In this document: one piece after another, positions 1-64,000 of the stretch
Numbering within the stretch: position 1 is the stretch's first letter
How the letters are laid out: each line of letters begins with the position of its first letter
Assembly (NCBI RefSeq): GCF_022539665.2
Contig: NC_081331.1
Location: forward strand, 1,302,001 to 1,366,000
Length of the DNA: 64,000 nt
Reading direction: 5' to 3'
DNA from: Daphnia carinata
Taxonomy: Eukaryota
Translations under genes and position numbers: made by a program
The notes under the pieces: model-generated
Told to the model about the DNA's origin: nothing
The model's input: the letters and a program-made list of their open reading frames with translations, nothing else
Database searches by the model: none

Positions 1-1088
1 GTTCTAATTCCTGTAATTGGTTTCTCTCAGATTCACCTGATTTACTGTTATTCGACAGTCAAAAGCTCGTCGTTATAAACGAGACTATGATACGCACACA
101 CATACGCGCTAGTTAATCAGTCTTACAATTACGCCAGACAGACCAACATCTACGTGCCATGGCTTCTGTCTGTTGTCTTAGACGTCGTGTTGGGGGTCTA
201 AACAGGAAAAAGGTGCGGATATAACTGGAGCTGTTATGGCAGGAAAAGACGAAACAAAATATATATATATAAGAAAAATTGAAAGAAAGAACGTTCAAGT
301 TTTTCGGCTACACACGCACACACTGCCATTGCCTCTGCTAGCCGAAATATATAAATGTCAATATGGCTGTTGCTGCCCTGGCGCCTTGGTATAAATACAC
401 GACGGCCATAGAGCAGCCCACATGGATAGTTAGTTATAGTTAGTTAGCCTATACTTCACGAGCGGAAAGGTGATGACACGACTGCATCTTCTTCCCCCCT
501 TTTTATTTATTTTTTTTTTTTTTCGTTCTTAAAGGACCTTCTGATTTTTGTGGATGGACGGCGGTGGCGTCCGATATGGACGCGTGTGAGGCTTGCTAAT
601 AATAAGACAACACGCATCAACTATCAGCCGCATCCCTAACTGGCGTTCCTCGCTCTTGACGACAGCGCCATATCTTTTTCTTTGCATCTTGACCCTGTCT
701 TTTGTTTAGGCAAACCTCACACAATTCATATGTATGTGTATTGCATCTGAAGCGCGCCTACAGATTGCCTAATCAGCTGTTTGATGTGGATTGATTGAAT
801 CGCAAGATAAGACGGCAGGGAGGGTAGGTAGGTAAACTTAAAACGAAGGCAACCTGTCGGTTGAGTGGGTTACACACAAGCCGTGATTGTAATGAATATT
901 ACCGACAATGGTTGCGTCGTCGTGATAGGCCACGAATTCATCAAAGCATTCGTCAATGTCGATTTTAAAAGGTTCCGCTATGCTAATCGCTTTTTAAAAA
1001 GGAAAATATTTAAATAGCACGTGGAAGGCAAGAAGAAAAAAAGAAATGTGATTGTTCAAAGGTTGAAGCAACAAAAAGATGTGCTTAC

Positions 1089-1344
1089 CTAACGACGGCC
1101 TGTTGTCAGTGTTGCTGGGATTGCGGACAATACGCAGGGCCTGTTGCTGTTGTGTTTGCTGGGAAATTACATTATTAGTAGCCAGGGCGACGCTGCGATT
1201 GCCCTTCTCGTCGTTGTGATGATGATGGTTGTCGGGCAGCACGGTGGTCACGTTGTTCGGCGGTGATGAATTGGCCGATGATGAATGCCGTCTCTGGCGG
1301 TGGCTGCCGCCACCGAGAGGCAGTTGACTCGTAGCGCAACCCAT
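1089..1344 (-). CDS. First coding exon of an unidentified protein with an N-terminal MGC lipidation motif; gene continues beyond the left edge of the window
   Basis: ATG at 1344 opens MGCATSQLPLGGGSHRQRRHSSSANSS...NRPSL. The exon is GC-richer than its flanks and ends at a strong donor TTAG|gtaagc (1089/1088, phase 1). Gly2, Cys3 and Ser6 fit N-myristoylation/palmitoylation. The family is not recognised. Confidence 0.65.
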
Positions 1345-3782
1345 AATTTCTTCCTTTCTTCGTCACTTTTGCACGGCACTGCACACAATAGCACTGTACA
1401 CTCGAGGTTCACGTAGTGGCATCAATAAAAAAAAACACTTGATGAGCTCGGCTGGAACCCCTGTCCGATTTGTCACTCACGTCACGCACCGTCCCCCTTC
1501 GTCTATTCGTTTTTTCTTTGCCTCTGTAATGAAGTTCAAACAATCCCCCGCCCTCCCTCACCTGGCCAGCAACACAAAATCCCCGCGTTGGAGTTTTGCT
1601 GTTGAAAGTTTGTTTTTCTTTTGTGTGTGTGTTTTCTTGGTCAATATTCGAAAGGGGAAAAAGAAAAAAAAAAAAAAAGGGGAAGAGTCTGGTGAGCGAA
1701 TTTTGTGGGCTTTCCTATAGAATCCGGAACGATCCGCTTACAACATCCTGGATGGAGGGGAGAAATAAAGATGACCGTACCACCATTGAGTAGTGAATAC
1801 ACGCGCTCGTCACAACCGAATGAAAATTCTTTTTTTTGCTTGGCTGGGTGGATTTTGTTTTGTTTGTTTTGTTCTTTGGTCGCCACAAACTCAAACTGTA
1901 CGTCTGTTTGTTGGCTATTGACACAATGGGTACGTCATGGAATTGACGGATCGGACGAAAGGCAAAAAGCGGAAGAAAAAAAAAGGAAATTGACAAGCAC
2001 CAATAGACAGTCAGCCGAGAAAATGTTGAAGTTCTTTAGATTGCCCCAGTCCTTTCAGTGAGCTTACTTTCACATGACGACGAACGACCAGCTTTGTGTG
2101 TCATCCAATCAGTTGACAACTATTTGTGCTCGTCCTTGTTGGATTCAAAGGGACAGGCAAGTATTTAAAAAAAAAAAAAGAAGGGGTAGGATATGTAGGG
2201 GGATGTCAAATCAACTACTGGTGAAGTGGCAGTGAGGAGATCAATCAAGTGGAGTCCACACCGAATGAATAAGAAGAAAGAGTCATCTTTGGCTTCGTGC
2301 TGATCCGATCGCCATCAAACACCTGTTTTTCTGCACCACCAAATACAAACAAAACAAAGCCAAGTTTAGTCAACTGAATTAATGATGACAGTCATTGAGC
2401 ATCGACACAGCATCAACAAAAAGGTCTTGTTTAATATTCAGTGCTATCACGGTAACGAATGAAAATCAAATTTGTTAACCAAAAAAAAAAAAAATAAATA
2501 AAAGGAAGAAAAAAAAAATAGTTCAAACACTTCAGATTTTTATGGCTATATGTTCCAAGGTTACACTCCCGCCCGTCTCTTATTCCCTATTCGGCGCGTT
2601 CGTCGTTTTTCGTCGCCGTGCAGAAACAATGTCGTGTTTTTATTACGTCCAACATTACCGGGCATTAACCAGCTAGGATGCGAAGCGCATCAAACTTGGT
2701 CGACGCGCTGACGTCAGGACGTGACACCGGACAGAATTCGCTTTGACTGGCTGAGACTAGCGTTCGCTAGTCTCCAAGTTCAACTGAGACACTTTCTCTT
2801 CCATTTTTCAGTTCTTTTCTTCTTTATTTTGATCCGCGTTCGTTTTAAACTTTTCTTTGGTTCGCTTCGCTTTATTTCGTTCTTTATCTTCGTCTTGCCC
2901 TTTTTGTTTCTGCGTTGTGAGCCAACGTTTGCTTGCCCGTCCGTTCAAAATTCTAAACAAACAAGAACGTTGAAACGATTTCATTTCGTTTCTTTTGTGT
3001 CTTTTATCTTCTCTTTTATGCGACGGGCTGTTTACATAACGCGGTACAAGTAAGCGACTGTCTGTGAAGACGGGTTTTTGATATCATTTCAGCCTCTCGG
3101 GGGTGACGATCTTTTTGTAGATTGTCCTCATCAGCCGCATTTTGGTTGAAACAAAAAGAATGGAAAACAGCCCAAAAATCAACGACCAAAGTGACAAACA
3201 AGGGCTGCTAGGTTTATGCAAGAAATGACGACACACGCGACTGCCAACCGTTCGCTTGATGGATTGTTGATTGGCATCCTCGTCGGCACGTTTGAGAAAC
3301 TACGACAAATATTGAGCAAGCCTCTACATCGCACGACGAGCAGGCTGGCTTGTCATATAGATACGCAGTCTCTGACATTTTAGTATCGCAATCTAACACA
3401 ACCAACCGATGCACGCAAGTGCATCGGTTGACGCAACAATGACGACATTCCTGAACATTGCTCTCTGATGTCTCTCCTTTGTGCATCTGTCTGCGTTGTG
3501 CAACGAAAAGGCCCATTTATGAAAACATTCAAGATAGATCTAAAAGTTTTGATTGGCTTAAGACTGCTTTGATTGGCTTCGTAGTTTCTGTACAAAGTTA
3601 AAATCGAATCAAAGTTTACCTTTTTTTTTTTTTTTATTTTATCAAACCTTTTAAATGGTCGACTTTTTTTTCTTTTCTAGTTTCAAAAGAAATTGAATAG
3701 AGGTGGGCAACAGCTGTGCCGGATTCTATGCGAGTTGCATGCCGACCCAGGATTCAGCGGCCCTCCAAGGATCACAGATATG

Positions 3783-3785
<3 letters not shown>

Positions 3786-3814
<29 letters not shown>
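3786..3814. repeat. (AC)n microsatellite
   Basis: Uninterrupted AC dinucleotide run. Confidence 0.95.
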
Positions 3815-3818
<4 letters not shown>

Positions 3819-5719
3819 AAAAAAAAAAGAAATCGATGTGATGCGATTCTCAGCAGACCTCCCTCAGTGTATCGTCTTATCCAATAAGTTGAATGTCGTG
3901 CCATTTGTTCCTCCCCAAAAGCTCTTTACTTTTTCTCCTATGACTATTGTTTTGTTAAAATGTGCGCGTCGTTCGTTTAAAAGAAAAAGGGAAAAGTTCC
4001 TCGTCCTACGTAACAGAGCAGTTCGCTTGAAAATATGTTTGGAAAGTGACGACAAAACGTCCCTTTTCTTTTTTGTTCTCTGAGCAAATATTTGAATTTC
4101 TTCCGAATTTGTTACGTTTGACAGTCACCTTAAAAACTACGTTTTTTTTTTTCTCCTCTCTCATGTATTGTTTGATTTTTGGAGACTTCGATCGTATCGA
4201 CTTGTCTATATTTTGATTGATCTCTCGAATTCTTCGTATGATTTTTAAAATAATATTTTTTCTGTTTTCCTTGTTTGCGTTTGTATTACATACGTTCTGC
4301 TTGTCCAGCACACACCTTATTCGATGACGGGTGGAGTTGTTAGGAAACACAGTTGAATGGCGAAGAGCTTTGTATGTACAAGAATTAATGCACCTGGCCC
4401 TTTTCTTCATATAGATCTTTTATCTCTCTCTCTCTCAGTCTCTTACGGTCTATTCAGCGAATTCGTCTTGTAAGAGAATTATGAGACATAATTGGTGCTG
4501 CTGTTGCCATGTGATGGATGTGCGTGAAAGAATGCAACCTTGCGCTCGTTCCTCTTTGTCTCCTTCAGTTATTCTGTATGAAATAATAAAAGAGTCTCCC
4601 AACAAAAAATTATAAATAAAAAAAAAAAAAACAGACGGCCGCTAGACACACAGAAAAAGTGAAATATTCGAAAGGAAAAAAACATTTTTTTTGGTCAACA
4701 AAAGATCAAAAACTAGCGATAATAAAAAACAGATGCGGTGCCCGCCTTTGCGTGTACGGGTTGCTCCCTGCCCTCGCCGATGTGTGTGTGTTAGATATAA
4801 TAGACAGTGTAATACATAACAAAGCAACACTGGCCCAGCATAATGCGAAATCTGTCTCATAATATTTTGTTCTATTATATAGAACTCTGTTTCGTGATGA
4901 CAACCATTGTAGCAGAAGGGCGAATAAAACAAGACTGGCAAGATGAAAGACGAGGGGAGTTGAACAAAAAATTTATGAAAATAAATACGAAATAAAAATA
5001 GAAACCACTTTGGGAGGGGTCGTGTACATATTATTTTTTTTTTCCTTGTCGGACGGCTCACGCTCACGCTGCTCGCTTTCAGCATTTTTTATCGATTGAT
5101 ATCAGAGAGTGTATAATACTCGCTGCTGTTGCTGACTGTTCGGTTTCTTTTTCGTACGCGTGTGGATTGGCTCCATAGGGAAAACGTGTAGAGCGGGGAC
5201 AGACGGAATGGAAGAGCGAGGGATGCAGATGAATAACACAATCATTAACGAGCGCAGCAAACAGAGTAGACACAGAGATAGAAATGCGCAGCAAAAGCGC
5301 CAATTTGCGAGAAGAAAGAACGAAATTTGCGTCTCTTTATCAATTTCATTTAGCCAGTTGACTTGTTTGCAATGAACCGTTCGCATGGAAACCGGAATGC
5401 TTTAATTCATTCTTTCGTCACGAAGCAGCGTCTGCTTTTGACTTCCCAATAATGAGCTATACAAACTTGCCTTTAGGATAATTTGAATAGTATGAGATTT
5501 TCCGATAATCGTTAATCCCGTCTCCTACGACCTCTGTACTAAGGCATTTACTGAAACACAAAGGGAAAAATTACGTAAGAACAAAAGACAACGAAAGTTG
5601 TTATAAGGACTTTTGATCTCGGAGAGAGAGAGAGCGTTCAATCAACGCGAAAAGCTTTCAGCAGGAACACACAACGACAGAACACACCCAGTGAGTAGCG
5701 CTGCAACGGCCACACTCTT

Positions 5720-5746
5720 TATATATATATATATATATATATATAT
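5720..5746. repeat. (TA)n microsatellite
   Basis: Uninterrupted TA run. Confidence 0.95.
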
Positions 5747-8700
5747 GTAGGCTATATACACCAGTTGGCCATGGTGTTTTGCCGATGTTCGATTTCTCTC
5801 CCGTATCGGAGGAACCAGACACCCCAAAACTGCTGTGTGCGTTTTCGGCTCGTGTGCCGATGTTCCCTCCAAAATGTACAGAAGTATTTTTTGTTGTTGT
5901 TTTGTTTTGTTTTCGTTTTGAAAATATAAAAAACCAATGCCCAGCCGTTTTCGGTTTCGCGTTTGCTATGCAGTCCGTCACCCACGTCGAGAAACGCACA
6001 CCCAAAAAGCTCAACTCTTTTCACATGTGAATCATTCAAAATGCGTACCGTCGCCATTCGCTGTCGCCCTTTTGTCCCCTTTTTCTTCGACATGTAATCT
6101 CCAAAAGTTGCCTTTTAAACAATTCGAATTAAAAGGACGTAAAGAAACGAAAAACAAAGATGGGCTATCTGAAAGAAACCCGATTTTTCAAATCAGTACC
6201 ATAAATCAAACAAAAGGCAATTGTTCAATTTTATTTTAGCCTTTTTTTTTAAACTTATGGGCATGCTCTTTTTTTCATCGAAATGTCAAGCAAAATTCCG
6301 AAAACAAAAGAATCGATTCATTAGTAACGTGTGACACTGGTCTACCAAGACCTTATAAAAACCTACAGAAGAATTCTTTTTTCTTCACCCAAAAAGACGC
6401 AATACAAGCATCTGGATGCAGACAATATATCGCACGATGATATCGTCCTTGTCTTCTGGCTGTCTATATACCCCCCCGACGAAAGTGAAACAGCAAGAAG
6501 GAAAAAGTAAAGGCTGGAATTGAAAAGAAACACAGGCAGAAGGCAAAAAAAAAAAAAAAAGGACGCTATTTGAAGAGATTCCCTTTTTTTTTTCCTTCTC
6601 ATTCTGCCAATATATATATAGTACATGTACAACTCGTGATAAACAGTCTCACAGAGCCAGAGGTCTATATCGTTCGATCGAAGGCCATGGTGTCTTTTGC
6701 TTTCTATTGGATATATCAAGTCACACACAGGATCGTTTGCCAGCGCTCCTGCTGCTATAGTCGTCCGTCTCGTTCCGAATATAAGGTTCACACAACCGAA
6801 AAGAGCCAGTCAGCCATATCAACCAACAGAGACCTAATTTTTCCCTTTGCCCCCCTTTTTCCTGTCCTGTCCTTTCTTTTCTCCCCTCAGTAAAGGTCAA
6901 TCAAATAAATAGTAGGAAGCTCTATTTGGTGTACAGGACTAGCCTAGAAAATATACCCCGAGTAGCAGTATATATCGTCCGCTCGGATGACTTTTCCCGA
7001 TAGTGTATCCTATATGCTTTTTTTTTTTTCGCAATTTTTTTGGCCGCGTTCCCGCGCAAGACACGGTAGCGTTCCTGCTGACGGCCATCGTTACGTCACA
7101 TTTACACAAAATCGGGAAGGAAAACATGTATGTGTCTATCTGTACATTACTATATAAGGTCTTGTCGAATACGTTGTTTTTCTATTCTTATTGAAACATT
7201 GTAGCAATACACTGTATTTGTAGGCTTCTTTTTTTTTTGTTTTTTTGTAAGCGTTGCGTATACTGGTGAAAGCGCATTGAACAGTTGCTAGTGTGAAAAG
7301 AAAATGGGTAACAAAACGAAAGAGAAAAAGTGTCCCTTCCTTATCGTGCAGCAGCCGATTATTGATTATTTGACGCGGGATTTCACACACACACACACAT
7401 ACACAGACAGACAGAGCCCAAAGCGTACAGTATTTTCTCGCACCCTGCCTTTCTCAGCTGTTTTGTCTCTACCAAACGTCTTTTTATTGGTCGCCGTGCG
7501 CGCCCCCCGACGGCCGGTGGCGTTCGTTCGGGACACACACATACACACACGGAGAAAGAGAGAGAGAGATAGGATAGAGATAGAGAGAAGGGGGGGGGGG
7601 GACGATGGCTATTGACCCATAGCCTTGGACCTACGATGTTGGCCTAGAGTGAACGGCTGCCAAGTAGAGAGAAACGGAATATGTGTAAACGAGAAGAAGA
7701 ATTTTTATGTTTTGACGAAAGAAAAGGCTCTTAGCTTCAGTAAACACACCTCGACTAATTTAAATAGGAGATCGCACTTCTTGCCTGTGACTAAAAGGTA
7801 AGCCCGTCATAATCATATAATCAGCTGATAAGTAGCTACAGGTGGATTCGGATTTTCTTACGTCTTTTTGTATTCACAAAAGGGAAATCAAGTGAAACGT
7901 CGGGAATCGTATTTTTTGTGCGGGGAAATGTAATTATCTTTACCTTGAATTGCCGTGAAGAAGACTGCCAGATTATATTGTACATGCTCAGCAGTTTAAT
8001 GACGAACGACGCAGAGAAAAGTAGGCAATTTGTTTTTGTTTCCTTTTTATCTTGCGTATAATATGACGCTGATTTTGCCGAAGAGAAGCACGTGCTGCAA
8101 CACAGCCGGAGCAGAACACAGCCAGCTTCAATTTTTTCTTTCTTTTTCCTTCTTTTTCCTGTGTTTTCGTTTGTGTCTGTCACTTGTTTGATCAACACAA
8201 CAATTGAAATCTTCAAACGAACACAGTCACCAAGATTCTTCTAGCCACTGAAATGTCCTTTTGCAACAACAACCGGCGATTAAGAAACGCATTTGCTGTC
8301 GACGACAAGATAAGCGTGTTCAAGTATCTTTTTGAACGATGAAAAAATGAACTAGGGAAGGAACTCGGGAAGAAAACAAAAATCAAAAATAAACAAAAAT
8401 AATAACAAAAGAAAATGGAAACAAAGTTGTAAGGGGCTATGGAACCCTCACACACATGCCGCGAAACACACGCACACATGCAAAGCGCACCGGTAACACC
8501 AACGTGGAAATCACGCCAAGACACAGCACCCGAAAGGTGTGCGCGTGTTTTCGTGACCGAAACTTGAGAACGACTGGCGTGAATAGGTGAGCGCTACCCG
8601 AAGAAAACGGGAGAGAAAAAGGAAGGAGCGGAAGGTTGGCGAACGACCGGCTCAAACTCACGTCTGTACAAACCATGGGTGTCATAGAGCAGCGGGAGGG

Positions 8701-11484
8701 GGGAAGGGGGAGGGAGAAGGAAGGGTGTGCGTGTGTGCTTAGTGTGTTATAGTGGAAAACTAAAGAGAGGCTGACTTAGTTTAAGGAAAGGCAAGCTAGC
8801 GCCTCCCGGCGGTCACGAGAAGAGCATAACGCAACCATCAACGATGTCGTTACAAGGCGGACATCAGGTGCGCAATATTAGGTAATGATGTTATCTTTTT
8901 TTTGCAATCTCAAAAAGTGTTGCTTGATAGTAATAAGGAAAATGGGGCTTTGATTCTTCTAGTTGATTCCATTTGAAAGGGGAAAAACCAGACAAGGTTA
9001 CATGCTACAATTTGAATGAAGCAGAGGGGAAGAACCTGTTCGCAACAGTAAAATGACATCAACAGAAACGTCATCAAGCTAATTGCAAGCGGTATTGACA
9101 GTAATAACAAATGTTTAGCAAGGATAGCCTTCTATTTAATCAGACTTTGGTATGTATTTGATGACAAAGGAAAAGCTTAAAAAAAATAAAAATAAAAGAA
9201 CGACTGGAAGCTCCCCGCAGGGCCCGTGTTTTTCCTTGGTACGAGTTGCGCACATCAAGTTTGTTATTGCTTTTATTGTGCAACCGATAGAGCATTGTTT
9301 GCTGGTGTTACTGTGTACAATACAAAAATCTATAAAAAGAATACAACAACTATAATCGCTATGATTTTCGATTTTTGGTTTTCTAACTTTCGAAATTGGC
9401 GCTACACAACGTCATCCTTTTTCTTTTCCCTTTCGATTTTACATCGTATCGTGTGTTCCTCCAGCAAAAACTTGCCGTCGTTTCGAAAATCGTCTTATTC
9501 GCTAACGAATCCATAATCCCAATAAGACAAAATTAAAACGCTATTGTATGCGAATAATTGACTCTATGATTACACTGCAATTTTAACTCCCGTAATTGGC
9601 ATGCTATACAATTATTCGACTGATTGGTAAAGGGCTGGCAAACAACTGTAGGTGGTGCATGCACGTCCAGGAAGGGAAACGATGATGGCCGCCCAAAAGG
9701 AGCCTTTTGCTGACAGTATAAATGCTACTATGAATAACGCAAATAAACACTCGTATTATTATGCCAGCGTTGATTGAAGAGAGCGGATTGCCGAGTTGCC
9801 TGATGCGGCTGATGGATGCGCTTCGGCCTTGGCCTAATACGGACGCCAATCATCGAGAGTAATCTCCATGTTTTTCTCTATGTAAAAGGAACATCAAGGA
9901 TAAAAGCAAACAAATAAATGCTCAGAAACGAAAAAGAATAGCTTTCTTTTTGTTTCTTTCGATGATAAACGTCCGTTTCCTTGTTCCTCGTCAGATCCCC
10001 AAATGGATAACAACAGCACGCTGATGAACTGTCCTATAAAAATGACACACTTAAGAGTCTTGTTGATTGGAAATTAGCCAATATCTTCCTTTGGATAATA
10101 GATATTTACACCGGCTAGGTCGCCGAAGATGTAATCGCTTGTCTCCTAATTCAAGTGGACGCCATCTGCAACTAACAAATTCAGAAGCCGAGTCCGATGG
10201 CGCATTAGAAGACACAAACGGGAGGGAATAAAATGAAAATGTATATATCATCACCAGCTTTTGGCCAGACCGACTGTTTGAGCCAAACAGACGCACAATT
10301 GAACAGCTGCATCTTTTTTTTCTCCCATTATTTATTTTCTCTCCAGAAATGCAGACTGATAACGTCGCTTCATACTTTTTATTGTTACAACTTAATCCCC
10401 TTTCCCACTTTTAAGCTTAGCGAACAGGTTAAACTTTTTCTCTTTTTTTTTTCTCCAGCCGCTAATGAAGAAGGACTGACGACATAACTATACCATACCC
10501 GGTTATCTCCTAACAATCTGAAGACAACGCTATATAGGCGAGATGATAAAGAAGAGATTGAAGTTGTTAATGTTATTTCGAATTACAATCGAATGGCATG
10601 TAACAAAAGTTTAGGGCCGGCTATTTGAACAACTGCGACTCAAAATCCGGATACAAGATATTTATAGGATACAAGGGATTATATGGGATTGTTCAGTGTT
10701 CCCAACTATTTAATTTTTTAAATTATTGGCCGCTGTTGTCCGTCAAGGATTTTCATAAGACGTTTCAACATTCTCGTCTCTACGACTCGGCAGATGGACA
10801 ATAAATTGCAACCAACATTTTGTTCGTTTTTTTTTTGTTAAAGACTCTTTTTGCCAGTTGTTTTATTGACGTGCATGTATGCAGTGAGTGTATTTTTGCT
10901 GACGTGCGGCAGCAGCAGCCAACGATAAAGAAAATGAAATCGTGAATAATGTGAACGTCTTCAAGCACCTTACGTCTCTTTGGTTGGATATTTGTTTTTG
11001 TGTTTTTTTTTCTTTTTCAAAAGTATGTTATACACATCCGCCTTTATGTATTTATGTCATTATTTACTGTCTACGTCAAGAAAATTTTGGCATTTTTTTT
11101 TTCCTTCCTTTTTCTTTTACTAAACGCAGACGGCAAAATCCTGTGGAAGGCGATAGCAACAAATTGTTTTATGGCAGGTGGTAAAAGACAGACTCGAAAA
11201 AAAAGTTTACGTTAGGTAATCGTCGCATTTTTATTGAAGCCAACCAGGAGGGGAAAAAGAAACACAAGAACAACAAAAACAAATAAAAAAAATGTGAAAA
11301 TTGAAACAAGTTGAGGCCAGCTGAGATGATGAAGAGATTTCACGTAAAAAGTGAAGGGTCATTTTTTTTTGCGCAACGCGCATCTATCGCAATGACGTCA
11401 AACATTTAAAAACCCTGAGATCTCTAAAATGTATGGAATATTTTTTTTTCTCTCCCATTTTTACGACCGTTTGCCGTTTCACGA

Positions 11485-12717
11485 TTAAATGAAATCGTAG
11501 CCAAAGAGCTTCAGTTGGCCGCCGAAAGGTAGCGTGAAGGAGAAGATGGGGAACGAGTAGAAGATGAAGCCCAAATAGGGCACGTAGGGTTCCAGCTCTT
11601 CAGCAACTTGCCGCGGTGACCGCTGGATGGAGGCAGAGCATGCGGAGTCCCCGGATATGCCCGTGGAGGAACCGTCCTTATGGTCGGCCATGTTGCATCC
11701 TCCACCGTCGGCTCCTCCCATCTTCTTGGCTTCCTCGGAGGGGACGGACGGCGCATCGCCGGTTGCTGGTGTTGCTGCAACAGCAGATTCATCGATTGCC
11801 TTTTGGCCATCAGTGACGGACAGCCGTGCGTCTGGAAACATATACACAAGCAAACGTGACATGAAAAGACGATAGATGACGTGCCGCCGTGAAATGAGAT
11901 TTCCGTCATCTTTGACGTGTGCAACGAAAGACTTTCCAACCAATATAAAAAATGCGAATACCATCACAGAGATTGAAGGAGAAATAAAAATCTGAAGTCG
12001 CTTTTTCTGTGTACTATGATCCCACCCCATAACAGAGACAATCCTGTTTGTGAGACGTATACATGAAGTCCATTGGGTTAACACGTCGAGCAATAGAGGA
12101 AGCCATTGACGTCCTATGTATTTTTGTCCGATATTCGTGTTTGACTTCTTTCGTGTCGGACCCACTTTCAGGGTAGATATACACAGAAAAAAAATGTGTT
12201 CATTTTCGAACATATTCGAGATGGAGATGAGGAATGATTATATAAGTGGGAGAGGGAGAAAAAGAACTGATTACCTCGTCGGAGTCGTCGGAGATTGTAC
12301 TCAATTTCAAGGATGTCCCACAGCCGCAGCAAAGGATTGTTGCCATGACGATTGGAGCGCTCTGTTTCTCCATGACTGGCCTTTTCATCTTTGTCGTCAT
12401 CTCTTATATTGAATAAAAAAATATTATCGATTTAAAAAATAAATTTCATTTCTGACCGAAATGAACCTGTAAAAAGTTTCGTAGAGAAAACGGGGGTCGT
12501 TGAGAACGAGTTGGGATTCGTTTTCTTCCTGGCGAACGTCCGCGGTGTTCGATCCGTGACGAATGCGACGTATGACTCCGATCACATTCCACGCGATTTC
12601 AGCAAAAGTCTCACCAATGTTAGATCCGCTGGTTGCCGACGAACAGGACGGAATGGAACATAAGCACATCAGAAAAATGACACATCTTGATGGCAAACGA
12701 GTTTTCCTTTTGCTCAT
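11485..12717 (-). CDS. Unrecognised small multi-exon protein with a predicted signal peptide and hydrophobic C-terminus
   Basis: Phase-consistent model: 12717-12467 (MSKRKTRLPSRCVIFLMCLCSIPSCSSA...), a 64-nt intron, 12402-12275 (DDDKDEK...LRRLRR, donor GAG|gtaatc), and 11831-11485 (acceptor ttccag|, DARLSVTDGQ...PYLGFIFYSFPIFSFTLPFGGQLKLFGYDFI*). Extra exonic sequence between about 11832 and 12170 is possible because that frame stays open. Confidence 0.5.
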
Positions 12718-14260
12718 CTTTGTCGAGTGTTACGCAGCGTATGACGGTTGGTGTATAGCTTTGTTGGATTTACTTATTCCTTTCTCTTTCTGTTCACTCT
12801 TTTTATTTACCCGCCTTCATTACCTTTTGCATCGTCGATGTGAGTGATAGGCTCTGTAAAGGAATCCATCATCGATATGTCGGCCAAGGCGAATGGTTGG
12901 TCTTTCGCGAATAATCTGGGACACAACAAGAACTTCGTCGTCCCTAATTGCAATTTGCGTTTACGTCTGACCTATTTGCAGTAATATTGCCATGAGAGTC
13001 ACGAAGCATCGGCCGTTATTCTACGTGGCTGCCTAATTTTTCAGCGATGCTTCTCAGAAAATCATGATTCGATTGGACGAGCGCAAAGGTTTTTAGCAAA
13101 TTCTCCTTTTAATTTGATTGGATGTCTGCGAAAGGCTTTTTCAGACGTGCTCTTCAACAAAGTGAGACGACGTCATCGTTATTCTAGCAGAACCGCAGCA
13201 AGTCTCCTGGAACCAAATTATCCAAGAATACTAACGAATCTTTTCTCCATAAATCGATGGCTTGCTCTTCATTATCCCTCCTCATTTGCAGTCCTTGGCT
13301 CGTTACATGATCCGCTGGTGGCTGGCACTTAACATATTTCCACGTTTTCCGTAGATGAAGAGAAAAATAAATAAATAAGAAATTTGGCTTTATGACAAAT
13401 TGCTGTCGTTGTTATACTCAACCTTCTATAGGATGATAATTGTTCTACTCATTGTTGTCATCTAGTACTTCCCTCCAGCGTGTAATCTACTACGAGGGCT
13501 GATATAGCCTGCCACTCTTTGATAGCTGGCTATCTATTTCAATCCCGTGAGACATTTTTCGGATATGGGTGACACTTGACACATTAGTAATGTGTTGGCA
13601 TTGACTGATTCGATATCATCAACGTAGGAGATGTACTTACATCATTTAGCATCTCCGTACTCGACTGTTTCTCAAGGGATTGCCGGGCTAATCGGTAGCT
13701 AAAGCGAACAATTCTTTTCGTGTGCCCATCAAGCTTATCGCTTAACAATGGTGTGATGTTCGTGTTAAACAGTAATGAAAATATTAAGTAAAAAATACTG
13801 ATATTAAAATCTATAGCGTCCCAGAATACATGTTGATATTGTAGTCATATGCAGTCATATGCGCTTAACTGCCATCGGGCATCATAGAGGATTATTCAAA
13901 AAAGATGGTAATATTGAAGGAAACATTTGAGCCCAAAATACTGTGCAATGCCTGCATAAATGCGCAAGTGTTCTATAGTCCAAAAGTTCGGTCGCGTCAA
14001 TGGTGCAGACAAGCACAAAATCTTGAAGGCCAACTCGAATGCGTGGAGAGGGAAAGAAGGTCGTAGCGTCTAAACCGTAAAGTCCCAACCTTTAGCTTTC
14101 CAGTAGAGCAGCCCTAGCATCTTATCGCTGGTGCTCAAGTGAAGATCAAGTCCGCTCGTCGTTCTTTGCTTGCAGTGGGGAAAAAAGGAGAATCAGGACG
14201 TTTGAAGCGAAAAATTCTTTTTACAAATGTTTAAGTATGAAACGCCATTTTACCCCCGTT

Positions 14261-14600
14261 CCTTTATTGACAACCTCTGTTTCACCATTGATTTAGGATT
14301 AAAGTTTATGAGCTACTTAAGTTCAAAGTAGTTGGGATAAAAAACGACTTTGATCCCGTTTTATTCAAAACGCAGCTAACCGGAGCGGAAAACTAATATT
14401 TTATTCGGGATCAGCGTTTAGTTTTGGTTATAACACAGTTTCCTTAAATTTCAAGTCAGATTTTCAAGTCTTTTTTTATAGGTATAAAACGTCAGGCTTA
14501 AAGTGAGGCATATTTCGTTTTTTTAAAACTCACATTTGACTACAGCAAACTATACTTGATTTCGATTAAAAATCAAGTGAGTATCACGAAAATGGTTTTA
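14261..14600 (+). repeat. Degenerate dispersed repeat, copy 1 (probable old transposon/MITE remnant)
   Basis: Collinear blocks are shared with 26879-27206: ttgacaacc...accatt; ttga(t/a)cccgttttatt; aaaa(c/g)taatattttattc; ta(c/t)agcaaactata..tgattt(c/t)gatt..aaaatgg. Confidence 0.7.
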
Positions 14601-17600
14601 AGAAAATAATAGTTTTCATTTCATTTATTTACGTCACAAAGATCCGCACATGTTAACGCCAATAGTGACGTTCTGTAGCTGAAAGAGTTTTTCCTATTTT
14701 AGTTGTTTAGCTTTGATGTTATGAGGAGTAACGTGTTCTACATTTTGTTTTTGTTTCTTATTTCGTTCATTTAATAGACGGACAGTATCACAAACGAACC
14801 GTGGAAATGAAAAGGACGCCGTCTCCCGACCGACATCTCGCCAAGTCGAGTCGTCACGCTCGCACGTTTCACGCAGACCTATGCTATAGACAGTAGTCGT
14901 GTATGTACATAAATGGAACTAGCACTCTACTCACATCAAATGTTACATCAAGCCGCCTTTTTACTGCTCTCCATATCCTTTCAAATGTCTCTTTTTTCAA
15001 ATGATTTATTTGAAAATATACAAGAACAGTTTGAATTCAAACTTCCCATGTTCAGAAGCGTTTCTTTCCATTTGTCGCCCCTTCTGGTGGTACATGAGAA
15101 CTGGAACATTTTCCCCCCTTATATACTAAAATCATTTTGTAGCATACAGTGAATGGATGGTGAAATGTAGTTCTTACTACCAAGGGCCAAAACATCCATT
15201 ACGAAACAAACGAAAAACCCTGCGTTTTGCCTCTACACTATATGGGTACATAAAGATATCTATTTTCTTTTCTCTTGTATTTGCCTTCTTCTATAACGCA
15301 AAAAAAAAAAAGTTCATCAATGTGAAAGAATTGTACAGAGGAGCCGGAACTCGCTTCAGCTGGCCAGAGATACCCTATACAAGCATGGTGAAACAAGCAT
15401 TGAGCAAAAGTTATATAGGCGATAAAGTTTTAGAAAAAAGAGAACAAACGAAAGTAGCCCCTCCCTTTTTGCAGTGTGTATAGTACGTGTGTTACGTCTA
15501 TATATATATATGTGTGTATATATGTGCACATGTGGTACAGTACAACAGCAACGCGTCGGGTGCGCGCCGAGGGTATTGATTGATCCCGGGGACGAAAGTT
15601 TGCTGCTGCTCTTGCGCTCGGGATGTTGGCACGGATTAAAGAGAAGGAGAACCCCACCAGCTCTTAACGCCCGTCGCCGTCTGTCTTCATGTGTATATAT
15701 GCGCCTATATCGGGCCGGGGTGAAAGAGATGTACGTTGGTTGAATAACAAAATAAGGAGCAACTCTCCACGATTGAAGCTCTGCAGTAAGATTGTCCCAT
15801 CTTTTAACTGTGATGTAAAAATATATCAAGAAAAATTTCTTTGCAATTTTTTTTCTTTTTCTTTGGTGAAAATGGAAAGGCAATTCTTTTTCGGAAGTTA
15901 AAAGCGCTATATATACAACTTAACAAGTCTCCCAAGTGCAGAACATTCGGACAAAGAAATGTAGAGGTCATATCTCTAACATTTAGAGTGGAGTTTGATA
16001 AATGATGGGATCGTACAATAATATCGCGTAAAAGAAAGAAAAAGGAATCAAATGTTTGTTTACCAACACACACGCCAACTCTGGCCGTTTGTCATACTGT
16101 GCGATTTTGTTTGCTTCTGATATACGAAATGGAAACGGTCTGAGGAAATTATTGCCTGACGTAGACTAATTATTATGATCCTGCATTTTAGCTTGTTTGT
16201 ACATGTGGGTCCACATTTTAAACGCATCAATTTGACACTCGCTTGATAAAGAACAAAATAGGGAGAATGAAATTAACATTTTCTTTGGCCTGCCAATGTG
16301 GACCAATCTAATGCCGAATGCATTTGCAATACGAATGAGAACCAGTAGCTTGCTGAATAATTAAACACATCGCAGGGTACATATGCAGATGATTTGCTCG
16401 TATATATATAAAAAAATAACATAGAAAATGAAAAGAAGAGTGTCGTCATTATGTATATAACCTGCTGTATCATCATTTTCATAGCCATCATTTGACGTAC
16501 AAGAACACAGCTGCAATTTGGCACAAAATGAAGAAACATTGAAACACGGAAGAGAGTGTCAACCAAGTATTCTTTTTATGTTTTGTTTGTTTGTAATGCA
16601 CACTGCTGTTTTCAAAGGAGGTGGGTCATCTTCTGCGGGAAAAAATACTTGTTAAAAATGAGTATGCTACAATGCCAGTTCTTGTCCACCATACATAATG
16701 TAAGTATTTTTTTCTTCGACATCTAAAATAAAGATTTCAAAACTTTGTCGAGCAGTAGCAAGCATACATGTCACACAGTTTTTGAAGTCTTATTTCTTAC
16801 TGCATGTCAGCATTAAAGTTGGGCGGGCAAAGAAAAAAGGAGGAAAAAAAATTATCCGACAAGATCACATCAATGCGTCATGAACACCATCATCATTGAA
16901 CGTCCAAACAGGGAGCGTGGGAGCTTAAGGATCTCTTCATGTCGAAAGACACAGCAAACATTGATCCATCTACAAATGTCTCGTATATAATCGGATTGTT
17001 TTTCGCTGTCTTTTTCTCTTTCAGAATAATAACTTCCTTGCGTGGCATGGTGTGTTTATTTAACACACACAAGTAAAGACAGAGTGACGGCGATGAACAG
17101 TCGATACGAATGTGAATACAAACCGAAGCACCTAATAATCTACCAACTAAAAACATGAGTGGGACGAGAAAGTATGAGTCAAAACAGAAAGGGATGGGGG
17201 GGGGGGGATAAATACGCAAGTGAAATAAAAAGCCATCACCAACACGGCAGAGAGTTGCAAACATTTCTTTGAAACTTGATGTACTGTATACATGAACGAG
17301 TGTGTGTTTAAATACCCAAATACAAGGAAGAGGAACAGTGGTACGGAAGAGAACAGAGACATGGTAAGGGCTTTATTTCGAGTGCTTTTGTTTCCTCCAA
17401 TGTTATTGTTTTTCGTTATATTCTGTACACGTGGAAAACAAAACGCCACGAGGAGAGAAAGGACAGATAAACGAGTGGGGAATCATTGGCAGCCAGACAA
17501 AAAAAACGGGTTTTGAAAAAAAAAAAAGAAGTCGATGGGTTTTTGAATATGACAACGCAAATTACGCACACGCATGACGGTGGGGGGATGAGAAGACTAG

Positions 17601-17762
17601 TTATATCATGTATTAATATACCAAAGAAAGGGATGATGGGATTTGACTATGTAAAATGCAACAACATGGAAAAAGATGACGTACTGTTTGGGGTAAGAGT
17701 GGGATCTCTCGCTCGTTTGCTCGTTGACTTTTTGGGGTTAACCGTTCGTACTAATTGCGAAC

Positions 17763-20700
17763 TTAGCCGGTCTCCCACCGATACATCTGTACGACCTTAT
17801 CCTGGTCGACGTATTCGAAGATGTGAGGGGCGTTGATGAGGATGCCAATGGTGCCGGCCGTCGTCACGGCGAAGAACACGTACAACTGCAGACGATCGAT
17901 GACCATGGCCACGTACTTCCAGTCTTCGCGAATCTGTCAAATATCAAAAATTAACTTAAAAAATTAAGAAAAAAAAGGACAGAAACGAATGCTATACTGA
18001 CCTGCGTGTATTCGTCTTCGTTTCTCAGATGCTCGGCGATAAACTCGACAGCTTCGGTGGCTTTATATGCCTCCGGAGTGAGTAGGAGCGTTTCGGGCGG
18101 TTCGAGCACTTCGCGGCTGCCGATTGCAGCCGACCGTTCGTTCAGATTCATGAGTTCCTCGTTGGACGAGGTGGCGTGCAGTCGTTCGCAGCAATGCGGA
18201 TCGTGATGTTCACGCTCTCTTTCCCGCAGCTGTTCGCTGTTCTGTCGGCTCATCCGGCAGTCGGGATGATGCAAGTCGGCCAGTTCCATCACTTCCATTT
18301 TTCCTGCCGCGCCGCCGGCTGAAGGGTAAGGAAGCAAAGGCGGAGGTGGTGGAGGCGGTGGAGGAGGTTGACCCATGCCGGAAGAAGAGGTGCTCATCCC
18401 GCCGGCCATACTCATGCTCATACCCATACTGGTCGTGCTAGCCGCAGTTGCTCCTCCGCCGAAATTGCCGTAGCTGCCGTAGCCACCGGCCGGCGGCTCC
18501 ATCATCCACCGGAGGCGCGTTTTTTTAGGTCGTTTCATCAAGAGAAGAACTGGCAAATATTTAAGGAAGACCACCCGGATCCAGTTGGGCATGCGGTGTG
18601 TCCGCGGCCCCCTGAAGTTCCAGTTGATGATGACGACGGTGACGAGGATGGAGAGCGTGTTCATGATGAAAGTGAATAGGAGATACTTGGCGATGAGCGG
18701 GAGGACGAGCGAGGTGGGCGGCAAGATCTTGGAGACGAGCAGGAGGAACACGACAAGTGAGAGGAGAATACTGATGCCTAGCGTCACCTTCTCGCCGGCC
18801 TCGGCCGGTAGGTAAAAGACAAGGACGCAAAGGAAGGAAATGAGGACGGTCGGCAGGATCAAGTTGACCGTGTAGAAGAGCGTCTTCCGCCGGATCGTGA
18901 TGGAGAACGTGATGTCCATCTGGGTCGGCTTCGTGTGGTTGTGGACGTTGCGCTTGCCCGGCACCTCGATGATGTCCCACGTACCGGATTTCCAGTAATC
19001 GGATAAGTCGACGTGATGCTTGTCCAGGTAGAAATCCAGCGACACCTGGTCGCCGTTGAACGTCCACGAACCGAATTTCAGGAGACATGTCTGCTGGTCG
19101 AACGGGAAGTACGTCACGTCGATCGTGCACGAACTCTGTGTTTCACGCCGTCATTTTATTCCGTTCGTTTACAAGGATTTGGTGAATTTCTATTGTCAAT
19201 GTTTCGTACCTGATAGATGGCGGGAGGCACCCAAAGGACTTCACCACCGGAATAAATGAGAATGTTGCATTTGTAGCGAACTTCGTAGTTGCCATCGGCG
19301 CTGAGATCGGTTTCAGAAAAAGACAAGTATAGTTTAATCAGTGCCTTGCGTGAAACGTCGAAACTTGTATCTGTTTACTTGAAACTCAAGAGCAATTTCA
19401 AAAATCAACATTGACTGTTCTGCGGGATTCTTTTTTTCTTTTCTGCTTATTTGTGTTGTCATTGTGTCAAAGTACCAAGCAAGGCACTTTACACGAATGA
19501 ATTCGACAGTATAAAAGATGCGGTAGAATGAAATATCGGATTGGAAGGACCGCAAGACGCAATGTCAACTGCGAAAGCCTTATCGTGTTTATCCACGTGG
19601 TTCGTTACTTATTCGCCCTTCTCTTTCTATTACCTACTTTTGGCTTTCTAGCCTTTTTTTCCCTTCAGTGTAGCACACCAATAAACTATTACACATCCCT
19701 TCTGTGAGAGACGTGTGGGTGGGAGAAAGCAAAAGGAAATTTATTGAAGACGCGGAAGGGAGGAGTCAGGAAGGTCAAAATCGATACTACAGCGAGGGAG
19801 AATAACGACGAGCTACGAATATTTACAGGGCAATAGCCCTACTCAGAGGAGTTATATAATATTTAAAATATACGACACATCCTTAATCTTATTGCGTTTA
19901 TACACGCATACATGCCATATTTCTTTCCCACTACGCTATGCAAGCTACCGTTCGTTACATTGCAACTGGGTGACAGAGCCATCGCAAATTCCATAACTGA
20001 TATTTATGCATTTTCATTTCTGCTTTATTCGGTTTCTTGTGCCTCAAGTGTTATCAGTTTTTCTAACGCATATTCTGAACGATGCTTGCTGTCCAAAAAA
20101 AAAAATGGAGGAACCACAATGGTACAAGAATAACCATAGGGAATGATTGCGTTTACGTTTCTGTTTATCAAAGTTCAAAGAACAGAACTGCGTGATGTTG
20201 TTTGGAAGCGAACGATCACAAGGTGATGGTAATTTTGAGGTACGAAAAGCCGAAACCATTGTTCCTCCTTTTTTTTTTCTTTTTTCTTTAGCCACCCAAA
20301 TTTAACTGTGGACTGAAAGGCAAAAGGATACCAACAGCAATGGAGAGTAAAAAAAAAAAAAAATTCAATAATTGATAGGGTTGAATAGGGTTTCCTCTTC
20401 TAGCGGAATCACGCAACAAAAAAAAGCTAATAACACAAATCAACCGACCATGAAGATACTTCCAAAAGCTCGCATTCCCACTTGTTCTCTATGGATTTTT
20501 TCATTCTATTTCGCTTGCAAGGCTTTGCCCACTTTGCGCGCCCATTTCATCGAAAAAAGGTTCCAATTCAGCCCATTACGTTTTGTCACAAGTTTCAGCT
20601 TGAAGGCGTTTCAACCATATCGTTCTTCTGTAACTGATGCGCAACTGAGTGCCAGCAATCGATTCAAAACCTATGAGGGCCCTCTTAGGAAGGAAAGTCT

Positions 20701-23700
20701 ACCAATCTTGCCTCTCACCAACAGTCGGCACTACATTCGTAATGTAATAGCCGGAGATGGCACAACAGCAAATCGGGATCCACACATCACAGAAACGAGG
20801 AAAAACAAGGGCACGGTCTTCCCACGAAAATAGAGGCTTACTTATTAAAAAGTACGATGTCGGGCTTCCATACGCGATCCGGCGGCAAGCGAAGAACGTT
20901 GATACCACCGTAATCCGCCACGTCCCACTGCAGTTGATAGTCCTGCCAAGTCTGGTTTAATGAACGGGAAAAAATGAGATAAAACGGTGTTGAACGAGTC
21001 AATCAGGTCAACACGACATCAGCCATTGATCATATTCCAATTTCGTTACGAATGATCCGTGTCGCCCGAAAGGTAACGGAAACGTAACGACCCAACTATA
21101 GAAAACGGCATTGAAAAGAGAACTTACCACTCGGAGCCAAACGTTGGATTTCATCACCTGGTTTTTTTCGTTCTGCATTCAAGGAGACAAGAAAACGTCC
21201 AAGGATTATGGTCAATCACTTATGCATATATTGATAAGTGTACTTACGACGCTGATGAGCTGCGTGAATGTGAGTCCAAATTTGACTTCGACTTTCATGC
21301 TCATGTTTTGGACAGGCCGAACCAGCTTGTTGTAGCCGCGGAAGAGGTCGCGAACCAGCCGTTCCTCGTCTTCCGAACAAGATCCTATGTGCACACGTGT
21401 TAAAAGTAAAATAGCAAAAATTCTGGTTAAAGTAAAAAGAAACTACAATAGTTTTTGTAACGACCATTTTCGGCAAGCGAAGCGATCGATCGATTTCTTT
21501 CTCAGAAATCGATGGTTTCTTTATTTTGATTGACTTGCATTCTGTGGGCTTGCTTTTTCCCGTTTATGCTAGGGAAGCTGCATGAATGTGTGTGATCTTG
21601 TGAAGGTGATGACGTACGTCAACCTTCGAGTGTATACTAACTGCATCCACTGTTTGCATGCAAATATGCGTGTATTCCGAGTTCCGGTTCGTTGGACAAC
21701 GTCCATTACTTTTGCAACAACAGACGGTTGAATGGGTTTTTTCCTTTCGATGGCCATCGCTTATGATTGATGCAGACGTATATACGACTAGCCAACGTTT
21801 CCCTCTTATTAATACATACATCGGAGCTATATAGCGAAGGGGTATGTGGGACTCGATTCGAAGAGATGAAAGTCGATTGTTTCCCTTTAATGCCCGGTGA
21901 TCCTACCAAATAGGAGGCGGAGAGATTCTGGGACTACATCATCATGTATGTATTCAATGGTCCTACGTCTTTGCTCGAAATTTTTCCCTGTCGTCCTCTT
22001 CTTGTGTCTGTTTCATTCGATCGTGACAAAAGCAAAACTTCGCCCTCCCATAAAAATATGTCAGTCCATATAGCTGACAAGCCATAACTGGTACGCAACG
22101 CGGAATACGAAATTGCAGAGAGACGTCACTCATATAATGGGACTAGGGGGTTGTGTCTACGAAGATATATGGATGTGCCATTGTTTGCAGTCTATGTGTG
22201 TGCATCTATCGATTTCAACTTTAGCTGCAAATACAAACGCTAAGTTGACCAGAACATCCAACTTGTGGTTCGGAAACGAACGTGCAACTCCATCGGCCAA
22301 AAGAGTTGACTTTCTGCCAGCGAGCAGCTGCAAGTTAGGGACGCTAAAGAACCCTTAGTGTTAACGCACGATCAACTCGCTGAATGTCTCAAGTTTCCAC
22401 TTGTACTTAGGTTTCACCTGTTTCTTAATGAGCTTATTTTTCAACGTGTGTCACATTTGGATTCTGCAAAAAAAACAAAGGCATCTCCTGTTCAGGGGAG
22501 TTGCCTTCAGATGAAGCACTACAACCTGGAGCTTTTGTTTTGGCAGAAGAAATGTCTAGAGTCGTGTAAAAAATACCAATCAAGCCTGAAAGAGAGTCGT
22601 CAAGAGAATCTTAGTCTAAAAGAATCGCGGTATTTGTTTTTCCATTCGATATTGGTTTTCTTTCATCGTTCGTTTCCTCTTCATCTCGCTCGGACCGATC
22701 GATATTTTCGGAGATCCTTCGGTTCTCTGCACTTCCAGCAGCTTCGGCAGTGGCCTTTTTTTCCTTTTTCCGGCAGGCTCTATCGCTTCGTCTGAATGGA
22801 TTCACCAAGTCTAGTTGGACTCCACTGTTTCTTTTCCTCCTTCTTGCCTGCTTTCTACATCTGCGTTGATTGTAGCCTTACTTGTGTTCCTGTTTATGTA
22901 TAGCTCGCGATCTCCCCGTGTTCTTTTAGCCTCCCCTTTTGTCGCTTTGCTTTTCCCTGAAGTTTTGTTTGTACACACGTGAGCAAGCAAATAAAAAAGG
23001 AAAATAGAAAACAAAAAAATGTATATACTACTACATGTAACGAAATAAAGATAAAAATGATAAGCAAAGAAACGACGTCAATATTTATTGAACGACTGAA
23101 AAACGCAATGGCTCTCGCATCTCATCTGTCTCGACGTTCCAATTTTTTTTTTATACTTACGATCCATCACATCCATCTGAACTGTTGGTAGGTATAGAGA
23201 GCTATATCTATAGACAATTCGGCTATGTAGACAGCGTAGCTATTTACGCTATTGATTTATTTCTTTGTTTGACGTGGCTGCAAACGTTTGCAGGATCCAC
23301 AGACGCGGAAAAGACGTGGTCGCGGTCGTCGTAGCAAAATGGGATCCAGCAGATTGCACAGTTTTTTGTTTTCAATTTATCGGATGGTCAGAGCTTAATT
23401 CGTCTTTTCATTTTTGATTAGACCAAACTGGCTTTTTTTTTTGGCCTTCACAAATTGTACCTTAATACCCTCGCTTAGTGAAAGCAATCTGTTCCAACGT
23501 AGGAAGGAAATAATTACTTTTCGCTCGTATTGAACGTTAGACCGATGAGCAAGGTATTCGACGTTTATTACGTAATAGTGTACGCCTCTTGTTAATGATG
23601 GAACGTCTCATCTCTGCTTCCATTTTTCATTTAACATGAACGAGTTAGCGTGTTATGACGGCGAGCGCACCGGCACGTAATGCTGGATATGGAATCTCGT

Positions 23701-25739
23701 CTGTTTTCGAGCACTTAAACCGTTCACAGAGAGTAAAGAGAGAAAATAAAGCAAACGGAACCGGCCGCGATGTATACGTAAAAGAGGGTCTGGTGGCACG
23801 TTTTTCTTCGTTAGCCATGAAAAGCTCTTTGCTCTCGTCTCTTCAAAGACAGAAGGAAATTTTCACATGATTGCAACCAGCTGTTTTTCTATGCTGGGGC
23901 AGCCGACATGTTCGACTTAGAAACAAACTTACCAGCAGTACTCTGTTTGACTATTTTAGCTCAGCAGCAACAACCCTGTACAATCTATTAAAATCTGAAA
24001 TCTTCATGGTTGACTGGTTAAGCGTGTTGGCGGTTCGTCAAAGAGAACGGATTGCTGAATATGAGAACAAGATCAGCACACGCGATGCTTCAATAAGTAT
24101 TTACATGTAGTTGCTATGTGACTGACCTGACAGCTAGCTCATATCGATACGAATGTCAATACTCGGGTGCTGATCACTCACTCGGAGATGACAGCCAAAA
24201 TCACAAACTCCACTGAAAGAAGTTAATGGGTTTTTTTTTTATAAAGCTGATCCACATTTTTGTTTAGAGATCTATTGATTTATGTTTCTTTTAAAAGAGA
24301 CGGTCTGCCATTCGGACTAGTGGACAGCGCATTTAGCCGGCCTTTGAAGGCGGTATATACTCTCTGCTTGAAATAACGTACAAATCAAAATCAGCGGACG
24401 TCTCCGGCAGCTGGTAGCTTTTTATTTCCAGGGCAGCGTTTTTCCCGTTCACGATCTGTATGCAGCAGCCAATAGGGTGGGCTTCCTGCCGGGCAACAAC
24501 AATCGATAGTTCCGCCTCGACTCTCCCTTTTCTCTCAGCTGTAGCAGTCGCAGAGGGGGACGATGTAGACTACCGTAGCCTAGCGACCCGTACTCTCTCT
24601 TTCCACATCTATTCCTCTCATTACATTAGTTGTACAAGGAAAACCACGGACATGAGAAATAATGGCAAGTGAACAAAGATAGAGGGCATTCAGGGAAACG
24701 TTCTAGTAATCGAAATGGATTTCATATCAGCAATCTGGAGGTAGTTAACCCCTCCCATAACACAAGGGCGAAATGCCAAATATTTCGTGTAACCGTTTCT
24801 CTGCATTCCGACTGAAATTAGATGGTTTAATTACGCGATTTCTATACTGAGGTATGCTGGCATTCGTGCTACTACAATACCCCGTTATTTGGAGCGTTAT
24901 GTAACACTGCGCCTGTCAAGGAACAATGAAGTTGAAAAACGGATGAAAAAAGAAGATGGGAAGACGTGGGGGTTAAACGTGCGAAAGCATACTATAGGGG
25001 GTTTCAAGACAACAAGGACTGAGACGATGCGGCAATGCTAGATAAGAATGAGCGTGACTTTGACGACGCCCAGCCGCAACTTTTCAGTGTCCGTTGAGAC
25101 TTCCAATTCAGCCAACAAACGAGACAGGGTGACGTCTGAAAGACTCCATCTGCCGACTTTTCGTTCCCATCGGAGTGTTGGAGAATAGATGCGACTGAAA
25201 TGTTCGACAAAAACTGTGTCTTATAGACCCAGACACTGCCTTCACGTTCAAATCTATAGACGTCAACTTTTAGGGGGTAAACTAGTCAGACAATTAACGA
25301 ACGCACTGTTCTTTCTTTTTTTCCGTAACGAGTCATCAAACTCTGTTTCGCTTTCATTTAATTTTCAGAAATGTTTTGCTTGAACACCTTCGCCTTCAAC
25401 GAGACTGTCGTTTTTTTTTTTTTGGTATGCGCAATGGGCTATGATTTTGGCTGAAAAACAATAACCTCAGTTCTATATAACATTCGTAATGAGATTCTCA
25501 TTTCCTGATTGAACGAGAAATCAATTTCGTCTGGAAAGGGATTGTTCGTTGAGCCATGAAAGATGATCCAGGGAGAGCGAAGTCGGAAGGATTTGGTTGT
25601 TGAAAGAGACGGCAATAATCAAGAATATCCTAGGTAGCATTTGGCAACACTGCAACTTACCCTGACCGGCAAAGAGGGCCATCAACGTCACGATTAACAC
25701 AGCAGCTCTGGCACCCCAAGCACTTCTCGTTGTTGCCAT
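17763..25739 (-). CDS. nAChRbeta1: Nicotinic acetylcholine receptor beta1 subunit (non-alpha), 7 coding exons, 588 aa as modelled
   Basis: Exons: 25739-25661 (signal peptide, gccgccATGG context), 21384-21248 ([18 protein letters not shown]), 21172-21128 ([15 protein letters not shown]), 20951-20842 ([10 protein letters not shown]), 19300-19210 ([18 protein letters not shown]), 19135-18002 (Cys-loop, no vicinal CC, TM1-3, [10 protein letters not shown]) and 17933-17763 ([16 protein letters not shown]4, TAA). All introns are GT-AG and phase-consistent; the total is 1767 nt. Confidence 0.96.
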
Positions 25740-26054
25740 GGCGGCATTGAAGCATCCACGGTTCAGACTGAGCAATTTCATTCTTCCGTTCGTTTCTCCT
25801 CACTTCACTTGTTTGTTTCTTTCACGTTTTCAGATTGGTTATATTCCGCTTCACTCATCAAAGGCTGTTTGTCATGGCGCACGAGATCCAGACCTACTAA
25901 ACTACACACAGGCGGTCGGATGCTGGAAAAGAACAGAGCTTGTCTTGTCCACTTAGTTGATCTTTCTTCCTGTGTGGCATTGATTAACGCCACTGACATC
26001 CGCCTTTTTCTGCCCGGCTTTTCTTCCTTAGACGTTGCAATAGCGTGACGGTCA

Positions 26055-26397
26055 ACTGAGATCTCAACTCAAACTCATACTCAAAACAACCGAACCGGGG
26101 CCACACGAACACGTTCTTTCTCAACTCTCGGCGTTCAATGATAATCAGCCTGAAACTCACTAGGAACAGCGCCGGAAGAAAACGGATGCTGCAGGGAATG
26201 GAGACGATCCAACGAGGACGCGGCGCAGCAGCTGATGCGCAACCCTCCGGTAGGGTGAGGGACGCGCATGAGCACCTCATCCCATCCTTATCTCATATAC
26301 GTCCACGATCGTGAAATATGACCTCTGCTCGCTTGTCAATTGTACGTTTCACACTACCGGTGGCTATCGATGCCCTGTTACGTCATTTTTATCGATA
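26055..26397 (-). promoter_or_regulatory. Candidate beta1 core promoter
   Basis: Arthropod Inr-like TCAGTT on the minus strand at 26060-26055, about 320 nt upstream of the ATG, and a DRE palindrome TATCGATA at 26390-26397. Motif match only. Confidence 0.3.
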
Positions 26398-26878
26398 ATA
26401 GGCGACTCTTCCAGCAGAATCGTTATTCATTCGTTCCTGTCACAGGTTATCGTCTTTATTAGCTAAAACAATGGATGTTGGCCAATCTGTTTCAAGCTTC
26501 GCTCGTTTATATTCTTAAGCATAGTATAGTGTTAAATATTTATTCACTTTGATGCAGTTGTTGGAAGCTATGGCAGACAAATATCAAAATGTGACCGAGA
26601 CAGAGAGAGAGAGTCGTGGAAACCGGAAAGAGATGAAAGGAGAGAAATGAAGTAATGTAGAAGAAATAGAGAAAGGGTAAAAATGAGAGGAAAAGGGAAG
26701 GAGAAAAGGAGAGTAAAAGCGTGAGGAGTCTGCGATCAATGCGACCGCGCCCATACATATACAGCAGCCGGTTGTGTTTGTATAGGGGAGAAAGCCAAAA
26801 GGATTTTCTATGTAGGCCTATGAAAAATGTTTAAAAGCCGGATAATAGTTTGGAAAGCTGCTACTTATTACGAAACCT

Positions 26879-27206
26879 CCTTTGACAACCCCCTTTCTCT
26901 AGTTTTACCATTCAATTTCGTTCTTTTTAGACGTATGTTGAACCCGTTTTATTAAAAAAATCTACATGATAAGAAAGAAAAGTAATATTTTATTCAGAAT
27001 CATTGAGTTAAAAAAGGTTCGGTTTTATCGAATTCCTAGTCGGAATTTTAAGGCAACTTTTTATGCAAAAAGTTGGGCTTAAGAAGTCGGGCTTAAAAAG
27101 TCTGGCTTACTTTGAGCTTCTTTTGCTTTTTGCTAATATCAAAGTATAGCAAACTATATGCATGATTTTGATTCAAAATTAGACGAGAATCTCAAAAATG
27201 GATTTC
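26879..27206 (+). repeat. Degenerate dispersed repeat, copy 2
   Basis: Same orientation and block order as 14261-14600. Contains an internal 3x ~14-nt tandem (aagtyg/tggctta) near 27070-27110. Confidence 0.7.
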
Positions 27207-30014
27207 GTTTTCACGTGAGTCTTACAGTTTTTGACTTATTCTAATTCAAAGTTCTTGAACTAAACCCACTTTGATTCCACCGTTTTAAACATCTATACAA
27301 AATCAATGTGAAAACTGATGACATGTTCGTAATTCTGTGTTTGATTAAGGGCGTTCCATACCTTATGTCACCATACATGTTACATTTAAAAACCAAACGT
27401 TACATTAAACTTGCCGTTTGGTTTGACGTTATTGGCAATGTAAAACGTTCAAATTTGATCAATGGAATAATAGCACTGTCAATTGCACATAGGCTAATAC
27501 CGACTGTATTGTCAACAACAATATTATTGAGACGCGCGCTTATTGTCTTTCTCGTACACACCATTAATTCCATTCACACTAAATAACATAGGAGGTTTCA
27601 TATAAAAGAGAAAGGCAACAATAGGGGTGTTATTATTATAAGACGCAATCAGACAGTCATCAAAGTATTGTCTTAAAGTTTTAAAGAATAATCGCTGTTT
27701 TTATGTCACTAATCCTTTTGATGAATGCGACGTTAGAAAGAGACGGTAAAAGAATGAAACGAAGAAAAATAGTTTTCAAGCAAATGCTCAGTGTGTTAGA
27801 TAATATGTATCGCTCACTGTGCTGCCTTTTTTCAATCTGTCCAAAAACTTCTTACTTAACCAAGAATTCTTTGGTGTATCGTACAAATGAAATCCTTGGG
27901 CGAGGATTCAATGAATCTAGTTTCTTGGTCCTTTCGCAGTGTGTGAGCATTCCAGTATCGCTACTTCATCTCTCAGATGGATTTCTTTGGTTTGCATAGA
28001 TGGCCATTGGCCAACTAAAATAAAATTAAAATGTTATAGAATGCTTCTCGTTCTGTTTTACTGACTTATAGAAAGAAGAAATAGGACTATGAAGTATCAT
28101 TGAAACAGGGATCAAAATATGGGTTGCTCTTCCAACTATAAGACATCTTCTTTTTTGAGCCATCCATTCAGTATTGTGACGTGAAGTGCTCGATTATTCC
28201 CTCTATATCATCCCTACAACTCTTGTCTCTTTTGCTTGTCTTGTTTGGTTATGCTCTGCATATCGGCCTCGGGTCGCAATCGCAAAATATTGTACAATAT
28301 ATTCAATATTATATTTGATTGAAATAACAGACGAAACAAGGCGTAGAGGACGAAGATGAGAATAAAGAAAGAACAGAAACGAGAAGAAGAGCCAAAATGA
28401 AAAATAGAAATAGATGCGCGGACAACCAAACGAGTCAGATGAAGAAAAACCTCTACTTCTATATTTTCTTGTTAAAGATACTGCCTTATAGCCTGTGGCT
28501 ATAACAAACAATCCTACTTGCATTACAAATACACTACCCTTCTGCCAAAATAATTATTACTATGTAAAAACGATTGATCAACTTTTTTTTGGCATGGTGA
28601 GTACGCTTTATGGGTGGCGTACGTATTAATTTAAAACCTGCCTGATCTACAGGCTAAAATACTCGTGATTGTACACGCACAATCCATTCGTCTAAAAACG
28701 AAACGTATGTAACGAGTTAGTTAATAATAATAACCGCGAAGTCTGATTCCTTCCATCCATGGCAAAACGACATGAAAAGGAGAAATCAGTCGAAAAAGAA
28801 AAATGTCAACATACGCTGTACAATCTTTTGGAGGTACAACTGGTTTGAAAATGGCTACGTTTCTTGCGGATGTGAAAGAGACGATAACATTTCTGCACGT
28901 CAGCAGCCAATAACGTACACACACGCACACACACGAATGAGAAAGTAGGCATCTGGACGTGTGTACAGCTATACAAAGTGCCTCAAAAGAGTTTCATCAT
29001 TGATAATCAAGTGTCACGGATAGAAATAACAAACAGGAACCGTAATAAAACAAAAAAAAAAGAAGAAGAAAAGAGACAAACGCACAATTAAAATCAAATA
29101 AGGTGACAATAATAGAAGGAGACGAGGAAGCACTGATTGAGAGAGAAGTCGACATTTGCAACATACTGTATATATATATGTGTGTTTAAAGTTCCAAAGG
29201 AAATCGTTGAGCCGTTGTCATTGGCGGGAGGAATGAGTAAAATGATAGAGAGCAGTGATTTGGATTTGCCAATGTTATCATTCCTACGTTCCAAGAAAAG
29301 TAGTATCAATACTTTCTACCCATTTTTTAAAAACATGTGACACAGTCGAGGGAGAAAGCGAAAGTGCTTCGTTGATAGACTACGAACTTCTTCTGGGGCT
29401 CAGAACACGACTAACGTGCTGCTACTAGTAGAGGAAGAGATAGAGCGGGAGCAGGTTGGCAATGGTAGACCCTTAAGGAGTGTGAATAGAGCAATAAACA
29501 GATGAAGAGATACACAGCAGACGAAGAACTGGATTTTACAAGGAGAATCCAGAACAGAACCGGAAGGAAAAGCCTGAGGCAAAATTGGAAAAACCTACAC
29601 ACATGGTTAATCTATTTCTATGTTATTCGAAAGAACGATCGCACTATAATCGTACGATTACGTTCTTCTCCATCAGTAACACAAAAAAAACAAAACAAAG
29701 AAATACAAATAAAAAACAAAAAGAACTTCCGGGAACTTATACTACTGCCATGGATGACCGCTGCTGCCTGTCCGACTAGCCCTCGAAGACGAAGATGGAT
29801 GAACACTTGTCCAAGAGTGATCCAAGTTTCCTAGTAAAAATTAAAAAAAAAATACTGGGAAAATGGAGCACCTCTTGATTAGGGTTAGGCGAGATTTCTG
29901 CCTTTTTCTTGTTAAAGAAAATGGCTAAGACTGAGCCGTAGGCTATTTAGAAGAGATAAGAGAATTTTTGTTTTTCTTTTCTTTCTCCTACTAGCATTTC
30001 TTCTTCTTCCACTT

Positions 30015-33000
30015 CTAAGGGACTATGATGTGCGGAGCCGAAAAAAGGACCGCTATAGTAGCAATGATGGTAAAGAGCGTGAAGAGGATCAGGCAAATAC
30101 GATCGACGACCATGGCAGCAAATTTCCAGTCATTGCACACACGTGATTCTTCTTCGTCGGTTCGTATCTTGTCGGTGATGACACGCAGCTCCTTGAGGAT
30201 ACCCGATAGTTCACGATGAGAGCCGAAGCAGTTGTGCAGCGATATGGTCTCGTCTTGACCTAATGCAGTCGAAAGAAAAAGAAGGTGAGCCCAAATGGTT
30301 TCAAAAATAGCATGCAACTTCAAATGGTAATACCAACCGCGTTTAATCTTACCCTGGTTAGGCCCCAGACCTCCACTAGGAGTGGAGACAACTCTTGGGA
30401 ACCCGGTGGGCACTCCCATACTAAGGGCCATGCCACTACCGACTGAGCTGAGCGTGCAACTGTGCTGCCGGAAGTCGTCGTCAATATCGAGCACGTTAGC
30501 CAGGAGGCTTCGCGACGAGCGTTCTTTCATTTCAATGTCTTTAATCTGTTTGCTGTTGGCCGCTGGACCTGCTGCTGGCTTTTGATCGTCCTTGTCAGTC
30601 GGCCTGCTCATCCGCAAGACCCATGGCAGCCAGTGCAAGAACACCGTTCGGACCTAGATTCATATTCGTACCACAATAATAGGAAACAAAACCAAAACAT
30701 AAGCCAGTTTTTAAAATGAAATAATTTGTATGTTAGTCCTATAGTTACCCATGGGGCCATTTCGTGAGTATCAGCATTGCGATGATGGTAATTGAGAATT
30801 AGCACAGTTGAAACCACCGACGAGGCCACCATGAACATGATACAATTGAAATAGGTTCCTATTTTTGTTTTTTGGTTTGGCGGTGCGAGGGGACGTCCAA
30901 GTTGGTACATGGAAAGAAAAGCCAGGGGAATAATAAAGAACAATCGTGAGAATAGCTCCCATTACCAGTGCAATAGAAACAGCAAACAAACAAACAGGAA
31001 AAGCAACAACAAATATACAACAACGACACAAACAAGTGAATATACGAAGGTGATATAAAAGCAGGCGACTTTGGGGTTGTGAATAATGGGAACGGTTTAG
31101 GGGCGGGTCAGGTTTTCAACGAATTTTTAGTTCGGTTTCTTTTTGGATTGCATGCTCTGCTTTTTTTGGTGGCCTGCCCCGACTCATTCGGCATTTATGA
31201 ACCATTTATACATCATTCTAAAGCCGCGTGTTACTTGGCCACTGGGAGGAGGGCGCGTTCGTCTTTAACCTTAATTTTTACTGAAGTTGTCACATCATTG
31301 GTACAATTTTTTGTTCTTGTTTAAACGAAACATCAACTAATCTCTTACGCCAGCTTTGCATCGTGATTTCAAATCGAGAGAATCATTTTAAATGTTTTCC
31401 CACAAAATATCGCTATTATTCTTTTAAAATAAATTTTGATTTCTTCTGTTCAGGTGATCAGATAAGTTTTTATGGGGAAGAGAGAAAACGGGAAGAAAGC
31501 AAGAGGTAGAAAACAGAATTGATAATGAGAGAGTGAGAGAGAGAGAGAAAGGAAGGAGTAAAAGGGGGAAAAGTAAGGATTTTATGAAAGGTAGTTGAAA
31601 CAAAGTGAATATGAATTTTGTCCACGAAACGCTAGTTGGCATCATCACTGAAAAAAAATTTCATTGAAATTTCATTAATGGTAATATGCTCTTTGAAAAA
31701 TCGTAGCACATGCAATTAAATGGTGTGATGGGAATTTGTTAAATACTGCACTTGATTGGAATAAAGTTAATTGCAAATCACGTCATTGGGGTGAAAAATC
31801 TTTTGAAATAAAACTTCAAAACCTTTCAAAGATATGCAAAAGCATTCCTCTTGGGGAGGGGGATAATCAGTGTCATCCAATGATTGATGTTTTAATTATC
31901 TCAATTTTTACAAACGTAAACCAAAACTTATGCTCAGAGTGAAACGGGTTTTTGTAGTTCGAGTTACGGTTATATTCGGGCGGGAAAACAATTCATTGTT
32001 CATTAGATGTAAAAAAAAAGGAATGCTTTAGTTCTCATAACGCACAGGTGTTTGATCATCTTATGAAAAAGGTACACAACATACACAGCGTCTGATAAAT
32101 GACAAAGCTAACCTAAGACTGGGACGGCATCCGAACTTTCGGGCAAGGTGTCGTATATCATGAGCGAAAAGACAGTTAGTGATAGCAGGATGGTCACACC
32201 TGCATCATAATCGGAAAGAAAAATTGAATCGACATCAGGCACGCGTAGTTTTTTACTCGCTCACATCACAGAGCAGCAATTATCTTCACAAAGCGAGTCA
32301 ACTAAAGCTCAACTCGAAAACAATGCGCACTTTAGTTCAAACTGAAAAGCTCCATAGGATAAAACCACATTGCTACAAAGCTTAGAAATGGCAGTAGTAG
32401 TTGTAGTAGTATGCGACATGTCGTTAGTCCGTCAACTTTCGAGCGATCTGTACTTCCCCAGACAATCTAAAAGCAGAAGTCGTTGAATTAGTACTTTGAT
32501 GCTATAAGTGTATAACGAAGCATTGTATGCAATTGTGCGTACGCGTCTTTGTGCACACATTTCGCGTTGGGACTACGGTGAAGAACAATCAATGACGCGC
32601 TGGTGAAAAGAGAAAAAAAAGGAGGGCACAGGAATGGACGGTAGTTGCATAGCCTCCTCCACCGCCAAGTAACACTGGTTGCTATACAGTGAAGCATCCA
32701 TTCGTGATGGCTACAAAGAGATTTGATTGTGGGTTTTTTTGTTGTTGTGTGTGTAAAGAAAAAGGGTCGAAAATGAAACTTAGAAGAATACGAGGGTGTC
32801 GGAATAGGAGGACAAAATAAGGTGGGCTATGGGTTTCGCTGTGCCAATGCGTTGGGTTTTACCTATGAGAGGCTGTGCAGATGCCGGCGGCATGGAAGAG
32901 GTGACGCTGTTTAAAAGGAAGGTGAGCGACAGGAGCACGGTGACACCTAGTAGGTGATCGGGCAAGGTGGAGACGAGGAGAGAAAGCGAGAAAGATATAC

Positions 33001-36000
33001 AAAGTGGGTTTCAAAAAATCAATAAGGGTTGCCATCTAGCGTCCCCGTTACAGGTCTAATGGTCTTAGCATTATTCGAAGCACCAGTTAAGACAAGAAAT
33101 AATGAATAGTTCAAATAAATGTCAGAATGTTGAAAAATAAAACACGTCTACAAAACATTACAGCTTCTCCCTCAAGTTTCCCTCGCGCAATCACAAGGAC
33201 GACAACAAGGGCAGAAAAAAAAAAATGCACATAGATATTAAATAGTTATCTACGGGCACAGAAGCCAGTTGTCACCGTGTCCCTCGTCGGTGTAATAGAA
33301 TATAGATTGATAGTAGGCGTTAGGCAATGACGCCCATCTGCTTCTTTAATTTTTCGACCCTCCTCCAGCAGAAAAAAACATTTTTAAATCAAGTAACAGG
33401 CCAGCCTCTCTTTTGTTTCATTGGTCATTTGTCTCCGCCTCGTCGCTAATCATTTTGAGCTTTTGATGGGGGAGAATGGGGCAAGGAAATGGGATGATTG
33501 TTATCAAGGTTTAGTTAGAGAGCATTAGAAAATAAAGGAAACGGTCTGGAATGGAAGTTTCGGTCGAGGTTTAGAGTAACCAAAGGATCACCTCCGTCGT
33601 AATCATTCATTATTATACCACCGATTGACTACCTAATAAAGGAACTGCATCTGACGTTGCCGGCATTGTTTCGGCCACCATATTTAGGAAGACGGTTAAG
33701 GAGAGCAAAATTGTAACGCCTATGAATTCAAGAAGTAAAAATTAATCCACGACGGACGAACAAAAAAGTTTAAAAGAGAGTCAAAGTAATAATTGAAATA
33801 AAAAGAAGGTAATAATTTACAAAAAAAAAGGTTTTTAGATGGTTGTTAGTAGAATGAAAAAAATAACGTTGCCCCTTTTTGCGATTAGGTTTAAACGATG
33901 CAATGCGCGCGTGTACTAGGAGGGGGTATGTACAGCGAAAAAAGTTCTTCGATTGACTTCGATTGCGTTCTGTAAACAATCAATATTGGCAACGAACATT
34001 AGTTTTCCAAAAATTAAGTTAACAATTGCTGGATATCCTTTTAGTAGACTGAGCTTTAGAACGGCAAGAGAAAAAATTCCAATACATAATTTTGAGCGCC
34101 ACGTTTCTTCTCCTACCTAGCGTTAATTTGGATCCGCAATCGTTAGTTAACGTGAATGATAGTAGCGTCATAGATGCAATGAGGAGACTGGGAAATATTA
34201 CGTTGCACCAATAATAAAGCGCTCGCCGGCGAATGTGCAGCGTGAACGTCGCATCGATGTATGGCTCCGGACAGCATGTGTAATAATGACTGGAAATTTG
34301 GCCTGGCAAACCTGGTCAATACATGGCATCACACTTTTGTCCTCATGAAATTGTCGACTATTTCAAAGGAAGAGATCGACTTTCAACGTAATTGAGAACA
34401 ACTGGTAATATTTAAAAAAAAAGAAATGTACTTTTCCGGATAGACGTTGCACTCGAATTCGTCATTCTGTTAAGATCCTCGCATTTCATTGTATGATTCA
34501 TAGATTTTAGTTGCATTTAAACGCAGGATTGAACGTCCTTTTCTTTCTGTCTGACTGTGTTTCGCCATAAACGACGCACGGGGTACTATAGTGGTCATCG
34601 ATGGGTTTCGGATAATTTACTCGCGTCATTGATCCTAAACGTTCTGGCATGGAACTAGGCGTTTCTGAAATGTCCGGTATCAGAAGAGAACAGCTGCGCA
34701 GCATTTATTTTTTTTTCTATTTTTTTTTTTTTGTAAAAAAAAAGTCCCTTAATGCGTGCGTTTGCATTCGTCATGGGTGCGCGCACATTGCCAGTAAAAT
34801 AGAGGATTAGCAAATATATAGTCTATTGCCATTGCCTTGATCGAGGTCCCAAATCGCCCATGGGCTACTTTTTAATGCACGTATAGTTTGCAGCTGTGCT
34901 ATCGTCAGACGGCCAAATGCTACTTTCGTATCGCCATCGTTTGCGTAAAAAACCAATTCGGGTCTTTGGAGGGGGGACACGGTGTGGATTTGAGAGGCCG
35001 GCCATTTAACAAATTTGCTCAACGAGTTGTGTTGCGTTGGCAACGCGATGCCATTCGGAGTGGACGACCATATACCGCCATATCAATCCTGAAATGAAAT
35101 ACGTACTTTCTTTTTCGTGTGTGAAAATGTTGGATAAATAATTGAAGAATGACCCAAAAAATTAATACGAAAAGATCAACTCATTTCTATGTGATAAGGG
35201 AAAAAGTGAGAAATAATGAACACAGTTATATAGAACCCATTAGAGCCTACCTAGAGAAAGTTTCTCGCCAGATTCGGGAGGAAGTGTGAAACCGAGGACG
35301 GCCATGGAGGCAATGAGCACGCAGGGAACGATCAAGTTGAAAAAATAGTAGAGTGTCCGTCTCCGGATCTCGATGGTGAAGGTGATATCCACGTAGGGTT
35401 CGGGGCAGCACGGGTAGTATTGCCATGTCCGTTTACCAGGCACTCCTGGTTTTCACCATCGTAGGTCATCAAATTTATCATCATTAATCAATTTACAGGG
35501 AAAAAGCAATCAGGGGCTAGTTATTTAATGGCTACGGCTAGGCGGAACAAGAGCCATAGAAGGAAACGTGCACAGTAAAGAGCAGTGTCATGCTTCCTAA
35601 AAGCTTCTCACTCTTATTTTTTCCATGCAACAGCCTCAATGCTTTATGCCACAAATAGCTATTAATTATACTGGGTATTAAAAATAAAATAATAAATTAT
35701 CTTTAGATTATTTTTTTTCCCTTGTGGTGTTAATAGCTTAGATTTATGATGAAGACGGTTTAAATCAAAACGAAATTTCTTTTTAAGTTTTAAGCTTTTC
35801 TTCTTTCATTTAGATCTCTTGAAAGAGCTTTATTGGGCAACTTAATTAACGGCTACGAAGATCAAATGGAAATTTGCATTCTACGAAAACCGGAAAAAGA
35901 TGAAATTTGCACGTAGGACTCGAAATTGAACTTTTACGAAAGTTGACAGGTATTTTTGACGAAAAAAAATAGGTAAAATAACAACAAAAAAAGATGGGGA

Positions 36001-37811
36001 TCCACTGTGGTTTCGGTGAATAACTTTATCGATGTTTTGGAATTTATCGAAGTAGTTGAGTGCCCGGCTGTAACGAAATTAGCAACTTTGTGTTTTGTTA
36101 AAAAAAAAAAACTATGACGATGGAACGGTGGTTGAAAACTTGTAAATGCATACTTTTTAGATTCCTGAGAGACGTGCCTAAGTGGCATGTTTGATTTCTC
36201 TATTTTACCCCAAGCACTTACTGGGCGAGCGCGCCGCGTGCCCCACCCTATTTAGCTAATGAGAAAGGATGATAGTTGAATCCCTTTTTGCCTCCCTACA
36301 AATGAAAACAGCAAATTTCCAACTGGCTCCCAAAATCCTGGAATAATCCCAAGCAGAGGCCGCGATTTTTCTTTAATTTGCTCACAACAATTACACGCTA
36401 TCTTACCGTTAGTACAATAAAAACGCATTAATTAGAGCAAGAAAAAGCAAGATACATATCTATAAATACATCAACAATCTACCTGCGAGTGCAACGTCTC
36501 TAGATACGCAAGACCATCACTTTCGCACAACAACAATGGCGCAATGTGCATTAATGAGGTGTTTGTCACATCACAAACTTTCATTTGCCTTTGTCAAAGT
36601 GTCAAGAGTGAGGTGTGGGGAGGTAGACTTTCTTCTTCGGCACTTGAGACTGTTACTGCAGTATCTTTCTCTCGATTTCCGGAGAAGTACTAAAAGTGAA
36701 ATCATCTTTTTTTTGTTCTCAATATACGTGCCCAAGGAGAAGTCTAACTCACACGAATGAAAATAAAGACTATGATATTATTAATCATGTCAGAAAACTA
36801 AAGGAAAAAAAACCAAAAGGCAACGGGGCGTATTCAAATCCTTATTGGGTGAAGGACTGAATAATCTCGTCATTAAAATGTCAAGGCAGTCTAATTGGTT
36901 CCTGCTACATGAACACTTGAAAAATCTACATATTTTCAGCAAATGCTTCGCCCGACTGGGAGCGCTAAGATACGTTCTGTATACATGTAAAGAGCAGCGA
37001 CATAAAGAAAATGATGAGTGCCACGACTTAAGAGCAAAAAAGAATTAGGAAAAATGAGTAGTTCAAAGTAGTGCGAGCAAGTAACAAAGGCCATACCCAG
37101 GAGATCCCATTCGCCGTTGGTATTGAAATTGCTAATGTCGCCGCCTTCTTCCGACTGCAGCGTCAAATCTAACTGTAAAGCCAAATAATGAAAATAATCT
37201 CATTTGTTTTACGAGTAGAGTATTTAAAACATTTAATAAAAATAGAATCAATTAGGTTTTAGGTTAACGTTGTTTGAATGCATTTCTTTCAATTCGTGGA
37301 TTGTCATAAAATTTAAAAGAAAACAGATGAATAGTTGATGATAGAAGGGATAAATTAGTTGGATGTGAGTGTCACTATTACCTGAAATCCATCGTAAGTC
37401 CAGCTGCCAAACTTGAGCTCACATTTTTGGTCGTCAAAAGGAAACCACGTAATGTCGATCTTGCAGGTGCTTTTGAAAATACCAGGAGGTAGATAACTGC
37501 AACTGCCGTTACTCCGGACCACCACGTTCGTTTGGTAAGTGCTGTCAAACTCCTCGTCGGCACTGCGCAACAACAAACAGATTAACCGTTTGCTACATAC
37601 AGTTACAAATTATTGCATCACCAATGTGATTGGCGACGAAAAAAGACTAGGTTTGCTTAAGAGGACAGGTCATCATTCGAAATAGATACCGGATATTACA
37701 CATATGTCAGAAAGTATCGTGTAAAAGGAGCTGATCCGGCTCAGCAAGATCGAGTGGAGAAGGGGAAATGTTACGTATGTTGTTATTATCACTGTCTTAT
37801 CTTCAAGTCCT

Positions 37812-37852
<41 letters not shown>

Positions 37853-40051
37853 CTATCTTGCCCTTTTCTTTTGCTACCGTCCTCTTCGATTGATTGAATG
37901 TTCCATCGGACATTAGGACATCACACGTAGGGTACATCGAATAAGAAAACTAAATAGAGTTACTTGTACTCAAACTTGGGCAACGCATCGAACGGTGTGT
38001 ATACGATATGCTGCTGGCTGTGGTGATCCCTGTTTGGCCAATGGCATTTTATTTTAAAAAGCCTCATCATATGGTGATGGAAACAAAGGAAGAGGCAAAA
38101 AAGGGACACCAACAGATAAGGAAGAAATAGGGCAACGTTTGCTGGAACGGCGACTGTTCAGTGTGTTTCACGTAAAGCTAGTGGATCAATACGGCCCACT
38201 GCCATTCTATACCGCCTCCATATTTATATATATATATATATATATATATACTGCAGAGCAAATCAATGATGAGGAACGAAATCCGAGGAGGAACGAGAAG
38301 AGAATCTTAAAAAATAGAGAAAGCGAAGGGGACTAGAGGCTATGGACGCCGAGGGAAAGTGCTCACCTGTTGTACATCAGAACGTCGGGCTTCCAAATAC
38401 GAGTGGGCGGGATCCGGAGGTCCTTGACGCCACCAAATTCGGATGAATTCCACCTCAGATTGTAATCGTTCCAGTCCTGTGCCGATTCAATGGCGTGAGA
38501 CGAAAAAGAAAAGAAAAAAAAAAACAACAAACAAAAAAGAAAATCAATGGAGAATGCGTGTACACGACCACATTTAATGGCTCAATGCAACGGGTTAGTG
38601 ACTTGGTCAAAATATCAAAACTACTGCGAAAATGCAACCAGTCCAGAGTCCCTGCTCACGGTCTAATCGAGACCTAACGTACAATTTAAATAAATTTTTT
38701 TTACAATTATAAAAGGGGCTGTCAATGTTGTAACACAGCCATTTTCGTAGATACTGGTTAGACGTGAGATATTACGTAAAACATTTCTAGAGACAAGCTT
38801 CAAAGGAGCCTCACTAGATGGAAATGTAAAGTGAATCGATATTTCTGGCCGGAGCGTGAAATAAACGATTTTCTTCCGTTCCCTTTACCCCGTGACAATG
38901 CGTCAGGTGAGTGTCAAGCGAATTTCGGGACCCGCATTGAAAATAGCTCCATTCAAAAAAAGGTTATATAGGACACAAAAAAAATTAGTGCAACTGATTT
39001 GCATGAAGCGAGCTCAACAAGGCAGACACGCCCATCGCAAGTAGCATGACGGGAAAAAATGGAAACCATTTGTCGGCACGCTACTTTGATTAATCACGCA
39101 AGAAAACAATGAGCAGACAAAAAACCAGCCTTACCATTTTCAACCACATGTTTGTAATGAGCAGCTGGTTCTTTTCATCCTGGAGAGCAATAGAAAAGAA
39201 AAAAAAATCAGTCAATTAATGAGCGAAATAGAATGGAGCATTTTTCTTGACAAGTTTATGGAAACTTCAGACAGCCTCTACGAATTTATTCGCACATCAA
39301 ATGATTTCATCAAAAGGCAAATCAAGCTTCTCTTCCCCTACAATAACGGGGTATTACTTTTTAATTCCACAAATGCATTGAATCGTTTGGGAGCCCATTT
39401 TTCTAATTAAACTCAATCGAACGAACTACGTATAACTTTAGCTTTGGTGCCTTCTCCTGCCTTATCAATTGCCATCCCTGCAACAATTCGATTTCCTTCC
39501 GCCACAGCTTCCAACTTAATTCTGCACAATGCAGTCGTGCCTCTTAAAGTTTTCATACGCCCTTTAACATAAGAGTCGAAAATGTTTTTACGAGTTGAGC
39601 CGAAACCCCTTACAGGCTGTAAGATATACGCGCTACATAAAGACACAATAAAAGTTTAAGGCACAAACCGAAAATAAAACTCGTTTCACTTAAGCCATAA
39701 ATTAGCATAACGACTCAGAAGCAAAGCCTTTACACCCAGTCTAATTTTATTCAGGCCATCTCCATGGTTTTACAATTTAGCATTTCAGATTCAAAATGGC
39801 AGACTTTTTCCCCTTTTTATCTTACGGTTTAAAAAACCCCATCACTTTCAAAAAGATGTTTGAAACCAAGCGTAGATTGCATTTGACATGAAAATTAGAA
39901 AATGGTCTTACCACATCAATGATTTGCATCAGCGTGATACCAAAGCTGATTTGTATGGGATCCGATTCGTTGGAAACGGGTCGTTCCAGGACGTTGTACT
40001 TGTCAAGGAGATGATGAAGCAATTTTTTCTCGTAGGGCCCCTGCAGCGACA
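30015..40051 (-). CDS. nAChRalpha7: Nicotinic acetylcholine receptor alpha subunit of the insect alpha5/6/7 group, best matching alpha7; 5'-partial (signal-peptide exon not found)
   Basis: Exons: 40051-39912 ([11 protein letters not shown]), 39179-39135, 38476-38367, 37562-37382 (Cys-loop, WTYDGFQ), 37172-37097, [35445-35251 or 34311-34117], [33719-33633, 32946-32863 or 32199-32113], 30858-30749 (TM3), 30653-30353, 30259-30015 (TM4, TAG). The vicinal YxCC defines an alpha subunit. [31 protein letters not shown] and SVVSTV are alpha7-like rather than alpha6-like. Exon sizes 140/45/110/195/87/110 follow the alpha7 pattern. Confidence 0.9.
32113..32199 (-). CDS. nAChRalpha7: alpha7 alternative TM2 exon 8c ([30 protein letters not shown])
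   Basis: 87 nt, gatgcag| ... |gttagc, phase 1-1, no stops. Not present in the ORF track. Confidence 0.85.
32863..32946 (-). CDS. nAChRalpha7: alpha7 alternative TM2 exon 8b ([29 protein letters not shown])
   Basis: 84 nt, ctactag| ... |gtaaaa, phase 1-1, no stops. One codon shorter in the TM2-TM3 loop. Confidence 0.85.
33633..33719 (-). CDS. nAChRalpha7: alpha7 TM2 exon 8a, canonical ([30 protein letters not shown])
   Basis: 87 nt, ttcatag| ... |gtagtc, phase 1-1. Not present in the ORF track. Confidence 0.93.
34117..34311 (-). CDS. nAChRalpha7: alpha7 alternative exon 7b (loop C + TM1 + TM1-TM2 linker, divergent copy)
   Basis: 195 nt, gaccag| ... |gtagga, phase 1-1. Translates as [66 protein letters not shown]. 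Confidence 0.85.
35251..35445 (-). CDS. nAChRalpha7: alpha7 exon 7a (loop C + TM1 + TM1-TM2 linker, canonical copy)
   Basis: 195 nt, aaccag| ... |gtaggc, phase 1-1. Translates as [66 protein letters not shown]. Confidence 0.94.
37816..37848. repeat. (TC)n microsatellite in alpha7 intron 4
   Basis: Uninterrupted TC run. Confidence 0.95.
38226..38250. repeat. (TA)n microsatellite in alpha7 intron 4
   Basis: Uninterrupted TA run. Confidence 0.9.
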
Positions 40052-43000
40052 CTGGCAATGACAAAATCCAGAAAGACACAAATTAAAGATAAAGCAAATC
40101 AAATAAAATGTCGTCTAAGTCAGATCATTTCAAATGAGGATTCAATTTTCAATAATAAAAAAAAACAAACTGATACACTGTGTAGTACGTTCGTCATCCT
40201 AATCGAATCACAGCTTCGGCTATGCTATCGTATCTCTCTGTGTAAGACGGGCAGGGCGAGTCACGGCCAACGGGTAGTGCTATTGTTTCGTACGTGCTCC
40301 GTCGGTCCATGTGTCACAATTCTTTTTCCTTCTTAGGAAAGCAATTATCACGACCACGATCCAGAGCGAACACACAACACTACCGCAATCAAGTCGCACG
40401 ACGAAAATGTGACGCTGATTTCGTTAGGAAGGGATGACGTGTTCGACTTAAGGCGATCGTCATTTGTTGGAAATTCTAACAGAAAAAATGGAAGACTTTG
40501 AAAACTGAAACAAATGCCGTTCCTTTACGTTTTAAGCCAATTGCGTGTCGTCTTACAAAGTCACCTCATTTTACTTTTCCACGAAAAGCATTAGAAGATT
40601 TCTCTAAAATAGAAATCAACTTGAATAGTACAGAAACCCAACGACCTTTCGTTGTCGCTTCCCTTTATCGCGAATGCTAACACATTATTACACTTTACCC
40701 CCGTTCTCCGTGTAAGGTTTAAAAGCGCACACAAGCTCCACCATGTCTCTGTTTCTCATCCATCAATTTCGTCGCGTGTTTTTAGAGTTATTTTTAGCGT
40801 CTCTCTCATCATGTAGCACAAAAGCAGGGAGACGTTCATCATCCGGCCAATGGATTTATAGTTTTATACATATAAACTTTAGCCATCAAATCTATGAGCT
40901 TTGGCATCGGTACGAGTATTACATTACGTTCAAGATCAGAGTAAACGGCATTTGCCCGTAAAGTGCCGATACACGCAACGATCTGTCGTTCTTATACATG
41001 GAGGCTCATATCCAGTACTTGCGGACATGTGTACGCAATGGAATGCAAGGGATACTTATATTTCCGTGTCGCCCCCGAGTGCCGGCGAGGGAATGTTTCA
41101 CGAATAACATTTCTTTCGTGGTGTGTTTTTTTCTTTTTTGTGATACAAAGACTAGTGGATGGACGCCGCATCCCTCACTCAGCGATGGGAGGAAAAGGCA
41201 CAACGAACGGAAGAGTCCCACTTCAAGCCCCTCCATCTCGTCCCTCTCTCCTTTTTATTTTTTTGCTTACGACGCGATCGAATTTGTGATCTCAGGGCAC
41301 GTATTTCATGATTCGTTTTAGATTTCAGCAAAGACTCGTGTTCTGATGACGACCTCGTTACTTGTGCTCGTTATTCTCCCTCATATGTGTCTACGCCCAA
41401 CACCCTTCTCGCTTCAAGTTGCCGACTGGGGTGAATGCGGGGGATATGACTTGTATTCCTTATGATACAGGTTACACCGTTCGGATTTCAAAGGGCCCCA
41501 ATGGTAGCAAAAAGTAAAGAAAGATGTGCATCTCGGAAAATTGCCCTAGAACTCTATCGTGTAGCTTTATGAATATGAAGGAAGGATGTTTTAATACGTT
41601 CATAGGAAGAAGTCATCTTCTCGAACAAGTAATATCGATATCTGACAGTAGTGATGAATGGCTGTGAATGTATCATTTTATAGAGCACCAATTTGGATGT
41701 GTAGACACGCTATCATGTACAATGTTTTTCTTGCTGCAAGACCATCGGAAAAAGGAATAACAATGAGAAGAGAAAAAAAAAATGGATGGTCAGGAGGGAA
41801 AGTGCTGCGTATGAATCTAAATTCTGATGCAGTATGCATTAGATTGTTAGGGATCTTATACCCTAGTTGTAGAGACAGTAGCTCGATCTTTATTGATGTA
41901 GTGGTCCTCAAGCGGAGCCTGTAGCCTAGTGGATGTTAATGCCAACAGAAGCCATGGCGATGGCTGTATACAATGTGTCTCTACGTTCGAGCTGGCCAAA
42001 CACCAATCATTGACGATGCTTCTAGACACCAGTGGGAAGAAGAAACAAGAGGCAGTGACTGATAGGAACCGGTAATTAAGAAAAAAACAGAGAATTACTG
42101 CAGCACTCTCGCATGACAATAACCATTGCCATCGCACTTTTTTTTTGTTTCCTTTTCGGTGGTTGCTACCGGAAGGAAAAGAACAACAAAAGGAACAACA
42201 AGAAAAACGGGCAGAATGAAAAACAGTTCCTTTATAAGGAACGGTATTATTTATCGCGGAAAGAGGCTGCGGGCATCATCAGGCTCTAGGCAGTACAACA
42301 TTGGATGTTAAAAGAAGTTCTCTTTTTTTTTTCTCCTTTAGCTTACGTTTCGGTTCGCGCTCTTACGAAAGACGTATACGCATTTGCGAAGAGCAGCCAT
42401 AGGGCCATCTATCAGCTATAATTGCCCGATCATTTCATCCTGATCTCGTACGAGCCGTCCTTCTATTAAGCTTCCGGTCTGCGAGAGGGAAACGATGGAT
42501 ACATTTCTTAATTGCTATAGCATTGGCTTCTCGTGTTCGTCGTGCTGTTCCTATTAGCAGTTCAGCCTATATAATAGCAAAGCTGCAACTACCGACCGAA
42601 GTGATGAAAAATCAAAAGGCAGTGATGGAAAGAACTGAGCGCTACCATCGCGAGATCGCCAGAAAACGTTGGTCTTTCTCCACGAAGCAAACGAAAAGAG
42701 AAAAGAAATTAAGAAATGGGTAACAGGGAAACGAGCAATATAGCAACGAAAGAGCAAGAGCAGCGAGAGCAACAGCAGTAGCATCAATTCTGACGTCAAG
42801 AAGCATTTCTTATGAGTTTGTGCTTTCCTCCTTTGGCTGCTCGTTCCGGGGACTCATCGAGACACACGCACACAGCGAGCTATAGCTACTACTTTTTCAT
42901 AGGCGAGACACGAGTACGCCATCAGCAGCTTTCCAGCAATGGTGCGCTATAATATACGGTGGCACCATTGGGGCTGAATATTGCATGTGGCCGTTGCTGT

Positions 43001-46000
43001 GTCCAACGATAAACGCACGCTCACTTTCGCTCTTTTCGACGAATCCTATTGGATGAGGATAACTGAAAAATACAAAACAAGAGACACACGCCGCTGCAGC
43101 AAAGCAATTACACACTCTATAAGAGAGCATGGTGGTTAGATGGTAGAGCTGGGATCGCGGCTGTCGCGCACTTGTTATCTATCAGCGACATACACTTGAC
43201 TCATTTTGGTGGGGGGAGGGTTTCTACTTCATTGATGCCTTTAGCTTTTTTCTTTCCACTATTTCTCCTACACGTCGCCATCGTTTTCTTTCGTATGACA
43301 ACATTTTATTGCACCAACGGCTAGTTATGATGTGAACACTAATCCAGACGAAAACCAAAAACAAAACGGCAAATTATAACGATCCCTAAGAAATCTATAA
43401 GAAAAATCTGCCTTGCCAAATCATTTTTTTTTTTTTTTTTTTTTGGAAAGGATAGTGCGCATCTCTTTTCCCTCTCTGAAAAGCCATTTCATCCCGTTCC
43501 GCCGGGGCTGGAGAACGGGGGAAAACAAACAAAAAAAGGGCTGCCTATTAATGTAGATGGTGTGTTCTCATTCCACAAGATGATGAAAGCACGGGTAAGT
43601 TCCAGGCCAAAAACGAACGCATTGCAAAAAAAGGGAGAAGTAGAAAAGGGCACAGTGAACCATTGGTCCGCTAATGACGCCAACTTTCTTTCCCAATATT
43701 TCTCCAGTGATATTGTGGAACACGTGCAACGTTGTGCGCCCGTGGGTCATGCGGAAAGACACTGTGTGCTGCGTCTATCCACGATAGCTGTTAGCTTGAT
43801 TTGAAGTTGGCAACAAACAAAAGCATTCACATCTTTTTTTATTCTCAAAAAAAAAAAAAAAAAAATTGGAGCATTCCCTTCTACCATCCCCTGTATCCTC
43901 CGAGGCCGTCATACGAGAGATAAATTGCAATAGAGGGTCTATAGATAAATGGTTGTGTACTGTTATTTATTATTTTTTATTTCCCTCGTATTTCTTCACC
44001 ATCCGGGCTGGAGTGTTTTGGTGTGTTGAAGAACAGCGCGTACTGTGCGTTGCGTTTAATACAACCGCATTCGCCACCTTCCAAACTGCCCTCTCGTTCT
44101 TTTCTTTTTATGTAGACTTGATGAATTCGTCGGTTAAGGGCTTTTGATGTAATTGGGTTCGTTTCGCCTTACGTGTTCTTTCGGTGCAGTCGTCTCGGTA
44201 ATTGAGTTGCGCGCAGTCGCCGTGCAGCGCAAAAAAAGAGGATGGAAGGGAAAGGCTTTTTTTTTTTATACAAGCGCGAAAGAAAAAAAAAAGAAAATGA
44301 TATCGACAATAAGGCACGGCGGCAACATTTTTCGTGATATTAAGATAGTGGTCCCTGGAGTGATCTTGCTATTACATTTACGCGTTCAAATCAGACCTCA
44401 GTACTCCGCTCCCGTGTTTCCCTTTTCTTTCATCCTTTTTTTGTTCCAGGGTCTTATCAGCTACCTTTGATGCATCGTTCACGATTGAGGTTGATACGAG
44501 GTGGTAATTACGTTTCGCATTAGAGTTAGGTTCTACAGGTCAACATCGTTTGAATTAAGTCAAATGGGGATTCAATACTTTTCGTTGGGTTTTAATCTAG
44601 AGATCGTTCGTTGAAAAATACTTATAGTCAACTAACTGCACTAGTTCTCTATTCATTATTCGAATAAACAAATAATCTTTACAGTGCGACGCGTTGTTTG
44701 CTTTGAAATTCAGAAGGCTGTGACCACGACGTCATTAGTAGTTTCAACGGTGATGAGATTTTCTCTTGTTTTTGAACAATTTTAGCTCATCGCTTCGTGT
44801 GTCTTTTGATCTATCACATTGTTTCTCGATGGACTGACACAAGAGTTAAGAGACCAGCCTGTTTCGGCTTTCTCATTCTCTCCTTCTTTTGCCTTTCTCG
44901 AATTTCTAAATTAGGTTTAATGACGAGCCACGTCGTCTGATGAAGGACGTCGACGTCTGGCGAATCAATCAGTCAGTGTCTATACATGCGAGTGCTGTCC
45001 ATGTATATCAAAGGATCAGGAATCCATCTTATTCGTCACGGGCCAGAAGCGACCCAAAAACTCACTAGTGACTTCTGAATGGCTTAAGAATAGGCAAGAC
45101 GGTCTGAAAACTAAATATAAATGAAGCCTCCGCTTTTGACTGCGTTCGGATTTGGGAATTTTCAAGCCAAACAGAATATTCAGCCAACTTTTGTTCCGTG
45201 TCAAACTTTGTTGTGCACACAAGAACAAGAAAAGCCACGAAACGAAACAACTCGGCTGCCATACAGTCGACTCGCGAGTTTCGTCAAAAGGAAAACAACA
45301 AAACAATCACATTTCCACGAAGCAAAATCGCTAATAACGTTGCTCCGGTTAGGATTTCTCCTCGCCTCATCATCAAAAATGGATATTCAAGAACCGAATG
45401 CCGCTTTTTCTTCAAATCCCAAACACAAAATTACGATCCGCCAATGCGTTCGTGCTAGCAGCTATGCTTGAGCGCCCCGAATTTGTAGAAATGTTCTTTC
45501 TTGCATCAGCTGCCATTTTGGAGGACCGCTATTTTCTTTTCTTTTTTTAAAAATAGTTTTAACCAAAAGAAAAAAAAAAAAATATACATCCTTTGCAAGT
45601 TGAGCTGTTAGCCGTGGCGATCAAACAGTGCGTGATGAAATTGGTGCAGAGTGCCACTGTGTGTTAGCTTATACAAGGGTCCTTTTTACATTTTCTCTAA
45701 CTGTGGCCGTCCTCATGTTCATACAACAATATAAACCTTTACGTACAAGCCGGGACTGCCGGGGCTATCGCGCTGTATACGTGCACTAACAGATGGAAGA
45801 CGGACGTTCTAAGCAAGACGGACGATTCGGCAGAGAAGTTCCAATGGGAACGGAGAGGACATGGTCTATACAAAGGCTATGTCTAAGGGATATAGGGAGT
45901 CTACTGTATTATAGGGAATCCTGATTCTGGGTGTGTCTAAACGGTACAAAGCTGGAAAAAGTGTTTAAAGAAAGGGCGTAAAACGAGGACAGCAACTCTA

Positions 46001-49000
46001 TAGAGGAAAGTGCCTCACTCATATTGATTTTTTTTGTCTTGTTGCCTACTCTGTTAGAAACTGTAGATTCTATTATAGAGCAAGTCGGTGTCTCCCAATG
46101 TTGTTGTCACGCTATTTATTGCAAGTTGTAGACACTTTAAATGTGATGGCAGACAAAAAAGAAGGCGGGGGGTATAGGTTTCGTATCAAATCGAGAAAAC
46201 TATCGAATGTTTAAACAAGCGGAATAACCTACAAGGCTGACGATGGCCAATTGTCTTGCCCACGCACAAGATGCGCGTCTCTATCAAGAGTTAGGCAATG
46301 TAAATAGTTGTGAATAATGGACGTGATTTCTTTCAGATCTACTGTGCTACTCTATCGGAAGCAGCGCAACCTCCATGTGTGTTGGTGGCGTCTGTTATAA
46401 ATGATTTTCTTATTTTAATAGATAATTGCACGGACGGTTCACTTGGTTGACGTTTAATTCCTTCGGGCAACATTAAAAGCTTCTGCTTTCCAAGTTTTTC
46501 GTGGATCTCTTGATTGAACGCCACGAACAATTGTATAGGAGACACGGAAGGCATAACGACATATAGCTCATTCTTATCCAGCAGAGAGAAAAATGTTTAA
46601 TTAAATTTGAATTAAGAAAAGAATTGAATTATTGATCCGTGTAAATATTGATGATTGTAGACGAGATCTCTGTCTGAGTAATAAACGTGAGTTGTAGGCA
46701 AGGCCACACCACACACACATTGATAATGAAGCGAAAAACGCGCATTTTCCTTCTTGATTGCTGCTTCATGTTACATTCGAGACAAGGTGGGGTAAAAAAA
46801 ATGAGGCCCTTGTCTTCTAACGACGACAAAAAAAAAAAATGGGGCAAGCCTGTCAAAGCTCTTGAAGTGCTGCTGATTCTCCTTTTGCCCGCCGACTTGT
46901 TTAACTCTTGCATATAAATATTCCCATCATCGTCTTGTTTATACTGTTTCACGAACACAGTCGAATTATCTTACTCCTCCCAAAGAAATGGAGAGGATTG
47001 TTTCTTACTTATTTTTTTTTCTCCCATCGTTTCTCCTCGAGTTATACGTGGCTTTCATTTATTTATTTTTTTTTTTTTGCATTTCTTCTTCTCCTTAATT
47101 TTCTTTCCCTATTGTGTTTCGTTTTCAGGACCTAATAGTCTCATCGCTTGCCATTATACATCGCATGCGCTCAATTTCTTTTTCTTTTCTTTTCTTGAGC
47201 TGTTTATGGGATGAGCTACTATACGGCCTCGTCAGCCTTTTTATTTTTTCTTCCTCCTAGTCCGACTCTTGCCACAATCGGGCGTGGCTCGTGTCATCCT
47301 TTTCCTCTTTCTACATTTGTGATGGGCTTTTAGATGTGTCAGGCTTCTCTGTTTTGTAAAACTATATGCAAGGGTTTCCTGCCTCTGCCTTATTAAATAA
47401 CAAAATCATTTTTTTTAAACGAACAACTTACGTAAAAATTTGCAATCAGCTCTCGCCAACACGTCGTCTCAACACACAGTTAGTGTTAGCCACATGTTTT
47501 ATATGGAGTCTTTTAACAAATAGTCGGAGAAAAGACGTGGCATCCGTTCAACATTTGGTTTCCCTGTCGCATTTGCGTGTGGGCGGTGTATATCTATTTT
47601 GTGTCGCGCTTACGGGCTTATTGTTATCATTATGTTCGATAGGCGTCAAAAGCTTAGCTATAGCGTATGGTGTGCATACATAAATGGCTTCTTTTGTCTT
47701 ACGGATATCTAAGCTTAGCGATGGCGTCATGGATGCGCGTTAAGCTATTGCATCAACAACCAAATACGAAAGCTTCGGCGGACGATGATCAAAGTCTAAT
47801 ATAAAAAAAAAGAGGGGAAAAAGAATTTGCATAGATATACGAATCAAAGAGACCCAATCCTCGTCCCAGTCGAACGTGCTGGACATCCTTTACTAGGCTA
47901 TTTTGCATTAACTGTCTATATTTAAATGACGCTCATCCGTACCAGGAAGGGCGGCCGCCCGTACGAAAATATCTTGGAGGTGGCAAGCATAATAAATTGT
48001 AATAGGAAAAAAAAAATGGTTTGCGTTTGTGTTTTATTTATTCAACTTTTTGCTTTCAGTTTAGAAAATAAACAGTGATGTGAATTATCTCGGTTTTACA
48101 GTATATCGTATTTACACACCCACCAATAAAAAGCCAGAGTATCAAAGCAGATTTACGTAATCCGGAAAGAAGAAAAAAAAGGGAATCAAAATACCATAAT
48201 CAAAAGACGAACGTAATGCAGCATTGCAGTTTTTGAACGTGTGGCGGGATGCGAACGTGGGACCCACGGAATCATAGCCAATGGGCATTGCATTTTGCTA
48301 CATCAAAACTGAAGCTGTACTCTAGGAAATGTCTAGTTGTTACCACTCGCGCTTATTATTTGTATTTGATTATGTAATATTCCCATTAATTGTTTTCTTA
48401 ACTTCAAGCGACATTTGGCCACTTACGTAAACTAAAATGAAAGTGTTGAAGACTTATCGTATTCCATGAACGATGCTGACGCAACGAACCCTTCGTCTAT
48501 ACGCAACAACAACAAAAGGTAAAGGCCATTGGGCGTCATTGACAATATAACGCGGAAATAGCGTTAAGCTAAACACTCAAAAGTGTCATCTCTGACAATA
48601 TAACGCGTGTTGAGCAATTGTAATGCGATGATTTCAATTACTTTTAACGTTCCCAGCCCCAACACATATTCAGGGGATTTCTATATGGGGAAGGTCTGAA
48701 AGGTTGACGTACGGTCTTTTACCGAGCTCGCTGATTTCAAATTCCCACAATACTGTGCAGGATTTTACCGAGACACAGTGTCTAAACAATGGTGCACAGG
48801 TTGGAAGTTTAGGGAAAATTCGTGCGCCTCTTCACGAAAAGACGTCATCCAATCCAAAGTGGCTTCTGTTTCTTGTTTTTCCGTTCTTTTACTAATGTAA
48901 ATAGGAGCCTCTTAGTTTTTTTTTTTCTTTTCTTTTTCCTTTTCTTTCCTTTTCCCGTTGTGTTTCGTTATACTCTTTGAAGTTGATCCCGCAGTGCATG

Positions 49001-52000
49001 ACTCTACAGAGTCCAAGCCCGGAGAAAAGGGAGTCATCGACACTGATGCGAGGGGATCAGCCGAGTCATCGTAAAAAATAAAAGAAGACAAAAACGTGGA
49101 AGAAGTCGGCGGATGAGCTGAAGAAAAAAAAAAAAAAAAAGAAAAACTAAAAGCCAAATATATATAGAAAATAAAAAAAAAAAGAAAGGCTTTGGAAATA
49201 TATAGGGGATGAAAGCGACGGCAACTTCGGCAGTTTCCTGATTGAATTTCCACTGAGCTGACATATAAAGACTTCGCCCTTCTTCCCCTATAGCTGATGA
49301 TGAAGTTATCCTATACTGCACCAACGATTTATACCATTTATTAGACACACAGTCTAATTGCTTTTTTGTTTTAAAAAGTGTAGATTCTTTTTTATGTTTT
49401 TTTTTTTTAATTCCTTATTTCCTTTATTCGCTTGCCCGTATTTTGGAGACCGAGGGACGAGCCGTAGAACTCATGTGGTATTCTAATTTGATCGCATAAG
49501 TTGCGCTAATGACGTTTTCTATACACGAGAAAAGGGATTATTTACAACGAAACCCCTTTTGATTTACAATCATTTCTTTTAGCATGTTCTAAAAAGCTGA
49601 TTTCACTTACATATTTTTCCACTTCATATAGAGGCATCTACAGAAATGCAGGCAAAGAAATTGATGAGCTATGGGCATTCGCTAGCGGAACAATTGCTTC
49701 CAATTTCTGGCCGTGTGTACCAAATCCGCCCCAGCGTCGTAGCTCCTTATGTGTACGGGGACTATACATCTAACGATGCATATACCACTGCGTATGTAGG
49801 GGACAGTATAGGGACAGGCGAGAAAGGGGAGCATTAGATTCTCTTATTAAACGGCAGCGCGCGCTTATCACTCGGCGTTCGTATTGATTCAAAAGTCTCC
49901 GAAGCACAAGAGACTATTAGCGTTCAGCGCCATTCAATTGTTTTGAAGCTGCATGTGCAAGAATACTCGCTGTATGTGTATACGCAAGCAAACAGCTGTT
50001 GTATCGCTGTAGCTTATTAATAATTTCTTTTTTAGATTGTCACTGATTTAACGTCATTATTTCATCACACCGACTCAGATGATATTCCGTTAGTTACCCT
50101 TGTCTATATGTCGCAATGATTCCTGTACGCAGTACACAACAATGTCTTTGTTTATGGGAAGTTTTTAATGTATTACATCTATCAGTTTTGGCTTCATGAC
50201 GTTCTATTTCGATAGAGGGGCTTCGCATTTCTCATTTGCTGGACCAAGGGACTGTATACCTTTTCACTTGCTCGTCTTTTTAGAGCTTCACTTGTTTCGC
50301 TTTTTCTTTTTCTTATTCTTTTGTGCATTTACAAAGGTTAGTTTGAATCTACCCTATGTACGTATATCACTGTAGAGTCTCTATAATGCTCGAGGAACAA
50401 GTAGGAGCTGTTCCTTAACAGTATCTAATTCCGCGACCTGCAACGTGAATAGAAAGAGAGAATCCTTTCTGTCTAATGAAAATCCTCCTGTGCCTTGTGC
50501 ATTCGTCTATTTCCTACAAGGTCTTTTCTTTAAAACAAAATCTTTCGTTTTTATCCCCCCTCACTGACTACGTGAAACTAAACCATAACTGATGTGGGGG
50601 CGAAACAAGAAACAAACAAAACAAGGGGCTAAGCAAGCAGCGCCTCTATGTTCGTGTTCTTCACATTTTTGTCTTTCCTCTTCGTTCCTCGTGTGTTGAA
50701 CCTCTTATACAGAGACAATCCTTCCATCCTTCTTGTAGTTTCATACTTGCTTTGTATACACCCACTTGAAAAAAAGGAGGGAATCAGCTTTAACAGAGGG
50801 TTTCGTGACTTAAAAAAAAAATGGCCAAAGTTCGGCGAATAGTACAAACGATATGCCTCGTTCAAAACTGCACACCAAAATAAAAGAAGTAGAAAAAAGG
50901 AGAAGTTTAGCGTGAAGTGAATGACAACGCAGTTGCAACTGACAATGAATAAAATGTCTTTTCCTGCCCACCATTTGGAACGAAAAATGCTTCTGCGTAT
51001 ACATACATCACAGCTCGAGAGACTGAAACGCGTTGAAAACACACACAAAATGTTGACCCCCAAAATGTCTTTGCCATATAGATGAGCATAAACGGATATA
51101 GATTGCAGAGCTTGCAGCGCTGAGTCACGTCTCTTTCAACCCCTTTTTTTTCTCACGATGTGGATGTGAATGTCTGCAGTCCCGGCGGACCGGACGCGGC
51201 TATGGAACGAAATGTTCTCAATCATTTGGGGTGTCTTATATTGACCTGTAATAGCTGTCCGGTTTAAATAAAAATACAGCGACGTCAGGACGAGCGACGC
51301 TGCAATACGTGTCTGTTTATTCGCAAACGGTTGACACATTTCTTTTTTTCATTTTTTTTTCCGAACTATTTTTTTTGTGCGTTCCATATAACCGTTTTTT
51401 TTTTCATCTGTTTCCTTATGTACCAATAAATTGCCCTATCTATATACTTTTTAAATATTTGAATTGGTGATGTTTTGACAGTCGTTGCATATCGCCGGGA
51501 AATATTCAACCAATTGTGCCGGATGTTTTTCTCCGGGACAACCCGCAGGCGCTGAATGTCATTAGATGATAGGATACTAGTGAAATCCTACAATGTTCAC
51601 TTCTGTAGTTGTACATAATCAAGCCACTTGTAAAAGAGGTACATAGTTTCTATCGCACACCGGATGGTTAAAGATTGGAGGGAGACGAAATTCAATGGCA
51701 GCTCAACAAAAGACGAAGGCAACGAAGTTTAAACGCCACAGGGTTGTGTTGTGTAATGCAGCTACGTAATCTAGCATTTAAGGCTAAAAGGTGTATCGAC
51801 AATCACGTTGGACACACGCTAGGAAACCTTAACCACGTCAACAATGTTTGGCACCATCGGCCTTCTATAGAGGAACATTTTTATTGGCTAGAAATGTTAC
51901 ACTTTCTGATCACGCAACGCAGTCAACGAAATGAAGGAAAGCGCAAGAAAACAGACCATTTTTCAAATGAAGCCATGTGCCATTGTTGGATTGCCTTTTT

Positions 52001-55000
52001 TTTAGGCGACGTGAAATCATACAAGTATCTACGTAAGGAGGTTACACAATAACGGAAGGCTTAGGAGTTATACCATCCACCATTGGCGATCAAATGTCGT
52101 AATGATCCTCTTTTCATTTCTGACACCCCATTTGCCTTTCCTCATTCATTCTATAGAGAACTTGATGGATTCCAAGAAGCCTCAAAGATTATCTTGCTCT
52201 GTGTATATTTTTTTATCGTTCCATATCAAAATGCGGCATCAGAGAAACATCAAGCGTATTTATTTCTATACGCGGCTTTGCTCGTATTACATCACCCATC
52301 TCTCTCTTTCAAACGTCAGTCGTATATATAGTGGCGGTGACAAGGAGCACGTATCACAGACACATTGGCTGCTGCTAGTGTCGCGGCGGGGCGGATATTT
52401 ATATCTTGACTCGACACTTTCATTGTGTTTATTCTTGCTGCTCCCTTCTTTCGCACAGCTCCGCTATTGCGCTCTCGTGGGTGTCATCGACCTGCCTTTC
52501 GTTGGCGCTTCTTTTCTCAACGTCCACCAACGAAATCCAACAGCAATCACGTACACTATGTGCAGCACACGGTAAGGGCCGCATCGCTTTTCAGGTCGAC
52601 AACAAATCGTGACTAACGGTTTCACGTTGTACGACACTGTTGGGATAGGCAGTGCGCATTACATTTAATACATCGAATTCAAAAAGCTTTTCACGTTCAA
52701 TGTCCTGTTGACAGGCATTTTCTTACAGGTAAAAAAAAAAAATGTTTCAAGTTGTTCGTCTGACATGACGACATGTCAGCAATACTCAGCGGGAAGTAGG
52801 TGACAAAACTGTTCGATTGATAAACCAATTGTGTGCGAAAGAAAAAAGTCGCCATTATGACAGCAAAATACAAGAAAAAGGCAAGGAATTCTATTGAATC
52901 AGGGAATGGAAAAAAAAAAAGAAAGTAAGCCTCAAAAATGCAATCCTCTGTCGTATTTTACACAGGCAACTGACATCGTCTACTTCTTTGTGGGGAAGGC
53001 TTCACAATCCTTCGTTCATCGTGTACGTATATTTTAGAGGGAAGAAAAAAAGGGGGAATGGCTGACGCGAACAGAGAGATCTTATTAGGCTGGTATTCTT
53101 CTCTCCGTAAATACGCAGTCCTTACATCAAGTCAGCTTATGTGTATACATAAATAAAAAATAGATGTACTGCTGTGTGTATACTGACATTTTCACACACG
53201 ATATCTCCTTTAGTCTCGTAAAGAATAAAAAAAAAAAAATGGAACACAAAAAATTGAATTTTATTTTAAAGCTTCTGGGTTAGGTTGCCTCACGGGCTCG
53301 ACGTTGTCATCATCCGGACCAGAAATTGGATTTCCGGGCTGATGCTGGATAGCTGTTGTTGTTGGGAATGTATAACATAAAAAAAATGCCCACAGGCAAG
53401 CGTACGCATAGTAACAACGAGAACTTTCGTTAGAAATGCGTAACATATACAAGAACGCCAAAGAGACACACCCTGTCCGTTATACACTATCTAGTAGTAC
53501 AAGTTAAAAACATAGGGGTGAAACTAGCAAACGGGCAAATGAACATGCACGTCCTTCTGTTATTCGAAGAGTTGTTTAACAATTTGTACGGGGATGTTCG
53601 CCGGAAAGCATTGCCATTGATTCGCAGTGCACGCATTTCTCGCATTCAAATTCAAATTCAAAAAAATATACAAATAAAGACAATTGATTATGTCGCATTT
53701 TAGAGTGACTTGCAAGGCTTGATCAATTCGTTACGCATTTGCGGTGGACGTGAATCATTTTCAGTCGACACAAATTCAGACGATCAATAAATCACATGAG
53801 GGCGTTATCATGTGGAGGTTTGTCTTTTGATTACACAACGTCCTCATCTGCTATCCTACTGGCTCTTTTTTGGCAGTTGGTGAAAGATGCATTTCTTCTC
53901 CTCATTTCCTGCTTTTCTTCGTCACACATTTTTAGCTTTTCCCCTTCTTAGAAGGATCTTTTGCTATCCTACTGCTTGCATTTGTTGTTGTCCTGCCAAA
54001 TCATCGGCCTTCTTCATTTTTTTTTTCCCCTTCTTTTGAGCAAGGGCTAACCCGATAGAGTGTGAAAGCCTCGACGTCTACATCAGTGCGTGTAATGTGG
54101 ACGGATCAGTGGAACCCCCGGAATACTTAGAAGCAGCGGGACTTGCTCACAACTTGTTCCTTAGTCGATGTTCCTTTCTTTTTTATTTTCATTCTTGTAT
54201 CTGCCGATCGTCAGCCAAGGGTTGCCGACCTATTTCTTCGTCTTCCATTGGAGGGAGGCAACTGCTATAATGAAAAAAGGCTATAAGCGGGTTTTGCGGC
54301 CAACGTCGACTGCCGCGAAATGGAGTTAACGGTGTGAATAACGGGCTACTGATGAAAGCAACTGATGTATACGACTAAGCTTGTATACGACTTGCAAGAG
54401 GAACGGGGAATAGAGGCTATCTGTTATACGAAACGGGGCTAACCAGAATAATCAGTTGGTGATATACATTCGCCATTTGGGCGCCTCCTCCGCCATCCAA
54501 CCTCCCCTTTGTAACTCGATACACCAGTTCTACATGCGCTCACAATCAATAATGCAACTATCCTCTTTCTTTTTTTCGCTCGTCAAACTGATGTAATAAT
54601 GGCAATGGAAGTCAGGCTTTTGGAAATCAAGAGAGACACACAATGTGAGCACGGGACCCATTGAAAAGACAAAAGGAAATAAGAGAACTGTTGGGTATAG
54701 GCGGTGATTTACAGAGATGTCGCAGATGTATACTGTGTTTCGTGAATTAGCATTAGTAGTGAAGAAAACGGAGGCGCATGAATGGTAAACGATTTAGAGC
54801 CACAACGACCTTTCTTTTTGTTTAAACTCGTACAGCGACACGCGACACTTAAACACGCCAACGTAAAGTTACGTAACGGCACTCTTTTTTTTTATTCCAC
54901 GTCGGGAACTTTTCACCGAACGATGTTTGTTTCGATAGGATTGTGGAGCATATAGATTAGATAGATAGATGCAAGCATTTTCGTTTGATGTAAAGACTTT

Positions 55001-58000
55001 TAATAACCACTGAAGCTGGTGCATCGAAGTGCTTTGTCTGTCTGTGAAGAAGAAGGGAAAGCGGAAAGATGTATAGACAACGTATCAATCGCGGGTATTG
55101 TCTACGTGACGCAAGAATTTCCAGAAGCAGCCGTAAAGCTTCTCGATGCCCGAATCTATCCGTCATGTTCGTTTGATTTATTCTTGACGTGTGTTGTTTG
55201 GTAACAAGGCTAGCACTTCATATTTTAAACGTCCCGAAAATTGGTGAAACTGCAATTCAACTACAGACTCATTAGGATCTTGTCCTACTGCAGCGGATGA
55301 TGAAAGTGCACGCGTGATTTGCATGAACGGAGGTAATTTCCAGTGGCATATCGAAATGGGGCCGTCCGTTTGATTTAGGTACCATTTGCGTAACTATCAT
55401 GCGTCATTTCTCACGGTGCTACTATCGTTTGAGCTCGTTAAACTACGGGATATGATCAAAGTTGGGCTCATCAGACGTTTGCAAATAATTCACAAGAGCA
55501 ATTTCATGTCTCAAAAAGAAAAGGATGGCAACTAGCCGGTTGTTTACGCATGTTTTATCTCGTGATCAAAACTCAAAAGAAAAACGTTGTGTGGGCCAGT
55601 CATATTTCTGTTGTTTCAATTACACTGCCTTGAGGGATACATCGAGCGTACTAGTTCCATCTCGCTTTTGACTGAAATAATGCTCCAACTCGACCGTTTG
55701 TTGTTGCGTTTTTCTGTTTGTTTGTTTGGTTAGAATGTTGTGACGTTTATAAGGGCTCAGATCGTTCTGAACATTCCCTTGTTAATATTTGGGGCTTTAT
55801 TTTAATGACTTCTCTTTCGTCTAGTTTTGTTTAAGGCAGCTAGGCTTCAAAACGAGCTTTTCTTTTCCGTTTACCAATGAGCAACTCACAGAATAGCGAA
55901 GGCTTTCCATGCTCACCACGAATGAAAAGCACAGAAACATCTGCATTAGTTGTCCTTGGCCACGGTTTTTTTTTTCAGAGATGATTGAATACCTTTTGAA
56001 ACACAATTATGGGTGAGATGCTTTTTCCTTAAAAAGTTGACACCATACACTCCGTAGAATGAATGTGTACGTGTTTCTGACGTAGACTCTGCCCGTCTAG
56101 ACGACGGGGTCGTTTAACATCAATAGTTTGTTGTAATGACCTTACAAAACAAATGTTTTTTGTTTTTTTTTCAATGAAACGCCAGCGCATGCTTGGAGAA
56201 TGTACCAAGTGTCTGACTAGAAGTTGTGCATTTCTCACCTACGCAACGGCGGAGGCAGATGTAGATTCCACGAATCTAAGTGTTCCCGCGTGAGTATCTA
56301 GCTCTCTCGCTTGTACACGTCTAGAACACAGTCTGCGCTTTTGATAAGAAATGAGACACTGGCAATGCGGCGGTGCACTGCGGGACTGGGAAGCTCACAT
56401 TATAGATAAAACGTCTGCATATGAGTACGTGCACAGGGATCAAGACATCAAAAGCCGGATTGTGAAGCAAAGGACATTCCATTTTCGAAAAAATGAAGCT
56501 CTAAAATATAAGGCTATTATAGCAAACTTGGGCTTTCTAGCGAGTCGATCCCGGATATGACACATGTCGACATGGTTATTGTGTATCAGAGTTTATGCCG
56601 TAGATTGCTGCGTAAAACGGCGTGCGTGGGACCCCAGGCTATTCACATTCCAATGTCTTTTCATTATAAAATTTAAGTAAAAGAAGAAATAATGATCCGT
56701 ACGATGTGACCGTAAAGTCGTACGGAAGCGTAGGCAGGCCGGCTACTGCCATAGCCGTACATTATTTAGATTAATGATAATATCAAAGTTGTGTTTGCGC
56801 ATGACGGAGAGATAGTTCCAACTTTCATCCCCTCGAGAGCTTCAGTGAGTGAGCAACGGAACAAAAAGCATGGAGAAAAATCTCCATCATCAGGTACGAT
56901 ATGAGTTAAAAGTTTAAAAGTGGCTAGAAGAAAAGGGGAGATGTGCGTAAGGGATAAGCTGTAAGTTAGATCAACTCGTTGAGGAAAAAAAAAAGGAAAA
57001 TTTGGATAGGAATAGAAATCGCTATTTAATTGGAAGGATTCATTGCATTTGCTCTCCGGTACAAAAATCTAACAGGGAGGCGAAAAAAAAGGAAAGCAAC
57101 GCCGTGCATACAAAGGGAGTTCTACGGTCTTTGACTTGGGATGAGGCTAGAAATGGGGAATAACTCAGCCAATGTAAAAACAGAAGGAAAAATGCAAATA
57201 GATCAAACTATTGAAAAAATGGTGCCAACTGCAATATATTTAGTTAAATATAATGGAAGAAACATTTAGTAGATTCAATACCACAGCACGATAAACTTGA
57301 ATCATCGACGCACAACTCCAATCCTTCCTTCGCTCTAATCAAGGTCTTCAGTCGATCTGCATTTGTTTCGTTTCTAAGTAGTTGTTCATGTTCTTTTCGT
57401 GAAAAAGCGACACATAAAAAAAAGGAGTGACAACCATCAATCTAGCCAATCGATGACTCCGCATACCTCGTGAAAGAATCCCGAAAAAGATGAAAGAAAG
57501 AATGCGATATGTAGAAAATGGCATTGTGCGGAACGGATACTTGTATATATCGAAAACTTGGCCAGACAGATAGCAAGATAATTACGATGTCTCACGGCGC
57601 ACAGGGCCGCTTCACTTACTTTTTTTTTTTGCTATTATATCCTGCTCCCACGTGTGCCTTTCTCTGATCTGTATATATTCCCCACATCCTAGGTATGCCA
57701 TCCATTATACGCTGGATTGCATTATATTCCACTAGATAATTAGGTGCTGTGATACGAGATATTTTACCAGACACAATGCGGTTCATCGTGCGTCTTCAGT
57801 TCTATCGTTATGTAAGCACCATCGGTAATGCGATATTTCACGTGCAATACAAATGTATCTGTGATACTGGCTATCCTACGTGTGGTATTCCATAGTTTCG
57901 TTCATACTTTGTTTCCCTATCATCCGTTAAATGATTGACCTAATGGGCAGAATCGTTTATGAGATTGTTGTACACAACACTGGGAACAAACCACGTGAAA

Positions 58001-58646
58001 ACATATTGACGTTTGTTTCACGTGAACGGACATTGCCCAGCAGCCACACAGATGCTATTACTTCTGGTCAACGTCACGTGTTCTCTGTTGATTGAACACA
58101 AAGTTTCCTACCCACAGTTGTCCTAGCGTACGCACCCGGTTAAACAGATGCATGCAAACACAAATCGTAGAATTGCTAGAGACGGTTACGATGAACTGGA
58201 AGCGAGGGGATATAATGAATACAACAACACCGAAAGACATAAATTTTTCGATGTGCGCCCTGTTTGTAATCGTCCAAGTCCACCGATCAACTTCAAACAG
58301 AGACAATAACGGTAAGTCACTGGCCTCTGCTCGCCGATGGACCTCATCGGGTCAAAGGATTAACTCTGTGAGTACGCAAGTTCTGAACTTAAACAGAGTT
58401 GGACAGCGTGATTGTACAGTGTATACTGTACGTGAATACATAATTTGTCTCTATAACTCTTCGTCTGTTCGATTATTCTTTTTTTTCGGAGAGCTTTACC
58501 AACGTTGCATAGATATTCTGCCCCTGGATGAATTAAATCCACATCATTAACCAGGCTATGACTATTGATTCTGTTTATCTTCAACATCGACGTGTGGATC
58601 AAGCGGAAAATATACATGTAAGTATGGATTAAACACAAATGAAAAA

Positions 58647-58688
58647 TGATTAAATAGTCTAGTAAAGTGATTGAATAGTCGAGTAAAG
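58647..58688. repeat. 2 x 21-nt tandem duplication
   Basis: tgattaaatagtctagtaaag followed by tgattgaatagtcgagtaaag (2 mismatches). Confidence 0.85.
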
Positions 58689-61600
58689 TTTCCCCGTTTC
58701 GGAGAAGTGCTCGGCACTGCCTCTATTTGCAGTAATGAATGCCACACAGAATTTCGTTCGGATTCGTCCTTTTGATGTTGTTCTTTCTGTTTCCCAGGAG
58801 TGTCGCTCGACGGTGTACCAGACAAACTAGTTTGGGCACAGCAAAGATTTGATAGTGTCAGAAGGGAATGATGCAACCTTTGTAAACACGTGAGGCTTGG
58901 AAAACTTACACTTTGCTTCGTTGACTGCTGGTTTATTTTGTTAGCTAGCATTTTAGAAGAGACGCCATCGATGTAGTTGTACTTTTGGCTCCCTTTGCGG
59001 AAGCGCAGATGTGATTTTGTTGGGCGGTTGCTACTGCAAGCAAATGCAACAAGGACCAATTTCAATTATGATTTTACACGGCTTTGACCTGCGTGTTATC
59101 GAGTTGATGTTTAATTCATTTACACTCGGACTATAGGAATCGAAATGAAAGAGATAATGATGGCGGATGTTAAATTTGTATGCTAAGCGATGAATTGGAA
59201 AGATATAGATCTCTTAGCATAATGGTACTTAAAAAAATATAACGATATCTTTAAATCTTGGTGTTAATATTTTCTTCAACGTTCATGTCTTTAAGACTGA
59301 GGTTGAAAATACCGAGTCCGAAATGTAACTTGCTGCTGCTGAGTTATTGATTTATTTCTTTTATATTATTTTCGCACCACTAATTTGATTTATTTCGACT
59401 TCCTCGAGTGCCACCAGCTGTTTCCTTCATTGAGTTTGCCTTGCCTACAGACTTCTGATAGGTATACGACGTACGGTTCCGCCAGAGCGTCCAACGCGTC
59501 ACAGAGCGCCAGCCGATCAACTTTTTCGGATGAAAAAAAGAAGAGAAAGAAAAAAAAAAATAAAATAAAATAAAGCAGCCAAAAAGAAATTCAGTGGAGC
59601 GAAGAAGCCAGCTCATAAGTTTTTGGTCTGGTTTCCTACAAGTATCATAATAAACCACGTTGCCTCAAAACTCGTATTCTTGCGCCGGCCTTACAGATCC
59701 TTCTATATGCTATCTACTTTCTCATCTGGTGGTGGCCTTAGCATTTCAAAGAGTGAAAAAAAAAAAATAGCCTAGCAGCATTACTTTCGTAATACAGTTG
59801 AGATATACGAACGTAAACAAGTGGAGGCCTGGTGGTTTATTTCCAGCAAAAATTGGCTTTTGCTGCCGGGAAAGACGGTTGCCACGACAAAGCGAAAACC
59901 TGCTCAAGTCAATCGATGTAGAACCAGGTCCACGTAGGTTTACAAACAAATAAACACAAGCAAAATGTCATTGGAAAAAAAAAACAGTCAATTGATTAAA
60001 GGAAACTGGTTATTTTCATTTTTCTTGACGAAATATCAGTCAAGTTTTCCATGCGAGTGGAGTATATCGCTGAACGGTATTAACAATTGACTTGCATGAA
60101 CAATTTTCGTTTGGCTTTTTTCTGTAATGGATGCGTCGTCTTCATTTCATGTCATTTCCATGTCAATTATTCATCGCGATCGCATGTTTGAAAAGAATGC
60201 ATTTTTGTGAAACTTGGCGGGTACCAGTTTATAGCATTATGTATATGCACACTTTGAAAGCACACAAATTGATTGATGCGCATAATCGAAAGGGAATAAT
60301 AACCTGCTTAAAAAGGCAGCATTTTCCGCAAACATGATTTGATTTGGATTGATAGGCAAGCCATTTACAAGAAAGGAGTAGACAGAATACAAATATTTAA
60401 GACAGCGAAAAAGACCTTGTCATTCCTCTTTGTCCCGGATCAATAGTTTGTATTTCAATACGACAAATGGAGTGGAACAAATGAAAAGGACACCACCTAT
60501 ATTTCTTTTCTTTTGGGATTTGAAAGGATGAGAAAAAAACAACCCCTAACGGAATAAGGAAAACGATGTAAATTGCCAAGGAAACACGGCAAAACACGAC
60601 AAAACGCAATAGCAAACAATAAGAACGATTCGCCAGATTTAACAAGTCTAGATGTTTGAGTTTTCAGCGTTTAAGTATAGAAAGAATCTCAGAACAGAAA
60701 ACAGTTCTTATCGCCCCAATCTCCCCCTAAAAATTAGAAATATCTCCACCAAACCCTGCCGTTTTGTTATTCAACGAAGGACGACCAGTGAAATCGAAAG
60801 AAAAGAGACCAACTGGAGGCTGTACGTTCGGAGATGGGGGAGCGGCTTGTACTGCGGATGCCCGTCTTGATCGAAACCCAAACTGCTGTTGGAAATCCCA
60901 CGACTCGTTTTCTCCCTTGTAGATAAAACTCTCGGTCCCAAAAAAGGGGAAAAAAAGTTTGAATTTTGGAAAGGAGAAGAAATGGGTGACATCTACGATG
61001 TGTTGTGCGCGCTGGCAAAACTTTATATTTAGAGTGACGCCCGTCATCAGCGCGATCAATTACATAGACGACAGGATGATAGATATAACAAAATCTTGAT
61101 TCATTTGATTACTTTCTCTTTCTGTGTCGGTTATCCACGCACGCTATCGAATAATACGCATCTTAAGGAGTTTATAGATTAGAAAAAAAAATAGGAGATG
61201 GGGCTCCATCCTTGTTATCTATCTATACGTATCGCCCTTGTGTATAGAGCCTCATTAAGCGAGAAGAAGGAGAGCTAAAGAGAAACTAGAAGGAAGAGCC
61301 CATTCATTCGGCATCAGTGCGTTCGTGTGTATGAATTATGTAAGGCAGCGCTCAAAGACGGAGGCGTCACAAACTTCAAAAAGCAAACACACACAGTGAT
61401 TGTATACGGTCTGTGGCTTTCTCCTTCTTCCATTTTTTTTTTTAACAGAGTCTCAAAAGATTTTCCTTCACGGTATAGTAGTTATATAATAGACTGACGA
61501 ATTCTTCCATTCCGCCTGGTGTTTCAATCGCTCATTATCGTCGGATAACGCGGACAAGAAATAAGGATCGCTGAATGCACGCAGGGCACAATTAAAACAA

Positions 61601-64000
61601 ATAAAATCGGCATGAATGGATTGATGGGGACAATGAGCGAAAGGCGGTCGTCTAATGAGTTGCAACGCCCATGCGATCCTCAACTGACGATGCCGTGAAA
61701 CTCAACAGCGCATAAACTTTTGGTCAAAGGAAGCGGATGGCAGGGTTGACTAGATGACAATTTTCCAAATCAATCCCAATCACAAGGCAACGGAGCTCAC
61801 ATAGAGTTACACGCGTAGAAGCTCGCACAAGTTCTTTTTGCTATACTGTCTCTGCTTTGTCAATTTCTCGCCAGCGATGTTCTACGTATAGTTTTGCTTT
61901 TGAGCTCTACCCGTTGGCATAGACCATCCGGGTTGTCGTAATTGTGACTCGTTCCCCAAGTCTCAAATTCGCTTAAAATCAGTCTACTAGAGCTTGGCAG
62001 CATCGAGGATATGTGTGCTAAATAGCATCCACATTGCGCATTAAAGCTGCACACATGAAACAAATGATGCCCTTTTCTTCAGACTTCAACGTCCATTAGT
62101 CTCTTCGATGTATCAAAGATCTGGCGTTCCCACACGTCCAGCCTTACGGTTAATCGGACGTAGCTACTTCATTAGCAATAGTTGAAATTACAAGTTCGAA
62201 GTGGACATCTTGAGCTGTGTGGATTGTCAAAAAGACTTCGTCCCATAAAGAAACGGGATAAGAAAAGCAAAATGTGCGTTTCCCCGGCAATGATCACGAT
62301 GTCTTGATGCCATACAAACAGATCAGATCCGAAAAAGGAATTCACGCAAGAACCAGCATTCAGTTTCTACAGAAAATCGATGTGCCACCAACATAAGCAT
62401 TATCCCGTTTGTGGTATAGGCAGCATATGCTGACCGACGTAGTTTATTTGCAGCGCTGCACAAGCTTATCAACTTCACATCGCACTCAACGACCCTTAGA
62501 TTTTCAACATCTACGGCGTTACTATAACCAACGACTGCAATGCTCCGTCTCTATTTCTATCGTTACACAATCGTTTTAAGCCCAGACACTATAACCCTCA
62601 TCGGATTATCAAGGACTCGCAATAAAAAAAAAAGCAAGCAAACTGTGATTGGAACCGATAAAACCACAAAAGTCCCGAAACTCGGGAGAACCCTTTTAGC
62701 CATTTAAGGGACTTCGTTTACGACTGATGATCTATTGGAATGGACGTATCTATGCATAGCTTAAAAGATATAGGTTATACTTTATATGTGTTGCATGTAC
62801 GTGCATCCTGTAAATAGAGTGAGAATAGAGTTCTTTAGAGAAAGAAAATGCAAAGAGCTGTACCCACTACGTATAACATGATGGCCCAGTCCAACAACAA
62901 TAAAGAGATGTTGGACTGGTCAAAGCAACGTGGATGTGGTATACGGCGGATGTGTGGCATAAAAGGCTATTCAATCAGATAGATGGGATGGAACGAGCAA
63001 TGCGGGTTTCTATACGCGTTCCATGGCTCGTGATTGAATGCCCGTCTTGGTACTCGACGTGGTACTATACGACGTATTTATTTACACTTTTGCTACAAAA
63101 GAGAGAGAGAAAAAAAAAAGAGTTCTATTCATAATTCATAGTCTATCTATGTATGTCATATTGAATGTAATAAAATGGATAACATGAGCGTCGAAAAGAA
63201 ATCCTATGGCCGCCACAAAAACAGGCAAGAAGAGTAGCTCAAGTTCTTCAGACGGGTAAGTGTGTTTTTTTTATACTGTACGACGTACGAAGTAAAGTAG
63301 AGAATTTACATTTGGGGGGGAAGGGGAATGAGGAGGAAGAAACATGTTCGGCTACATGTGCTCATCATTTTCTTGTTATTGTACAACGAGGAGTTGCGTG
63401 AAAACACGGCGACATTTTAGTGGTAAATCGGGTGGATTTAGAAACGTTGGCCATTTGTCCTGTCCCCGGCTTATTGCAAGTCCTCTAGGAATATATATAA
63501 AAGAGAAGGAGCTGCATCCCTTCATTATGTTGCCTTTCTTTTTATCATGTGTATGATTGCTCCCCCGTCGCCCAGCGACATCCTTTTTATCTGGTTGTAT
63601 ATAAGGTTACATTAAGAGCTTACACACAGATACGTATATGAACAGACTCGTTTGCTCAGACAGCATCTTAATAGCCGACACACCTAAAGTATGTATTAAG
63701 ATTTAGCTTCAAATATTTTTTGGAGGAGGAAAAAGAACAGTAATTAAGGTTTATGGCTCTATTTGATTATCCAAGTTGCTCTGTACCTTTTGCCATTGTA
63801 TATTCATTTTAAAAGCGGCAATGAACTCGCGTCCGTGCCTCTTTAGAATTTCATGGCACGCGTTTCAAAACGAAGCCTTCCTCAAAAGGTTTTTGAGGAT
63901 TCTATGGTAATTTTTAAACAGTTTGTGACATTTCTAGGGTATACGCTTACTCGTTCCAGTGAAACCTTGTATAAGCCCGTATGTGTCAGCCAATTTACCA

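Follow-up and report, generated by a model that had tools for sequence, protein, structure and literature searches.

Duplicated exon 7 and exon 8 arrays and predicted intronic RNA pairings in a likely alpha7 nicotinic receptor gene of Daphnia carinata

The window analyzed here, a 64,000-nucleotide stretch of the Daphnia carinata genome, contains a gene for a nicotinic acetylcholine receptor (nAChR) subunit of the alpha7 type and, on the same strand about 8.6 kb downstream, a second nAChR gene. Receptors of the alpha7 group fall within the family on which neonicotinoids and spinosyns act, and Daphnia serves as a standard animal in ecotoxicology. The genes and exons are as follows:

17778 to 21388, minus strand: neighboring nAChR beta1-like gene, a synteny marker for alpha7
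30015 to 40051, minus strand: host gene, exons 2–11, nAChR alpha7-type subunit
37097 to 37172, minus strand: constitutive exon 6
35445 to 35251, minus strand: exon 7a, 195 nt, loop C, TM1, and GEK filter; the main form
34311 to 34117, minus strand: exon 7b, 195 nt, loop C, TM1, and a filter with Ser replacing the −1′ Glu
33719 to 33633, minus strand: exon 8a, 87 nt, TM2 and TM2–TM3 loop
32946 to 32863, minus strand: exon 8b, 84 nt, with 13′ Phe, 17′ Ser, and 20′ Ser
32199 to 32113, minus strand: exon 8c, 87 nt, with 15′ Ser, 16′ Leu, 19′ Tyr, and 20′ Asp
30749 to 30858, minus strand: constitutive exon 9 (TM3)

The five duplicated exons lie exactly where the initial annotation had placed them, each open in frame, in phase 1-1, and bounded by an AG acceptor and a GT donor. 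When exons 2–6 and 9–11 were translated with one exon 7 and one exon 8, all six combinations were free of internal stops. The locus thus has the anatomy of a mutually exclusive array, with tandem homologous exons of equal phase and near-equal length and intact splice sites. Between 7a and 7b, identity is 58% at the amino acid level and 60% at the nucleotide level; for 8a and 8c the figures are 68% and 62%, respectively. Exons 2–11 with 7a and 8c match the D. carinata RefSeq protein XP_057371594.1 at 495 of 495 residues; exon 1 was not found within the window. No further copies of exon 7, 8, or 3 were recovered in the host gene when every exon peptide was compared with the window by tblastn, the remaining matches being to the beta1-like gene. 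A related locus, L002, carries a 2 × 3 array with identical splice sites, which excludes an array due to chance.

We then considered the identity of the gene, which is most likely an alpha7 orthologue. Its Cys loop, YxCC motif in loop C, and four TM helices are those of an nAChR alpha subunit of the alpha7-like group, and the top PDB matches were all alpha7 (E about 1e-159), with vertebrate alpha7 the best solved relative. The product shares 224 of 280 residues with the named Tribolium alpha7 versus 207 of 280 with the named Drosophila alpha6, and of nine diagnostic columns six are alpha7-like, one is alpha6-like, and two are neither. Exon 7a sits in the alpha7 exon clade of an exon tree at 97/93, and 8a is identical to an insect alpha7 exon at 28 of 28 residues. 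The adjacent beta1-like gene is consistent with the alpha7–beta1 clustering described previously (PMC2064938, PMC12309072). Two trees of the constitutive regions, one of them with 32 rows, placed the gene within the alpha7 group with weak support (80/85 and 81/88), although an alpha6 placement was not rejected by the AU test (p = 0.163). On balance, identity, diagnostic residues, exon clade, and beta1 linkage uphold the alpha7-type assignment, and we judge an alpha6 identity unlikely.

Comparison of the filter and TM2 residues confirmed that the exon copies differ in pore residues. The −1′ Glu is absent from 7b in all nine cladoceran-type copies. As the glutamate of the GEK motif has a role in Ca2+ permeability (PMC2064938), its loss predicts that a 7b subunit would have low Ca2+ permeability. 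Exon 8b has lost the acidic 20′ residue and carries Phe at 13′, so the isoform products would differ in their pore rings, 7b through −1′ and 8b through 20′ and 13′. The further proposal that the array can rebuild the agonist site was overstated, since 7a and 7b share the same tyrosines of loop C, the same vicinal cysteines, and the same aspartate after them, and the other agonist-binding loops are encoded by constitutive exons. Work based on one cDNA per subunit would overlook such pore variants.

Evidence for splicing came from RNA contigs of 7 runs from 5 studies (of 14 runs listed), all from relatives of D. carinata; these contigs give no isoform frequencies, and absent cover or joints in them is not absence. 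Joints from exon 6 to 7a were found in runs X1 and X6 and, with a small offset, in X2, X3, X7, X9, and X11. Exon 7a was joined to 8a in X2, X3, X7, and X11 and to 8b in X1, X3, X6, X9, and X11, while joints to exon 9 were found for 8a (X2, X3, X7, X9, and X11) and 8b (X9 and X11). Single splicing between flanking exons was thus observed for 7a, 8a, and 8b, which are spliced as alternatives in the RNA of these relatives. Among the joints listed in the seven runs, none linked exon 7 to 8c or 8c to exon 9, and use of 8c is seen in the RefSeq model (D. carinata X2, XP_057371594.1) and one ambiguous RNA joint. No 7b joint was among those listed either, and cover of 7b consisted of unspliced contigs (X2, X3, X7, and X9). 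Of the 12 full-length Daphnia models listed (from 15 of 30 cluster members), six carry 8a as exon 8, three carry 8b, one carries 8c, and one carries 8a plus 8c; one has no exon 8, and none uses 7b. Exons 8c and 7b are likely the rarer alternatives.

These data support alternative splicing as initially proposed for the 7a-8a-9 and 7a-8b-9 paths and for 8c, but not for 7b in Daphnia. The proposal of six pharmacologically distinct channels stands as far as reading frame is concerned but is otherwise overstated, three of the six isoforms, those with 7b, being unobserved. Strict mutual exclusion fared less well, as 8a-8b and 8b-8c are joined in tandem-like fashion in run X1, exon 6 is joined to 8a in X3 with both exons 7 skipped, and many arthropod models join 7a and 7b. 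Exclusion between copies is probably leaky.

Two alternative readings concern the role of 7b. The first is that exon 8 is a true array while 7b is mainly an add-on after 7a, yielding a subunit, non-conducting or dominant-negative, by which receptor number is tuned, with three channels rather than six. Tandem 7a+7b models are indeed found in termites, cockroach, locusts, stick insects, bugs, aphids, decapods, a barnacle, and D. galeata (53 of 302 proteins, a count inflated by search ranking), and an Ixodes alpha6 with tandem exons 3a+3b was non-functional in oocytes (PMC13578988); the lack of a Daphnia 7b joint among those listed points the same way. However, almost every lineage has retained the tyrosines and vicinal cysteines in loop C of 7b, residues that would be useless in a cytoplasmic segment, and 7b-only models exist in Thrips palmi (X1) and the crab Scylla (X3 and X7). 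The predicted U:S7b helix described below would hide 7a, and the tandem models may be annotation artifacts. We regard this reading as unlikely; the many 7a+7b models may be wrong or may be the sign of a regulatory form.

The second is that 7b is a relic in decay that Daphnia has ceased to splice. It has evolved far faster than 7a, with 16 nonsynonymous differences from L002 against 0, and it combines the lost −1′ Glu with an absence of spliced reads among those seen. Decay is at odds with the per-exon dN/dS that the initial annotation had called for: 7b gave 0.13 against L002 and 0.06 against a further related locus, L001, and 0.06–0.19 over three pairwise comparisons at dS 0.5–1.0, with frame, length, and splice sites intact, and purifying selection was found on each exon copy. 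The Glu loss, moreover, is common to all nine cladoceran-type copies. A pseudoexon is judged unlikely, and we consider a relic 7b very improbable.

Conservation at the nucleotide level extends to the introns. Exon 7a is identical to that of L002 at 194 of 195 nt and 8c at 87 of 87; 8b is flanked by 98 and 68 identical nt, and exon 11, a constitutive exon, is nearly invariant over its first 82 nt (81 of 82), in a setting where the introns around the array are only about 41–44% identical overall. Within the introns, the following conserved, predicted pairing elements, the new finding at this locus, were identified:

36486 to 36498, minus strand: element U, predicted to loop out 7a as the upstream arm of a 13-bp helix; identical in L002
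34443 to 34455, minus strand: element S7b, exact complement of U, located 132 nt upstream of the 7b acceptor; found also in L001 and L002
34992 to 35003, minus strand: element D7a, predicted 12-bp pairing with 33399–33410, enclosing 7b and 8a; identical in L002
33357 to 33426, minus strand: predicted selector after 8a, core 33398–33390 and 33372–33358
32652 to 32675, minus strand: predicted selector after 8b, in an 82-nt block identical in L002
31198 to 31255, minus strand: predicted docking site, 58 nt long, in the intron from 8c to exon 9; 58 of 58 nt identical in L002

When the dock was scanned over 6.2 kb, its top partners lay after 8b (−51.4 kcal/mol, over 32716–32651) and after 8a (−45.6 kcal/mol), the next reaching −32.6; none of 60 shuffles attained either rank, and L002 gave the same two top sites. 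One conserved dock is thus complementary to two predicted selectors, one after each of these exons. The 8a selector core lies inside an 88-nt block identical in L002, its 3′ arm is also kept, and it adjoins and partly overlaps the D7a partner (33410–33399). An unbiased search of 55 conserved intron segments returned three helices at −18 kcal/mol or better, matched by none of 150 shuffles, in a null that shuffled single bases only. The GC palindrome within D7a weakens the evidence for its pairing. In the termite-like locus L004, the core of the Daphnia dock has its best partner directly after 8a (−28.3) and its fourth-best after 8b (−23.5). This is a hint only: a shared motif there did no better than shuffled sequence (141 of 300). 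The surroundings of 7a/7b in L004 yielded no conserved 11-bp helix. A repeat search listed AT-rich arms only and was uninformative.

These blocks could instead be protein-binding or RNA-editing elements, with proteins and splice-site strength choosing among the alternative exons and the complementarity being incidental or a relic of duplication. No compensatory changes were seen in the helices, for which two to three sequences with identical arms were compared, L002 differing by a single change, which makes the 8a selector helix longer. Invariance also reaches beyond the helices to the whole of 7a, 8a, 8b, and 8c, the flanks of 8b, and the start of exon 11, and A-to-I editing is known in insect alpha6 and alpha7 (PMC1919356, PMC2064938). 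Such a reading does not readily account for two separate selectors that share docking bases, each directly after its exon, for both U:S7b arms surviving amid such divergent introns, or for shuffle controls that did not equal the real pairings. We hold it to be distinctly improbable.

We favor the reading that this likely alpha7 gene has two old duplicated-exon arrays in which intronic base pairings likely choose the exon, and we consider it probable. Pairing of the dock with the selector after 8a would hide 8b and 8c, pairing with the selector after 8b would hide 8c, and an unpaired dock would leave 8c. Pairing of U with S7b would hide 7a and so allow 7b. D7a, in the least sure step, would pair just after 8a, hide 7b and 8a, and bias 7a toward 8b or 8c, and the 12-bp helix may in this way couple the exon-7 and exon-8 clusters. 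A bolder version, which we advance tentatively and regard as doubtful, is a switchboard in which the intron stretch after 8a pairs with either the dock or the post-7a element, linking the choice of loop and filter to that of the pore; water fleas would make a Ca2+-poor 7b alpha7 channel by splicing, and the arrays would date from early pancrustaceans and appear to have been pared down in lineages such as beetles and flies.

The geometry of the pairings fits the docking/selector and bidirectional pairing systems of Dscam, 14-3-3xi, serpent, and RIC-3 (PMC4691838), with a downstream dock, a selector after each upstream exon, and an upstream arm pairing before the second exon. Unlike in those systems, the Daphnia pairings are predicted, with no covariation, and one helix spans two exon clusters. 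The main text of that paper mentions neither nAChRs nor Daphnia. As the Daphnia locus is compact (6.2 kb, four named helices), the questions of exclusion and array coupling are directly testable.

Contrary to what was implied initially, the array is not specific to Daphnia. It is widespread in the alpha7 genes of pancrustaceans, being shared with many insects and crustaceans, and appears to be of ancient origin and common beyond the beetles and flies that have been studied most. Both 7a and 7b occur in alpha7 models from termites, locusts, bugs, aphids, decapods, and barnacles. In insect alpha7, exon 8 comes in four variants, in parallel with alpha6. In AU tests on the exon-7 tree, neither a single origin of all 7b (p-AU 0.342) nor a cladoceran-specific duplication (p-AU 0.104) was rejected. 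"Potential" aphid alpha7 isoforms from alternative exons 6 and 7, two adjacent alternative exons as in Daphnia, are already in print (Dale et al. 2010, as cited in PMC4011867). They probably correspond to the two Daphnia arrays, since the Acyrthosiphon pisum RefSeq X1 combines a pair of loop C/TM1 copies with a TM2 exon of the 8c type, though the aphid 7b keeps its −1′ Glu, unlike the cladoceran type. Nothing on the alpha7 exons was found in PMC13690283, PMC13471630, or PMC8634148.

Duplicated alternative exons also occur in Bombyx alpha8 (exon 7) and insect alpha4 (exon 4/4′) (PMC2045683), but in other subunits and other regions (TM2–TM3 and loops E/B, respectively), and the alpha8 duplication is recent. 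The closest parallel is insect alpha6, with mutually exclusive exons 3a/3b and 8a/8b/8c (Jin et al. 2007, PMC1919356; Tribolium, PMC2064938). As in alpha6, the Daphnia TM2 copies are in tandem at the same position and phase and in the same order, with 8a closest to the first alpha6 exon-8 copy (24 of 28) and 8c last, like the third; nucleotide-level invariance has also been reported for an alpha6 exon-8 copy. The Daphnia gene differs in having one exon 3, and two exons 7 where alpha6 had a single one in all rows examined. It has no equivalent of alpha6 8b, a copy retained in insect alpha7, and only genes of the alpha7 type were seen to carry the 84-nt 8b copy.

The exon array proved real: an ancient, selectively kept pair of alternative-exon sets in a gene that is likely alpha7, partly annotated already and probably partly published. 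Its two loop C/TM1/filter exons (7a and 7b) and three TM2 exons (8a, 8b, and 8c) all lie on the minus strand of the window with AG/GT ends, phase 1-1, and open frames, at the positions and with the features assigned to them in the initial annotation. Exons 2-11 of the host gene were mapped in the window, and translation with these exons bore out the claim that every combination is in frame, as 6/6 pairings of an exon 7 with an exon 8 read through to the natural stop. The 7a+8c translation matched the Daphnia carinata RefSeq protein XP_057371594.1 at 495/495 residues. No exon 1 turned up in the window, and the gene contains no extra copy of exon 3, 7, or 8. Exon 3 is single here (window 39135-39179, minus strand); alpha7-type models of mayflies, termites, a stink bug, a springtail, and a prawn hold two alternative versions, one of which appears to have been lost in Daphnia.

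The best solved relatives of the protein were vertebrate alpha7 chains. Over constitutive regions, it shared 224/280 residues with the named Tribolium alpha7 and 207/280 with the named Drosophila alpha6, and nine diagnostic columns comprised six alpha7-like, one alpha6-like, and two that were neither. A further receptor gene lies on the same strand:

17778-21388, minus strand: nAChR beta1-like gene, located downstream of the alpha7-type gene at a distance of about 8.6 kb

This linkage agrees with the alpha7-beta1 gene clustering described in PMC2064938 and PMC12309072, and the beta1-like neighbor extends the insect linkage to Daphnia. Trees of 35 and 32 rows grouped the gene with alpha7 at modest support (80/85 and 81/88, respectively), but an AU test did not reject an alpha6 placement (p=0.163). 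In the exon tree, 7a grouped with alpha7 exons at high support (97/93). Because tree support is modest and the AU test permissive, the tree alone is no proof; alongside the identities, diagnostic columns, beta1 linkage, and 7a clade, the gene is likely alpha7.

We then compared the exons with two further loci, L001 and L002, the latter carrying the complete array. Exons 9 and 10 were 86-90% identical to L002 (exon 10 at 90%), with a dS of about 1.1 for exon 9. Against the same locus, 7a was identical at 194/195 nt, and 8a, 8b, and 8c each showed 100% nucleotide identity. This near-invariance is not limited to the alternative exons, since it recurs at the start of a constitutive one:

30178-30259, minus strand: first 82 nt of exon 11, near-invariant, 81/82 identical to L002

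This segment is possibly a splicing or RNA-editing element. Exon 7b had a dS of 0.97 and a dN/dS of 0.13 against L002 and a dN/dS of 0.06 against L001, and its length, frame, and splice sites were preserved across comparisons; by these sequence measures, it is a maintained coding exon.

Use of the exons was examined in RNA from 7 of the 14 listed runs, representing five studies, all of them contigs from relatives. Canonical joints were seen for 7a-8a (X2, X3, X7, X11), 7a-8b (X1, X3, X6, X9, X11), 8a-9 (X2, X3, X7, X9, X11), and 8b-9 (X9, X11), several with a short side of <30 letters. Splicing of the six proposed subunits was seen in part: 7a-8a, 7a-8b, 8a-9, and 8b-9 were joined, but none of the joints listed for these seven runs, each listing leaving out seven, involved 7b, 7-8c, or 8c-9, and 7b was covered by unspliced contigs only. 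Run X1 gave offset 8a-8b and 8b-8c joints, which may reflect tandem inclusion, and X3 gave a joint that connects exon 6 in frame to 8a (window 33722-37101), skipping both exons 7; these joints count against a clean mutually exclusive model. The D. magna RefSeq model X5 skips all exons 8, and this form and the exon-7-skipping X3 joint are likely non-functional. The Daphnia protein cluster (15 of 30 members listed, 12 full length) included 7a alone in 12/12 full-length models, with 8a in six, 8b in three, 8c in one, 8a+8c in one, and exon 8 missing from one. Since the models differ in exon 8, public annotation already holds this choice. Among the Daphnia models listed, 7b occurred only in a D. 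galeata fragment, where it is fused to 7a.

Residue positions were assigned by alignment to vertebrate alpha7, with the standard prime numbering of pore residues. The loop C tyrosines, vicinal cysteines, and next aspartate are common to 7a and 7b, so the initial proposal of a rebuilt agonist site was overstated; the proposed TM1, filter, and TM2 differences held, as 7a and 7b diverge at flanking residues as well as in TM1 and the filter. Pore residues are Phe 13', Ser 17', and Ser 20' in 8b and Ser 15', Leu 16', Tyr 19', and Asp 20' in 8c. Ser or Ala replaces the -1' Glu in 9/9 cladoceran-type 7b copies, while 15/15 insect, malacostracan, and barnacle 7b copies retain it; this cladoceran-specific loss is new here. 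In vertebrate alpha7, replacing the -1' glutamate abolishes Ca2+ but not monovalent permeability (PMC2064938). Ion permeation and gating are predicted to be altered among the variants.

For regulation, we scanned the 6.2 kb from exon 6 to 9 with a predicted docking site, a 58-nt intron element (31255-31198, minus strand) invariant in L002. The two best partners, or selectors, lay directly after 8b (-51.4 kcal/mol) and 8a (-45.6), the next best reaching -32.6 kcal/mol; both pair with the same dock bases, and the L002 scan returned the same two sites. A coarser-step scan run for control gave -51.1 and -43.3 kcal/mol, and across 60 dinucleotide shuffles the best partner was no lower than -43.7 and the second no lower than -41.3 kcal/mol. 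An unbiased search of 55 conserved intron segments, which together cover 1013 of 5590 nt, returned three helices at -18 kcal/mol or better, all on the minus strand:

Helix 1: dock with the 8b selector
Helix 2: element U, 36498-36486, with S7b, 34455-34443; 13 bp, around 7a
Helix 3: element D7a, 35003-34992, with 33410-33399; 12 bp, around 7b and 8a

Three such helices arose in 0/150 base shuffles (1/150 at a -15 cut-off). Covariation gave no support, the arms being identical between the compared sequences, and the whole mechanism is a prediction. The geometry of these predicted helices fits the downstream-docking and bidirectional pairing models of PMC4691838. The partner of D7a lies next to the 8a selector, so pairing there could couple the exon-7 and exon-8 arrays; this step is the weakest because D7a contains a GC palindrome. 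The docking-site papers listed made no mention of "acetylcholine receptor", and this concrete, testable pairing map is new here. The 98 nt before 8b (33044-32947) and 68 nt after it (32862-32795), minus strand, and the 46 nt upstream of 8a are also identical in L002 and unexplained by the predicted helices. In termite-like locus L004 (6076-6120, 7986-8030), the strongest pairing site for the Daphnia dock core lies just downstream of 8a and the fourth strongest just downstream of 8b, though the motif test was not significant.

The uniqueness implied in the initial annotation, both of such an array in an alpha7 gene and of a duplicated loop C/TM1 exon, did not survive. Protein searches with 7a (best 120 of 1383 matches) and termite 7b (best 120 of 481) listed two copies of the loop C/TM1 exon in alpha7 models of termites, cockroach, cricket, locusts, stick insects, planthopper, bug, louse, aphids, isopod, amphipod, decapods, and barnacle. 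Dale et al. are cited in PMC4011867 for potential alternative isoforms of aphid alpha7 "exon 6 and 7", probably these same two arrays, judging from aphid RefSeq models. Alternatives are also described for alpha6 exons 3 and 8 (PMC1919356) and Bombyx alpha8 exon 7 (PMC2045683), and PMC4647701 names alpha7 among spliced subunits. No paper on the Daphnia array was found in the literature searched, which mostly excluded subscription journals and included one listing of 20 of 594.

Both exons 7 were present in genomic DNA of termite-like loci L003-L005, with splice sites checked in L004. In the exon-7 tree, 14/14 7a copies formed a single clade with 7b copies in three groups outside; the simplest reading would be one old duplication, although tree tests rejected neither a single origin of 7b nor a cladoceran-specific duplication. 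Most two-copy models join 7a and 7b (53/302 collected proteins, a count enriched by search ranking), and 7b stands without 7a in the Thrips palmi model X1 and the Scylla models X3 and X7. Mayfly alpha7 has four exon-8 variants: the first equals 8a (28/28), the second is of the 84-nt 8b type (70% identical), the third is of the 8c type (20/28), and the fourth is not present in Daphnia. Since three of these types recur in the same order in alpha6 genes and one ostracod gene, the array of TM2 exons is likely older than the alpha6/alpha7 split. Among the alpha7 models examined, those of beetles and flies had single exons 7 and 8, as did comparison locus L007. Scorpion and spider alpha6/7-like models (P0236, P0243, P0275, P0297) also differ in the TM2 exon, suggesting that alternatives for exon 8 extend to chelicerates. 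Finally, an alpha7-like gene in locus L008 (7031-10307 and 3309-4195) has four exon-9 (TM3)-like, two exon-4-like, and two exon-5 second-half copies, and is either another exon-array gene or a set of tandem paralogues.
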